A stretch of 63,840 bases of DNA, filler included, from Octopus bimaculoides (lineage: Eukaryota): the NCBI RefSeq assembly GCF_001194135.2. It is 5 parts of 5 records of this genome, joined end to end, with 100 filler letters (N's around TTAATTAATTAA, not from the genome) between each part and the next. Parts side by side here need not be neighbours in the genome. Positions count along the whole stretch, not along the records: positions 34,152 to 60,389 come from NC_068991.1; 4 more parts are not named here. One strand, written 5' to 3'. Shown piece after piece: positions 1-63,840 of this stretch (position 1 is the first letter of the stretch; each line of letters opens with the position of its first letter). Position numbers and translations under genes: made by a program. The notes below the pieces were generated by a model that saw only the letters and a list, made by a program, of their open reading frames with translations, had not been told where the DNA came from and searched no databases.

Positions 1-144
1 CAAAACACTTTCACCGAAAATTTTTGTATATTTGGAATCTACATAATAAATAATATATGCATAGAAAATTTCATTAAAAAAATATTCATTTTTATGAAAG
101 TTATGACCTTCCAAAGTAGGGGGATACAGCTCTGTAGTTATGCC
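1..144 (+). mobile_element. Right terminal inverted repeat of the same long-TIR non-autonomous DNA element as 30439-31322 (partial, runs off window start)
   Basis: Collinear with ~31170-31322 and ends in the same terminus ...TGTAGTTATGCC at 144. Confidence 0.8.
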
Positions 145-1439
145 ATCAATGTTTTGTAAATATACCACAATGTGAATGATTGTGTTTACTTGCACAGAGA
201 GCGAGAGAGGAAGAGGGGGAAAAATGAATAGAGATTGAGAGCAATGTGTATGTTGTTGTCACAGNNNNNNNNNNNNNNNNNNNNNNNNNNNNNNNNNNNN
301 NNNNNNNNNNNNNNNNNNNNNNNNNNNNNNNNNNNNNNNNNNNNNNNNNNNNNNNNNNNNNNNNNNNNNNNNNNNNNNNNNNNNNNNNNNNNNNNNNNNN
401 NNNNNNNNNNNNNNNNNNNNNNNNNNNNNNNNNNNNNNNNNNNNNNNNNNNNNNNNNNNNNNNNNNNNNNNNNNNNNNNNNNNNNNNNNNNNNNNNNNNN
501 NNNNNNNNNNNNNNNNNNNNNNNNNNNNNNNNNNNNNNNNNNNNNNNNNNNNNNNNNNNNNNNNNNNNNNNNNNNNNNNNNNNNNNNNNNNNNNNNNNNN
601 NNNNNNNNNNNNNNNNNNNNNNNNNNNNNNNNNNNNNNNNNNNNNNNNNNNNNNNNNNNNNNNNNNNNNNNNNNNNNNNNNNNNNNNNNNNNNNNNNNNN
701 NNNNNNNNNNNNNNNNNNNNNNNNNNNNNNNNNNNNNNNNNNNNNNNNNNNNNNNNNNNNNNNNNNNNNNNNNNNNNNNNNNNNNNNNNNNNNNNNNNNN
801 NNNNNNNNNNNNNNNNNNNNNNNNNNNNNNNNNNNNNNNNNNNNNNNNNNNNNNNNNNNNNNNNNNNNNNNNNNNNNNNNNNNNNNNNNNNNNNNNNNNN
901 NNNNNNNNNNNNNNNNNNNNNNNNNNNNNNNNNNNNNNNNNNNNNNNNNNNNNNNNNNNNNNNNNNNNNNNNNNNNNNNNNNNNNNNNNNNNNNNNNNNN
1001 NNNNNNNNNNNNNNNNNNNNNNNNNNNNNNNNNNNNNNNNNNNNNNNNNNNNNNNNNNNNNNNNNNNNNNNNNNNNNNNNNNNNNNNNNNNNNNNNNNNN
1101 NNNNNNNNNNNNTAATTATTATTTTAGAGCGTCGCTCTACCGATTTCGCTACCCTCTCACTAGCTCTTATACCAATAACATTTATTATTATTCAACGGAA
1201 AATCTAGCGTGACCCCAATCCCGCAAAAAATGACGTCAATGAAAAAGTAGATATAATCTGAGAACGACATCAAAATACTGAGGTTAACAAAATAACTACG
1301 ACATCAATGTCACAATATATTTGTGTAAATAAAGGTTGATGCGATCTCAATGTCAAAGTATGAAGACGTCGACAGAAAAAGACAAAAAAAAAAAAAAGAC
1401 TAGACTACCTGAGCTAATTTCTGGAAATAGGAAAAAATA

Positions 1440-1558
1440 CATCGAAAGCGAATTTTCTTAAATGGACCCTTAAAATACTACTGTGGATCCCCAGCTTACT
1501 ATTTTGTTTGTATGGACCCCCAGGAGGTCATACGGATCACTGGTTTTGAGAACCACTG
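1440..1558. mobile_element. hAT (Charlie-like) MITE end
   Basis: Ends in TTGAGAACCACTG (reverse complement CAGTGGTTCTCAA, a typical hAT-Charlie terminus) preceded by GGACCCC subterminal motifs; partner end not seen. Confidence 0.4.
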
Positions 1559-2139
1559 GTTTTACACCATCTCGAGGGCCTTTAGCTGAGTACACTTTGT
1601 TGCAAGGATTCAGACCAAGCTTCCAGTTTGAAGATTACTTCCCCTTTTTCTTCCTCACCCCAATCGTTGAGATTCTGAAAAGAGTCACGGTTACCGGCTA
1701 CCCTACCTTCTTTCACTATGTCATATAAAATACCAAACAAAGTACTAAATCCCCATTTATTTATTAGATTATTTATATATAAGAAAATCGGCAGCACCGA
1801 TTTGTAAATTCAATTTCATTGCAGTTGTTTAAGTGTATTTTTGTTGAATAAAACACTTCATTTTTCCTGCTTGATGAGAAAAACGATCGAGAGTAAGATG
1901 GCGGTTACCTCCTTTTGACAATGTAACTTTCGAAAACGTATCGTGATAAGCAAGATAATATTACAGATGATTTTTTAATATTGATTTCAAATTTTCACAT
2001 AAGGCCGATAGTTTTCGGGGGAAGCGATTAAGTCGGTTACATCGACCACAGTGCTTGAGAACGTCCAAATTTAGATAAATCAAGTCATAAGGCATTCCTA
2101 TAAACAATATCAAATGCCTTTTTCGTCCTTCGGCCTCGC

Positions 2140-2338
2140 TTGACAACCGGTGTTGGTGTGTTTTCGTTCCCGTAACTTAGCAATTTGGTAAAAAAAAATA
2201 ATAAAAGACTGATAGAATAAGTGTCCGGCCTAAAAAAAATTAAGTTCTAGGTTCGACTCGTTTAATTAAAATTCAAGGTGGTGCCCCAGCATGGCCGCAG
2301 TCTAATGACTGAAGCAAGTAAAAGATAAAAGATAAAAA
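2140..2338 (+). mobile_element. SINE family C, 3' half
   Basis: Matches the 3' half of 30053-30410 (gatagaataag... ggtggtgccccagcatggccgcagtc... aaaagataaaag). Confidence 0.7.
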
Positions 2339-3489
2339 ATATGTTGACTTATTATACGGATGCCGTAGAGCACATCTGTTAGTATCTACATATTCCTCAC
2401 CTTTCCGTAATTAATTTCTTGTATATTTAAAGCTTTACGCATAAAAATATTTCGTTTCCCGACATCTGAAAAATTTTTTCTTGTAGTCTTTTCAGATAAT
2501 TATTTCGTTAAGACGTCATCTAGTTAACATTTTTTTAATAATATTTTTTTTAAGCAAAAAGCCAGTAATTTCTCACGTTGAACACGGTTTACTTTCAACA
2601 TTTTTGACAAAATTTCGTATTTTAGAAGTTACTTCGTGTTAAAGTTGTTGTATTTGGGTAATTTTAACCAATCAACAACGTGTATTCAGCTGAAGAGAGC
2701 TACTACTGCTGTTTGCGATAGTAATCGAAGAGCAACAACTTCCAGGTCATTTCTACTAAATGTCACCAATCTGTTCTATTTTATTTTTGTTTAGCGCCTG
2801 TGTTGCATATTACGCTTCGTATACACCAATATACGAAGCTTCAAACTGTTTAGTTAAAGAAAAATAATTCAAAAATTTGTGAGCGAAACTGAAGAGATCC
2901 GCCAGCAATTTTGAGCGGAAAAGTCAGTTAATTGCATCGACCTCAGTATTTCGCTGGTATTTCATTTCATCGATGCCATAAAAGGTAAAGTTGGCTTCCG
3001 TGAGATTTGAAATGGCTTAAATGGAGAAATCTGTTGAGACGTTAAACTTTTAACATTTTTATTATGACGTAATAAAGGTTACATTTTCTTAATAAAAAAC
3101 CTTGCTTATCTTTGTTTCATTTCTTTACTGTTTCTGCAGACACCAAGTTCGGAATTAAACTCAATGTCTTGCCTATTAAATCCAAGACAGTATTTTGATG
3201 TCTCACAGACCAGTATGGTAGATAGACAACAAAATTAGTTTACAATCACCACACATTTTCAAAGATTCTACAGTCACGAAATCCTTTCATATATTAAGGA
3301 CTAAATCATGTTGTATCCGGGTAATGTTGTTTTGTTAGTGTATACGTATATATAATCGCACAAATCCACACAGATACATACCCATATACACAAAGATGAC
3401 TATGTATATATTTCTGGGCGTATGTATTTGGATGTGTGTATGTGCGTTAAGCTTGTGTATATGTGTCTGCATTGATGTACGTTTTGGCC

Positions 3490-3845
3490 AATGCCTATTT
3501 GAAAGACTAAAGAAACAGTTCAATAACCAGCCAGAGACAAGTTCGAAGAGGAGCTGCACCAACCCTTCAAAAATAGAAGATATCAATACCCAGCTCCCAC
3601 TTTGGCAGTCTCACTATTGGGGCCGTGCTAAAGATGAGGAGGAATGTAGTAAGCACAATCAGAAGAATCAAAGTAAGAAGTGCACGGAATATACCATACC
3701 TGGCGGCTCCAGAAAAGTATTTATATGTCCCGTCTGCGACCGAAGCTGTAAATCAAGGATTGGAATGTTCAAGCATCAACAAGTCCACAAATAAAATACA
3801 AGATGATCATAATCAGATTCAAGAAGCGACTGTAAGCAAGCAAAC
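3490..3845 (+). pseudogene. RTE (BovB-like) LINE 3' end, 5'-truncated; C-terminal C2H2 finger of ORF2
   Basis: ORF 3396..3794 ends ...FICPVCDRSCKSRIGMFKHQQVHK*, the CxxC-x12-HxxxH motif typical of RTE ORF2 C-termini, followed by a short 3' UTR and (AAGC)n-like tail; the ORF's 5' part is only GT-rich repeat. Confidence 0.7.
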
Positions 3846-4057
3846 AAGAAAGAAGCAACAGATGCATGTTGTACACATATTATAGTCAACAAACTTTCAC
3901 ATACAATATTTAACGGTCTTCTTTCTTTGAGTTTGAGTTTTTTCCCCATAAATTTAGGATTACCTTTCATGTTACGGAGTATTCTTCTATAATTTGTATT
4001 TCAACCGTCGCTCAAAATTTTAGGCCTTGTGTCTATTGTAGAAAAGATTATTAACAA

Positions 4058-4091
<34 letters not shown>

Positions 4092-4764
4092 GAGTGACAG
4101 AGCAGTGCATGCCATCAAAGTGACACTGGGGTAAAATATACGAAGCCCATTATACTCATCATGACTACCCATCATGACGTCCCAAGAAGAGGCGTCCCAA
4201 GATACAAGAATTCTCCAAAGTTGACATGTCATTAAAGAAAAGAAGCGGCTTATAATCATACACAGTTGAAATATTTGCTTGTATCATTAATATATATTCT
4301 TGAACAATATCAAAACAAAACAAAACATTTATCTGAAACAAAAGTCAGATCGGGCGATGCGGGAGGTGAACAAACAATGGAGTGGCGGAATCGTTTGGTC
4401 ATTAGTTAAAATGTTTTGCAGCATGTAGATATTTAGTTATAATTTTCTAAGTTCAAGTCCTACCAAGGTCAACGTTTTTTTTTTTTTTTATCCTTTCGTG
4501 GGCCCTATACGTTGAAGTACCTGTAAATTACTGAAAGGTGATATATATTCCTATAAAATAAATGGACGGATCTATAATAGGAGTTTAGACCCGAGAATCT
4601 ATTGAAAGTAGATTTAACTTGCTAATAATGATTTCAAATTTTAGCACAAGGCCAGCAGTTTTAAGGTGGTGTTGATGGGGAGGGGGCTAGTTGATTACAT
4701 CGGATGCTTTCTGTTTGGCAACCAGTTTTCAATCTCTTCAATTCTTCAGTTCTTTATTTCAGAG

Positions 4765-4889
4765 ATCAGGAATTATGTACATTATTTACATTATTTACAA
4801 TTGATGGATATTTGTTCTCATCCTGTTTGTTGTTAACACAACGTTTCGGCTGATATACCCTCCAGCCTGATGAAGGCTAGAGGGTATAT
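4765..4889 (-). mobile_element. Penelope-like pseudo-LTR fragment with a broken, folded-back hammerhead motif
   Basis: Minus strand reads GGCTGGAGGGTATATCAGCC-GAAA-CGTTG (stem II + GAAA); plus strand reads CTGATGA-AGGCTAGAGGGTATAT; the halves are joined as an inverted repeat at 4853-4889. Confidence 0.55.
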
Positions 4890-5139
4890 TTTCTTCATTA
4901 TTTCGTAACAACTTTGCGCATTTTATTTACTTGATAACCTTCAATTACTCTACCTTAATCCGTCACACACATTAACAAAAAATAATAATAAATTCCACTT
5001 TATGATTAGTCAAAAGATAACAACTAGTGCCATACAGGTTAAGAAATATTTAATTGCGCCGATCACAAACAAATCGAGTCAATATCTAGTGCTTTTCATT
5101 CAAAACAATCTATTTTAAAAATGTTATCGACAATGATTA

Positions 5140-5142
<3 letters not shown>

Positions 5143-5216
<74 letters not shown>

Positions 5217-5222
5217 GTTATT
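5143..5222. repeat. (ATT)n microsatellite
   Basis: Direct reading. Confidence 0.95.
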
Positions 5223-5517
5223 AAAGAATTTTATTACACAATTAAAAATAATAAGTTAAAAATACACCGGATTTGAACTTCAGTGGTCTTTAAATCCTTG
5301 AAATGGTAAGAATAGTTGGAGCACTTGTGATTCTTTTCGTGTGAATTGTCTGTAAACACGAAGAACTGATTCCTGTCATTGAAACACATCATGAAAGCGG
5401 AAACGTCCAGAATCACTTTCATCATATCAAATTAATGTTTTATTTTCATGGAACATTTCGTCTAATTTTTACGCAAAATCGATTTAAAAACATTATACAA
5501 TTAAACGGAATCATCTG

Positions 5518-5621
5518 CATGTATGTATGTATGTGTATGTTTGCATGTATGTATGTATGTATGTATGTATGTATGTATGTATGTATGTATGTATGTATGT
5601 ATGTATGTATGTATGTATGTA
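5518..5621. repeat. (ATGT)n microsatellite running into an N gap
   Basis: Direct reading; source of the MYVC/HTYI pseudo-ORFs. Confidence 0.95.
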
Positions 5622-6293
5622 NNNNNNNNNNNNNNNNNNNNNNNNNNNNNNNNNNNNNNNNNNNNNNNNNNNNNNNNNNNNNNNNNNNNNNNNNNNNNNN
5701 NNNNNNNNNNNNNNNNNNNNNNNNNNNNNNNNNNNNNNNNNNNNNNNNNNNNNNNNNNNNNNNNNNNNNNNNNNNNNNNNNNNNNNNNNNNNNNNNNNNN
5801 NNNNNNNNNNNNNNNNNNNNNNNNNNNNNNNNNNNNNNNNNNNNNNNNNNNNNNNNNNNNNNNNNNNNNNNNNNNNNNNNNNNNNNNNNNNNNNNNNNNN
5901 NNNNNNNNNNNNNNNNNNNNNNNNNNNNNNNNNNNNNNNNNNNNNNNNNNNNNNNNNNNNNNNNNNNNNNNNNNNNNNNNNNNNNNNNNNNNNNNNNNNN
6001 NNNNNNNNNNNNNNNNNNNNNNNNNNNNNNNNNNNNNNNNNNNNNNNNNNNNNNNNNNNNNNNNNNNNNNNNNNNNNNNNNNNNNNNNNNNNNNNNNNNN
6101 NNNNNNNNNNNNNNNNNNNNNNNNNNNNNNNNNNNNNNNNNNNNNNNNNNNNNNNNNNNNNNNNNNNNNNNNNNNNNNNNNNNNNNNNNNNNNNNNNNNN
6201 NNNNNNNNNNNNNNNNNNCGTGCAAACATGTGTATAGTTCAAATTCGGTATATTTTAACGTATTATTTTTAATTGCGTAATAAAAATTCATCA

Positions 6294-6350
<57 letters not shown>
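6294..6350. repeat. (AAT)n microsatellite
   Basis: Direct reading. Confidence 0.95.
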
Positions 6351-6794
6351 CGTTATCGATAACGTTTTAAAAATAGATTGTTTTGAAACAAGAGCGATAC
6401 ATATCGACGAAATAAACCTGTGATTCTCTCGGTATTTCTTAAAGCACGTGTTATCAGTTGTCTTTGGCTGCTTCAGAGTATGTGAATATTGTTGTCGGAA
6501 CGAATGACCCTGGTTAAGCATGAGTAATTGAAGGTTATCAAGTCAATTAGGTGTACACAGTTGGTTATCTTATGGTACAATGCGGAAAATAACACGACAA
6601 TCGTTATCGAGATATGAATCTGTTTTAACATGAGTAATCAAAGAATTTCAATATTTAAAAAGATGAAAATTACACTGCTATAACTGGATTAAATTAACGC
6701 GTGCACCAATCACACGGACAGCGTTCGACTTTTTTCTAGCCAAAGGATTTTTAAATCAATATTTATATGGTATTATTTGTAGCTTTATTTACTT

Positions 6795-7812
6795 CGAGTA
6801 TTGTTAATTTATCTTATGGAAAGGTATATAAGAGGAAATTAGATCCAGTGAAAAATCCAAATAATCGACCACAGAAAGATTAGTGGCTACTGTAATTTTT
6901 AGTCCAAATTGACTAAAAGTAGAGATAAGATGCTTTCTGAACTTATCCAACGTTTGACCGTCACAACCGTGGGAAACAATCAGACCGTCATCACAGTATA
7001 GGCCCACATCGTGAAATAAGTAACTACGCTTCAGAGTATCTGATAGATACAAACCCACCAGATCACATATGTCAGCTCTGTCGTACGATCCCATAGAAAC
7101 ATCAAATAGCTCGTCACTATCATTTTTCACCCATGCTGTCTCTTTACTGAATAATAATGTTTTTCTTGCATGTCTGACGAGATCTAAGTCTATGGAATCA
7201 ATATTGACATATGATTTAGCAAATTCTATTGTCTTGTCTCATACCGATCTAGATATGCAGGAAGTAAAAGTCTGATACCAAACTGAGTAAATTTAGCGTT
7301 ACTCTTTATTCTGAATCTACTAAACCAATCAATTACAGTAAAACTATTACACCATTGTCGGAACCCAGTAAATTCCCTTATTCTATTATTAATGTTTGTA
7401 AGTAGTCGCTAGCCCTATTCCAGATTTAGCTGGATTTAATAATCTACACGTGGCGTTGTCATGGAAATTGGGTTCGTGATCTTTTAATGTTATAAAAGCC
7501 TCTCTCTTAGCTAAGCACTCTATTCTATCGCAGATTTTACTCCGCTTCGCAAGAATTTTAGCCTCCTCATTAGTATCGTAGAATCTCTTATCGAAGATTT
7601 TCTTTTCTTCGAGGTAATGGTATCGCTTAATAATCTATCGTAAAATATCATTATTTACTTCATAGAAATTATTAGTCTTGTCTGAAAAGACGAATTTCTT
7701 ACGAGAGTTTCTAAAATCTTTTATATCTAACTTCATATTAGATTGGAAGGGGTTGTGGTACTTACGAAATCTGATATTGGTGACTAAGTTAAGGAGATCG
7801 GACTCAAACGAA
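6795..7812 (-). pseudogene. Penelope-like element reverse transcriptase, degenerate (stops/frameshifts)
   Basis: Minus-strand peptides FESDLLNLVTNIRFRK...KFVFSDKTNNFYEV, AFITLKDHEPNFHDNATCRLLNPAKSGIG and FDVSMGSYDRADICDLVGLYL...VGLYCDDGL (YxDD)...FGLKITVATNLSVVDYLD match conserved Penelope-type RT blocks. Confidence 0.85.
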
Positions 7813-7847
7813 TCAACTCTTTAACAATAGGGATATACATATATATG

Positions 7848-7885
<38 letters not shown>

Positions 7886-8035
7886 GCCTTGTTATGTTTT
7901 GTGTCACATTGAATCTCCCTGGGAATTACGTTAAGGGTATACGTGTCTGTGGAGTATTCAGCCGCATGCACGTTAATTTCATGAGCAGGCCGTTCCATTG
8001 ATTGGATCAACTAGAATATTCATCGTCGTAACCGA
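7813..8035 (+). mobile_element. SINE family B, 3' part, interrupted by (AT)n
   Basis: Matches the 3' part of 11824-12215 (gtcacattgaatctccc...gtacgtgtctgtggag...ggatcaact...cgtcgtaaccga). Confidence 0.75.
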
Positions 8036-8190
8036 TGGGCTTCTTTCAGTTTCCGCCTACTAAATCCACTCGTAAGGCTTTGGTCGGACCGAGACTATAG
8101 TAGAAGACACTTGCCCTAGGTGTCACGCAGTGGGACTGAACCCACAACCATGTGGTTGGGAAGTAAGCTTCTTACCACACAGTCACGCCT
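8036..8190 (-). mobile_element. SINE family C, tRNA-like head and CORE-like part
   Basis: Reverse complement of the 5' part of 30053-30410. Confidence 0.75.
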
Positions 8191-8194
8191 ACGC

Positions 8195-8231
<37 letters not shown>

Positions 8232-9424
8232 TGTATATACATAAATACACCCACACAACACGCACGCGCGCGCACGTACACATTACACACACACNNNNNN
8301 NNNNNNNNNNNNNNNNNNNNNNNNNNNNNNNNNNNNNNNNNNNNNNNNNNNNNNNNNNNNNNNNNNNNNNNNNNNNNNNNNNNNNNNNNNNNNNNNNNNN
8401 NNNNNNNNNNNNNNNNNNNNNNNNNNNNNNNNNNNNNNNNNNNNNNNNNNNNNNNNNNNNNNNNNNNNNNNNNNNNNNNNNNNNNNNNNNNNNNNNNNNN
8501 NNNNNNNNNNNNNNNNNNNNNNNNNNNNNNNNNNNNNNNNNNNNNNNNNNNNNNNNNNNNNNNNNNNNNNNNNNNNNNNNNNNNNNNNNNNNNNNNNNNN
8601 NNNNNNNNNNNNNNNNNNNNNNNNNNNNNNNNNNNNNNNNNNNNNNNNNNNNNNNNNNNNNNNNNNNNNNNNNNNNNNNNNNNNNNNNNNNNNNNNNNNN
8701 NNNNNNNNNNNNNNNNNNNNNNNNNNNNNNNNNNNNNNNNNNNNNNNNNNNNNNNNNNNNNNNNNNNNNNNNNNNNNNNNNNNNNNNNNNNNNNNNNNNN
8801 NNNNNNNNNNNNNNNNNNNNNNNNNNNNNNGAGGGGAGGGGTAAGTAGATTACATTAACTACAAAGCTCAACTGGCAATTTATTTTATCGATCCCTACAG
8901 GATGAAAGGCGTATCTTTGTATTTTTCGTCACTGTTTACAATTATCTTTAAGAAAATTTTTTAATATATCATAAAGACGTAATTTTTTATGCTGAATCCG
9001 AATTTGTTATTCATTTATTCCAGAAAAATTTTGCAAAAATGTTACAGGTGTTCAAAGCTTGATAATTTTCAGAATTTTCAACCAATCAGAAAACAGCACG
9101 TTCGCTGCCTCTGTCATCAGGGTGTTTGGCATCGACATGTCAAAACATTAAACTAGCTACAGTAAACAAACCAATGGTATTTGCTAGAAATAGCAGTCAA
9201 AACATTAAAATATACTCGAGCAAAGTTAGCATTAAAACATTCGCGAGCAAATTAAATATTTAAAAGCTACGAACAAACCAACAGGAGTTGCTAGAAATAA
9301 CATTCAAAACATTATTTAAAAAACACGTTTATTAGTAAAAAAAAATCAAGAACGAAAGTTTGCAATACACTCTAGGATTTTATAAAGTAAATTATATTTC
9401 TCGTATCTCCTTCTCCACATAAAT

Positions 9425-9693
9425 TCACAAAGATGAGAGTGAACCATGGAATGGTGTGTCCCACACCGACGTTTGTTTCCTACACTCCCTGCACAACTGG
9501 TACATATTTTATCGACCCGGGAAAGATGCAAGGGAAAATCGACCTCGGCGAAATTTGAATTCAGAATATAGAAATGGAGAAAAACATTTTGTCCGGACGA
9601 AATGCTGCTTAGCATTTAAACTGCTCTGCTAACTATTCCGCCAGTTCGCTACCTTAATAATGGTCTCAAATTTTGGTACAAAGACAGCCATTT

Positions 9694-9737
<44 letters not shown>

Positions 9738-9893
9738 GATTGCAATGATCTCAGTGCTCAAGTGGTACTTATTTTATCGAACCTGAAAGGGAGAGTCGAT
9801 CTCGGCGGAATTTGAACTTAGAACGTAAAGACGGACGAAATGCCGCTGAACATTTTGCCCAACGCATTAATGATTTTTGCCAGCTGACCGCCA
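9425..9893 (-). mobile_element. Two adjacent SINE family A copies (degenerate)
   Basis: Each contains tattttatcgaccc...aaagtcgacctcggcggaatttgaac...; the second carries a (GA)n expansion. Confidence 0.7.
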
Positions 9894-10574
9894 TCCCCGA
9901 GGTTAAACAGTAACAATTCTAATATTTACATGCTCGCTGCAAGAGGCTCAAAACAATTCGTGTGTTATATAAAAAGCTGTTATCAAATATTAATCCCACC
10001 TAATTGGTGGGTTTTTTTTTGTTTCTTATTTCGTTTTTGTATCAGATTTATCTGATAATGAAGCAGCTATTACGGTGTCATTACTTAAGAACATCTCTGC
10101 TTGACGATAATAATCGCTTTAACAAAATATAATTTCCTATTCCCAGTCTTCAAATCAAATATCTGCTCTGTGTGTGTGTGTGTGCATGTTTATGTTTGTT
10201 TGTAAGTACATGTGTGCGTTTGTGTGTGACGATTATGGAAAACAGAGATAAATTTTCCTTAATTTTAAGCAACGAACAAATTTCATTACTTCTTTTATTT
10301 GTTTATCTACTTAAAAAAAAACGAAATTATTTCTTAATTTATTTTCATTTTTTAAAATTCCACCGGAAAAAAAGATCTGTTCTATTGTTATTATCATTGT
10401 ACAAGTTGAGCACTGGATTCGATGCAATCGACTAGCTCCCCCACCCCTTCCCCACACGCCCCCAAAAGGAAATTTCAGGCCTTGTGCCCATAGCAGACGA
10501 AATGCTTAGAGGTATTTCTTGCGGTTATGCGTTCTGAGTTCGACTTCCGCCCAAGTCCACTTTGCCTTTTATGT

Positions 10575-11250
10575 TTTACATCAACATACATCTTGAATAA
10601 TTCACCTTTGGAAACTTAGGTGTTTCATTCAACATCCCAAAACAACCCTTATTCAGGGACCTTTTGAGCGGGTTGGGCTACTCGATCTGGGTCCCACCCG
10701 CAAGGTCATGCTCATTTGGTAAATATTACCAATTGAACACTGGGGTCCCTCAAACTTGCTAGTCTTTTACCAAAATTTGAAACTGCTATTAGTATTATTA
10801 TTATTATTGAGTGAGGGGGTAGAGCATGCCATCGAAGTGACACTTGGGTACAAATATACGAAACCCAATATACCCATCATGACTACCCATCTGATAAGAG
10901 TACACCTGGCATATGCAACCATATGTGCGCGAAACGGTGAACTCATAGGATAGACAACGCATGACCTTGCAGGTGAGACCCAGTTAGAATTTTCTTCAGT
11001 TCGAGTAGCCCGACTCGCTCAACAGGTCCCTGAATAAGGGTTGTTTACGGATGTTGAATGAAACACCCATGTTTCCAAAGGTGAATTATTCAAACCCCAA
11101 AGAACACCTCTCAGCACATGGTTATGATGCTCTTCCACTACTTCTGCTCGTGATCAGACATGCACATATTGTCTGCAACCAAGGGGACATGCTCCGCTTT
11201 CAATCAGTTAAGATCAAAAGCCAGGAGAGCCACTGCTTGGTACTGAATCA
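10575..11250. mobile_element. Two oppositely oriented copies of an unclassified ~550-bp interspersed repeat (family E)
   Basis: 10593-10712 is the reverse complement of 10959-11094; both align with 32485-33035, and 4091-4175 is another fragment. Confidence 0.75.
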
Positions 11251-11298
<48 letters not shown>

Positions 11299-11299
11299 A

Positions 11300-11345
<46 letters not shown>

Positions 11346-11462
11346 TATCGACCCCAGTGCGTAAACAAGTACCATTTACGCTCTGGCGTCGATGTAATCG
11401 ACTTAAACCCTTTGTCTGTCCTTGTTTGTCCCCTCTATCTTTAGCTCCCTGTGGCCAATAAA

Positions 11463-11502
<40 letters not shown>

Positions 11503-11505
<3 letters not shown>

Positions 11506-11704
11506 TAGTTTTATTTTTATAACGTGCTTTCACTTCACTACCGAGCGCAGCTCTGTGCGCCTTGGGTATGTGCTGTGGTTTGCTGTGGTGCTCTTATGTT
11601 TACTGTATTGAAAGTGTTTTGCGTAGAATGTGTGCAGTACCCAGTAGTGCAATTTTCTGTATGTTATATATATTTGTAAGTCCTGCTATTTTTGTTGTGT
11701 ATCT
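11503..11704 (-). pseudogene. R4/Dong-like non-LTR retrotransposon 3' end with (AAT)n tail, truncated by a gap
   Basis: Minus strand ...KIAGLTNIYNIQKIALLGTAHILRKTLSIQ* (stop 11600-11602) resembles the QKxxLLGTAxILRKxL C-terminus of RLE-type R4/Dong elements; followed by a short 3' UTR and the (AAT)n run 11463-11502. Confidence 0.65.
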
Positions 11705-11823
11705 NNNNNNNNNNNNNNNNNNNNNNNNNNNNNNNNNNNNNNNNNNNNTTAATTAATTAANNNNNNNNNNNNNNNNNNNNNNNNNNNNNNNNNNNNNNNN
11801 NNNNGCTGTCATAGCTCAGTTTA

Positions 11824-12215
11824 GTGGAGGCGCAATGGCCCAGTGGTTAGGGCAGCGGACTCGCGGTCATAGGATCGCAGTTTCGATTCCCAGACCGGGC
11901 GTTGTGAGTGTTTATTGAGCGAAAACGCCTAAAGCTCCACGAGGCTCCAGCGGCGGGATGGTGGTGAACCCTGCTGTACTCTTTCACCACAACTTTCTCT
12001 CACTCTTACTTCCTGTTTCTGTTGTGCCTGTAATTTAAAGGGTCAGCCTTGTCACACTCTGTGTCACACTGAATCTCCCCGAGAACTACGTTATTGGTAC
12101 ACGTGTCTGTGGAGTGCTCAGCCACTTGCACGTTAATTTCACGAGCAGGTTGTTCCATTGATCGGATCAACTGGAACCCTCGACGTCGTAAGCGACGGAG
12201 TGCCAACAACAACAA
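11824..12215 (+). mobile_element. SINE family B, full length (~390 bp), tRNA-derived head
   Basis: A-box-like TGGCCCAGTGGTTAG, B-box-like GTTTCGATTCC, (AAC)n tail, flanking direct repeat CAGTTTA (11817-11823 / 12216-12222). Confidence 0.9.
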
Positions 12216-12639
12216 CAGTTTAGTAGAGGTACAAGGCCACGAATATGATGCAAGTGGCTGGGAGCTTGGTGGTCGATTAGATCGATACCAGTTCTCGACT
12301 AAGCCTGTATTTTACACGATACCGAAATAATGAAAGATAAGGTTAACTCCGGCGTGATTTGAACTCAAAATGATGTAAAGATCCAGGACAAAAACCGTAA
12401 GGTATCTTGTCGGACGCAAACAGTTCTGTTGTAATAATTGTTGATAATATGCACGAGTTCTGAAATATGAGGAAATATGAGGAACCGCTCCAGAATGTGG
12501 CTGGTACTTTGCTTTATCGACTCCGGAAAAAAAAAATAAAAGGCGAAGTTGATATCGGCCAAATTTGATCCCAGAACGTAAAAACTCCGGAGAAATTCCA
12601 CAACGTATGCTTTCAGTACCTTCTGTTTGTTGTAATATT

Positions 12640-13080
12640 AATTTCAAATTTTGACTCAAGACCAACAATTTTTTTTTTTTTTTGCAGGAGGGGAAAGTCA
12701 ATTACATCGACCTCCGTACTCAACTGGTACTTATTTTTATTGAACCCGAAGAGATCAAAGGTAAAGTCTATCTCGGCGGAATTTGAGCTCAGAACATAAA
12801 GACGGTCGAGATGCCGTTAAGCTTTCTGTCCAGCGTGTTAACGCTTCTGTCAGCTTGCCGCTTTTGTTATAATAATGGTTTCTAATTTAAGTACAACACC
12901 AGCAATTATGAAGAGAGGAACTTAGCTAATATTATCAACCCAATACTTGACTGATATTTTATTTCATCGACCCCGAAAGAATATAAAGTGAAGTTAACTT
13001 CATCTGGATTCGAAAGCCCTGAAGAAGAACCGCAAAAACATTTTTTTAGGATTCTCTAACGATTTTGCCATTCCATTGCC
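12640..13080 (-). mobile_element. Two tandem SINE family A copies
   Basis: Family A motifs repeated with an aataatgg spacer. Confidence 0.65.
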
Positions 13081-14857
13081 TTTCTCTTCGTTGCAATAAT
13101 GTGCAATGCAAATTCCAACTCATAAACGAATTCATACTGATACTTATATTTATATTTAAACCTATCACATGGTGGCAGCATTATCGAACTGATCGCAAGA
13201 TTTTGGCATTTATTTATATATAGAATGAATCGAATTTATATCTCTGTTATGCCTCTTTAACTTATCCACGGTTTCTTTTGATGTCTATTTTGCACCCAAC
13301 CTCACTGCCTAAAACCCCCTCCACCACAACCACCAATAATAATAATAATAGCAACAACAACACTCGTGACTACCTTTACGTGTTTGATGCACGCACAACT
13401 TCCTTCTATCTAGGAGCATCGGTGCATGTCTACCTATTGTTTTATTCATTTCTGTATGTGTGCCTGCTCCTATATATGGCATATTATTGTTTCACTATGA
13501 ATCTCTTTCTCTCCCCACTTCTCTCTCTGTTTCACCCCGTCATTACACGCGCGCGCGCACACACACACACGCACACACACACACATATGTATGCGTTTGT
13601 GTGTATGTATATACACATATGTATGTATTTCCTCTCACGCTTGTACGTATGTGCAGTATTAAAATTATGTCATTAATACAATTTTTTTCCCCAGAAATAT
13701 ATATATCCATTCATGCATGTCCTTGGATCGAACGTTCTGCTGACATATTTACTCTTACTTACAATGCTTTAGAAGATACGTTGGTTGTCAGATAAATAAA
13801 TCGACCTAGAATAGCAAAGGAGGAAATAGGTCACTTGCGATAGAAGGGTCACGTGCAAGAGCAGCAACGTATATAATTAAGATAGTTTACAATGAGTATT
13901 TTTCTCTTTTCTTGCACGACACAGAAATTGTAGCAGAAATTGCTTACATTGATTCAAGAAGTTAAGAATTGCTAATGATATCTTGGTGATTCGTAATGTA
14001 ATTACTTCAGAGAAAATATGCTCTTCCCTTTAGATGATCGATATACATTAATGCTTAAAGAATAATAGATTAAAGTATTCTTTTATATATCTAAACGTTT
14101 TAATAGGAATAAACCTTGAAAAGAAGCGGTGATACTAGATTTTTATCTTTCCTGCTTCGATGGTAAAAGCTCTACATTTGTTACTGCCTTTTTTTCTTTT
14201 TAAAGCGCTATCTAGTGTTTATAGAAATGTAGCACTTTTCATAAATTGTTCAAGATAGCAAACAAAAATATCCATTCTGTTAAGCAATGCACTCAGCTTA
14301 AGCATGTCACTGGTATTGCAATTGTAGGAAAATATGAATAATATTTCTGAACGCATTTAATCACGTTATCGAACTTTCCTATCATTTATCTTGTCTTTTT
14401 AGCGTCAGTCAGACTTCGTGTCTGTATGTATGTTCCAAAGTGGTGGCATGCTACATACTAGTGGCTTTCTCTCATAGCTTCTAGATCTACATCTGTGAAT
14501 ATACCAAACCTCGGCCATCATTGTAAAAATGAAAAGCTCTCAATGTAGTATTTCACTATAATAGCTGTTTTAATTATTGGTTTATTCATTTTATGTATAC
14601 GGGAGCAAAGTATAAAAAAATAATTTCACTTCTTATTTTCCTCTTTTTTATTCCCTCTTCTCTCAAATTTTTGTTAAGCTAGCACAATTTAGATGGATAT
14701 CAAAGAATAATCTAATCCATAAATATATAGCTATTCCAATGTCCTCACCACTGACAACACCGTCTTTCGAAAAAAATACAAAACAATGAAAATAGAACAT
14801 TCATACATAAAATACTATTTCCCAGAGAACGATTAACCCCAAAATATTGGATTCAGA

Positions 14858-15060
14858 TTCTGGCGCAAGACCAGCAAGTTTGAAGTAGGTGATAAGTCGT
14901 TTACATCGTCCCCAGTGTTCAATAGGAACTTATTTTATCGGTTCCGAAAAGCTGAGAGGCAAAGTCGACCCCGGCGGAATTTGAACTCGCAACATAAAGA
15001 CGGACGAAATGCCGCTAAGCAATTTGTTCAGCGAGTTTACGATTCTGGCAACTCGCCGTC
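14858..15060 (-). mobile_element. SINE family A
   Basis: Family A consensus motifs (ggcaaagtcgaccccggcggaatttgaactc...gccgctaagc). Confidence 0.8.
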
Positions 15061-15704
15061 TTCTAATCTCAAATATTAATATCTTCTTCAGTGCAATGCT
15101 ACGGTTTCCCATAATACTCCTGCGTCTCCTGCATTCTATATCATTACAAGGCTCCGGAAAGTTACAAACTTTACAGCTTTCGAAAGCATTTCTCTTGCAA
15201 CAATAACATTTCTTTGAATACTAAATTCTTTGATATTAACAAATTACATCGACTAAGTTGTCACTATGAAGTTGCATTCAAACAATCCCTTCACTATTAG
15301 TGTTTGTGTGAACGTGTGTGTGTGCGTGCGTGCGCTTGTGTAGACACAAAGTATCGGCGTTTTAGCTTTCTATTATATGATATTTCGGTAGGCTCTTAAA
15401 TAACGATATCTGATGATCCAGTCAACAATCATCATTGAAGTCAAATAGTTTTCTACTGAATCTCGAAAGGAGCACCATAACCGTAGGTCTAACGGTGTTC
15501 ACCCCTCCTGAACCTTTCTAAAAGACAGATCTAATATTACCACTATGCTCTAAAATAATATAGATGTTCTGCTAATGCCGCTCTCCAATCAATCTGATGA
15601 CAACCAACATCACCGCTATAAGCCTACTAAACGCTTTCATTTCAGCGATACTTCGATATTTTCCCTTCCATTCTTCAGGTTACTTTGCATTCCTCTTGCA
15701 ATAT

Positions 15705-16090
15705 TGGCAAAGCAGCGAGCTGGCAGAATCGTTAGCACACCGGACAAAATGCTTAGCGGTATTTCGTCTGTCTTTACGTTCTGAGTTCAAATTCTGCCGA
15801 GGTCAACTTTGCCTTTCATCCTTTTCGGAGTCGATAAATTAAGTACCAGTTGCGTACTGGAGTCGATCCAATCGACTGACCCCACTCCGCCCCAAACATT
15901 TCGGGCCTTATGACTAGTAGAAAAGAATATATTATATTGGCAAGGCGGTGAGCTGGCAGAATGCTTAGCCGTATTTCGTCTGATTTTACGTTCTGAGTTC
16001 GAATTCCGAGGTCGACTTTGCTTTTCATCCTTTCAAGGTTGATAAATCAAGTACCAGTTGAGTATTGGGGTCGAGGTGATCGCCTGGCCC
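15705..16090 (+). mobile_element. Two tandem SINE family A copies
   Basis: gagctggcagaa...gttctgagttcaaattc...gcctttcatccttt...gtcgataaatt...gtaccag twice; tRNA-like A/B boxes in the head; the central segment resembles the Nin/Deu-type SINE domain. Confidence 0.8.
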
Positions 16091-17248
16091 TTGCCCAATC
16101 CTTCCGGAGGATCAATAAAATTGGTAAGTATTGAAGTATATTATCGAATATACCCTTTCTTAGAATTCCAAGTTATGCCGAAGGAAGAAATCTATATATA
16201 TGTCATTATAATTATATTTATATCTTCACTTTTCAGATGCATGAGAAGACACGTACGATCTTCAGTTGTGGTTTCGAATCCTGGATCGGGTGTTGTTTTT
16301 TTGCTTCCGTATGCTACAGAAGATATCTGCAGTCAATGCGTAAAGTTTACGTTTGGTGCATACACACCCATTTCTTTCCCTATAATGGTTCTATAATTTA
16401 CCATGTAAATATTTTGTCCCGTACAAGTAAATTGAATAAACATGGTATTAAATTAATGGCTTTCAGGTCAAGAGCTGTATACTGCTGCAAGGATTTTTCT
16501 TTTTCTGAAAATTCAAGGCACCACATTCATTGAACTAAAAAAAAAGAAATGAAAAATCGTGTGCAATAAATCAACTTCGGGGTACTAGACTTAATCCATT
16601 TCACTGTTTGACATCGCCACCTGGTCTATGGGTACTCGAGAAAGCTGCGTGACAGGATCCACTTTCGGATAGTATTTTCACTGTGTATTTGATGACATAA
16701 AAATCATCACTTATTCCCCCCACAACCTAAAAAGAAAAAAACATCTTTAAACAATTAACCCGGTTCATATTCGTGAACTTGTGTCAATTGTTACATGTTT
16801 AACGCGCTAAAAAGATTTCTTCATGAATATGCGCTGCTAAAATTGGGATCGTCTGATATGTCCGTGGGCTTTTTATAACATCAATTACGGTAATTATTTA
16901 TGTTATGTAAACGGAAAAGGTTAATCAAAGGTTATTCAAACGCCTTCTGAGAAGTTTGTTTTCCAACACGTTTTTAATGACTTAGTCAGAGGAGTGCCCA
17001 TGACATTTTAAAGGGACTCGGACTAGTGGAAGGAAGGAAGAAGTTATCCTTGAGAAAAACACCCTCCCTTCCTTCTACAAGCCTTCCATCAAAGACTTGC
17101 CCTGAATGTTTGCACCAAGGTGGACTCTGCCAAAGACACCTAAGGACCAATTAACATTGTTAAACGGGGTGAGGGATTATCAATAATGCAAACGATGATG
17201 TTGATATTTTGACATTGTTTGTGGAGAAACTATATTCTATGTATGTAT

Positions 17249-17473
17249 TATTTCTTTACTACCCACAAGGGGCTACACACAGAGGGGACAAACGAAGACA
17301 GACAAACGGATTAAGTCGATTATATCGACCCCAGTGCGTAACTGGTACTTATTTAATCGACCCCGAAAGGATGAAAGGCAAAGTCAACCTCGGCGGAATT
17401 TGAACTCAGAACGTAGCGGCAGACGAAATACCGAAATACGTTTCTGCCAGCTCGCCGCTAACGTTTCTGCCAG
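17249..17473 (-). mobile_element. SINE family A with long target-site duplication
   Basis: Direct repeat CTATATTCTATGTATGTAT at 17230-17248 and 17474-17492; internal head deletion and short duplication of cgtttctgccagct. Confidence 0.9.
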
Positions 17474-17544
17474 CTATATTCTATGTATGTATGGCGTCCC
17501 ATTATGTTAAATTACTCTTAAGCATGGCATAATAATCTTTTTGT

Positions 17545-18058
17545 ACTATAAGCATAAGGTCGCATATTTTGTGAGAGGCGAGGCGATTATCTTGAACTCA
17601 GTACTCAACTGGTACTTATTTTATCAACCCTGAACGGATGAAAGGTAAAGTACACTTCGGCGGCACTTGAACTCAGAACGTAAAACCAGAAGAAATGCTG
17701 CCAAGCATTTTGTTCGATGTGCTAACGATTCTGCCAGCTCGCGGCCTTTAAAAAAATCGATCCCTCGCGGGATTTAAACTGGGACTTATAGGGTTGTAAC
17801 TAAATTCTACCAATCTACTGTCCTTAAGCATAACACATTAATCTTTTCTACTATATGTACAAGGCCTGAAATTTGAAGAGAGGGGGCTAGTTGATTATAT
17901 CACTTCCAATGCTCGATTGGTACTTATTTTATCAACCTCGATAGGGTGAAAGGTGAAGTCAACCTAGGCGGAATTTGAACTCAGAACGTTAAAAAACGGA
18001 CTAAATGTCGCTAAGCATTTTACTCGACGTGCTAACGATTCAGCCAGCTCACTGCCTT
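17545..18058 (-). mobile_element. Two further SINE family A copies
   Basis: Family A motifs at ~17545-17750 and ~17845-18058. Confidence 0.75.
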
Positions 18059-18331
18059 AATATGACATAATAATGCCGACAAATATGCGTTATGTAAGAA
18101 ACACATGTTCTACGGAGATGTTGAAATTACTGAATCAGTTACGTTGTTGCTAATCAATGTTCCATTTGACGGTTGGCAAATATTTACGCCCATTGTGGTT
18201 ATCTTTAACTATATATTTTTTTTATATGCATGTAGAAAATGCTACTAGAAGCATTGTTTTAGAAAATGATTTAGTTAACGAAAATATTGACATTGCAAGA
18301 TATCTATCGATGTAATATTTACTTGTACAAC

Positions 18332-19004
18332 CAGTGGCGGCTCGTAGATAAAATTAGTGGGGGTGCTGCTTCAGAAAATTTTTAGCTGTTGTTTTGATAT
18401 TGTGTAAAAGGAAACAAACATATAAAAAGAAAACTTATTCATAAATTTGATCGGTTCGTCTTTTAGCCATGCCGGCTGTTCACTGAACACCGCCCTGAAT
18501 TCCTCCTTGTTTTTCAAAAATCCCCCCTAAATCACAAAATATGGTGAGGAAATGTGCCCTATTTTTCAATTCTTGGCAGCAACACTGAAGCTGGAAGCAG
18601 GATAATAATCTAATTCTACACTTTATCACATTCAAGAATATAAACACATTTTTAAGCACAACACACGCGGAGTCAAAAAGAAACACTATCTTTCACCCGG
18701 CACTGTCGTTCATGCAGTGCTCTCTCTCTCCCTAGCGTGAGGTTTCCTATCTCGGACATATGAGCATGCGCACAACAGCCAAACACCGCGTTGCTGGAAC
18801 TGTGAAGCGCACAGTTCTATACAAGGATTTTTGTATTTTTCTCATAAACTAGGGGATGGCTACTGACATTAAGCTTAAGGATTATATAATGTACAAGTAT
18901 AAAGAAAGAAGTAAAGAAAAAAAGGACTCATTATATTGAATGTTATCGATAATATCAAGTGGAAATAGGGAGTTCTGCAGGTCCTATACACGAACCGCCA
19001 CTGT
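18332..19004. mobile_element. Non-autonomous hAT element (673 bp)
   Basis: TIRs CAGTGGCGGCTCGT / ACGAACCGCCACTG; 8-bp flanks TGTACAAC and TGTACGAC (7/8 identical). Confidence 0.8.
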
Positions 19005-19572
19005 GTACGACAGTATGATATTAACAGAAGAGCCACTATATAAGTGTAAACTTTCGTTGTCTAAAGAAAATTTATGGAACCTGAACTATCAGTCTACTGA
19101 AATATAGATAAGGCGGAAATAAGACACAGAGAAATGTGCGTGTGCGTGTGCGTGTGCGTGTGCGTGTGCGTGCGTTTGTGTGCTTGTGTGCAACGATGAA
19201 GTGACAGAGTTATTAGAAGGTCGAACAGAATGGCATTTGATGCTCTTTTCAATTGTCTCCGCTCTAAATTCAAATTTCGCCGAGATTAACTTTACATTCA
19301 TCCCTTCAGGGACGATAAATAAAGTAGCATTTGAATATTCTCTGTTTCTCTTTCAATCCCTATCTCTCACTACCTTTGCTTCTGGAAGAAATCGACTGTG
19401 ATCAGGGTTCCACCATTTATAAAACTTCAAAGACACGCTGCATGTTACAACAGTACTTCTATGACTTGATGCTGTTGAAGATTTAAGGTAAAGTAGAACT
19501 AGACAATAACAGAGCGAATAATCAGTAAAAAGAAAAATATATATATATGTTGATAAAATAATATCCCGTAAC

Positions 19573-19793
19573 TTGTTGGCACTCCGTCACTTACGACGAC
19601 GAGGGTTCCAGTTAATCCGATCAATGAAACAGCTTGCTCGTGAAATTAACGTGAAAGTGGCTGAGAATTCCACAGACACGTGTACCCTTAACGTAGTTCT
19701 TGGGGATATTCACAACGCCCGGTCTGGGAATCGAAACCGCGATCCTATGACCGCGAGTCCGCTGCCCTAATCACTGGGCCATTGCGCCTCCAC
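19573..19793 (-). mobile_element. SINE family B, internally deleted, with 11-bp TSD
   Basis: Head and tail of family B joined directly; TATCCCGTAAC at 19562-19572 and 19794-19804. Confidence 0.9.
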
Positions 19794-22700
19794 TATCCCG
19801 TAACACACTGAGATATAAGAACATTACATAAAAAAAAAATTTTCCGTGTACAATTTCTAGGACATGATGGAATTTGAGTTCAAAACTAGGAACTAATAAT
19901 TCTTTCGTTAATCATGCATTCCACATAGCTTATAACTCTACATTTACACGAGATCTGTAACAGCTAAATTAGCGGAACCGTTGGACGTAAATTTCATTTT
20001 TCTTTTTACCAGAGACAAACTAAAATGTCATAATTGATATTGCTGGCTCTTCATCTAGTATGCTGAATTTCTCTTCTCCATAGACTTGCTTGATGCCCTC
20101 TGCAAACCTGTGGGTACGCGCTCGCGTATGGTAAGTGTCCATGAGTAATATTTCATCATAACTATAATTTAAAAGAAATTAGAACTTTAAAATGATCTCT
20201 TTAAGCAAATATTGGTATCTGGTGTAATAAAATTCAAACAATTAGTAAGATTTTTGAATTTTCAATACAAGCAATGAATAACATTTGTAAAAATACTTAT
20301 CGAACTTTGAACTTTGTCCATTGTGAAACATAAGCCCTAATTTGGAATCTGTTTCAAAACGTAACTATTCTTTATATGATCGAAGTTCTATACACTGTTT
20401 TTGCTCCGATAATTATGTTAGGATTTAGTTTGGGGGAATTCCGAGAAATTTTACCACGTTTAAGTAGACATGCAATTATTTTGACTGTTTGTCTTTTTAA
20501 AATAATTTTCTGTCACTGGAATATATCCTGTGGTTGAAATAATTATATGTAGATGTTAACTTTGAGGAATAACAATAATTTTATCGAGATGGTTCAGAAT
20601 AAAACAAGAAACATTCAATGAAAATAAATGAGAAAAAAATATTTCGTTGCAATTTCATACTTCTTAAAATAAAAAGATGGTGTTTAAATAAAATAAAAAC
20701 TTTTCCAACCTGCCATAATGAACTTCACTCTATGTGTACGTGCGTGTTTGTAAGCATGTGTACACACACAAACACACACACACACAAACACACATATATA
20801 CTAGCCTATTATATATGCATGTGCGTATGTTTATATATATGCATGGATTGATTTAAGGACACAACCATACATAAATACATACATATATACCAGACATGCT
20901 TACATTACATACATACATACATACATAAATACATACATACATACATACATACTGAACACAGATATTTCAGGCATTCCTCAACAAAAGTCATGAACATAAA
21001 TAACTTTTACTGTATTTGACAGTGCAAGTTCACCAATGATTTAAGTTGGAGAGATCCTCAACAATTTTAAGACATTTTTAGTTTAAACCTCAATGAAATA
21101 TTCAAGCAATTTATATAAAGCTTTCTGTCATATTTTATTCTCTTTGGATCCAGTCTTGAATTATTTTCAATAAAAGTCTAATTATTCCTCTGACAAAAAT
21201 TTATATCAAATATACGTGATGTCTGTTATGTCGATGCATTATCAACACTTTACCATTTAAACAAACCATATCTGACACAAATATTCTATTTATTATATGT
21301 TTATGTTGGTCGTATCCGTCCTCTCACACTTACTCTACCATGTCATTCTAAAAATAAAAAATAACATCATCGAAATTTTAAGACTACAAGATAGTTCATG
21401 ATTAATTCAAAACAATGTTATTAAATAAGCATCACATTTGACATAGTAATTTAAACACTACCAGTTTGAGCTTATTTCTTTAGAAATATCATTTTTGCCA
21501 GCTCAATGATACTTAGTATCCAATATATCTCTCTTGAGCAGGTTATAAATCTTGAGACCAATACAGCCAAATTCGTGTTAATGAATATGATTTAGCAATA
21601 GATCAATCATTAAGACATATGAAAGTATGACTGATAGTTTATAGCTTTGTTATAATGATTAGAATATTTTAGACATTGGTTTTCGAGATAGTCTGAGGAT
21701 AAACTAATGATTAAGTTAAATTGATCATTAAAATGATACTCAGAAACTATATCGTTGTTCTATATTTTCATGTTAATGGTCTTTGTATTCCTTCTTTGTA
21801 CACAACGAGAATGGATGTTAGACTTTAGGCAAAGTCTAAAGACAACAAGATTTTAGACAAAGGCAACGTATTTTAAAAAACGATAAAATATTTCAAACAA
21901 CGAAACAAGAAGAATAAAGTAATAGGTTTGATTGGCCCAAAGTCAACTCTGATCAAGCAAACCTATGGTCGAATACGTTCCAGCTGATATCAATTTGTCT
22001 TTATATATGCTCAGGCCTATATTGTCCAAAGTATCCTTTATTTTTAAGACAGTAGGGGTATAATTTGAGGGAGACTTGGCTGTTGTATTTCGTAAATCGA
22101 GCTACCGCATAGAGAATCTCCTCTGTTGACTCAACCAAAACAATAATAGAACATTAACGCATCTTAAATGATGGCATTTCGACTCTATAAGCATAAAAGC
22201 TATTTCAGTAAAAACTTGCATTCTTAAAAAAATCGAAACCGCTCTGAACGATCCGAGTATACTTAAAATGATGAACCAGAAAATATGTTTTTACCTGTGT
22301 TGTTTTGCTTTCCATTAAGTGGACTGTTTACTTTAGAACAAACAGATTTTGCAAAAAAAAAAAAATAATCCACAATGTACAGAGATGTTTCTTAACTATG
22401 TATATAAATTGCTGAATATAATTGTCTGTAAGAAGAATATATTTTCCAGTTTCATGCAAATGTCATCATTGTGACTAAGTCTATAGAATTAGATTCAGTC
22501 ACAATGAAGTTTGTATGAAACGATGAAGTTCCTATAAGAAAAGATACAAAAAAAAAAAAACAAGGATGAGCTGTCAAAGAAAGCAGACAGTTGCATTGAA
22601 CTCGGCTATAGTTATAAATAGAAATAACTAATTAAAAGAAGTAAAATATTTATTTTATATAATTACTTCATAAAAAAGTTTTCCAGTGAGTTATTTCATA

Positions 22701-22849
22701 TGTTGATGAAATAACGGAATATACGTGCCTAAAACTATTATTACTCAGTTTCATACAAGTCTATATGTGATGACTGAAATATATAGAAATAAGAAAGAAA
22801 GTGATAACTGAAGAAGTGCCGACAGAGTAGGAAAAGTAAGCAGTAATTA

Positions 22850-23135
22850 CAGTAATTCCTCGACTATCGCGGGTGTTACGTTCCAAAATCCCCGGCGATA
22901 GGTGAAAATCCTCGAAGTAAAAACTGTACTATACTGTATATTTTTTGTATTTTTATAATTTGTATATATTTGTTTTATAAATGCAAAACAACACCACGGA
23001 AGAATCGAGGTAGGCTTAAATAATAAACCGCGATAGGTAAACCGCGATAGGTAAACCGCGATAGGTAAACCGCGATAGGTAAACCGCGATAGGTAAACCG
23101 CGATAGGTAAACCGCGATATGGTGAGAGATTACTG
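22850..23135. mobile_element. Tigger/pogo-like MITE with internal 14-bp tandem array
   Basis: TIRs CAGTAATTCCTCG..TATCGCGG / CCGCGATA..GAGAGATTACTG, TA on the left flank; AAACCGCGATAGGT x6 at 23025-23108. Confidence 0.7.
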
Positions 23136-23681
23136 AAAATATAAAAATATAAACTAAATAGAGGCACACTAAGCAGCGATCATTGAAATAAAGCCGTATA
23201 CATTTATATAAGCACTTTTGTCTTTTGTGGAAAAGTCTTCGCTGGAGTAACTCTCCTTAAAAACAATGTGGTGAAAACACATTGAGCTGGGTTATGAATG
23301 ACATCATTGGATTGTAGAACGTGTGTTTCTGCGTCATCAGCTTCAGACACCGAATCTATCATCCATAGCCTACCTTCAACAAGAAATAAATTTATTGAAG
23401 TGTGCAAATCTTGGTCAAGCTGGATCTAAATAATTAGAGGTATACCAAGCAGTGATGATTAAAATTAAGCTGCGTCAAGTTATACCTAACCCATTCGTGT
23501 ACACTCGCACGTGGTAAGAATTTCGCTGCGACGACTGCCTCGCCCGAGGAGGTTAGCGCAGCGAATGCGCGTGAGACTTCTTTATGCTGGCGTATGAGTG
23601 ACGTCACCGAATTATATGACATGTTTTTGTCCTGGCTCACATTTTCCGATGACTTGCAAACACAACATATCTATATACAAC

Positions 23682-23772
23682 GGACTTCTTTCAGTTTCCG
23701 TTTACCAAATCACAAGGCTTTGGTCGGACCGAGACCATAATAGAAGCCACTTGCTCATAGTATCATGCTGAG

Positions 23773-23775
<3 letters not shown>
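23682..23775 (-). mobile_element. SINE family C fragment
   Basis: gacttctttcagtttccg...aaggctttggtcggaccgag...agaagccacttgc. Confidence 0.65.
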
Positions 23776-23842
<67 letters not shown>

Positions 23843-24271
23843 CATAATGAGCAACGTCATAAATTTCGTGTCACATGAGTTCATCTCCATAATACATAAA
23901 ATATTGGAGCAAAAATTTAACTGTCTCTGTTAAGTGCCATTACAGTATGAAGTAATGTGATCTTTCATTGAGTTAAAGTTGTGAGATATATTATTTCATA
24001 TGAATGAATAATAGGATATCTATACATCTATACCTACACACACACGGGCGTGCACATGTATACTCAATCTTAATGAAACAACTACACTCTTACACTCTGC
24101 ATTTTGTTCCTGTGCGTATATGATATACATTTGTGTGTGTGCGTGTGCGTGTGCGTGTGCGTGTGTGTGTGCGCGTAAGTATAACTTCCTTTCTACTAAA
24201 AGACCTTGCTCAAGTTGATAGAAAATATCAGTAATCCTCACATAGCCTATTACCTTCTCATATAAATATAG

Positions 24272-24273
<2 letters not shown>

Positions 24274-24361
<88 letters not shown>

Positions 24362-24545
24362 ACAAACACACACACACTCACACACTCACACAAACACACA
24401 CACACACACACTCACACACTCACACACACTTACAAACACACACACACTCACACAAACACACACACACACACACACTCACACACTCACACATTCACATACA
24501 CGCACACACACAGACACTCACACATACACACACACATACATACAT
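24274..24545. repeat. (CA)n and degenerate CA-rich microsatellite
   Basis: Direct reading. Confidence 0.95.
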
Positions 24546-24974
24546 TCAGTCGTAGAAAAGAAAATGTTAGTGTATATGCCTGTGTACAATATAAATACAA
24601 CGGTATAAATATACGATTATGTCAATAATGTTATTTATACATGATGTTTATGTTTGCTTATATGCCTGCGGACGGGAGCAATAACTCAAATTCCACACTC
24701 TCAAATGTACACCCCACCACATACACACATTCGTATATTATTATTATTAACAGTAAAATAATAATACTCTATTGTAGTCTCATGATAGCCAAATTACCAA
24801 TTAGTATCATACTAGGAGTTGAGAACCAACTCCGATAATCAAAAGTAGCTGAAAGGAATAGTGTGGTGTGTGGTCTTCGTCATACCCGTACGTACATACA
24901 TACATGCATGCATGTATCCATGCATACATACATACATGCATGCATGCATATACATGCATATACATGCATATAAA

Positions 24975-25320
24975 GGACGTAGTATACAGAGCCACCCTTA
25001 CACCATCCGATGGCATTACTAGGCACTATACGGGTATGACGGCTAATAACTTCAAGACAAGATACTCCCAGCATATGCACTCGTTCGGGTCCAGGGACAG
25101 AGAGAATTCTACTTCCATGTCTCGTTTTGTCTGGTGACTCCGTATCAATTGTACTATTGTCGATAGAGTCGACCGTATTCACCCTGCACCCCAACTGCCA
25201 GCTCTGCCTCCGCGAAACATTGCATATCCAACAACCCGCAGTATCCATCAATAAGCAATACGATTTATCGTATTGTTGTCATCAGAGATATGCCCTTCTG
25301 ACAAATTTCAGGCCTCTGAC
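24975..25320 (+). pseudogene. Penelope-like GIY-YIG endonuclease, degenerate C-terminal fragment
   Basis: DVVYRATLTPSDGITRHYTGMTANNFKTRYSQHMHSF...STSMSRFVW then, shifted, CQLCLRETLHI...SINKQYDLSYCCHQR: the VVY..YxG..FKxRY..H and CxLCxxE..CxH motifs of Penelope EN domains. Confidence 0.8.
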
Positions 25321-25511
25321 TGCCGACATCTCGGATATGCCACCTTACCACCAGCTGATAATTTGCACAGCCTGCACGAAGGTCACCGCTACCAATCCTA
25401 TGAACAGGACCGCCATTTACCAATCCCCAACGTTTAGCAAGGTATACAGTCTTGGTAATTTTTCCACTTTGATAATTAGTTGTCAACTTGCAAACTTATA
25501 AACGTCTAAAT

Positions 25512-25727
25512 ATTCTTTTCTCCTCTAGGCACAAGGCCCGAAATTTTGAAGTAAAGGGCCAGTCGATGAGATCGACACCAGTAAGCAACTGGTACTTAAG
25601 TTATCGACCCCGAAAGGATGAAAGGCAAAATCGACCTCGGCGGAATTTGAACTCAGAACGTAAAGACAGACGAAATACCGCTAAGTATTTCGACCGGCGT
25701 GCTAACGTTTCTGCCAGTTCGCCGCCT
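25512..25727 (-). mobile_element. SINE family A, full length
   Basis: Close match to the family consensus from tail (cttttctcctctaggcacaaggcc) to head (ctgccagttcgccgcctt). Confidence 0.85.
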
Positions 25728-25834
25728 TATAAACGTCAAAATACTGAAGTGGAAAAATTATGAGAAAAACCATTTCTATTCATTTTTTCCAGTATATAAT
25801 ACTGTACCAAGGATTTCCTATTTCTACTACTACT

Positions 25835-25870
<36 letters not shown>

Positions 25871-25874
25871 AACA

Positions 25875-26291
25875 TATATTCTTTTATTTGTTTCAGTCAT
25901 TTTGATTGCAGCCATGCTAGAGCACCGCCTTTAGTCGAACAAATCGACCCCAGGACTTATTCTTTGTATGCCTAGTACTTATTCCATCGAGCTCTTTTGC
26001 CGAACTGCAAGATTTCGGGGGCGTAAAACACACCAGCATCGGTTGTCAAGCGATATTGGGTGGGTGGGGGACAAACGCAGATACACACGCACATAAACAC
26101 ACACACACACAAACACACACACATACGATGGGCTTCTTTCAGTTTCTGTCTACCAAATCCACTCACAAGGCTTTAGTCGGCCCGAGGCTATAGCAGAAGA
26201 CCCTTGCGCGAGGTGCCACGCAGTGAGACTGAACCCGGAACCATGTGGTTGAGAAGCAAGCTTTTTACCACATACCCTCTCCTGCGCCTAT
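25875..26291 (-). mobile_element. SINE family C, full length, with internal (CA)n
   Basis: Reverse complement of 30053-30410 with a longer internal dinucleotide tract. Confidence 0.85.
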
Positions 26292-26689
26292 ACATGTGTA
26301 ATCTATAATTCAATGCAATATGCAATAAAGTGATCCGTGATGATTCGTTGTGGTTGAGCATCAAGATGTATTTGGAACACCAATTGCAGGGTTCCAACAA
26401 CTATTATGTGCAGATACGTTTGTATTTTCATATATTATTAATTGTAAATATACTATTTACGATTGTTATTGTAAATATCCCATTTGTTGTCAAAATATTT
26501 TTATATGTTATCATGTATTAATAAGGCTTATTTTGACAATTTACTTAATTAATTTGTACTGTTTAACCTGAATAGGCTTCGTTTTCGGCACTTATTGTGG
26601 AAATAATTATACATCTCCATAGATTCGTTCATATTTCATATTGAAAATTTTGCGCAAAATATTTTTGTGACTGTCTGGTAAGAAATTTG

Positions 26690-26810
26690 CTTCTCAATGA
26701 CATGGTTCTGGGTTTAGTCCTATTGTGTGGCACCTTGAGCAGAGGGTCTCTTCTATAGCTCCGGGCCGGCCAAAGTCTTGTGAGTGGATTTGGTAGACGG
26801 AAACTGAATA

Positions 26811-26846
<36 letters not shown>

Positions 26847-27777
26847 CGTGCGCATGCGCGTGCGCGTGTGTGTGCGTGTGCGTGTGTGTGTGCGTGTGTN
26901 NNNNNNNNNNNNNNNNNNNNNNNNNNNNNNNNNNNNNNNNNNNNNNNNNNNNNNNNNNNNNNNNNNNNNNNNNNNNNNNNNNNNNNNNNNNNNNNNNNNN
27001 NNNNNNNNNNNNNNNNNNNNNNNNNNNNNNNNNNNNNNNNNNNNNNNNNNNNNNNNNNNNNNNNNNNNNNNNNNNNNNNNNNNNNNNNNNNNNNNNNNNN
27101 NNNNNNNNNNNNNNNNNNNNNNNNNNNNNNNNNNNNNNNNNNNNNNNNNNNNNNNNNNNNNNNNNNNNNNNNNNNNNNNNNNNNNNNNNNNNNNNNNNNN
27201 NNNNNNNNNNNNNNNNNNNNNNNNNNNNNNNNNNNNNNNNNNNNNNNNNNNNNNNNNNNNNNNNNNNNNNNNNNNNNNNNNNNNNNNNNNNNNNNNNNNN
27301 NNNNNNNNNNNNNNNNNNNNNNNNNNNNNNNNNNNNNNNNNNNNNNNNNNNNNNNNNNNNNNNNNNNNNNNNNNNNNNNNNNNNNNNNNNNNNNNNNNNN
27401 NNNNNNNNNNNNNNNNNNNNNNNNNNNNNNNNNNNNNNNNNNNNNNNNNNNNNNNNNNNNNNNNNNNNNNNNNNNNNNNNNNNNNNNNNNNNNNNNNNNN
27501 NNNNNNNNNNNNNNNNNNNNNNNNNNNNNNNNNNNNNNNNNNNNNNNNNNNNNNNNNNNNNNNNNNNNNNNNNNNNNNNNNNNNNNNNNNNNNNNNNNNN
27601 NNNNNNNNNNNNNNNNNNNNNNNNNNNNNNNNNNNNNNNNNNNNNNNNNNNNNNNNNNNNNNNNNNNNNNNNNNNNNNNNNNNNNNNNNNNNNNNNNNNN
27701 NNNNNNNNNNNNNNNNNNNNNNNNNNNNNNNNNNNNNNNNNNNNNNNNNNNNNNNNNNNNNNNNNNNNNNNNTATAC

Positions 27778-27821
<44 letters not shown>

Positions 27822-28040
27822 ATATATATATTTACATATACAGTCACGTGTATGCGCGCGCAAGCGCGTGTCCTACTACGCGTGATAGCCGGTTTCGCAT
27901 AAGAGACAGTAAGAATACTTACCAGGGTTTAAAAAAGTAATTAGTACAAAGGTCGATTCATTCGACAGGAACCCCCCGAGGCGGTGCTCCAGCATGGTCG
28001 CACTTCAATGCACTGAAACAATTAAAAGATAAAAGATAAA
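26690..28040 (+). mobile_element. SINE family C split by an expanded GT/AT microsatellite and an N gap
   Basis: 5' part 26690-26808 and 3' part ~27870-28040 in the same orientation; continuity across the gap is inferred. Confidence 0.55.
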
Positions 28041-28374
28041 CAATATGTTATTGTCAAGTGTTTGCCTTTCCTTAATTAGAACACATATTCATTCAAGAGA
28101 CACAACAAGTGCTAAATATATACTAATACTTATGTCATAAAAGAGATTTCTAGGGAGTTAATATCTCTATATAGATATTATATTGTTACAAAGGAGTGGG
28201 AAAATACTGCAGAATATAAGTATCTAAAAGAGGAAAACACTTTTGTCAGTTTTATACACATCTTCACGTGATGAATGAATTTAGAGAAATAGAAAAACTA
28301 AAAGTAACTGAGGAAGTACCGTTTGAGTACGCAATGTCGTCAGCGCTTACTCAGGCAAAAAATATAAATACATT

Positions 28375-28654
28375 GTTGTTTGTTGTTGGCACTCCGTTGC
28401 TTACGACGACGACGACGAGGGTTCCAGTTGATCCGATCAATGGAACAGCCTGCTCGTGAAATTAACGTGCAAGTGGCTGAGCACTCCACAGTCACGTGTA
28501 CCCTTAACGTAGTTCTCGGGGATATTCAGCGTGACACAGAGTGTTACAAGGCTGGCCCTTTGAATTACAGGCACAACAGAAACAGGAAGTAAGAGAGAGA
28601 GAAAGTTGTGGTGAAAGAGTCCGCTGCCCTAACCACTGGGCCATTGCGCCTCTA
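28375..28654 (-). mobile_element. SINE family B, internally deleted
   Basis: Tail through gtggtgaaagagt fused to ccgctgccctaaccactgggccattgcgcctc (head). Confidence 0.85.
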
Positions 28655-29308
28655 CTGTAAATATATATTATTTTATTAAATAGAAAAAAATTAATGATTT
28701 GCATTTTATATATTTTTTACTCTTATCGTTTACTTGTAACAGTCATTGCACTGTGGCCATGCTCGGGCACCGCTTGAAGGNNNNNNNNNNNNNNNNNNNN
28801 NNNNNNNNNNNNNNNNNNNNNNNNNNNNNNNNNNNNNNNNNNNNNNNNNNNNNNNNNNNNNNNNNNNNNNNNNNNNNNNNNNNNNNNNNNNNNNNNNNNN
28901 NNNNNNNNNNNNNNNNNNNNNNNNNNNNNNNNNNNNNNNNNNNNNNNNNNNNNNNNNNNNNNNNNNNNNNNNNNNNNNNNNNNNNNNNNNNNNNNNNNNN
29001 NNNNNNNNNNNNNNNNNNNNNNNNNNNNNNNNNNNNNNNNNNNNNNNNNNNNNNNNNNNNNNNNNNNNNNNNNNNNNNNNNNNNNNNNNNNNNNNNNNNN
29101 NNNNNNNNNNNNNNNNNNNNNNNNNNNNNNNNNNNNNNNNNNNNNNNNNNNNNNNNNNNNNNNNNNNNNNNNNNNNNNNNNNNNNNNNNNNNNNNNNNNN
29201 NNNNNNNNNNNNNNNNNNNNNNNNNNNNNNNNNNNNNNNATACAGACAGTACATAGTCACAAAAACCCACACACATGCACACATACAGATATGCACAAGG
29301 AGACAGAG

Positions 29309-29351
<43 letters not shown>

Positions 29352-30052
29352 CACACACGCACACACACACACACGCACACACACACACACACACACACAA
29401 AATCTTGAAATATAACTGAACAATGACATACATACATACATACATACATACATACAAAAATACCCTGTTGATGTTTAAGTACCAATGAAGGGCTCTTGGA
29501 TCTAGGTTAGAAACCGACTCTTTCTCTATTGGCAAGAAATCTTGAAATAAAACTGAATAATGACATACATACATACATTTGTAGTTATAGAACTTAAAAT
29601 TGAATTTATTTACGTATATACATTGCAAAAGAAATTTCCATGGAGTTCTGAAAGAAAAAAAAGAGAAGATATAAATCTACATAAATATATGTACGAGTGG
29701 TGTATGAACAGTCTTGAACCTCAAAAAACAAAACAAAACATGGTACAAGACTTCTGATAAAGGTACAAGACTTCAAGGCTCAAAGGCCTTGAAAGCTCCA
29801 AACTTTTCATACACCTTTCGTATGTACACAGTTCTTAGTAAATATTCGTTGCAGCAAGAATATTTTTCATATAGTTTCACAATGATAAGCGTTTTTGTTC
29901 ATGAATTCCCACTACCTACTGTGAATAAAGTCCGGTAAACAATTCGTTTTAACAGATCCACTTATATTTTCTCTTGAAAATCATGTATAATATATTCTAA
30001 ACACAGTGATGATATTGACACAAATCTATATATCCTTAATTAAAATAAGTAT

Positions 30053-30410
30053 ATAGGCGCAGGAGTGGCTGTGTGTTAAGTAGTTTGTTTGCCATCCACA
30101 TGGTTCCGGGTTCAGTCCAACTGTGTGGCACCTTGCGCGAGTGTCTTCTATTATAGCCTTGGGCCGACCAAAGCCTTGTGAGCGAATTTGGTAGACGGAA
30201 ACTGTGTGTTTGTGTTTGTACTCCAACCATCACTTGACAACCGATGCTGATGTGTTTACGTCCACGTAATCTAGCGGTTCAGCAAAAGAGACCGATAGAA
30301 TAAGTACTAGGCTTACAAAAAATAAGTCCTGGGGTCTAATCGTTCGACTAAAGGGGGTGCTTCGGCATGGCGGCAGTCAAATGAGTGAAACCGATAAAAG
30401 AATAAATGAG
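30053..30410 (+). mobile_element. SINE family C, full length (tRNA-like head + CORE-like segment)
   Basis: ATAGGCGCAGGAGTGGCTGTGTG head, GGTTCAGTCC B-box-like, GGCACCTTG..AGTGTCTTC CORE-like segment, AAAAGAATAAA tail; CORE-type SINEs are known from octopus. Confidence 0.85.
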
Positions 30411-30438
30411 TAAAAGCAAGTTAACAGGACGTAAATTT

Positions 30439-31322
30439 GGCATAACTACAGGGTTTTATCACCCAGACTTTGGGAGGTCATAACTTTCAGAAAAATGAAT
30501 ATTTTTTAATGAAATTTTCTATGCATATAGTATTTACTATGTAGAATCCGAATATACTTTCCGGTGAAAGTGGTTTGGAATGGGGGTGGGGGACAATTTT
30601 CGGAAATTCCAGGAAAATTAATATTTTTTCGTGAAATTTTCTACAAATATACCTTGATGCATGTACATTTCGAGCATGTAGGAATTTTGAAGGAAACAAC
30701 TGCAGGTTATGTTTGAGAAGCGTTCCCCACTCGGTGGTGTTTCGGAGCAAGTCGTCCATAATTGTTTCATTTTTCTCTATTATGTGCGTATGTGCATCCG
30801 TAGATTTGTAATGAAGTAATACGCTGCTTCTGTTCTCTTCTACTTCTCTACTNNNNNNNNNNNNNNNNNNNNNNNNNNNNNNNNNNNNNNNNNNNNNNNN
30901 NNNNNNNNNNNNNNNNNNNNNNNNNNNNNNNNNNNNNNNNNNNNNNNNNNNNNNNNNNNNNNNNNNNNNNNNNNNNNNNNNNNNNNNNNNNNNNNNNNNN
31001 NNNNNNNNNNNNNATAACCTGCAGTTGTTTCCTTCAAAATTCCTACATGCTCGAAATGTACATACATCAAGGTATATTTGTAGAAAATTTCACGAAAAAA
31101 TATTAATTTTCCTGGAAGTTAAGAAGAATTTAAGTGGACTCTGTTGGAATTTCCAAACATTGTCCCCCACCCCCATTCCAAAACATTTTCACCGGAAATA
31201 TTTGTATATTCGGATTCTACATAGTAAATACTATATGCATAGAAAATTTCATTAAAAAATATTCATTTTTCTGAAAGTTATGACCTCCCAAAGTCTGGGG
31301 GGTAAAACCCTGTAGTTATGCC
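30439..31322. mobile_element. Non-autonomous DNA transposon with ~270-300-bp TIRs and 8-bp TSD (MULE/Merlin-like; family uncertain)
   Basis: GGCATAACTACAGGG... / ...CCCTGTAGTTATGCC; arms 30439-30710 and 31014-31322 are reverse complements; GTAAATTT at 30431-30438 and 31323-31330; centre partly N gap. Confidence 0.85.
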
Positions 31323-31548
31323 GTAAATTTAACCAAATTCATGTTATTATGCCATGAAATAGTTTTACGTCATGATATTATTTTATATAATACGATGCTA
31401 GAGTGTGGGGAAATGTTGGCTACAACAGAGTCGAAAAAGCACGGCACTTTGCAGTGTTTCAAACAAACCACTTCAATATGACCGAATTCATGGAATTGCA
31501 AATAACAACAGTAACAGCAGCAGCAGTAACAACAACAACAGTAATAAT

Positions 31549-32440
31549 CCTTTCTACTATAAACACAAGGTTTGAAATTGTTGGGGAGGGGACTAGTCGA
31601 TTACATTGACCCCAGTGGTTTACTGGTACTTAATTTATCGGCCTCGAAAGGATGAAAGGCATAGTCGACCTCGGTGGAATTTGAACTCAGAACGTAACGA
31701 CGGGCGAAATACCGCTAAGCATTTTGCCCGGCGTGTTAACGATTTTACTAGCCCGCTGCCTTAACAATAATCCTTTTTACTATAGGCACAAGGCCTGGAA
31801 TTCGTGGCGAGGAGTTAAGTCGATTACATCGACCCCAGTACTCAACTTAATTTATCGACCCTGAAACGATGAAAGCAAAATCGACCTCGGCGGAATTTGA
31901 ACTCAGGACGTAGTGGCAGACAAAATACCGCTAAGCATTTCACCCGGCGTGCCAACGACTCTGCCAGCTCGCCGCCTTAATAATAATAATACTAATCCTT
32001 TCTACTGTAGGCACAAGGCCTGAAGTTCGGGGGAAGGGACTGAGTTGATTACATCGACCCCAGTGTTTTACTGGTACTTAATTTATCGGCCCCGAAAGGA
32101 TGAAAGGCTAAGTCGACCTCGGTGGAATTTGAACCCAGAACGTAACGACGGGCGAAATACTGCTAGGCATTTCGTCCAGCGTGCTAACGATTCTGCTAGC
32201 AAACTACCTTTGCAACAACAGTAATAATAATAGTTTCAAATTTTGACACAAGACCATCAAGTTCGAGTGATGGGGTAAGTCGATTACATCGACTTCTAGC
32301 TCTGAACTGGTACTTATTTTACCGACCCCGAAAGGATAAGAGGCAAAGTCGACTTCGGCAGCATTTGAACGTGAAGACGGACGAAATGCCGCTAAGCATT
32401 TTACTTGTCGCGGTAACGATTGTGCTAGCTCACCCCCTTA
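31549..32440 (-). mobile_element. Head-to-tail cluster of four SINE family A copies
   Basis: Copies at ~31549-31761, 31767-31978, 31994-32210 and 32230-32440, separated by short AAT/AAC spacers. Confidence 0.9.
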
Positions 32441-32484
32441 ACAATAATAATAATAACAAAAATGCCCTTATGCTGTACAAAATG

Positions 32485-33035
32485 TCCTGATACAGTATCA
32501 GACAATGGCTCTCATGGCTTCTGATCTTAACCGATTGGAAGTGTTAACACGCACGTTTTGTTTTGGTGTAAAAGACGAGTTACAGCAAGTATTTTGCTCA
32601 GTACAACTGATTAGCTTGTCACTTGCTTGACCGTAACCAGTGGAACATGTCCCTTAGTAGCTGACGATATACGCATCTCTGATCACGAGGTGGAATAGTG
32701 GGGGAGTATCATAACCATGTGTTGAAGGGTATTCTTTGGTGTTGAATAATTCATATGTGGAAACATAGGTGCTTCGTTCATTATCCTTAAACAACACTTA
32801 TTCAGGGACATTTTGCACGGGATGGACAACTCAACCTGAAGAAAATTCTAACTGTCCATCTGCAAGGTCATGCGCTGTTTGTCTTGATATGAGGTCACCA
32901 TGTCGCGCAGATATGTTTGTGATGCATGTCCTGGTGTAATTTTAAAGACTGGTAGTTATGATGGGTATATTTGGCTTCGTATATTTATACCCCAGCGTCA
33001 CTTTGATGGCGTGTGCTATTCTCTCACTCAATAAT
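32485..33035. mobile_element. Unclassified ~550-bp repeat family E, apparently most complete copy
   Basis: Reverse complement of 10810-11250; ends ...ctctcactcaataat. Confidence 0.7.
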
Positions 33036-33838
33036 GATTGCAAGAATGTCATCTGTGTAGGTAATACAGCCAGTGATTAACCAGACTAGAAGTATAATTA
33101 TGCAATGCACAACAAAGTAAATTATTTACAACACACGACAAAAATATTTAATGCAGGGAATTCACTACGTAATTCTATAACTTCAATTCAATAACCTTCA
33201 TGTTAGGGATAATTACTGCACTCTTAAGTTCAAAATATATACTGTATGCGTAATGTTATTAATCACATGTTTCATAAGTTCAGTTCCATAACATAAAGTA
33301 TAGTTGAAATGGAGAGAAAGGTTAAGCTTGTCTGTGTTAAGTGCCATTACAAAATGAAAGTGTTCACTTCTTGATAAAATGTTTGATAAAAGTGTTTGCC
33401 TGTAATGATTAAGCTAATTGTAAGTGGCGTTGCATTTCATGCGGATGTGTTGTAAAATTGAACTATTGATTATGTAAGCGTAGATGTTCCTGTGCGCGTG
33501 TAAAACGAAATTATGTGAATCGTATTATAATAGTGTTTATGTTGGGTTACACGCGTTTGTACTCGTAAAATCCCCTCGCCTTTTTATATTCCGATAGATG
33601 AAAATACATAAGTACGCATGTATGTGCACAGACACACACACAGACGCGCGCGCGCGCGTATGTGTGTTTCTTTTTATATGCTGTGTATATAGTTTACAGT
33701 TCTGTTATAGGTAGGATTAAGAAAAAAAGTATTCCGTCTAGTGAAAGATAAATAATTAATATACAAAATTTACAAAAGAGCTACTGATAGTTTAATGCTT
33801 TAGAGACACAATAAATTGCCTATTCAATAAATTGTGTT

Positions 33839-33883
<45 letters not shown>

Positions 33884-34151
33884 GTCTCTGCATCCAGAGA
33901 CATGCTTCTGAGTCTTTGCTTCCTAGGGCTAAATAGCAGTAGTATTATTCCCTTCATGGGACTGTCACATTAAGTTGACAGCATACAACTACTTTATCGC
34001 ATCACTACTGCATAAATCTCTCTGAGATGTATTATTTATATATATATATATNNNNNNNNNNNNNNNNNNNNNNNNNNNNNNNNNNNNNNNNNNNNTTAAT
34101 TAATTAANNNNNNNNNNNNNNNNNNNNNNNNNNNNNNNNNNNNNNNNNNNN

Positions 34152-34395
34152 GAAATCCGTCGGCCCATTGGCTTCCCTTCATGGCAGAATTAATAGTCAA
34201 GACTATTTAAGTATTTTATCTGATCAAATTCATTCTATGGTTGCGGAAATGTTTCCGGAGGGAAACGCAGTCTTTCAGAGGATGATAATGCACCAATTAA
34301 CACAGCTAAACTTGTTACTGAATGGCACGAGGAACATTCTAGTGAAGTTGAACATCTTATCTGGCCACCACAGTCCTCAGATCTTCCCGAAATTC
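34152..34395 (+). pseudogene. Tc1-like DD34E transposase fragment
   Basis: GRINSQDYLSILSDQIHSMVAEMFPEGNAVFQ then, shifted, DDNAPINTAKLVTEWHEEHSSEVEHLIWPPQSSDL (FQxDNAP..H and WPxQSPDL motifs). Confidence 0.8.
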
Positions 34396-34452
34396 AATTT
34401 TGTCATCTCTCTCTCTTATTATTGCTTTGCACGCAGCTAATACTTCGTTCTG

Positions 34453-34486
<34 letters not shown>

Positions 34487-34537
34487 ATGTATGTATGTAT
34501 GTATGTATGTATGTATGTATGTATGTATTATAATAAT

Positions 34538-34845
34538 TGTTTCGAATTTTGGCACAAGGCCTGCAGTTTTAGGGTAGGTGGTAATCGATTACATCGACCC
34601 CAATGTTCAACTGGTACTTTTTTTATCGACTCCTAAATAATGAAAAACAAATCGACCTCGATAGGATTTGAACTCAGAACATAAAGACGGGCGGACTACC
34701 GCTAAGCATTTTGTCCTGTGTGCTAACGATTCTGTCAGCTCGCCGCCCTATGTAATATGATTATTTCTATTATAGATGCAAAGCCTGGAACTTTGAGGGA
34801 GGGGCTAGTCGTTAACATCAATGCAGTACCTGACTGGTACTTATT
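34538..34845 (-). mobile_element. SINE family A plus a partial second copy
   Basis: Family A motifs. Confidence 0.75.
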
Positions 34846-35200
34846 TTATATATATATTATCAAAATAATACAATGATATAAGCACGTCTAAAACAGACAC
34901 TTAAAAACAAATTCAATAATTTTCGTCTTTTAGCCAGGAAGAGAATCTTGTGTCAAGATCCATGATAGGGCCACCAAAATTAATACAAGAGAGGGAGAGA
35001 GGACAGTATCTTCAAACCAGATACCTGGCTCAAATGCTTAAAAATGGACTCTGTTAAAAGCACACGAGGTGCCAGGAGGTGATGTTAAATATGGAGACGG
35101 ATTAAGACCACCGCCCAAATTAACTATGGTGGGGTTTGAACTAAGAACATGAAGCTCTGGAGAGGTGGGGCAGACACGGCAAGACATCTCCGAAAACCAG

Positions 35201-35652
35201 GCCACTTTGGTGTGGCTACTCGCTTTACTGCTTAGTATGCGTTACTACTCTATCTCTTCTTGAGATTTTATAAATAGCCATTTTGCTTGTTGCAAATCAG
35301 TGACCGGTGGTCACTTTGTTCACAATATATCACTGGCAGAAGCGGATCTTAGACATCACTCCACTGCGCGGGTCCGCGCGGCTGAAGATGAGCCAGATAG
35401 CTCGAAACTGGGCCAGTCCCGCGATCCTGTTATCTGCGGGAGGGTAGTAGGGATTCGCTCCCCCTGCTAGCGATGTATTATATGTAAAAGGTGCAGAGTT
35501 TGCACCGAAAACCAGCTGGCGGAGAATCCGCCTGGGGTTAAACTAATAGTAACATTCAACTGCCACTTTGCTGTGGCTACTCGCTTTACTGTTTAGTATA
35601 CTTTACTACTCTATCTCTTCTTGAGATTTTATTACTAGCTATTTTGCTTGTT
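35201..35652 (+). mobile_element. 361-bp unit bounded by 91-bp direct repeats, containing the hammerhead (pseudo-LTR/retrozyme-like)
   Basis: 35201-35291 and 35562-35652 differ at about 7 of 91 positions by my manual alignment. Confidence 0.7.
35370..35427 (+). ncRNA. Type I hammerhead ribozyme motif (Penelope/retrozyme-type minimal form)
   Basis: Stem I CGCGG(35377-81)/CCGCG(35419-23); core CTGAAGA(35382-88)+T; stem II GAGC-cagata-GCTC; GAAA(35404-07); quasi-palindromic stem III ACTGG-G-CCAGT; GTC cleavage triplet ending 35418. Confidence 0.8.
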
Positions 35653-36465
35653 TACATATTTTATTATTTATTAAAGGATAAAGAGAAACAGTTACTTCAT
35701 TCAATTAATTCCTTTCCATACAGTTTGCTGCAAGTTGATTATTCTCCACCCATGAATTTACCACGGGAAGCCACCAGGGTCGTATGCTCCGAGTGTGCCA
35801 GGTGTGCGCTGCACAACCATCGAAAATGGCAAATTCATTATAAATATTAATCTTACTCATTAGTTTTATCACATATCATAATGGCAAGCTTTTGTCATAC
35901 CCCTGCTTGAAATTTGGTGGCGGATGTCCTGAAATAACACTACACATTTCACTGAGCACTGTATCATAATATGGTACCGGGCGTATCATAGGATAATGGG
36001 AGAATGGCAAAAAAATTAACGGCGAAAGGTGTGCAAATGCTTTCACAGCATGGTCGCATGTTCGTTTCCGTGGCGAGAAGTTATACATTTAAATTGATTT
36101 AAAATTTCTAAACTAAATTTTTTACAATAATTTTTTTCCTTACAATATCATCATGTAACTTCGATCTTAATAAAGTGGTTCATTGTTGATGAGGATATCG
36201 AACATTTTATGTCTCAAAGAAGAATAAAACTTTCATATAAATAATTTAAGTAAAATTATATGGTTTCTTATTTTTCAATGTGTGCGCATAAGGCAATTAT
36301 GGCTTATTTTAGAATGCTTACAATTTATAGGGTATTATTAATTCAGTTTACTTTAATGGTATAAATTAAAGTAAAATGATATAAATTTTACATCTGTAAA
36401 TTAATAAAATTTAAAACTTCCTTATTTTTGTCTCAGCATAGATGAGGTGTCCTTCTTGTACACTT

Positions 36466-36700
36466 AGTGGTTAGGGTATTGGGCTCATGATCGTAAGATT
36501 GTGGTTTCGATTCCTGGACCGAGCAATGAGTTGTGTTCTTGAGCAATGCACTTCATTTCACCTTGCTCCAGTCCACTCATCTGACAAAAATGAGTAACCT
36601 TGCGACGGATCGGTGCCCCGTCCAGGTGGGGAATTTATACGCCACTGACACCAGGGAAACCGGCCCTTATGAGCCTAGCATGGCTCGAGAAGGAACCATT
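36466..36700 (+). mobile_element. SINE family D (tRNA head + Meta/V-type central domain)
   Basis: TAGTGGTTAG...GGTTTCGATTCC head; cacttcatttcaccttgctccagtccactc central motif; related copies at 41625-41897 and 44850-45030. Confidence 0.75.
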
Positions 36701-37240
36701 TCTTCTTCTTTAGTGACATATATTTGTATCTCAATTGAATTTAGTTTACATTTTGGATCCCGCATTTTGAATAGAAATACCTACACAGTTTGTATGCCTA
36801 ATTTGAGCAATACTAATGTTAGTCATAGTATGGTCAGTGTGGCAGCACATCCAATGACAACAACCACCATACGCCACTGGAAGCCACGAGTAAAAATAAA
36901 TTCAGTTAAATTAAAGTAAAATGATATAAATTTTACATCTGTAAATTAATAAAATTTAAAACTTCCTTATTTTTGTCTCAGCAAAGATGAGGTGTTCTTG
37001 TACACTTTTAATACGCTCCTGGAAGTTCTTCTCTCTGTTTTTTTCTCTTTAGCAATATTTATACAAAATTAAATTTGCATAGGCGTAGTAGTGTAGTGAG
37101 AACCTTGCTTCCCGCGCATGCGCCGGTCTATTCGCTGTGTTGATTTTTGATGAGACGGACGGAATTCTTTGAGCTGTTGGCAGCAGTTTGTCGGTGAGTG
37201 TTGTACCGGTAGAAAGGAATGTATTCGGACCTAAGCTAGT

Positions 37241-38228
37241 ATGAGCCTTCCTCATTGGAGGAGGATCTCGTTAAGGTGGTAAATAGAATTGGACGAGCAT
37301 TTGGAAAGAGTAAAGAGTTTTGTTGAGGCTGCAGAGAAGAAGAAAAAGGAAGTGGACCTAATCGGATTGAAGGAGCTGTGTAAGATGACACAGAAGGTGG
37401 GCGGTGATGTAAATCTGTTACCCCCGAAAAGGGTTATGGTAAATATGGAAAAGAATACCATCACCTACAAGGTGTACGCAGTGGAGAAAAGGAAGGTGGA
37501 GCGGATGGAGATGGAAAAAGTAGAAAAAGCTCTGAAGGGGCTTTCAAAGGAAGTGACGTATATAGAAAAAGGAAATGGATATGGGACGGTGGATGTCCAG
37601 TTTAGGACAACGGAGGAGGCGAAAAGGCTGGCGAGCACAACTGTTAAAACGGAGGAACTAGTACTTCTACCCACGTACTTAGGAAGAAAGACTTCTAAGG
37701 TGAGGGTAGAAGAAATTCCACCCGATATAGAAGTGGCTTGGGTAGCGGCAGCCGTCCTCGTTGGAAGTGAGGAGGCGGTAGCTGTCCTCCAAGCCACAGA
37801 GACGGAGGAAGGTGGATTTAAAGGGAAAAAATAGGAAATTATCATACAAGCGGAGGCGAAACAGCTAGAAAATTTGGCGGAGACAGTGACGTTAGGAAAA
37901 ATAATATTGAGAGTATGGGTAGAGGGCAGAGCTTCATGTTGTTTTAAATGTGGCCAAAAGGGCCACATTAGAGCATACTGCCCTCTACAAAGGACAATGG
38001 TTGAGGATGCAGTTGTGGAGACGGAGGAGGAGAGAGAGAGAGGAAGAAAAGACAGACGGAGGAAAGGAGAAAAAGGAGGAAGAATGGAAAGCTACAGAAA
38101 GCAGAAGGAGAAAGAGGAAAAAACAGACACTGAGTATGATGTGGTACCCCAGTCCAACTCCAACCCACCCAAGACTACCCAGACCCACCCTCCCCATACA
38201 GACACCAAACCCACCCACCACATTTCCC
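37241..38228 (+). pseudogene. Tx1/L1-like ORF1 (RRM-like region + CCHC zinc knuckle), two in-frame stops, truncated by a gap
   Basis: ATG 37241, ORF 37289..37834 and ORF 37874.. share one frame, broken by TAA (37280-82) and TAG (37832-34); contains YGTVDVQFRTTEEAKRL and VWVEGRASCCFKCGQKGHIRAYCP (CX2CX4HX4C). Confidence 0.7.
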
Positions 38229-38634
38229 NNNNNNNNNNNNNNNNNNNNNNNNNNNNNNNNNNNNNNNNNNNNNNNNNNNNNNNNNNNNNNNNNNNNNNNN
38301 NNNNNNNNNNNNNNNNNNNNNNNNNNNNNNNNNNNNNNNNNNNNNNNNNNNNNNNNNNNNNNNNNNNNNNNNNNNNNNNNNNNNNNNNNNNNNNNNNNNN
38401 NNNNNNNNNNNNNNNNNNNNNNNNNNNNNNNNNNNNNNNNNNNNNNNNNNNNNNNNNNNNNNNNNNNNNNNNNNNNNNNNNNNNNNNNNNNNNNNNNNNN
38501 NNNNNNNNNNNNNNNNNNNNNNNNNNNNNNNNNNNNNNNNNNNNNNNNNNNNNNNNNNNNNNNNNNATGTGCTGTAGTGTCCCCCTCTGTGTAATGCCTT
38601 TGTGGCAATTTAAAAGAAATAAAGAAGTTTGCTT

Positions 38635-39030
38635 CCCAGCCATGTGATCTTATGTGTTCAGTCTCACTGCGCAGCACCTTGGGCAAGTGTCTTTCACTAG
38701 GCTCCACGCCGACCAAAGCCTTGTGAGTGGAAGGTAGCCAAAAGCTGAAAAAAAAAACAGACCGTCGTATCTCTCTCTCTCGCTCTTTCTTTTTTCTTTT
38801 TCTTTTTTTTTTCTTTCTTTTTCCTTTCTTTCTCAAATATGTGTGTGTGTTTGCCCTCCACCATCGCTTGGCAACTAATGCTGGTTTGTTTGCGGCCCCA
38901 TAACTTAGTGGTTCTTCAAAACGACAGAATATGTACAAGATATAACATTAAGTCAATTTGTTGGGCTAAACACTTCAAGGTGGAGCCCCCGCATGGCTGA
39001 AATTCAAAGGTTGAAACAAATAAAGGATAA
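38635..39030 (+). mobile_element. SINE family C, degenerate, with internal CT/T-rich tract
   Basis: gcagcaccttgggcaagtgtc...accaaagccttgtgagtgg...ggtggagcccccgcatggc. Confidence 0.65.
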
Positions 39031-39431
39031 AAATATAATCTTGTACAGAAAGTAATGACAAAATATTTTATTGTAAATAATGTAATTGCGTTTCCTTAAT
39101 AATCACTTTTCACAGCAGACTGTTCTTCGAAGCTGGTTGGGTCAGTCAGGGGTTCTTATCTCATTCATTCATTCTCTTATTTCCTTCATTCATATTGTGT
39201 TTACCTTTCGGATAATCTCTGTTGTCTATGATATCTGCTGATTTTAATTAATTCATTTCATAACCAACAAAATAAAAAATAAAAAAAACTTTCACTGCAA
39301 CTCGCATACACCTGCGTCAAGACACATGAACTCGTCACTTTTAAACCACGCATGGCTATTCAACATAATCTTACAGAAAGTTCTAATTAAACGATACTAT
39401 CAATATTTCGTTATTAATATTTTCCCATTAT

Positions 39432-39645
39432 TAAGGTGGTGAGCTGGCAGAAACGTTAGCACGCCGGGCGAACTGCTTAGAGGTATTTCATCTGTCTTTA
39501 CGTTCCAAGTTCAAATTCCACTGAGGTCGACTTTGCCTTTCATCCTTTTGGGGTCAATAAATTAAGTACCATTTGTGTACTGGGGTCGATCTAATCGACT
39601 GGCCCCCTCCTTCAAAATTCTGGGCCTTGTGCTTAGAGTAGAAAA
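39432..39645 (+). mobile_element. SINE family A, full length
   Basis: ttaaggtggtgagctggcagaaacg...ggccttgtgcttagagtagaaaa. Confidence 0.85.
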
Positions 39646-39819
39646 AAAAAAGAATATTTTCCCGTTATTTTCTATACTATACAGATAAAATGTTGTTTCG
39701 GAATCTAAGGTTGAAAGCATTATCAGGAGTATTCGAAGAAAATAACTGCCAGGCATTATAACGAGAACAAACGCGCTCTAATTATTAAATACATATAGAA
39801 ATTCTTTATACTTCGTCCC

Positions 39820-39945
39820 GAAGTCGTCATATTCCGTCTGGATTCGTCGTATCTTGTCTTGAATTCACCACATTTCCATTATGAATTCGTCAGATTTCGT
39901 GCTGAATTCGTCATATTCCGTGATGAAATCAGCATATTTCTTTCA
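39820..39945. repeat. Degenerate ~21-bp tandem repeat (about 6 units)
   Basis: Units resemble AATTCGTCATATTCCGTGATG. Confidence 0.65.
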
Positions 39946-39985
39946 AATTTCAAAACGGAAAAGCCGCAATGAAAAGATTAAAAGA

Positions 39986-40016
<31 letters not shown>

Positions 40017-40604
40017 GAGGCAGAGAGGAAGCAACTAGTGAAAGTTGATTAATACTTTATCGAACCGAAAAGGATTAAATAGATATCGGTAGGATTTGAA
40101 CAGAGGCCAGAGAGACGCAACAATTATCACAATGCATTTTTTCCGGCGCTCTCGTTACTCTACCAATTTGATACTAATTTGAATCAATGAATGATAAATG
40201 CGACTCAGTAACGTGCTTCAGATTTTGTAACGCTGTCTTACATTTCTCCGGTCATAGGAACAAACTGTCCAGCATAGAGAGGTAGGCTTAGAATCAGCTA
40301 CAATCAGCAACGGCTTGTTGAAGCAGGGCGATGAATGAAATATTGATATAAAGAAAACTGTTGAATGAAATATCGGTTTCAAATTTTGGCACAAGGGCAG
40401 GGATTCCGAAGCTGGTACTTATTTTATTGACCCCGGAAGGATGAAAGGCAAAATCGACTCCTGCAGCATTTGAAATCAGAACGTAATGACGCTATGCATT
40501 TTTCCCGGCGCGGTAACGATTCTGCTAGCGCCAGGAAAAGAATTGAATAAAATATTGATAAGACACCAATTTACTGGGGAGGCGTCAAATGAACCGATAT
40601 TGTA

Positions 40605-41445
40605 CAAGGTACATTCTAAAAGTTTTCAGACAGTTTCAGAAGAGAAATTTATTAATCTCAAAGAAGTACAAAACTCTAATCTCCTTGAAGGTGTCCAGGA
40701 CCCTTGTCACAACCGCCTTCATCTTCTCAATGTCTTCAAAACAACTGCCCCTGTGAACCTCCTTTAGCTTGGGGAAGAACCAAAAGTCACAGGGAGCAAG
40801 GACTGGACTGTAGGGAGGGTGAGGAACAGTTTTGATTTCCATCTCTATCAAGTAGTTGTTTACTAGGATACTCGTCACTGAGTACTCTGGGACAAACTTT
40901 GCACAAACTTGGTAAATATTTATCTCTTCATGAACAATTCTATTTATCTCTTCATGAACATCAACTCCAGATTGTATGCTTGTTGTCTTTATAGTCGCGC
41001 AACAGTTTTTATCCTGAAAATAGCGAACTTTCTCAATCAATTCGAATGTTCAGAACTTCCTCTCTCTCCCACACCTATCATCGTCTCTCACCTCCGCTCT
41101 ACCGTCCTTGAACTTCTTTTGCCAGTGAAAAACATGTGCTCTGCTCATACAAGTTAATCCATAAACATTCTGGAAGATTACATAAGTTTCTGCAGCGTTT
41201 TTGCCCGGTTTAGCATTGTCTTCACGTCTCAAATGCATTCTGCAAATAAGTCAGCTGTGACAAGCAGTGTTTAGTAGGATGTGTTCAAAGCTCTGTTACA
41301 GCTGTCTACTTCAATCTAGAATATCAAAAATTAGCTGGTTAGCTTATTAGATTTATAGTAATGATACATTAAAATTACAATAATGTAGGACAGTTAAAAC
41401 TGCACCCCACCACCAAAAGAGTCAAAACTTTTGAAATGCACCTCG
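40605..41445 (-). mobile_element. Internally deleted mariner element
   Basis: TA-flanked TIR-like ends CAAGGTACATTCTAAAAG (40605) and CTTTTGAAATGCACCTCG (to 41445); minus-strand peptides KNAAETYVIFQNVYG..CMSRAHVFHWQKKFKDGRAEVRDDDRCGR and HPPYSPVLAPCDFWFFPKLK (YSPDLAPxDF motif). Confidence 0.8.
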
Positions 41446-41624
41446 TACATGACTGGTTCTAAATTTATCGATTCAGGTAGCTTGGAAGGCAAAATCTACT
41501 CCAGCAATATTTGAACTCTTAATGCTGAAGGTTGAAACTAAATACTGAAAGATATGTATTATTACCTTACTGTTCTGCTGTACGACCTATCATCTCGTTT
41601 TTTCTAGTTATTGAATTGGTTGAA

Positions 41625-41897
41625 GGTGTGTGGCCTAGTAGTTAAGATGTTGCACTCAAAATTGTAAGATCGTGGTTTCGATTCCTGGACTGGACTGTGT
41701 GTTCTGTTCTTGAGCAGAAACACTTCATTTCACATTACTCTTGTCCACTCAGCTATAAATGAGTTCCAGCAATAGCTGGGAAGTTAACGCCGCACCCCAT
41801 TCAGGGGATAGGGAGCGTGGTATTCTCAACCACTTATTCGCCATGGAGACCAGGCTAAGCTGGTACCTTATGAGTCTTTGGGCTCATGACAGACGTT
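41625..41897 (+). mobile_element. SINE family D
   Basis: See 36466-36700. Confidence 0.7.
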
Positions 41898-42987
41898 AAT
41901 TTTTTGGACTGGTCTAGAGAAGGGTCTGTGCCAATAACATTTCCAGATTCCTCCAGAGGTTGATGCTTTGATATCCATATACAATCAGCTCGCTAAACGA
42001 AATATTGAATAACGGACGGTTTTTCTGAAGAAAATTAAATCCACACAACAAACTGAAATTTGATCAAGGAACCACAAGCGGACTAGCACGCGTATAAGTG
42101 CTGAAAGAGCGTGTACAAAATGTTCGTTAACATCCATGTTCGTTAAAAAAATTTCATGTTATCTGCAAATTCTCATGTTTTTTGTAAAAACATAACCATA
42201 AATCTACAGAGGCAAAAACAAAAGGAAAAATGCACACACACGAAGTTGATAAAGTTATATATAATAGCATGTAAATACTGAGTTAAGAGTTCTTTGGGAT
42301 AGACGTCGAAGGTTGTCCGTGTGCAGCCATTGAATTTTACTATCAAAAAATATTTTAAACTTAATATTTACTTGCTATTTTTATTACTCTACTTCTAGTT
42401 CTACAGTTAAAATCGAATTACACACACACACACACACACACACACATATGATACATACATATATATAGGTGTGTGCACGCGCGAGTTTATGTGTAAGCAC
42501 ATATCTTTACATGAAGTACATATCTCTACATGAAGTACGCACATATCTTTACATGAAGTACACCACAGCCTTATATTTCCGGTATTATCTAAAGAGTAGT
42601 CAAAGGAGATTCATTTCTCCTCGCTGATATGTTAATTTAACGCTTATTAACTTTTCACGCAAATATCCACCATCAAGTTTTTGTTTTTTCTTATGAGGAA
42701 AATAAAAATTACTATCATCGAAGAGAATATACGTCCGCTTTAGGCGAAATTCCGTATTATATTCTCTGTATATTGACCTGCTTCGTATTCTTGTTAAATT
42801 TGATTGTTATAATCCACAATAATCTACATATCTTTGGTATAGTTTAAAGTGTGTTCATGATTACTTTATATCGCTGCCTGTCATCCTGGCTCTTCCTGAC
42901 CTCTTTTAAGTAATATTTCTAAGAAATCTAGTTGCTCTCCTCCTCCATGTTATTTATTTTCATTGTAGGAATGCCAGGTTTTATAAT

Positions 42988-43203
42988 ATTCATTTCTACT
43001 CTAGGCACAACGCCCGAAATTTTTGGGGAGAGCGTCAGTCGATTTGGTCGACCCCAGTACGCAATTGGTACTTAATTTATCGACTATGAAAGGATGAAAA
43101 GCAAAGCCAACCTCGGCAGAATTTGAACTCAGAACATAAAGACAGATGAAATACCGCTAAGTATTTCGCCCGGCGTGCTAACGATTCTGCTAGCCTGCCG
43201 CCT
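42988..43203 (-). mobile_element. SINE family A, full length
   Basis: Family consensus. Confidence 0.85.
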
Positions 43204-44169
43204 TTAGAGTTTATAATATTGTTAAACAATGGTCTTATCAGTTATTGTGTTATTATTGTTGTTGTTTAGCCCTCGGTCACCCCTGATCAGGCAGCTTTGT
43301 ATGTGGTGAACCACGACATTCCATCTTTTTATTGTAATGAAAATAATTGAATCCTCATCGTTGAACGACAGTGATACACCACTACCATGTGTGTGTGTGT
43401 GTGTGTGCATGCGCGCGCGCTTATATTGTGCCTGTGTATTTGTGCGTGCATACCAGTTTCTCGGTGTGTGCATGCACACGCGCACGTCTGTAGGCCAAAC
43501 CGAATGGTTAAGATCGCTTCGCAATCATAATGACCTGGGTTCAATTCCGTTGAAAGCTATCTAAGGTAAGTACCTTTCGACTGAAGGTTCGTGAATGCAA
43601 TTGGTTTGACGGAAACTGTGTAGAAACTTGTTGGATGTATTGTAACAGTCTTATCAAACACTGTGCACCATGTCAGGCTCCTTCTGCACGGTAATAGCGT
43701 TAAACATACACATGTCTTTGGAATAGTCAGCCACTTACATTATAATTCAATAAGCAAGTAGTGCAGGTGATCAAACAACCAGAACACTCATCGTCGAAAC
43801 TAACGGAAGATCTTTTTAGTTTGTCTCTGTATGTTCATATTCTTTAAATAAGTTAACGTACTTGATCTATCTTAGTTTTAATTATTCCTGTTTGGAGGTA
43901 GTTTCCAATTTAATTTCCAGTTTTTGTTCTATCACGTCCCCTCCTCTTCCTCCCTCTACTCACACTGCTCTACTCTTTTTTGATATCCTTATACCCCTTT
44001 TAACTTTTCAGTTTCTTTATTTCCCGCTATACACACACACACACATAGAGAAAAAGGCATATTGAAAGATAGACACACAAACACAAACACACACACACAT
44101 AGATATATATTACGTCATATGTCAACAAACATAAGTTTGTTTTTGAAGCGTTGAAATGTATTGTAGAAC

Positions 44170-44343
44170 AAGTAGAAAGATAAATTTTATTCAACACGTA
44201 AACACTGAACAGTATATATAAAGGATAAAATCCTTTTACGAGCAGAAAAATTTGCCGACATATTTTTCTGTTCTTAAAAGGATTTTATCCTTTATATATA
44301 CTGTTCAGTATTTACGTGTTCAATAAAATTTATCTTACTACTT
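44170..44343. repeat. Near-perfect 174-bp palindrome (hairpin MITE)
   Basis: Arms 44170-44251 and 44262-44343, about 5 mismatches in 82 bp, 10-nt loop. Confidence 0.85.
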
Positions 44344-44459
44344 AATATATATGTACAAAATATTCTATAATTATATACATAATTGTAATAATTTACCTAA
44401 AAGGTTTTTTTTACGTACTGACTACTTGGTAAAATTATTACTAATTTTATCCTATATTA

Positions 44460-44495
<36 letters not shown>

Positions 44496-44498
<3 letters not shown>

Positions 44499-44728
44499 GG
44501 CTGGCCAAAAGTCACTCGACAGTAAATCAAAGTTTCATAAACACTATCTGTAATTCTGCATTGACTCGAATGGAAAAATGTGTCGCTCAAGAAGGACTTC
44601 AGTTTGAACAATTTTCATGATGTTTTATATTTAGATGCTTTTATTAAATTCATTCAGTTGTTTAACATGAATAAATATTGGAATTAAATGGTTTTGATTT
44701 ACTGTCAGGTGACTTATGGTCAACCCTG
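44496..44728. mobile_element. Tc1/mariner-derived MITE
   Basis: TIRs CAGGGCTGGCCAAAAGTCACTCGACAGTAAA / TTTACTGTCAGGTGACTTATGGTCAACCCTG, TA on the right flank; internal remnant KCVAQEGLQFEQFS* resembles a transposase C-terminus. Confidence 0.75.
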
Positions 44729-44849
44729 TATATTATAAATGGAGATTTTTACGAAAATTATTTTGTTTGTACAATTCCGTTACTGCATTGAATGATTGTA
44801 GAAGGAAGGTATAAGCTCCGTATATTACTAACATCTCTGTATTATTAAA

Positions 44850-45030
44850 ACTGCAAAAACAAAGTGGTGTGTTGGATTCCTGGCTGTAAGATTGCGGTTT
44901 CGATTCCAGGACCAGGCGACGCATTGAGCAAGAACACTTCAGTTCATGTTGCTTCGGTTCATTCAGTCGGAAATAATGAGTTATCCTGCTACGGACCGGC
45001 GTCCCGTTCATGGGGTGAACATATGAGTCT
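44850..45030 (+). mobile_element. SINE family D, degenerate
   Basis: gtaagattgcggtttcgattcc...cacttcagttcatgttgcttcggttcattcag. Confidence 0.6.
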
Positions 45031-45519
45031 ATATGAATCGGGAAGGATTTTTATCCTTTATTATTCAAACTGAAATAAGAGTCTGATGCTCTATCAACTG
45101 AAAGGGTAAGGTCGCGCGACCTGAAAGAAACAGCAGCAATAAACTGCATTAGATAACATGCTTTGCCTACGTTCTGCATTTAAATCTGACCGAGATCAAC
45201 CTTGTCTTTCATCCTTTTGGGGTCAATAAGAAGTGCTAATCCAAGAAGGTGGATTGGTGAAACTGTAAGAACATAGGAATGGATGCCTTGCTGTATTTAT
45301 TCCGGCCCTTTCCGTTCTGTGTTCAACTCCTGCCCTAACCTAGTTGGGTGGTAGACTTTACGTTTCACCTAGTTTAACACCCTCGTTGCAAGCATTCGAG
45401 TCAGTTTTCCCGTTTTTAGAATACTTTCTTCCTTCCTTCCCTCCCACCAGTCTTGAAGGCTCTGTAAATGTTATGGACTCAGACGTGATTCCTGGACTAA
45501 AAGGTAAAACAAACTGTAG

Positions 45520-46400
45520 TCCAGATACATCAACGGCATCATCCAACTCCAACGATACAATGCATATCTTGTCTTTTCAAAAGCACAAACACTATATTTA
45601 TCATTAAAATAATATCATTCTTACCTCGTTGAATATGATCAGCGCCCAGGTGCAAACTTTAAGGTCTCTGCAAATGCTAATTCTCACTATAAATGAGGTT
45701 CACGAACCCCCGTGAGTCAGAGTGGCTGTTCTAGCGAATCTCTCTCTGGGGCAACGCCTTTTCTGTTTTGTCTGCTGGGGCCATGATGCGGTCTGAATTA
45801 CAGGAAATTGTACGTTCCACTCCTTAATATAAAGTTACTTCATAGAAATTACTCTATTAAATTCTCATTTACAGAGATTAGCCTATGTCTGAGATTCCCT
45901 TTCACATTTATTGTTTGCTTAGTGAAATTCACTTGACCACCACTGAAAATCTATTCTGACAAGCAGACATTAATATATCAAAGACTGCATCATCTCTAAG
46001 ATTGGCCTTCCTCATCATAACCAGAAAATACCTCAGTAACCGACAACAACTCGCCTTCTACAGTAGGTTCTACAATAAAATACTGTTCCAACCTTTGGAA
46101 TGGTGCTGTTGCTACATACAAAGACATTCCAGATAGAATTTAGAGAAAGTCAACGCGATTGTGTTTAAACGTAGAGATCCGCAGGTAGCTGAAGAGACTA
46201 AACCATGTTGAAACATCGGTGTCTCAAAGTCTTCTGCATAATTGAGTTCTGTGTATTATCAGCACACATCGACTAAAAGGAGTTGTTCTCTGAAGGGGAA
46301 ATACAACTGCGATTCGCATATTTCCGTTCAAACCTGCCGGAACGTGTTAAGAACGAATAGGTGCATTATTGATAATATGACTTTTATGAATTTGTGAAGG
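45520..46400 (+). pseudogene. Degenerate LINE ORF2 RT C-terminal region (CR1/L2/Jockey group)
   Basis: ISKTASSLRLAFLIITRKYLS...AFY and YCSNLWNGAVATYKDIPDRI*RKSTRL resemble the IAKxAxxKLGFL..R / EYCSxxW..LDRIQxKAxRL blocks of these LINEs. Confidence 0.55.
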
Positions 46401-46925
46401 GTAGTTGGCAAAATAAATGAAATGGAATGGAAAATATCAGAAATACCTACATTATTTATGCAAATAATGTCAGCGCTAGGTACACGGTTTCAAGGATATT
46501 GAAAAAATTGCATTCTTCCCTTGAATTGTTCAAAGCAGGAGTCTGCAAAATACCCAAAATATTAAAATACTGAATCTCCAAGTGAGAACATCATGTCACT
46601 AAATATTCCGTAATACAATTTACAAGTTTTGCTGATATCGACAGAGAAAATTTTGCTTCTAAAAAAATTATTAAAAGATAACATATCTATTTCGAAACTA
46701 TGGAATTCATTTAAATCTGTTTTCAATTCAAAAGAAAGAAAGTAATTTAAAGGACAAGATATTCTGAAATGTCCTTTTCTCTCTCTGCTGAAATGCTAGG
46801 AATTCCTGGAGTGTTTCTGAAAGTTATATCTTTAGAAATAGGTGCGGAATCGCCTTAAAGCAAAATGTTAAGAGCGAATAATTTGTATGATCGCAAAACA
46901 TTGCCCATAATTTCACAAAACGTGT

Positions 46926-46975
<50 letters not shown>

Positions 46976-47001
46976 GTCCGCTTACTTTAAGCGCGCGCGC
47001 A

Positions 47002-47040
<39 letters not shown>

Positions 47041-47412
47041 ACATTGAAACTTGCTGCAACTTTTTTTTTTACTGAAGACTTGATTTCTTGTTTATTAGTT
47101 GTCGATTTTTTATAGATGGATATTTATTTATTTATTTTATTTATTTACTTTCTTTTACCCTCTACAAATCACCCAAACATCCTTCATTGTCAAAAGTTAT
47201 TGGAGCAAAATACAATTATAATTACATCTTTAAATCTAATCATTTTTTAAAATCACTAATTATGACAGCATATGTTACTTTTTGATAAACAACCGATAAA
47301 TCGAGCCTATAATACAGGTTCAATTCCTGTTTGAGTCCTTTTCACTTACTCTATTTATGTACCATTTCTGTTTCTTGTCAACATCCTGACATCAGGCAAG
47401 ATGGAAGACAAA

Positions 47413-47647
47413 GACGGTGAGCTGGCAGAAATGTTAGCACCCCTGGCGAAATGCTTAGCGGTATTTCGTCTGCCATTACGTTCTGAATTCAAATTCCGCC
47501 GAGGTCGACTTAGCCTTTCATCCTTTTGGGGTCGATTAAATAAGTACCAGTTACGCACTGGGGTCGATGTAATCGACTTAATCCCTCTCTCTGTCCTTGC
47601 TTGTCTCTTCTATGTTTAGCCCCTTATGGGCAATAAAGAAATAAGAA
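47413..47647 (+). mobile_element. SINE family A, full length, 10-bp TSD
   Basis: GGAAGACAAA at 47403-47412 and 47648-47657. Confidence 0.9.
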
Positions 47648-48097
47648 GGAAGACAAATTTCACATCGGCGTGATATGACACAACTGAATCTGGATTACAT
47701 GACAAATGTTACACAAATATGAAGCTGCATTACTCACAGCTGAAGCACAGTAAAACTGAGGAATATTCCATTAGCTCATTCAAAATCTCCTGTAGGTGGA
47801 ACTTCGAAGAGAGGATGGATCACATTCAAAGATTAGTTCTTTTTCGTAGACGGTTATTTTTACATTAGTCTTAAGTTGACTGAATGACCAAATGTTGATT
47901 GATAATATAACTACAGGGCCATTATTTGGTGACGAGAGGAAGCAATAGCTGTCAGATCAAAGCCCCCTATCTTATTTTACTAACTCTTAACGAATGAAAG
48001 AAAGTCAGCCGTGATGAGATTTGATCTCTGAAAGTAAAGCGTTCTGAAAGGTGTTTTATCCGACACACTATCAATCATATTTTCCATTGCTTAAATA

Positions 48098-48983
48098 CGA
48101 GGTCTGATCAATATCCGGACTGTTGCCATAGTAACGAAGCTAAAGCACACAGAGTGAAGCCGCTTGGCACAGATTGACTTTGGAATCTGTTGTGCATGTA
48201 CACTAAGTCTGAACGTTCCAGCTCACTTTCATGTGTTTACAGCAGTGCTTGGAAGGAAAGTGTGTAGCGTGTGATCGTCGCATTGACCATGAGAAAGTTG
48301 TCATGACAATACCTGCTCAGAGGCCCATGCAAAGTTGCAGAAAGTGTATGGAAAGGAGTGTATGATCCGCATACAAGTGTACGAGTGACTCAGAGGTTTC
48401 CAAGATGACCAAAAAAATGTTGATATTGACGAAATTCTCGGAGATCCACGACCAGCAGAACTGAGAAAAAACATCGCAGATGTGCGTGCAGCTGTGAGGG
48501 GAAATCGTCGAATAACCATCCGTGAGTTATCAGAGAATGTGCAGATTAGTTACGGTTCAGTTCAGTCTATTATCACTGAAGATTTGGGTATAAGACGCGT
48601 GTCTGCCAAGTTTGTGCCAAAACTGCTTTCAGCTGACCAAAAAGATACTGGGGTTTCAGTTGCACAAGATTCCCTTGATTGTGACAAGAACGATGAAAAC
48701 CCTTTGAAACTTTGCATAAACCTTTGAGCAGTTACCACCGAGCTTTTTGGCAAAATTTGATGCATATTCTCTGGTGAACTTTCTCTGGCATGGTCAATAC
48801 GACGATCACACGCTACACACGTTACCTCCAAGCACTGCTGTAAACAGCGGAAGTAAGCTAGGCCATTAAGACTTAGTGCGCATGCACAACAGTTTAAGGT
48901 GAATCTGTATCAAGCGGCTTTACTCTGTGTGCCTTAGCTTTGTTACTATGACAACAGTCCGGATGCTTATTGATCAGGTCACC
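48098..48983. mobile_element. Mariner-derived element with two inverted 5' ends and a truncated transposase N-terminus
   Basis: TA-CGAGGTCTGATCAA TIR at 48096; 48725-48983 is the reverse complement of the first ~260 bp; internal peptide VRGNRRITIRELSENVQISYGSVQSIITEDLGIRRVSAKFVPKLLS (mariner HTH + WVP-like motif). Confidence 0.85.
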
Positions 48984-50151
48984 TATTTATTCATAAGGTA
49001 TGCACAAGAACACATATTTCGAGGGATGGACATAGTTGATTAAATTGACCCTAGTACAATGCTTGATTTTTTAAAAAAAGGAAGAAAAAATGATGATAAT
49101 GGGGAAAGAAACAAAGGAAAAAGACGATTTTAAACTGTGCCTTTAAACGTTCAAATGGTACTGCATGAGAGTAGGTTGAGAAGGAAGTCGAAAAAGAGGA
49201 AGGTGAGAAGGCGGTTGACAAGGAGGTCGAGAAGGAGCTTGAGGAGGAGCTCGAAGAGGAGTTTGAGAAGGAGGAGACAGCAGCAAGGACACTGGCTGTA
49301 CCAGTGGAGGAGAAAGATTTAGGCGGATAACAGCATGAGGGTGAAAAAGCGACACTATCCAAAATGGAGGAGGAGAAGGACAGAGAGAAGATACCAAGAG
49401 TAGAGCAAGGAAAAGGAAAACAATCAAGAAAGGCGAAAAAGTACAGATGGAATTTTGTAACATACGCTAAGAACACAGAAAGTGAGAGAAAAATAGTGAA
49501 ATTCAAATCCATTATAAAGGTGAAGTTACCCACAGATATCTATTCAGAAAATGTGAAGGCTATTGTAGTCGATAAGAAGAGATATAACAGGCTACAAGAA
49601 ATGTGTGGAAGCGGCATTGATCCGCCAGTAGTTGTGGTGGAATTGATGAATTGCCACCAGTGGTAGATTTAAAGGAACTAGAATCATTCATGAGATATTA
49701 AAAAAAGTAAGTAAAATGGTTTCATTAAAAAAGGGGGAAAAAACGATAATAGAAAAAAAAACAAAGGAAAAAAGATGATTTTAAACTGTGCATTCAAACG
49801 TTCAAATGGTACTGCATGAGAGTGGGGCTCATGAAAGCCATTTCATTTGCATTATTATATAACATCTTTTTCATTCACATTCGTTTTGTGTTTTTTGTCC
49901 CCACTGTAGTGTTCTGTCTGTCTTTGTGCTGTCCCCCTGTGTGAATAGCCGCAGTGCCAAAGTAAAGCGAGACTAGGCGTTAATTTTTGTCGTGTGTCGG
50001 TGTTTTCTGTTTTGATCTCTGTTAGACGTGAGTCACATTGTTAATTATTTTTTGAAGGTCACCCCTCGTGGGTGTACCTATGATTATTGATTGTTGAAAT
50101 TGCTGTTACTGTTGTTGAATTGTGTTTGTTTTCGTCCCATTTATAGGAGAC

Positions 50152-51022
50152 ATGGAGAAAGCGCCAGCGGGAAGCCACAGTTATGCGGCAGCAACTGGTA
50201 GAGGAGTAGACGTTGAAGCTTTGGAGGTTCGTGAGGAGAAAGATTTAGGCGGACAACAACATGAGGTTGAAAAAGCGACACTATCCAAAATGGGAGGAAA
50301 AGGACAGAGAAAAGGTACCAAGAGTAGAGCAAGGAAAAGGAAAACAAGCAAGAAAGGCGAAAAAGCACAGATGGAATTTTGTAACATACGCGAAGAACAC
50401 AGAAAGTGAGAAAAAATAATGAAGTTCAAATCCATTATAAGGATAGAGTTACCTACGGATATTTACTCGGAAAATGTGAAGGCTGTTGTTGTCGATGTGG
50501 AGGTGCAATGGCCCAGTGGTTAGGGCAGCGGACTCACGGTCGTAGGATCGCGGTTTCGATTCCCAGACCGGGTGTTGTGAGTGTTTATTGAGCGAAAACA
50601 CCTAAAGCTTCACGAGGCTCCGGCAGGGGAGGGGTGGCGAACCCTGCTTTACTCTTTCACCGTAACTTTCTCTCATTCTATCTTCCTGTTTCTGTTGTAC
50701 CTGTATTTCAAAGGGCCACCTTTGTCACACTGTGTTACGCTGAATATCCCCCGAGAACTACGTTAAGGGTACACGTGTCTGTGGAGTGCTCAGCCACTTA
50801 CACATTAATTTCACGAGCAGGCTGTTCCGTTGATCGGATCAACTGGAACCCTCGTCGTCGTAACCGACGGAGTGCCAACCAACCATTGTTGTCGATAAAG
50901 AGAGCTATAACAAGCTAAAAGAAGTGTGTGAAAGAGGCATTGATCTGCCAGGAGTTATGGTGGAATTTGATGAATTGCCGTCAGTGGTGGAGTTAAAGGA
51001 ACTAGAACTATTTATGAGATAG
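50152..51022 (+). pseudogene. Unrecognised ~157-codon K/E-rich ORF of the tandem unit, frameshifted and SINE-interrupted
   Basis: ATG 50152 to TAG 51020-22; paralogous copy at ~49176-49700; many synonymous differences between copies. Confidence 0.6.
50497..50885 (+). mobile_element. SINE family B, full length, 11-bp TSD, inserted in the ORF above
   Basis: TTGTTGTCGAT at 50486-50496 and 50886-50896; an empty-site equivalent exists at ~49560-49573. Confidence 0.92.
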
Positions 51023-52014
51023 TAAAAAACATAAAATTGTTTCATTAAAATAAAAAAAGGAAAAAAAAACGATGATAATGGAAAAAAAAAGAAAAGAAAA
51101 ATATAGATTATAAACTGTGCGCTTAAACGTTCAAATGGTACTGCATGAGAGTGGGGCTTATGCAGCGATTTCATTTTCAGTATTATATAACATTTTCATT
51201 TTCATTCGTTTTACGTTTTTTGTCCCCATTGCGGTGTTCTGTTTGTCCTTGTGCTGTCCCCTCTGTGTGAATGGCCGCAGTGCCAAAATAAAGAAAGAGG
51301 GAGCAGGCGTTAATCGCAGGAAGTCGTAAGGTGTCGCTTTGGTAGTTGTCGGAACATCGTTTGTTGGTTCGTGTATAGTTCGTGGAGAGTTTGTTGGATT
51401 GTTACGTTGTTGTTACTCTGATTCGTTATATATTTTATTGTCACCTCACGGTTATAGTATAAACAAATATCATCATAAATAGTGGCGATACTACAATAAT
51501 TGGCGACGAGTAACTACGTTATAATACATACACACATATGTATGTATGATGTATACTTATAAATACTAACCGTAAATGCTAATTCTGAAAAAGCCCTGAC
51601 CCTATATAAGACCATGATAAGATTCAGGTGATGTTCGAAACTATTACTTGGTCAGAACAGATCTGGGCCAATTGGTGTGAGCTTACGATTTTTGGGTGAG
51701 GGAGGAAGGCTGCTACACCCGACAAAAGAAAAAATGGAAACCTTTTCTTAAAAATAATTCGTTCAAGTTTTTATTTCATTCTTTTCTGTTACTTTTAAGT
51801 TCGTGATGTTCACAACAAGTACATGTATATAACTGTGGCCTGAAGTAGAGTTCACGATGAGGATTCAGTTGTTCGATCAATTGATTTACCTGCTCCTGAA
51901 TGAATGTGTAAGCGATTGAGCATTCCACGCACACATATCTTTAACGTAATTCTCAGTCAGAATCAGTATGACACAGAATGGTAAGGCTGTACTTTTTAAT
52001 GTACAGATATAACC

Positions 52015-52190
52015 CATACAAGGGTCTTCTATTCAGTTTCCCTCTACCAAATTTCCCTCACAATATATAGGTCGACCCGAGGCTATAGAAAATTAAATTT
52101 GCTCGAGTTGCCATGAAGCCTAAACGGAATCGAACGTGGAACTTCTGGTTGCGAAGAGAACTCTTTAATATTCGGTAATACTGCACCTAT
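52015..52190 (-). mobile_element. SINE family C, degenerate
   Basis: gggtcttctattcagtttccctctaccaaat...ggtcgacccgaggctatag. Confidence 0.55.
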
Positions 52191-52484
52191 TATATAACTA
52201 TAATACATACATAAGCCATATGCATTTGTAACTGATTATAGAAATACTTTATCAGCGCATTGAAATAGGGCTTACATTTTTCGTCTAGGCTCGGCGTAAT
52301 ATCAGATGTAATGATGCCTATATTTCACATCTAACTTGGATGTAATACCATTCGTAGTGAAATCCATATTTCACACCTGTCTTGGGCCTATGATTAGTTC
52401 TAATGGAGCTATATTTCCCATCTTTCTTGGGATTATTACCACTTGTATTTGAGCTCATATTTTACATCTGATCTGAATATATTA

Positions 52485-53506
52485 CACTGGTCAACAAAAT
52501 AAAACTTATTTTCTGGCATAAAATCTTAAAGCTGTTTTAGACTAATTTTGGGGGGCTGATCCCAAGACTGACCTCAGATTTGCTCTATCACATCATATTT
52601 TTGTGCCATAGGTATATACCTTTATTTAACTTTACACCACTATTTGCAGGAACTTTGGCTGGATTGTCATGCTAATTTTGAATATGTCTAAGCGAGTTTT
52701 GCTTTAGAACCCTTCCTTTTCTTTTCAGGTGTGAACTGAACCACTGTGTTCTCGTTATGGATACAACTTCAAAAAGAATGACGTGCTGTAATATTTGATG
52801 AACCTCAAATAAGAACACTCATCAGGGATTCACATTTTGTTACAACAATGTGTGCGGCGGAAGAATTTCCTTGAGGACAGGAAAGCTGACAACTATTAAG
52901 AGATTATGGAAGAGCTGCTCCTGAGTTTGCAAGCACTTGGATGTAGAATGAGCATTAAATTGCACTACTTACATAGTCACTTAGGTGAGTTTCCAGAGAA
53001 CCTGGGTAGTGTTAGCGAAGAACAAGGAATAAAAGTAATTGAAGCACGCTACCAAGGCCGATGGGACTTAAACATGGTGGCAAGTTATTGCTGGAGCTTG
53101 ATGGGAGACATTCCAGAAGCTGTGCACAAGAGATCATAAAAAAAGAGGAGTTCTTGCAGAAATAAAATGATCAGAATGAATGACCACAATGAATAGACAA
53201 TTTGTTTTCGTATTTTGATATAGCCAAGCATAATTCTTACATGCTAATGTGCATTTACCTACACAACTTTGTGTTTTGATTTATTAAATTGAAAATAAAA
53301 GACGGATTGTCTATTAAAAACTGCATCTACGTATATCTAATTCTTCATTTATGAGCATTAAATAGCTGTTTCTAGCAATATTAAAAGATTTTATAATCCA
53401 AAAATCTGAGGTGATAGACAAAATTTGATGAGAGAGTTGGATTCAGCACCCCAAAATTAGCTAAACCTTGATAAACCTTGTGCTAGAAAATGTGTATTGA
53501 CTAGTG
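52485..53506 (+). mobile_element. Internally deleted DNA transposon with DDE transposase C-terminal remnant (family uncertain, Tc1/mariner-related)
   Basis: Imperfect TIRs CACTGGTCAA...TTTTCTGGCA / TGCTAGAAAA...TTGACTAGTG with inverted subterminal ctaattttgggg / ccccaaaattag; ORF 52906..53139 CRMSIKLHYLHSHLGEFPENLGSVSEEQG..RYQGRW...YCWSL. Confidence 0.7.
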
Positions 53507-54232
53507 TTATCAGTTCTTATAGTGCTCATGTTTCATACCTTCCCTGGACGTTTCACTAGTTGGAGTGGACCATACATTTCACATCTGTCCTGAGCCTATC
53601 ACCAGTTGTAATAGAGCCTATGTAAGGACTGAATCTTTTACCATCTTGTTAAGGGCTTCATTAACTAACACCAACATTTCCAACAGAGTTAAATACTTTT
53701 ATGAGTTCCTTAAAAGCAACCAACGGTTGAATCAGTCGTATGATGGATTCAATACCTAGCTGTTGCTAGCCTCATACTTTTATGCTTGAGTTCAAATACG
53801 AAACAACGGCGACTTTACAGTTGGTTTTTCTGGAGTTGATAAAAAAATACTAGGTGATCATTGGGATGGTAGAGGTCATTTTAATCGGCTTTATTAGTCC
53901 ATCTGCAAAATGCTACATCCTTATGAGAGAAATCATTATTTATGCTTTTGTTTAATCGAATGCTTTCGGTTCTTCTCCAGTATTTCAATCGTTGTCAGCA
54001 GTATTTTGAAATATCTGTGTTCAGTTGCTTAACGGGTCACGACTGATCATCAAACACAGGAGATTTAGAACAGGCAACACTAAAAGCTTATATATTATAT
54101 ATCACTGCCGACTTGTAGCTGTTTCTATTTACCCCACTGAAATTTTCCACCATTTCTGAAAGGTAAATTACAGACACATGCGCACACATTGGCCAACATG
54201 TATACAACACATACACAAACACATATATATGT

Positions 54233-54245
54233 GTGTGTGTGTATG

Positions 54246-54321
<76 letters not shown>

Positions 54322-54365
54322 TGCGTATGTGTTTGTGTGTATATATATATATATATATATACACA
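54233..54365. repeat. (AT)n / (GT)n microsatellite complex
   Basis: Direct reading; source of the IYIYIY pseudo-ORFs. Confidence 0.95.
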
Positions 54366-57225
54366 CAAACACATACGCAAACATATACACAACCACATAT
54401 GTATGGATGGATGGATGTGCGTGAGTGTGTATGGATGCATATATGCATGCATAGTATGCATGTGTGTGCATGTATCCTCGTATGTATGCATGAGCATGTG
54501 TGTGCGTTGGTATGCACGCAGCATGTATGTGTAATTATGTATATGTTTATTCATGATGTGCATGTGTGCGTGTGTAGGTGTGTATATATGTATTCATACA
54601 TCTTTCATTTGTTTATCTGTGGGTTTCTACAGGAGGTCAAAGGTAAAATTAACAGAAGACCTCAAAAGCCTTTCTCATAAATCTAGTATGTCTGTTGTAT
54701 CAGGCTTGGTGCACGCGCCACTGCTCACCACCCACTGTCACGAGTGATGTCAGAAACCTTCTAGCTATTCATTAATTACATTAGCTTTCGGTTAACATCT
54801 TTCATATGTAATTTATAATTCTGAACAAATTAGCGATAATAAATGTAAGCTATGGGAAATATTGAATGAAATATGACGTTGGAAGCCCTAGATTTTAGTT
54901 GTTATCAAATGTAAATAACACATGAGAGCTGTCAGAAAATTTAATAGGTATCACATCATCTGTCTTTATAAAGTGTACATATGAACACACACACACAGAA
55001 TATATTTTATATAGAGTTTGCAGTGCGGGACATTCCCTCTATCAGCTGTCGACTTGTGATCTTAATGGTTTCGACACCTTCCAAGATTACCACTCTCTCC
55101 ATCAGTACCATGCTGCAGCGAATAGAGAGGTTCTAGTTCTTTGTTACACATTGTAGCATATTCTTTCTTCTGTTATCCAAGAAGCTACTTTTTCAAAAAA
55201 AAAAAAAAAAAAAAAAAGGGCAGATGCAACCACCCAACAACCATTTTGTTTTAGTAATTACTGGGTATTTATTTTTCACTTTCAGTTTTGCTCCTTTCCT
55301 CTTTGCATCATAACTGCTATTATAACCCCGATGGATTCCATTCTCCACTCTGCAGTCTGGAACTCAGTGTTCCCCATGAAAGGCACTGCTGATCTAGTTA
55401 AAAACACATAGCACTCCACATACACATGAAGTACAGTACATTATCACTCTATTCCTTCACATGCTTCCACGAGTTCCTCATAATTTAATCATTCTTTTGT
55501 GCACTTTCTCAATATTGCTCCATAAAGGCATCGTTAATTTCAAAATCAGGAAGTTATCTCAAGTCAGATCATGAAATAAGTCCAGACCATTGCTTGGTTA
55601 TTGCTGTGCAGATAGAGAACACGACTGCTTTCTGCAGATTCTCTTGTAATTTCTAGCCATTAATACCACTCAAAAGTCTGGGACTTAGATTTACTTTACC
55701 TCTACTAAAGCAATATAAGAATCTATTAAAGCTACATAAGAGGTGTTAAACTGTGCAGCGTGTTAGGCTTTGCATTGATAATTTATCATCAGGTTCTTAA
55801 CAGCATAGAGCGGATATTTCGGCATATTGTAATTTCAGAGGAGTTAATCTTCGTGATATTTAGTACAATGTTCTGGTGAATGTAAAAGAGCTTAAAGCTG
55901 CAGAGAAAATGCCTAAAAATGAATAAACGATTAAGTAAATTTGCATAACGATGTTAGTTCGATATTAGTCCATTAATATTTATCTATTTTATTGACAAAC
56001 GGAGATTTAACTATATGATACAGATAGCTTCTACGTCGCTGCTTGGTCTGCTAGAAATAACATGAAATCTTCAAACTACATCGCCTCCTGCCTTCCGTCA
56101 TTTCTTGTTATCATTGCTGTTTACAGTAAAACTTTGTGCCGTCATCACTTCACCAAAACCTTTATTTCCAGCTCTGCAATGGTCCAAGACTGAGATTTTA
56201 TCCTCGTTTTCCCTACATATATCCATATAAAACCACACCGACCCCATTAGCCTGGAGGAAAGGTTAAGGCATTGTCATGCTATCTTGAACTAGCAGTAAA
56301 AGTTTAAGGTCATTATACGGCATACAAATCTGTCTAATTGAGATATTGATGTTTCTTCTAAAAAAAACCCCATCTCTTGTCAGGTGAAATGGGAATTCAA
56401 ACTTAAATCGACTGAGTGTGCCAAATATTTGGCAGTGTTGCAAATAGCATGAGAATCTTTCTAAAGTTTGTTGCTCTTTCTTCTGTTATCCAAGAAGCTA
56501 CTTTGTCAAAAAAAAAGGTGGGGGGCAGATGCAACCACCCAACAACCATTTTGTTTTAGTAATTACTGGGTATTTATTTTTCCCTTTCAGCTTTGCTCCT
56601 TTCCTCTTTGCATCATAACTGCTATTATATTATGAGCTAATTTATAAAATATCAAGGTCACGTCAATTCCTCAGTGAACCGCCATCTAAAATATCAACCG
56701 TTTTTTCAATTTCTTCATAAACCACCATGTAAAAGTTCAAGGCTATTTCAATTCCTCCATGAACCAATACGTTAAATGTTAAGGTCATTTCAATGCCTCC
56801 ATCAACTAAGATAATAAAAGTCAAAGACTTCTGAATCCAGCCATGAAGCAGCATGTAAAATGTCATGGTCACAGCTATTTTTTTCATGAATTATTTTGTG
56901 AAAAAACAAAAAAAAGTATTTATTTATGAGGTAGACTGAATCTTTTTAAAAGTCTTGTTTAGCTCCGAGTTAACGCTTGTCGATTATATTTATAATCAAA
57001 GGTATACATCACCGTAAGTTAGGATTTGAGGGAAACTTGGCAGCTATTTCTAACTGATCGATCGAAAATGTAGAGGCTCTCTCGTCAGTTCGTAGTTAAG
57101 TGTTCTTTTAGGTTTGATCAAAACATGGTTTATTTTAATAATGGGTAGTGTAACAACGTCTGTAATCGGAACCAGTAGAAATCTGTCTTTATCAAGTTAA
57201 TAATATACAAAGAAGTCTATACAAT

Positions 57226-57409
57226 TTACTGGCTCAGTGGAATTTTTAGTTTTAATACTTCCGTCTTCAAGATTGCTCCATTCATGACTACCACTTCATG
57301 TTCTGTAGCATCTTCGAACGGGTTTTGCAGAATGCTAGATGAGAAGGGATTGCCAACCTCTGGTTCAACCCTCTCAGGAAAGGGATACTGCAAAACAATG
57401 TAGTCGAAT
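57226..57409 (-). CDS. Possible terminal coding exon of an unidentified minus-strand gene
   Basis: Strong acceptor TTCTTCTCACATTTTCTCTCCAG, then 1 nt + 60 non-repetitive codons (FDYIVLQYPFPERVEPEVGNPF...KLKIPLSQ) + TAA; in-frame stop just upstream in the presumed intron; no upstream exon identified. Confidence 0.38.
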
Positions 57410-58611
57410 CTGGAGAGAAAATGTGAGAAGAATCAACTCGATTTCTTGACTGGCACCATATTTTCCGATTCCAGTACTTGACTAGTACTTTATTTATTGA
57501 CCACGTAGGGAATAAATGACAAAGTTGACCCCGGTGAGGTATGAACACAATTCAAAAAGCCAAGACTGAGTACTACAAAGCATCTATCTGATTCTTTAAC
57601 GATTTTGTTAAATGACTGCCTTAACTAAAATCGCTATTTCAACTAAAAGAAGTCCTGTGACGTTTTTGCGCGCGTTTCCTATGTTTTTTGTTTTGTTTTT
57701 CATGTATTTTGCCCGTAGAAAAATAGATTTGCATAAAAGAAGTTATGTTATATAAATGATTTGCGATTAAATATGTGAACGTCTAAATACAAAATATTGA
57801 AAAATCACGAGTAATTGGAGGCTGTGAAATAATTATATGCATTAATAATTGTATGTAATTAATGAAAAGTAAAACAATGAAAAATCTAACGAAGATGTGG
57901 AAAGTAGGCCTTACTCGTTGAATGTTTAATTGCTTGTGATAAAAATGGAATGATTCGAAGTGACATAACTGTCACAGAATACGTCCTTAATCTCTCGGCG
58001 TGAATAAATAACGGGAAAACATCTCACTCATTCTGCAACTGCTGGATATCATTAGTATACTATCTGATAGAGGTATCTCAAAGGAAGACGGCAATCTGTT
58101 ATTGATGGACACACACACACAAACTATTTCTCACACATGGTAGTAAAACTTCGTCGTTCGACGATGAGGATTCACTTGTTCGGTTAACTGGATTACCTGA
58201 TCCAGAATTAACCTGGTTAAGTATTCAATAGACATGCGTAACAACGTAATTCTCCGGCAGAATCAGCGTAACTGTGTGTGAAAAAGCTGTACCTTTGAAT
58301 TACAGGTACAATCCAACCGACAATTACATTACGAAAAACAGAGGAATGAATACAGTACTGTCCTTTTAATCAAGCACACTATCCAATCCGACAGTGTAAA
58401 ATACCTGTTCAATGTAAATATGCACTATAATACAGTAAATTCAACACTTTTTTTTATTATTTAAAATTAAACTTACCATTGATGGGGAAGAAGTGTGATA
58501 TGCTGTGATTTTGTCCGCTGTTTCCGAAATCCGTTAAAGGGAGGTCCGTTGTACCGAGGTATGAGTGTATATATACACACTCACACGCATACACCTAAAT
58601 GCATACAGATT

Positions 58612-58642
<31 letters not shown>

Positions 58643-58903
58643 GCCCTCACACACACACAAACATGGACACAAACACAAACATGGACACAAACACACACAC
58701 AAAGACATATATACACGTACACGCACACAAACATAAATCGTTATTAATCCAAATAGGTGTTAGTACAGAAGCCAAGTTGAAAATACACAGAGAAAAGATT
58801 AGAATTTATTTAGATTTTAAAATATATAAAAACGCTTGACAGGTTTTATATTTGATTTTCAAAAGTGTATTTTATATGGAGCTATGTCGCAAATTCTGTC
58901 TGT

Positions 58904-58955
<52 letters not shown>

Positions 58956-59149
58956 GCGCAAGGACATACACATATATAGTTAAAAACAATTTGGTGGTGG
59001 TGTTGGAAGTGGCAGTGGTGAGTGGATAGTGAAAAGTAATTTAAAAAAAAAATTGAACTTAGTTTTTTATATCACCTATCACTTAACGCATGCACATAAG
59101 TACAATTATTGATCGTCTGCTCGCTTGAAAATTTATATTTGTTTATGAA

Positions 59150-59620
59150 ATATAGATGACAGACGATGTAAGCCAACATCAGAAAGAATGAAACCGAATA
59201 GGCAATGACACAAAGAGAAGCAGAGGTTCGAAACATTAGAACCATCACGGGAGCATCAGCGTGTTGAATGGAAAATATGAATCAAAGCGTATAGAGTATC
59301 TACAACAGATAAGAGTACGTATTCAAGCTAGAATATAAAATGTAAATCAGAGAGAACAAAAAAAAAAAAAACAACCCAAAACAAGCAAAAACCTGCAAAC
59401 ATACGGTTGAAAGTTACATTAGTGACATGAATATTCTCTGTAATCATTGTGAAACGTATGCACGCGACCAGTTTAAATTGCCCACCGAAAACTCCTTGTG
59501 CGATATGGTAAAAAATGCCACCGCAGTGAATATAATGACGAAATAAATATATAAATGAATCTCTGAACTCCTGAGAGTATGGGAAATTCATGCTCCTTCA
59601 ATCACAGCCTTATCCAGAAC
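59150..59620 (+). mobile_element. Possible Helitron-like coding relic
   Basis: VESYISDMNILCNHCETYA resembles the MNxxCxHC zinc-binding segment upstream of Helitron Rep; heavily degraded. Confidence 0.3.
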
Positions 59621-60055
59621 TAAAAGGTGTTTTTAAAAGAAAACGATGCAGAATATACAATTTATAAAGAAATGCTAATTTTTATGTCTCTATATAAACT
59701 TACAATCATCTAAAAACTTTCACATTTACCGTGGAATTTCCGCAGGTACTGCTGTATAAATTTGCCAAACTATTGTCTCTACGGCATGAAACTATTAATA
59801 GCTATTTTAAAAAATTTGTGTATATTTTTTGTTGATCCTAACTATAACGAAATAGAAAACTATATATATATACATATAAAATTACATACATATGCATGTA
59901 TGTATGGATGAATGGATGGATGGATATAGACGCTACTCTAAGCATAGAAAAGATTGCACACTGGATATGTATACATCTGATACGAAAGAATTGCTGCAAT
60001 ATATAACTGTTTGTCTTTCTCCCTCCTTCTCTCTCCCACCTCTCTCTCTCCATCC

Positions 60056-60056
<1 letters not shown>

Positions 60057-60121
<65 letters not shown>
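60057..60121. repeat. (ATCT)n microsatellite
   Basis: Direct reading; another copy at ~46929-46975. Confidence 0.95.
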
Positions 60122-60263
60122 AAATTATAATTTAGGGTATCTAAGAGATACCACCATGCTTGAAATAATAGTCAAACTTTGACTCTAAAACCACATTAAA
60201 TTTTCATACAGCACCAGGAGAAAAGACAAAGAGACAAAATAAACTAGCAAAAATTACTGGATA

Positions 60264-60322
60264 ATTCTAGATCCCGGATTTCTGACTTTGCATAAGAAAT
60301 GCTCTGCCTTCATCAGTCGAAT
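60264..60322 (-). ncRNA. Type I hammerhead ribozyme motif, near-intact
   Basis: Minus strand ATTCGA-CTGATGA-AGGC-aga-GCAT-ttctt-ATGC-aaa-GTC-A-GAAA-TCC-G-GGA-TC-TAGAAT; stem I has one mismatch, stem III is the palindrome ATCC-G-GGAT, cleavage triplet ATC. Confidence 0.6.
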
Positions 60323-60489
60323 ATACTCAGATAGCACATACATACATACATACATACATACATAAATACATACATACATATATATATATNNNNNNNNNNN
60401 NNNNNNNNNNNNNNNNNNNNNNNNNNNNNNNNNTTAATTAATTAANNNNNNNNNNNNNNNNNNNNNNNNNNNNNNNNNNNNNNNNNNNN

Positions 60490-60527
<38 letters not shown>

Positions 60528-61030
60528 AGTATGTATATATACATAAGAAGGCGGCGGTACCTTGCGACTTCCTCATTCATTCGGAATCTCCTTTTTAACT
60601 GTCGTTAGTTTCACACTTTCGTCGTTGTTTGAACGAAGCTGACGCAGAATATTTCTGAAATAGAAACACTTCAATCCGAAATCAAACCCCAATAAACAAA
60701 TCTGGTAAATAATATTCTTCTCTTATTTATTTATCTAACATAGAGTTTACTATTTATATCGTTAAATATTCATTACAACTATTTCAAATGTAAATATATT
60801 GTTCCATAGAAATTTATTTTATTTTCGCGCACCGTTTTATAGACTGGGCAGTGTTATAATTAAAACATTTCGTTTCCAGAATATAATATAAAGTATAGTT
60901 TCGTTATAACTTTGTAAAATCTATTGTTGTATTTGGGGACGGTCATGTTGCCAGTTTTGCCAATAAAAACACCCGCACTGTATATTTGGTGTTAATTTGC
61001 TTCAGCTTTATATTACATTAATCCTATTTC

Positions 61031-61075
61031 GGCCAGAGTTCTTTCGTCACACTTCTGTGACCTCATCAGTGGTCC
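61031..61075 (-). ncRNA. Minimal type I hammerhead-like motif
   Basis: Minus strand GGACCA-CTGATGA-G-GTCACA-gaag-TGTGAC-GAAA-GAA-CTC-TGGCC; perfect 6-bp stem II, 2-bp stem III, CTC triplet, stem I CCA/TGG. Confidence 0.5.
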
Positions 61076-61494
61076 TTTGCTTTCTTGTTTCTTATATGTG
61101 TCCCTCCTTGCTAACGATCAACCATTTTACGATTTGTAAAATCTATTTGATGGAAATTAATGGAAATGTTCATCGAATGATACAATATTTTAGGGGATTT
61201 CTAACTCCCCAGTGAAATTTATAAATTGTAAATGAATTTTATGACTGTTAAGTTAATTGGTTGTTTTTCAAAGCTTAGTTAGGGAGAGAAGGGCCCTGTC
61301 TATGACCCATTACTTTTTCAGGGTCTCTGAGATTTGGAGAGTTGGAGAAAGATATTCTCAAAACAAGAGACGTAACATGACTGCATAGAACAGAGAAATC
61401 ATCCGATAAAATTAGTCCTGGGGCCAGATAATGGTGTTGAAAAAGGCACTGATAGAAATTGACCACCCATAATCTAGTTACAATGTGAAGAGAG

Positions 61495-61538
<44 letters not shown>

Positions 61539-61574
61539 GAGAATGGAGCAACAAATACAAGAAGCAATTCTGTA

Positions 61575-61738
61575 GGGCTAGTTAGCCGTTGTTTTATTAT
61601 GTGGAGGTTATGTAATGAGTCATTGTGGAGGTTGAGGTTATGTAATGAGTCATTGTGGAGGTTGAGGTTATATATGTGGGTATACATTCATGACTCATTA
61701 CATAACCTCCACACAATAAAACAACGGCTAACTAGCCC
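61575..61738. mobile_element. Short MITE with ~50-bp TIRs (PIF/Harbinger-like GGG terminus), internal ~30-bp duplication
   Basis: GGGCTAGTTAGCCGTTGTTTT... / ...AAAACAACGGCTAACTAGCCC; right flank lost in a gap. Confidence 0.7.
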
Positions 61739-62999
61739 ANNNNNNNNNNNNNNNNNNNNNNNNNNNNNNNNNNNNNNNNNNNNTTAATTAATTAANNNNN
61801 NNNNNNNNNNNNNNNNNNNNNNNNNNNNNNNNNNNNNNNATATATATATATATATATAATATATACGGCATGTTTATGTGCTTGTGTATATATATTTCTG
61901 TGTGTGTGTATGTATATATGTATACATGTATGAGTCTATGTATATATGAACATTATGTGAATGTATGTATATATGTATATATGAATGTAAGTATATATGT
62001 ATATATGAATGTAAGTATATATGTATATATGAATGTAAGTATATACAAATGTATCTACGTGTGTGGGTGCATATATACATGCAAGTATGTCTGTACTATG
62101 TGTGTGCGTATGTATATATGCATGCATTCATGTATATGCGTATGTGTGTGCACACAAGTCTATCCTCCTCCCGTCCTCTTCCCCCCCCCCCCAAGCAGTG
62201 TTGGAAGCGGTTCAGCCTCTCTTAAGAGTTAAGTAAATCCAGCTTATCTGTTCAGGGTTGTTGGTTCTGGCCAGGAGTGAATAGTTTACGNNNNNNNNNN
62301 NNNNNNNNNNNNNNNNNNNNNNNNNNNNNNNNNNNNNNNNNNNNNNNNNNNNNNNNNNNNNNNNNNNNNNNNNNNNNNNNNNNNNNNNNNNNNNNNNNNN
62401 NNNNNNNNNNNNNNNNNNNNNNNNNNNNNNNNNNNNNNNNNNNNNNNNNNNNNNNNNNNNNNNNNNNNNNNNNNNNNNNNNNNNNNNNNNNNNNNNNNNN
62501 NNNNNNNNNNNNNNNNNNNNNNNNNNNNNNNNNNNNNNNNNNNNNNNNNNNNNNNNNNNNNNNNNNNNNNNNNNNNNNNNNNNNNNNNNNNNNNNNNNNN
62601 NNNNNNNNNNNNNNNNNNNNNNNNNNNNNNNNNNNNNNNNNNNNNNNNNNNNNNNNNNNNNNNNNNNNNNNNNNNNNNNNNNNNNNNNNNNNNNNNNNNN
62701 NNNNNNNNNNNNNNNNNNNNNNNNNNNNNNNNNNNNNNNNNNNNNNNNNNNNNNNNNNNNNNNNNNNNNNNNNNNNNNNNNNNNNNNNNNNNNNNNNNNN
62801 NNNNNNNNNNNNNNNNNNNNNNNNNNNNNNNNNNNNNNNNNNNNNNNNNNNNNNNNNNNNNNNNNNNNNNNNNNNNNNNNNNNNNNNNNNNNNNNNNNNN
62901 NNNNNNNNNNNNNNNNNNNNNNNNNNNNNNNNNNNNNNNNNNNNNNNNNNNNNNNNNNNNNNNNNNNNNNNNNNNNNNNNNNNNNNNNNNNNNNNNNNN

Positions 63000-63840
63000 T
63001 GGTGGCGGTGCTGGTGCTGCTGGTGGTGGTGGTGGTGAGGATAATGATGATGAGGATGATGACGATGGTGATGGTGATGATGATGGTGATGGTGATGATG
63101 ACGATGATGATGACAATGATGATGACGATGATAATGGTGGTGGTGATCATGGAAGAATTCTTCTGAGAACTAATTACGTGTCTAGTTGTCTCCAGACCTC
63201 ATCTAGAGACTTGGACACTCAAACAATTGGCATCATGTCACTCACAGACATCACTGCAGACTCTGGTGTGGTGCCGGTGCCATTGATGGTGGTGGATGTA
63301 GACGTGGTTGGGCTGGAGGGGGGGGGCAAGAACTGTCGTAGTGGCAATGGTGGGGGTGGAGGTGAGAACAAGGACAATGATGATGATGATGATGATAAGG
63401 ATGATGATGATGGTGAGAATGATGATGACTTGGTGATGACAAAGATGATACAGATGACGATGATGATGATGATGATTGTGGTGGTGGTGGTGGTGGTGTT
63501 GGTGGTAATGAGGCCATTGGTGGAGGTGGTAGTGGTGGTAGAGGAAATGATGGTCAGGATATTAGGCATGGTTGGACTGGAGGGGGGTAAGAACTACAGC
63601 AGGGGCAATGGTGGTATTGGGAGTGAGGGGATGATGACAATAAGGATGATGAAGAGGATGAGGACAATGATGGTGGTGGTGGTGACGATGATGAGGGCGG
63701 TGGTGATGATGATGATGATAGTGGTGGTGGTGGTGATGATGATGGTGGTTGGGGTGTGAGTGATGACAGTCATGATGAATGATGACGATGATGATGATGA
63801 CGACTGATGGTGATGATGATGATGATGGTGATGATGATGA
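63000..63840. repeat. GGT/GAT trinucleotide low-complexity region with a degenerate ~263-bp duplication
   Basis: TGGTTGG(G/A)CTGGAGGGGGG..AAGAACT...GGCAATGGTGG at ~63306 and ~63569. Confidence 0.8.

What the first reader, a model, noticed from the sequence alone, without database searches (positions are those of the whole stretch)
49075..51310. Head-to-tail ~929-bp unit encoding an unrecognised small protein with signs of purifying selection
Seen: repeat-ORF-repeat-UTR-ORF-repeat organisation. After repairing single stops and frameshifts both ORF copies give one ~157+ aa K/E-rich protein (MEKAPAGSHSYAAAT...RWNFVTYAKNTESE...KFKSIIxxxLPTDIYSENVKAxVVD...DELPxVVxLKELExFMR*). In LPTDIYS five of seven codons differ synonymously (ccc/cct, aca/acg, atc/att, tat/tac, tca/tcg) and nearby replacements are mostly conservative (K/R, V/I, I/V, D/E). 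The 3' part has a stem-loop and AATAAA (copy 3). No RT, transposase or integrase is present. Established analogues: ORF1-only HAL1-type LINE derivatives and tandem-array TRIMs. Inference: a family of tiny protein-coding non-autonomous elements or a tandem orphan gene family; the two copies descend from lineages whose protein was under selection.
Basis: partly seen in the sequence, partly recalled or inferred. Interest (0 to 1): 0.75.

Follow-up and report, generated by a model that had tools for sequence, protein, structure and literature searches.

The report
Dead ORF1-only LINE copies in tandem
The repeat is real, but its "small protein" is the tail end of a larger RNA-binding ORF1 protein of an octopus LINE-type jumping gene that has lost its reverse transcriptase; the copies here are broken, so this is an interesting but fairly ordinary transposon relic.

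Summary
The head-to-tail repeat at 49034-51465 is real. Two units share about 680 bp at about 88% identity, 924-926 bp apart, with a third copy of the 3' piece. dN/dS between the two ORFs is 0.30 (p=0.0015).

The 157-aa "small protein" is not a gene product in its own right. Sixteen relatives, all from Octopus bimaculoides or O. sinensis, show it is the C-terminal domain of a roughly 340-390-aa protein: N-terminal region, CCHC zinc knuckle, E/K-rich linker, C-terminal domain. The domain models as a ferredoxin-like fold (pLDDT 84) with no known relative.

In O. sinensis a homologue sits 119 bp upstream of an endonuclease ORF, the normal LINE ORF1-ORF2 layout. Ten other copies end in a stop codon or a short 3' UTR with no ORF2. 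The last ~35-40 nt of that UTR scored against an abundant SINE's 3' tail match it (z 5-8). A sister copy at 37121-38628 splits another SINE and has a 16-bp target-site duplication.

So this is an ORF1-only, non-autonomous LINE derivative, like HAL1 or HeT-A. Every copy here is dead: one internal deletion, three frameshifts, one stop, one SINE insertion. Precise tail-to-head joins suggest reverse-transcriptase template jumping (inferred). An LTR/TRIM reading was tested and rejected.

The parts
49034..49172 (+). Unit 0 remnant: the last codons of ORF1, an A-rich stretch, and the first part of the 3' UTR. It breaks off inside the loop of the 3' UTR hairpin (...GCATGAGAGT).
   Evidence: Third copy of the 3' piece. 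BLASTN gives 86.7% identity to unit 2's 3' UTR over 105 nt. Similarity of 49034-49061 to the ORF end was read directly from the sequence.
49173..49701 (+). Unit 1 ORF1 remnant, truncated at its 5' side. It holds the E/K-rich linker (49184-49306), an in-frame TAA at 49328-49330, the C-terminal domain (49424-49698) with a -1 frameshift at about 49643, and the stop codon TAA at 49699-49701.
   Evidence: tblastn with P0001 residues 76-191 gives 75% identity, E 6e-56. The C-terminal-domain HMM gives E 1e-31.
49702..49976 (+). Unit 1 3' UTR. It holds an A/G-rich stretch, a two-tier stem-loop with a G-rich loop (about 49804-49843), and a terminal tail (49908-49976) shared with a SINE.
   Evidence: Fold. 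Tail alignment. Similarity to the SINE: z 5.2, 0 of 1000 shuffles.
49977..50142 (+). Unit 2 5' UTR (leader). It is joined directly to unit 1's tail (GACTAGG|CGTTAAT) and ends in a degenerate hairpin just before the ATG.
   Evidence: Homologous to the leader of O. sinensis unit b (L002 7443-7581): z 5.0, 0 of 300 shuffles.
50143..50496 (+). Unit 2 ORF1, 5' part. The ATG is at 50143 and 28 N-terminal residues are kept. An internal deletion junction lies at about 50226-50233. Frameshifts are at 50293 (-2) and 50412 (-1).
   Evidence: P0010 residues 1-28 match at 71% identity. Alignment to unit 1 is.
50497..50884 (+). SINE-like insertion that interrupts unit 2's C-terminal domain. The target-site duplication is at 50485-50496 and 50885-50896.
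   Evidence: Direct repeat read. Related fragments occur elsewhere in the piece and in O. sinensis. ARAGORN calls no tRNA.
50885..51022 (+). Unit 2 ORF1, 3' part (end of the C-terminal domain). Stop codon TAG at 51020-51022.
   Evidence: The C-terminal-domain HMM gives E 2e-18. tblastn hits are.
51023..51307 (+). Unit 2 3' UTR. It holds the stem-loop (about 51133-51176), the SINE-shared tail (51234-51307) and AATAAA at 51287-51292.
   Evidence: Similarity to the SINE: z 7.3, 0 of 1000 shuffles.
51308..51465 (+). Unit 3 remnant: leader only, joined directly to unit 2's tail (GCAGG|CGTTAAT). The ORF is missing.
   Evidence: Homologous to the O. sinensis leader: z 4.7. No family protein match lies downstream.
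37121..38628 (+). Sister copy in the same piece, from a different subfamily. It holds the leader, an ORF1 with the N-terminal domain and the CCHC knuckle, an assembly gap (38230-38566) and the tail. It is inserted in a SINE with target-site duplication TTGCTTCCCGCGCATG (37105-37120) / TTGCTTCCCAGCCATG (38629-38644).
   Evidence: tblastn with P0003 residues 5-148 gives E 2e-31. The zf-CCHC hit (19.1 bits) is below Pfam's cut-off of 20.8. The flanks rebuild one SINE. The upstream flank matches the SINE head at z 5.7.
47592..47645 (+). 3' tail of a tRNA-type SINE copy that carries the same terminal motif as the units (TGTCCTTG.TTGTC.C.TCTATGTTTAGCCCC...AATAAAGAAATA).

Best explanation
Window 49034-51465 is a decayed head-to-tail array of an Octopus-restricted, ORF1-only non-LTR retrotransposon, a 'half-LINE'. 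It holds two near-complete units and two stubs.

An intact unit (about 1.5-1.7 kb) would consist of:
- a ~165-nt leader;
- one ORF for a roughly 340-390-aa ORF1-type protein: N-terminal region (possibly RRM-like), one CCHC zinc knuckle, an E/K-rich linker, and an ~87-aa ferredoxin-like C-terminal domain;
- a ~285-nt 3' UTR with a conserved stem-loop and a terminal tail.

Proposed mechanism:
1. The RNA is translated and its ORF1 protein binds it.
2. The endonuclease/reverse transcriptase of an autonomous LINE that recognises the same tail reverse-transcribes the RNA at a nicked target. The same enzyme would move the abundant SINE that carries this tail.
3. This produces target-site duplications and 5' truncations.
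4. When the enzyme reaches the 5' end of one RNA it can jump to the 3' end of another. That gives precise tail-to-head joins without poly(A) or flanking DNA.

Shown here:
- homology and domain order of the protein;
- absence of ORF2 in the units;
- LINE context of a homologue;
- the shared SINE tail;
- one target-site duplication;
- precise junctions;
- purifying selection in the past;
- present-day inactivation of all copies in the window.

Inferred, not shown:
- RNA binding by the protein;
- trans-mobilisation by a partner LINE;
- template jumping as the origin of the tandems.
For: 1. Protein family. An exhaustive HMMER search found 15 proteins and a profile search added one. All 16 are from O. 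bimaculoides or O. sinensis. Longer members (P0003, P0005, P0006, P0008, P0015) place the window's domain after a CCHC knuckle and an E/K linker. zf-CCHC is above Pfam's cut-off in P0003, P0005 and P0006.

2. LINE context. In O. sinensis locus L002 a homologous ORF1 (tblastn with P0003, E 6e-25) ends at 22917. An Exo_endo_phos ORF (E 2e-12) starts at 23036 on the same strand.

3. No ORF2 in ten other copies. Seven units carry the ORF1 stop codon followed by a homologous short 3' UTR (176-317 bp where it is uninterrupted): window u1 and u2; L001; L002 a, b and c; L003 X1. Stub u0 shows the ORF end and the first part of the 3' UTR. The copy at 37121-38628 has its tail right after an assembly gap. 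X2 is cut inside ORF1.

4. SINE tail. The end of that UTR matches the 3' tail of a tRNA-type SINE at z 5.2-8.4, with 0 of 1000 shuffles reaching the score, for five of six units. Twelve alignment columns are invariant.

5. Integration type. The sister copy at 37121-38628 splits a SINE and has a 16-bp target-site duplication, no LTR and no poly(A). Copies L002 a, L001 and L003 X1 are 5'-truncated.

6. Recurring tandems. Precise tail-to-leader joins recur at three other junctions: window u2/u3, L003 X1/X2 and L002 b/c.

7. Selection. dN/dS between u1 and u2 is 0.30, p 0.0015. Seven deeper pairs give pN/pS 0.24-0.52, all p <= 0.0012.

8. Fold. The C-terminal domain models as beta-alpha-beta-beta-alpha-beta with pLDDT 83.6.
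Against: - The autonomous partner with this exact tail was not found. The one LINE seen (L002 d) runs off the end of the locus before its 3' end.
- The C-terminal region of that LINE's ORF1 matches the family profile only weakly (domain E 0.18).
- RRM identity of the N-terminal domain is not shown. The RRM_3 hit has E 0.018, below the cut-off, and the structure model failed (pLDDT 38).
- Only one clean target-site duplication was found. None was found for the arrays.
- Two arrays end in a 3'-truncated unit (window u3, L003 X2). Simple template jumping does not predict this, so later deletion must be assumed.
- The protein-guided alignments bias pN downwards.
Confidence: 0.75

Rival explanations
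1. A tandemly duplicated host gene family, either a domesticated ORF1-like 'orphan' gene or an L1TD1-type exaptation. The copies in the window would simply be pseudogenised members.
For: - dN/dS is below 1 in all pairs.
- Relatives are annotated as genes in two Octopus species.
- Tandem arrangement is seen at four loci.
Against: - One copy is inserted in a SINE with a target-site duplication.
- 5'-truncated copies abut unrelated DNA.
- The 3' tail is shared with a SINE.
- Unit-to-unit joins are exact RNA-end to RNA-end, with no intergenic DNA.
- Every genomic copy examined has stops, frameshifts, deletions or SINE insertions.
- Several gene models are chimeras or use a SINE as an 'intron' (P0007; P0006).
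Confidence: 0.1
2. An LTR-type non-autonomous element (TRIM/LARD-like, or an accessory ORF of a Gypsy element). The spacer between ORFs (3' UTR plus leader) would be an LTR shared by neighbouring units.
For: - In O. sinensis L002, units a, b and c abut a Gypsy gag-pol that has a tRNA-Ser-type primer-binding site and a polypurine tract.
- The 10-mer TGGCGACGAG also occurs after the window's third spacer, at 51501.
- A purine run follows the window's stop codons.
Against: - The Gypsy LTR, defined from a second copy in L003, matches L002 7347-7403 (z 12.3) and the 100 bp after units a and c (z 4.3 and 5.2). It does not match the window's tail plus leader (z -1.0 and -2.1), the L003 junction or the SINE tail. 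In L002 the units are therefore nested in or abutting Gypsy LTRs.
- About 0.07 shared 10-mers are expected by chance between the two stretches compared.
- The purine run is absent from L002 a, b and c.
- No PBS lies between leader and ATG.
- The copy at 37121-38628 has a 16-bp target-site duplication and no LTR.
Confidence: 0.04
3. One reading: a family of roughly 930-bp elements whose product is the 157-aa protein itself.
For: After repair, unit 2 reads as one 156-aa ORF starting at a proper ATG behind a full leader.
Against: - The join of residue 28 to EEKDLGG is seen only in unit 2.
- Unit 1 and P0001 keep the E/K linker. P0010 keeps the whole N-terminal domain behind the same first 28 residues.
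- No second copy with this deletion was found among 16 proteins and four loci.
Confidence: 0.04

Closest known systems
HAL1 (half-L1) of mammals
   Same: A non-autonomous LINE derivative that keeps only ORF1 and lacks ORF2, and that arose and persisted as its own lineage (PMC5753468, which cites Smit 1999 and Bao & Jurka 2010). The ORF1 here likewise shows purifying selection across subfamilies.
   Different: - It is not an L1 derivative. There is no poly(A) tail and the 3' end is a specific tail shared with a SINE.
- ORF1 has a CCHC knuckle plus an unrelated C-terminal domain, not the coiled-coil/RRM/CTD arrangement of mammalian L1.
- Head-to-tail joins are frequent.
HeT-A, telomeric retrotransposon of Drosophila
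   Same: A non-LTR element that encodes only a Gag/ORF1-type protein with zinc knuckles, depends on RT supplied in trans, and lies in head-to-tail arrays where one element's 3' end abuts the next element's 5' UTR (PMC5537684).
   Different: - There is no evidence of telomeric location.
- There is no poly(A).
- A promoter in the 3' end was not tested here. Only an AATAAAG motif 15-20 nt before the next unit's first base was seen.
- Arrays are short (2-3 units) and decayed.
SINE/LINE pairs with a common 3' tail (stringent-type LINEs such as the L2, CR1 and RTE clades)
   Same: The units and an abundant tRNA-type SINE share the terminal tail, and both end without poly(A). This is the hallmark of recognition by one partner reverse transcriptase (principle from Ohshima & Okada 2005, cited in PMC9115989).
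   Different: The tail-sharing passenger here is protein-coding (ORF1). The partner LINE and its clade were not identified. The octopus LINEs described as potentially active are RTE and Dong (PMC9115989), and neither is expected to have this ORF1; that expectation rests on my own knowledge.
TRIM/LARD non-autonomous LTR elements in tandem arrays
   Same: A repeat-ORF-repeat-ORF-repeat appearance.
   Different: No LTR pair, PBS or PPT. The integration signature is target-primed reverse transcription.

Membership tests
LINE ORF1 protein (non-LTR retrotransposon) | It is encoded immediately upstream of an ORF2 with endonuclease/RT in the autonomous element. | tested here: met
   In L002 d, ORF1 (homologous to P0003, E 6e-25) ends at 22917 and an Exo_endo_phos ORF starts at 23036 on the same strand. 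This was met for a homologue, not for the window's own subfamily. The RT part lies beyond the end of the locus.
LINE ORF1 protein (non-LTR retrotransposon) | Nucleic-acid-binding modules: CCHC zinc knuckle and/or RRM. | tested here: inconclusive
   zf-CCHC is above Pfam's cut-off in P0003, P0005 and P0006. RRM_3 reaches only E 0.018, below the cut-off, and the N-domain model failed (pLDDT 38). The window's units u1 and u2 have lost this part.
Non-LTR retrotransposon (target-primed reverse transcription) | Variable-length target-site duplication, 5' truncation, and no LTRs. | tested here: met
   A 16-bp duplication flanks 37121-38628 inside a SINE. 5'-truncated copies are seen. No duplication was found around the arrays themselves.
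ORF1-only LINE derivative (HAL1-like) | The ORF1 stop is followed directly by the element's 3' UTR and end, with no ORF2. | tested here: met
   Stop codons are at 49699 and 51020, and the tail ends 275-285 bp later. The same layout holds in L001, L002 a, b and c, and L003 X1.
ORF1-only LINE derivative (HAL1-like) | Descent from the L1 clade, with a poly(A) 3' end. | tested here: not met
   No poly(A) is present at any 3' end, and a specific tail is shared with a SINE. It works like HAL1 but is not a HAL1 member.
HeT-A-type 'promoting in tandem' element | A promoter in the 3' UTR drives the downstream unit; location is telomeric. | not testable with these tools
   Only the motif position (AATAAAG 15-20 nt upstream of the next leader) is seen.
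SINE/LINE partnership | The 3' tail is shared with the partner LINE's 3' end. | tested here: inconclusive
   Sharing between the units and the SINE is shown (z 5-8). The autonomous LINE with this tail was not available.
LTR retrotransposon / TRIM | Direct LTR pair (TG...CA), PBS after the 5' LTR, PPT before the 3' LTR, and a 4-6-bp target-site duplication. | tested here: not met
   There is no similarity between the real Gypsy LTR and the window spacers. No PBS lies between leader and ATG. The purine run is not conserved.
Penelope-like element / retrozyme | Hammerhead ribozyme in the repeat, or a GIY-YIG/RT ORF. | tested here: not met
   Rfam returned no match up to E = 1 in 48000-52500, and no RT ORF is present.

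The most novel reading that the evidence does not exclude
The ORF1-only lineage is a self-sustaining 'gag-only' retroelement older than the split of O. bimaculoides and O. sinensis, and its tail-to-head joins are functional rather than accidental. The 3' tail of one unit carries an AATAAAG motif 15-20 nt before the next unit's first base. On this reading it would act as the promoter for the downstream unit, as in Drosophila HeT-A. That would be a non-telomeric, molluscan case of 'promoting in tandem', an LTR-like intermediate. A subset of intact copies might also serve the host.
Probability: 0.12. Interest if true: 0.7.

Novelty: new member of a known kind. Interest (0 to 1): 0.38.

Why it matters
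1. Annotation. It explains a set of 'uncharacterized' or 'CCHC-type domain-containing' proteins in Octopus proteomes as transposon ORF1 fragments. Some sit in chimeric gene models (an RGS-domain model and one the source names a MIB/HERC2 domain-containing protein), which is useful for cleaning annotation.

2. Transposon biology. It gives an invertebrate, non-L1 parallel to mammalian HAL1 and Drosophila HeT-A. The RT-less element keeps its own ORF1 under purifying selection through several diverged subfamilies. That bears on whether ORF1 protein made in cis helps a non-autonomous RNA compete for a partner's reverse transcriptase.

3. Mechanism. The exact tail-to-head joins are natural records of a reverse-transcriptase end-to-end join in a genome where SINEs and LINEs are very abundant.

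4. Protein domain. The ~87-aa C-terminal domain has no Pfam, PDB-sequence or significant fold match.

None of this changes a major concept. The copies in this window are dead.

Tried and rejected
- Sequence databases. Pfam and PDB sequence searches found nothing for the C-terminal domain beyond a chance-level TPR hit (E 0.026).
- RNA families. Rfam returned no match up to E = 1, so there is no hammerhead or Penelope-like signature. ARAGORN found no tRNA.
- Fold search. Foldseek against the PDB gave only generic ferredoxin-like matches, best E 0.05.
- Internal duplication. Testing whether the C-terminal domain is a duplicate of the N-terminal domain with hhalign gave probability 0.4%. Rejected.
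- N-terminal model. The structure prediction failed (pLDDT 38).
- LTR hypothesis. I pursued it for some time. The PBS and PPT in L002 belong to a Gypsy element into whose LTRs the units are nested or against which they abut. The window's TGGCGACGAG is best read as chance.
- A second unit's tail upstream of the copy at 37121. Not significant (z 1.0).
- Small hairpin in the terminal tail. RNAalifold predicted no pairs. I then worked out column registers by hand for that hairpin and for the pre-ATG hairpin. They differ between rows of alignments A7-A9, so a formal pair count was not meaningful and only the per-sequence folds are reported.
- Target-site duplications around the arrays. None found.
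- Word-seeded protein searches. They were swamped by the E/K low-complexity region and added little.
- Exact-protein look-ups. P0001, P0003 and the window's 100-aa ORF returned nothing.
Full report
**1. What is in the sequence**

The piece is AT-rich (about 35-45% G+C) and full of microsatellites and SINE fragments.

Between 49034 and 51465 there is a same-strand, head-to-tail repeat:
- The 28-mer AAACGTTCAAATGGTACTGCATGAGAGT occurs exactly three times (49145, 49796, 51125), against 0 expected.
- A gapped local alignment shows 49307-49984 collinear with 50233-51314 at about 88% identity.
- Spacing is 924-926 bp up to 50484 and 1323-1330 bp afterwards.
- The difference comes from a ~390-bp insertion (50497-50884) flanked by GTTGTTGTCGAT / ATTGTTGTCGAT.

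I call the parts:
- u0: 49034-49172, a stub;
- u1: 49173-49976;
- u2: 49977-51307;
- u3: 51308 to about 51465, leader only.

- The five synonymous differences in LPTDIYS are as stated.
- AATAAA is at 51287-51292.
- A stem-loop is present in each 3' part.
- No RT, transposase or integrase lies inside the interval.

**2. Selection**

Over the 126 codons shared by u1 and u2 there are 16 synonymous and 22 non-synonymous differences.
- dS is 0.25 and dN is 0.076, so dN/dS is 0.305.
- The excess of synonymous changes has binomial p 0.0015.
- The two wrong frames give 0.57 and 1.1.

Both copies are nevertheless dead:
- u1 has an in-frame TAA (49328) and a -1 frameshift (about 49643), and its 5' part is missing.
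- u2 has -2 and -1 frameshifts (50293, 50412), the SINE insertion and an internal deletion.

The selection signal therefore dates from before inactivation.

Seven deeper pairs among copies from four loci have saturated synonymous sites and pN/pS of 0.24-0.52, all with p <= 0.0012. One caveat applies: those alignments were guided by protein similarity, which lowers pN.

**3. What the protein is**

The repaired 156-aa sequence hits nothing in Pfam and only a chance-level match in PDB sequences.

It does have relatives:
- One word-seeded search found P0001, at 78% identity.
- An exhaustive HMMER scan of 1.84 billion representative proteins found 15 proteins.
- A profile search added P0016.
- All 16 are from Octopus bimaculoides or O. 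sinensis.

The longer members (P0003 at 386 aa, P0005, P0006, P0008, P0015) show the true architecture. It runs N-terminal region, CCHC knuckle, E/K-rich linker, then the domain found in the window, followed by a stop. zf-CCHC is above Pfam's cut-off in three of them.

P0010 begins MEQVPVKNRSYAVATGRGVDSEALEVRE and continues into the N-terminal domain. In u2 the same 28 residues are fused directly to EEKDLGG. So u2 carries a deletion of about 185 codons. u1 keeps the E/K linker (49184-49306, in frame) that u2 lacks. The '157-aa protein' and the '929-bp unit' are thus products of one deletion and not a family.

The C-terminal ~87 residues model confidently as beta-alpha-beta-beta-alpha-beta (pLDDT 83.6, pTM 0.70). 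Foldseek against the PDB gives only generic ferredoxin-like matches, best E 0.05.

A model of the N-terminal domain failed (pLDDT 38). 'RRM-like' therefore rests only on a sub-threshold RRM_3 hit (E 0.018).

**4. It is a LINE ORF1, and these copies lack ORF2**

Four further lines of evidence come from the same piece and from three fetched loci. The loci are L001 and L002 from O. sinensis and L003 from O. bimaculoides.

(a) LINE layout. In L002 a homologous ORF1 (tblastn with P0003, E 6e-25) ends at 22917. An Exo_endo_phos ORF (E 2e-12) begins at 23036 on the same strand. That is the normal LINE ORF1-ORF2 layout. Its C-terminal region matches the family profile only weakly (domain E 0.18).

(b) No ORF2 in the other ten copies.
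- In seven units the ORF1 stop is followed by a homologous short 3' UTR and then the end of the element. These are u1, u2, L001, L002 a, b and c, and L003 X1. The UTR is 176-317 bp where it is uninterrupted; in L001 a SINE is inserted in it.
- Stub u0 shows the ORF end and the first part of the 3' UTR.
- The copy at 37121-38628 has its tail right after an assembly gap.
- X2 is cut inside ORF1.
- Sources.

(c) Shared SINE tail. The terminal part of that UTR resembles the 3' tail of a tRNA-type SINE present in all loci.
- The motif is TGTCTGTCCTTGT..TGTCCCCTCT.TG...AA.AAAG....
- The locally aligned core is about 35-40 nt.
- Similarity reaches z 5.2-8.4 with 0 of 1000 dinucleotide shuffles for five of six units.
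- The SINE copy in L001 ends ...AAAGAAATAG, without poly(A), next to a 16-bp target-site duplication.

(d) Integration signature. A sister copy in the window (37121-38628) has the N-terminal domain and the CCHC motif, with P0003 residues 5-148 matching at E 2e-31.
- It splits another SINE.
- The upstream flank is the SINE head (z 5.7).
- The downstream flank continues the same SINE from about position 34.
- The overlap is a 16-bp target-site duplication (14 of 16 bases identical).
- There is no LTR and no poly(A).
- Other copies are 5'-truncated against unrelated DNA.

Together these observations place the family as an ORF1-only, non-autonomous derivative of a stringent-type LINE.

**5. The tandem arrangement**

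The unit-to-unit joins are exact:
- u1/u2: ...GACTAGG|CGTTAAT...
- u2/u3: ...GCAGG|CGTTAAT...
- L003 X1/X2: ...TTACAGT|CGGCGAGG...

None contains poly(A) or foreign DNA. In L002 b/c, unit b's tail is followed within about 20 nt by unit c's ATG, so c is 5'-truncated at the join.

The 5' end of the solitary copy, as defined by its target-site duplication (CGCCGG...), aligns close to these junctions. The joins therefore look like RNA 3' end to RNA 5' end. An end-to-end template jump by a reverse transcriptase would produce exactly that, whereas DNA-level duplication of one insertion would carry flanking DNA along. This step is inferred.

Two things do not fit neatly:
- u3 and L003 X2 are cut off at their 3' side.
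- u0 is joined to u1 in the loop of u0's 3' UTR hairpin.

Later deletions have to be assumed for both.

**6. RNA features**

The 3' UTR stem-loop is kept in all units, but with different helix sequences:
- CAUGAG/CUCAUG in the window;
- CUAC/GUAG in L002 a and b;
- UAUGUG/CAUAUG in L002 c;
- GCAUGUG/CGCAUGC in L003.

The loop is always G-rich.

A pyrimidine/purine hairpin sits just before, or around, the ATG:
- L002 b: z -3.2;
- the autonomous-type copy L002 d: z -5.0;
- L003 X2: present;
- the window's own copies: weak.

The helix registers, worked out by hand, differ between rows of the MAFFT alignments. Formal pair counts were therefore not meaningful and were not run. These RNA features count as observations and were not statistically tested.

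**7. The LTR idea, tested and dropped**

In L002, units a, b and c lie around a Gypsy gag-pol (DUF7083, protease, RVT_1, RNase H, integrase). That element has a primer-binding site complementary to the 3' end of tRNA-Ser(GCU), as I recall that tRNA's sequence, and a polypurine tract. The window has the same 10-mer at 51501.

A second copy of that Gypsy LTR, in L003, settles the matter:
- It matches L002 7347-7403 (z 12.3).
- It matches the 100 bp after units a and c (z 4.3 and 5.2).
- It does not match the window's tail plus leader (z -1.0 and -2.1), the L003 junction or the SINE tail.

So in L002 the b-c pair sits inside the Gypsy's 3' LTR and unit a abuts its 5' LTR. The window's 10-mer is best explained by chance, since about 0.07 shared 10-mers are expected between the stretches compared.

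**8. Comparison with known elements, and verdict**

- HAL1 of mammals is the closest functional analogue: an ORF1-only LINE derivative that arose independently several times in mammals (PMC5753468). This family is not L1-derived, has no poly(A), and has a different ORF1.
- HeT-A of Drosophila is the closest analogue for the combination of gag-only coding and head-to-tail arrays in which a 3' end abuts the next 5' UTR (PMC5537684). Telomeric location and a 3' promoter were not testable here.
- Published work on octopus LINEs describes RTE and Dong elements (PMC9115989). The passages retrieved from that paper do not mention this family.

I rate it a new member of a known kind. It is of moderate interest to transposon specialists and useful for annotation, but the copies in this window are inactive relics.

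Noticed in passing
window 48092-48989: An element of about 900 bp lies directly upstream of the array. It has long, imperfect terminal inverted repeats (48092-48291 against 48789-48989, 80-93% complementary). It holds an 81-aa ORF (48482-48727) with only sub-threshold helix-turn-helix hits. It looks like an internally deleted mariner-type DNA transposon.
   Followed up: partly
window 50497-50884: A SINE-like element is inserted in unit 2's coding region with a 12-bp target-site duplication. Fragments of the same family lie at 51854-51954 (-), 58214-58311 (-) and 43698-43807 (+), and in O. sinensis L001 at 91-94% identity.
   Followed up: partly
L002 3124-7403 and 10663-10762: A degenerate Ty3/Gypsy element has a primer-binding site of tRNA-Ser(GCU) type and a polypurine tract. 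The ORF1-only units b and c sit between the 5' and 3' parts of its 3' LTR, and unit a abuts its 5' LTR. It is unresolved why both LTRs are hit at nearly the same position. Possibilities are target preference, an LTR that carried the insert through replication, or recombination.
   Followed up: partly
L002 21170-24620: A LINE of autonomous type: a leader with a strong hairpin before the ATG (z -5.0), an ORF1 with a CCHC knuckle, then an APE-type endonuclease ORF. The RT and the 3' end lie beyond the locus, so its clade and tail are unknown.
   Followed up: partly
L003 31990-34022: A second O. bimaculoides locus has the same tail-to-leader join between a 5'-truncated unit and a 3'-truncated unit. 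Here the ATG lies inside the loop of the conserved leader hairpin.
   Followed up: partly
proteins P0007, P0012, P0006: Public gene models fuse ORF1 fragments to host domains: an RGS domain in P0007, and a model the source names a MIB/HERC2 domain-containing protein in P0012. P0006 splices out a SINE as an 'intron'. These are likely annotation artefacts, or possibly exonisation.
   Followed up: no
window 38230-38566: An assembly gap (a run of N) lies inside the sister copy at 37121-38628. It hides that copy's linker, C-terminal domain and most of its 3' UTR. That this copy lacks ORF2 therefore rests on the stated gap size.
   Followed up: no
window 49702-49783, 51023-51105; L001 11005-11104; L003 33147-33260: A long A/G-rich stretch follows the ORF1 stop codon in one group of subfamilies but not in L002 a, b and c. 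It may mark the old ORF2-deletion junction or a remnant of an internal poly(A)-like tract.
   Followed up: no
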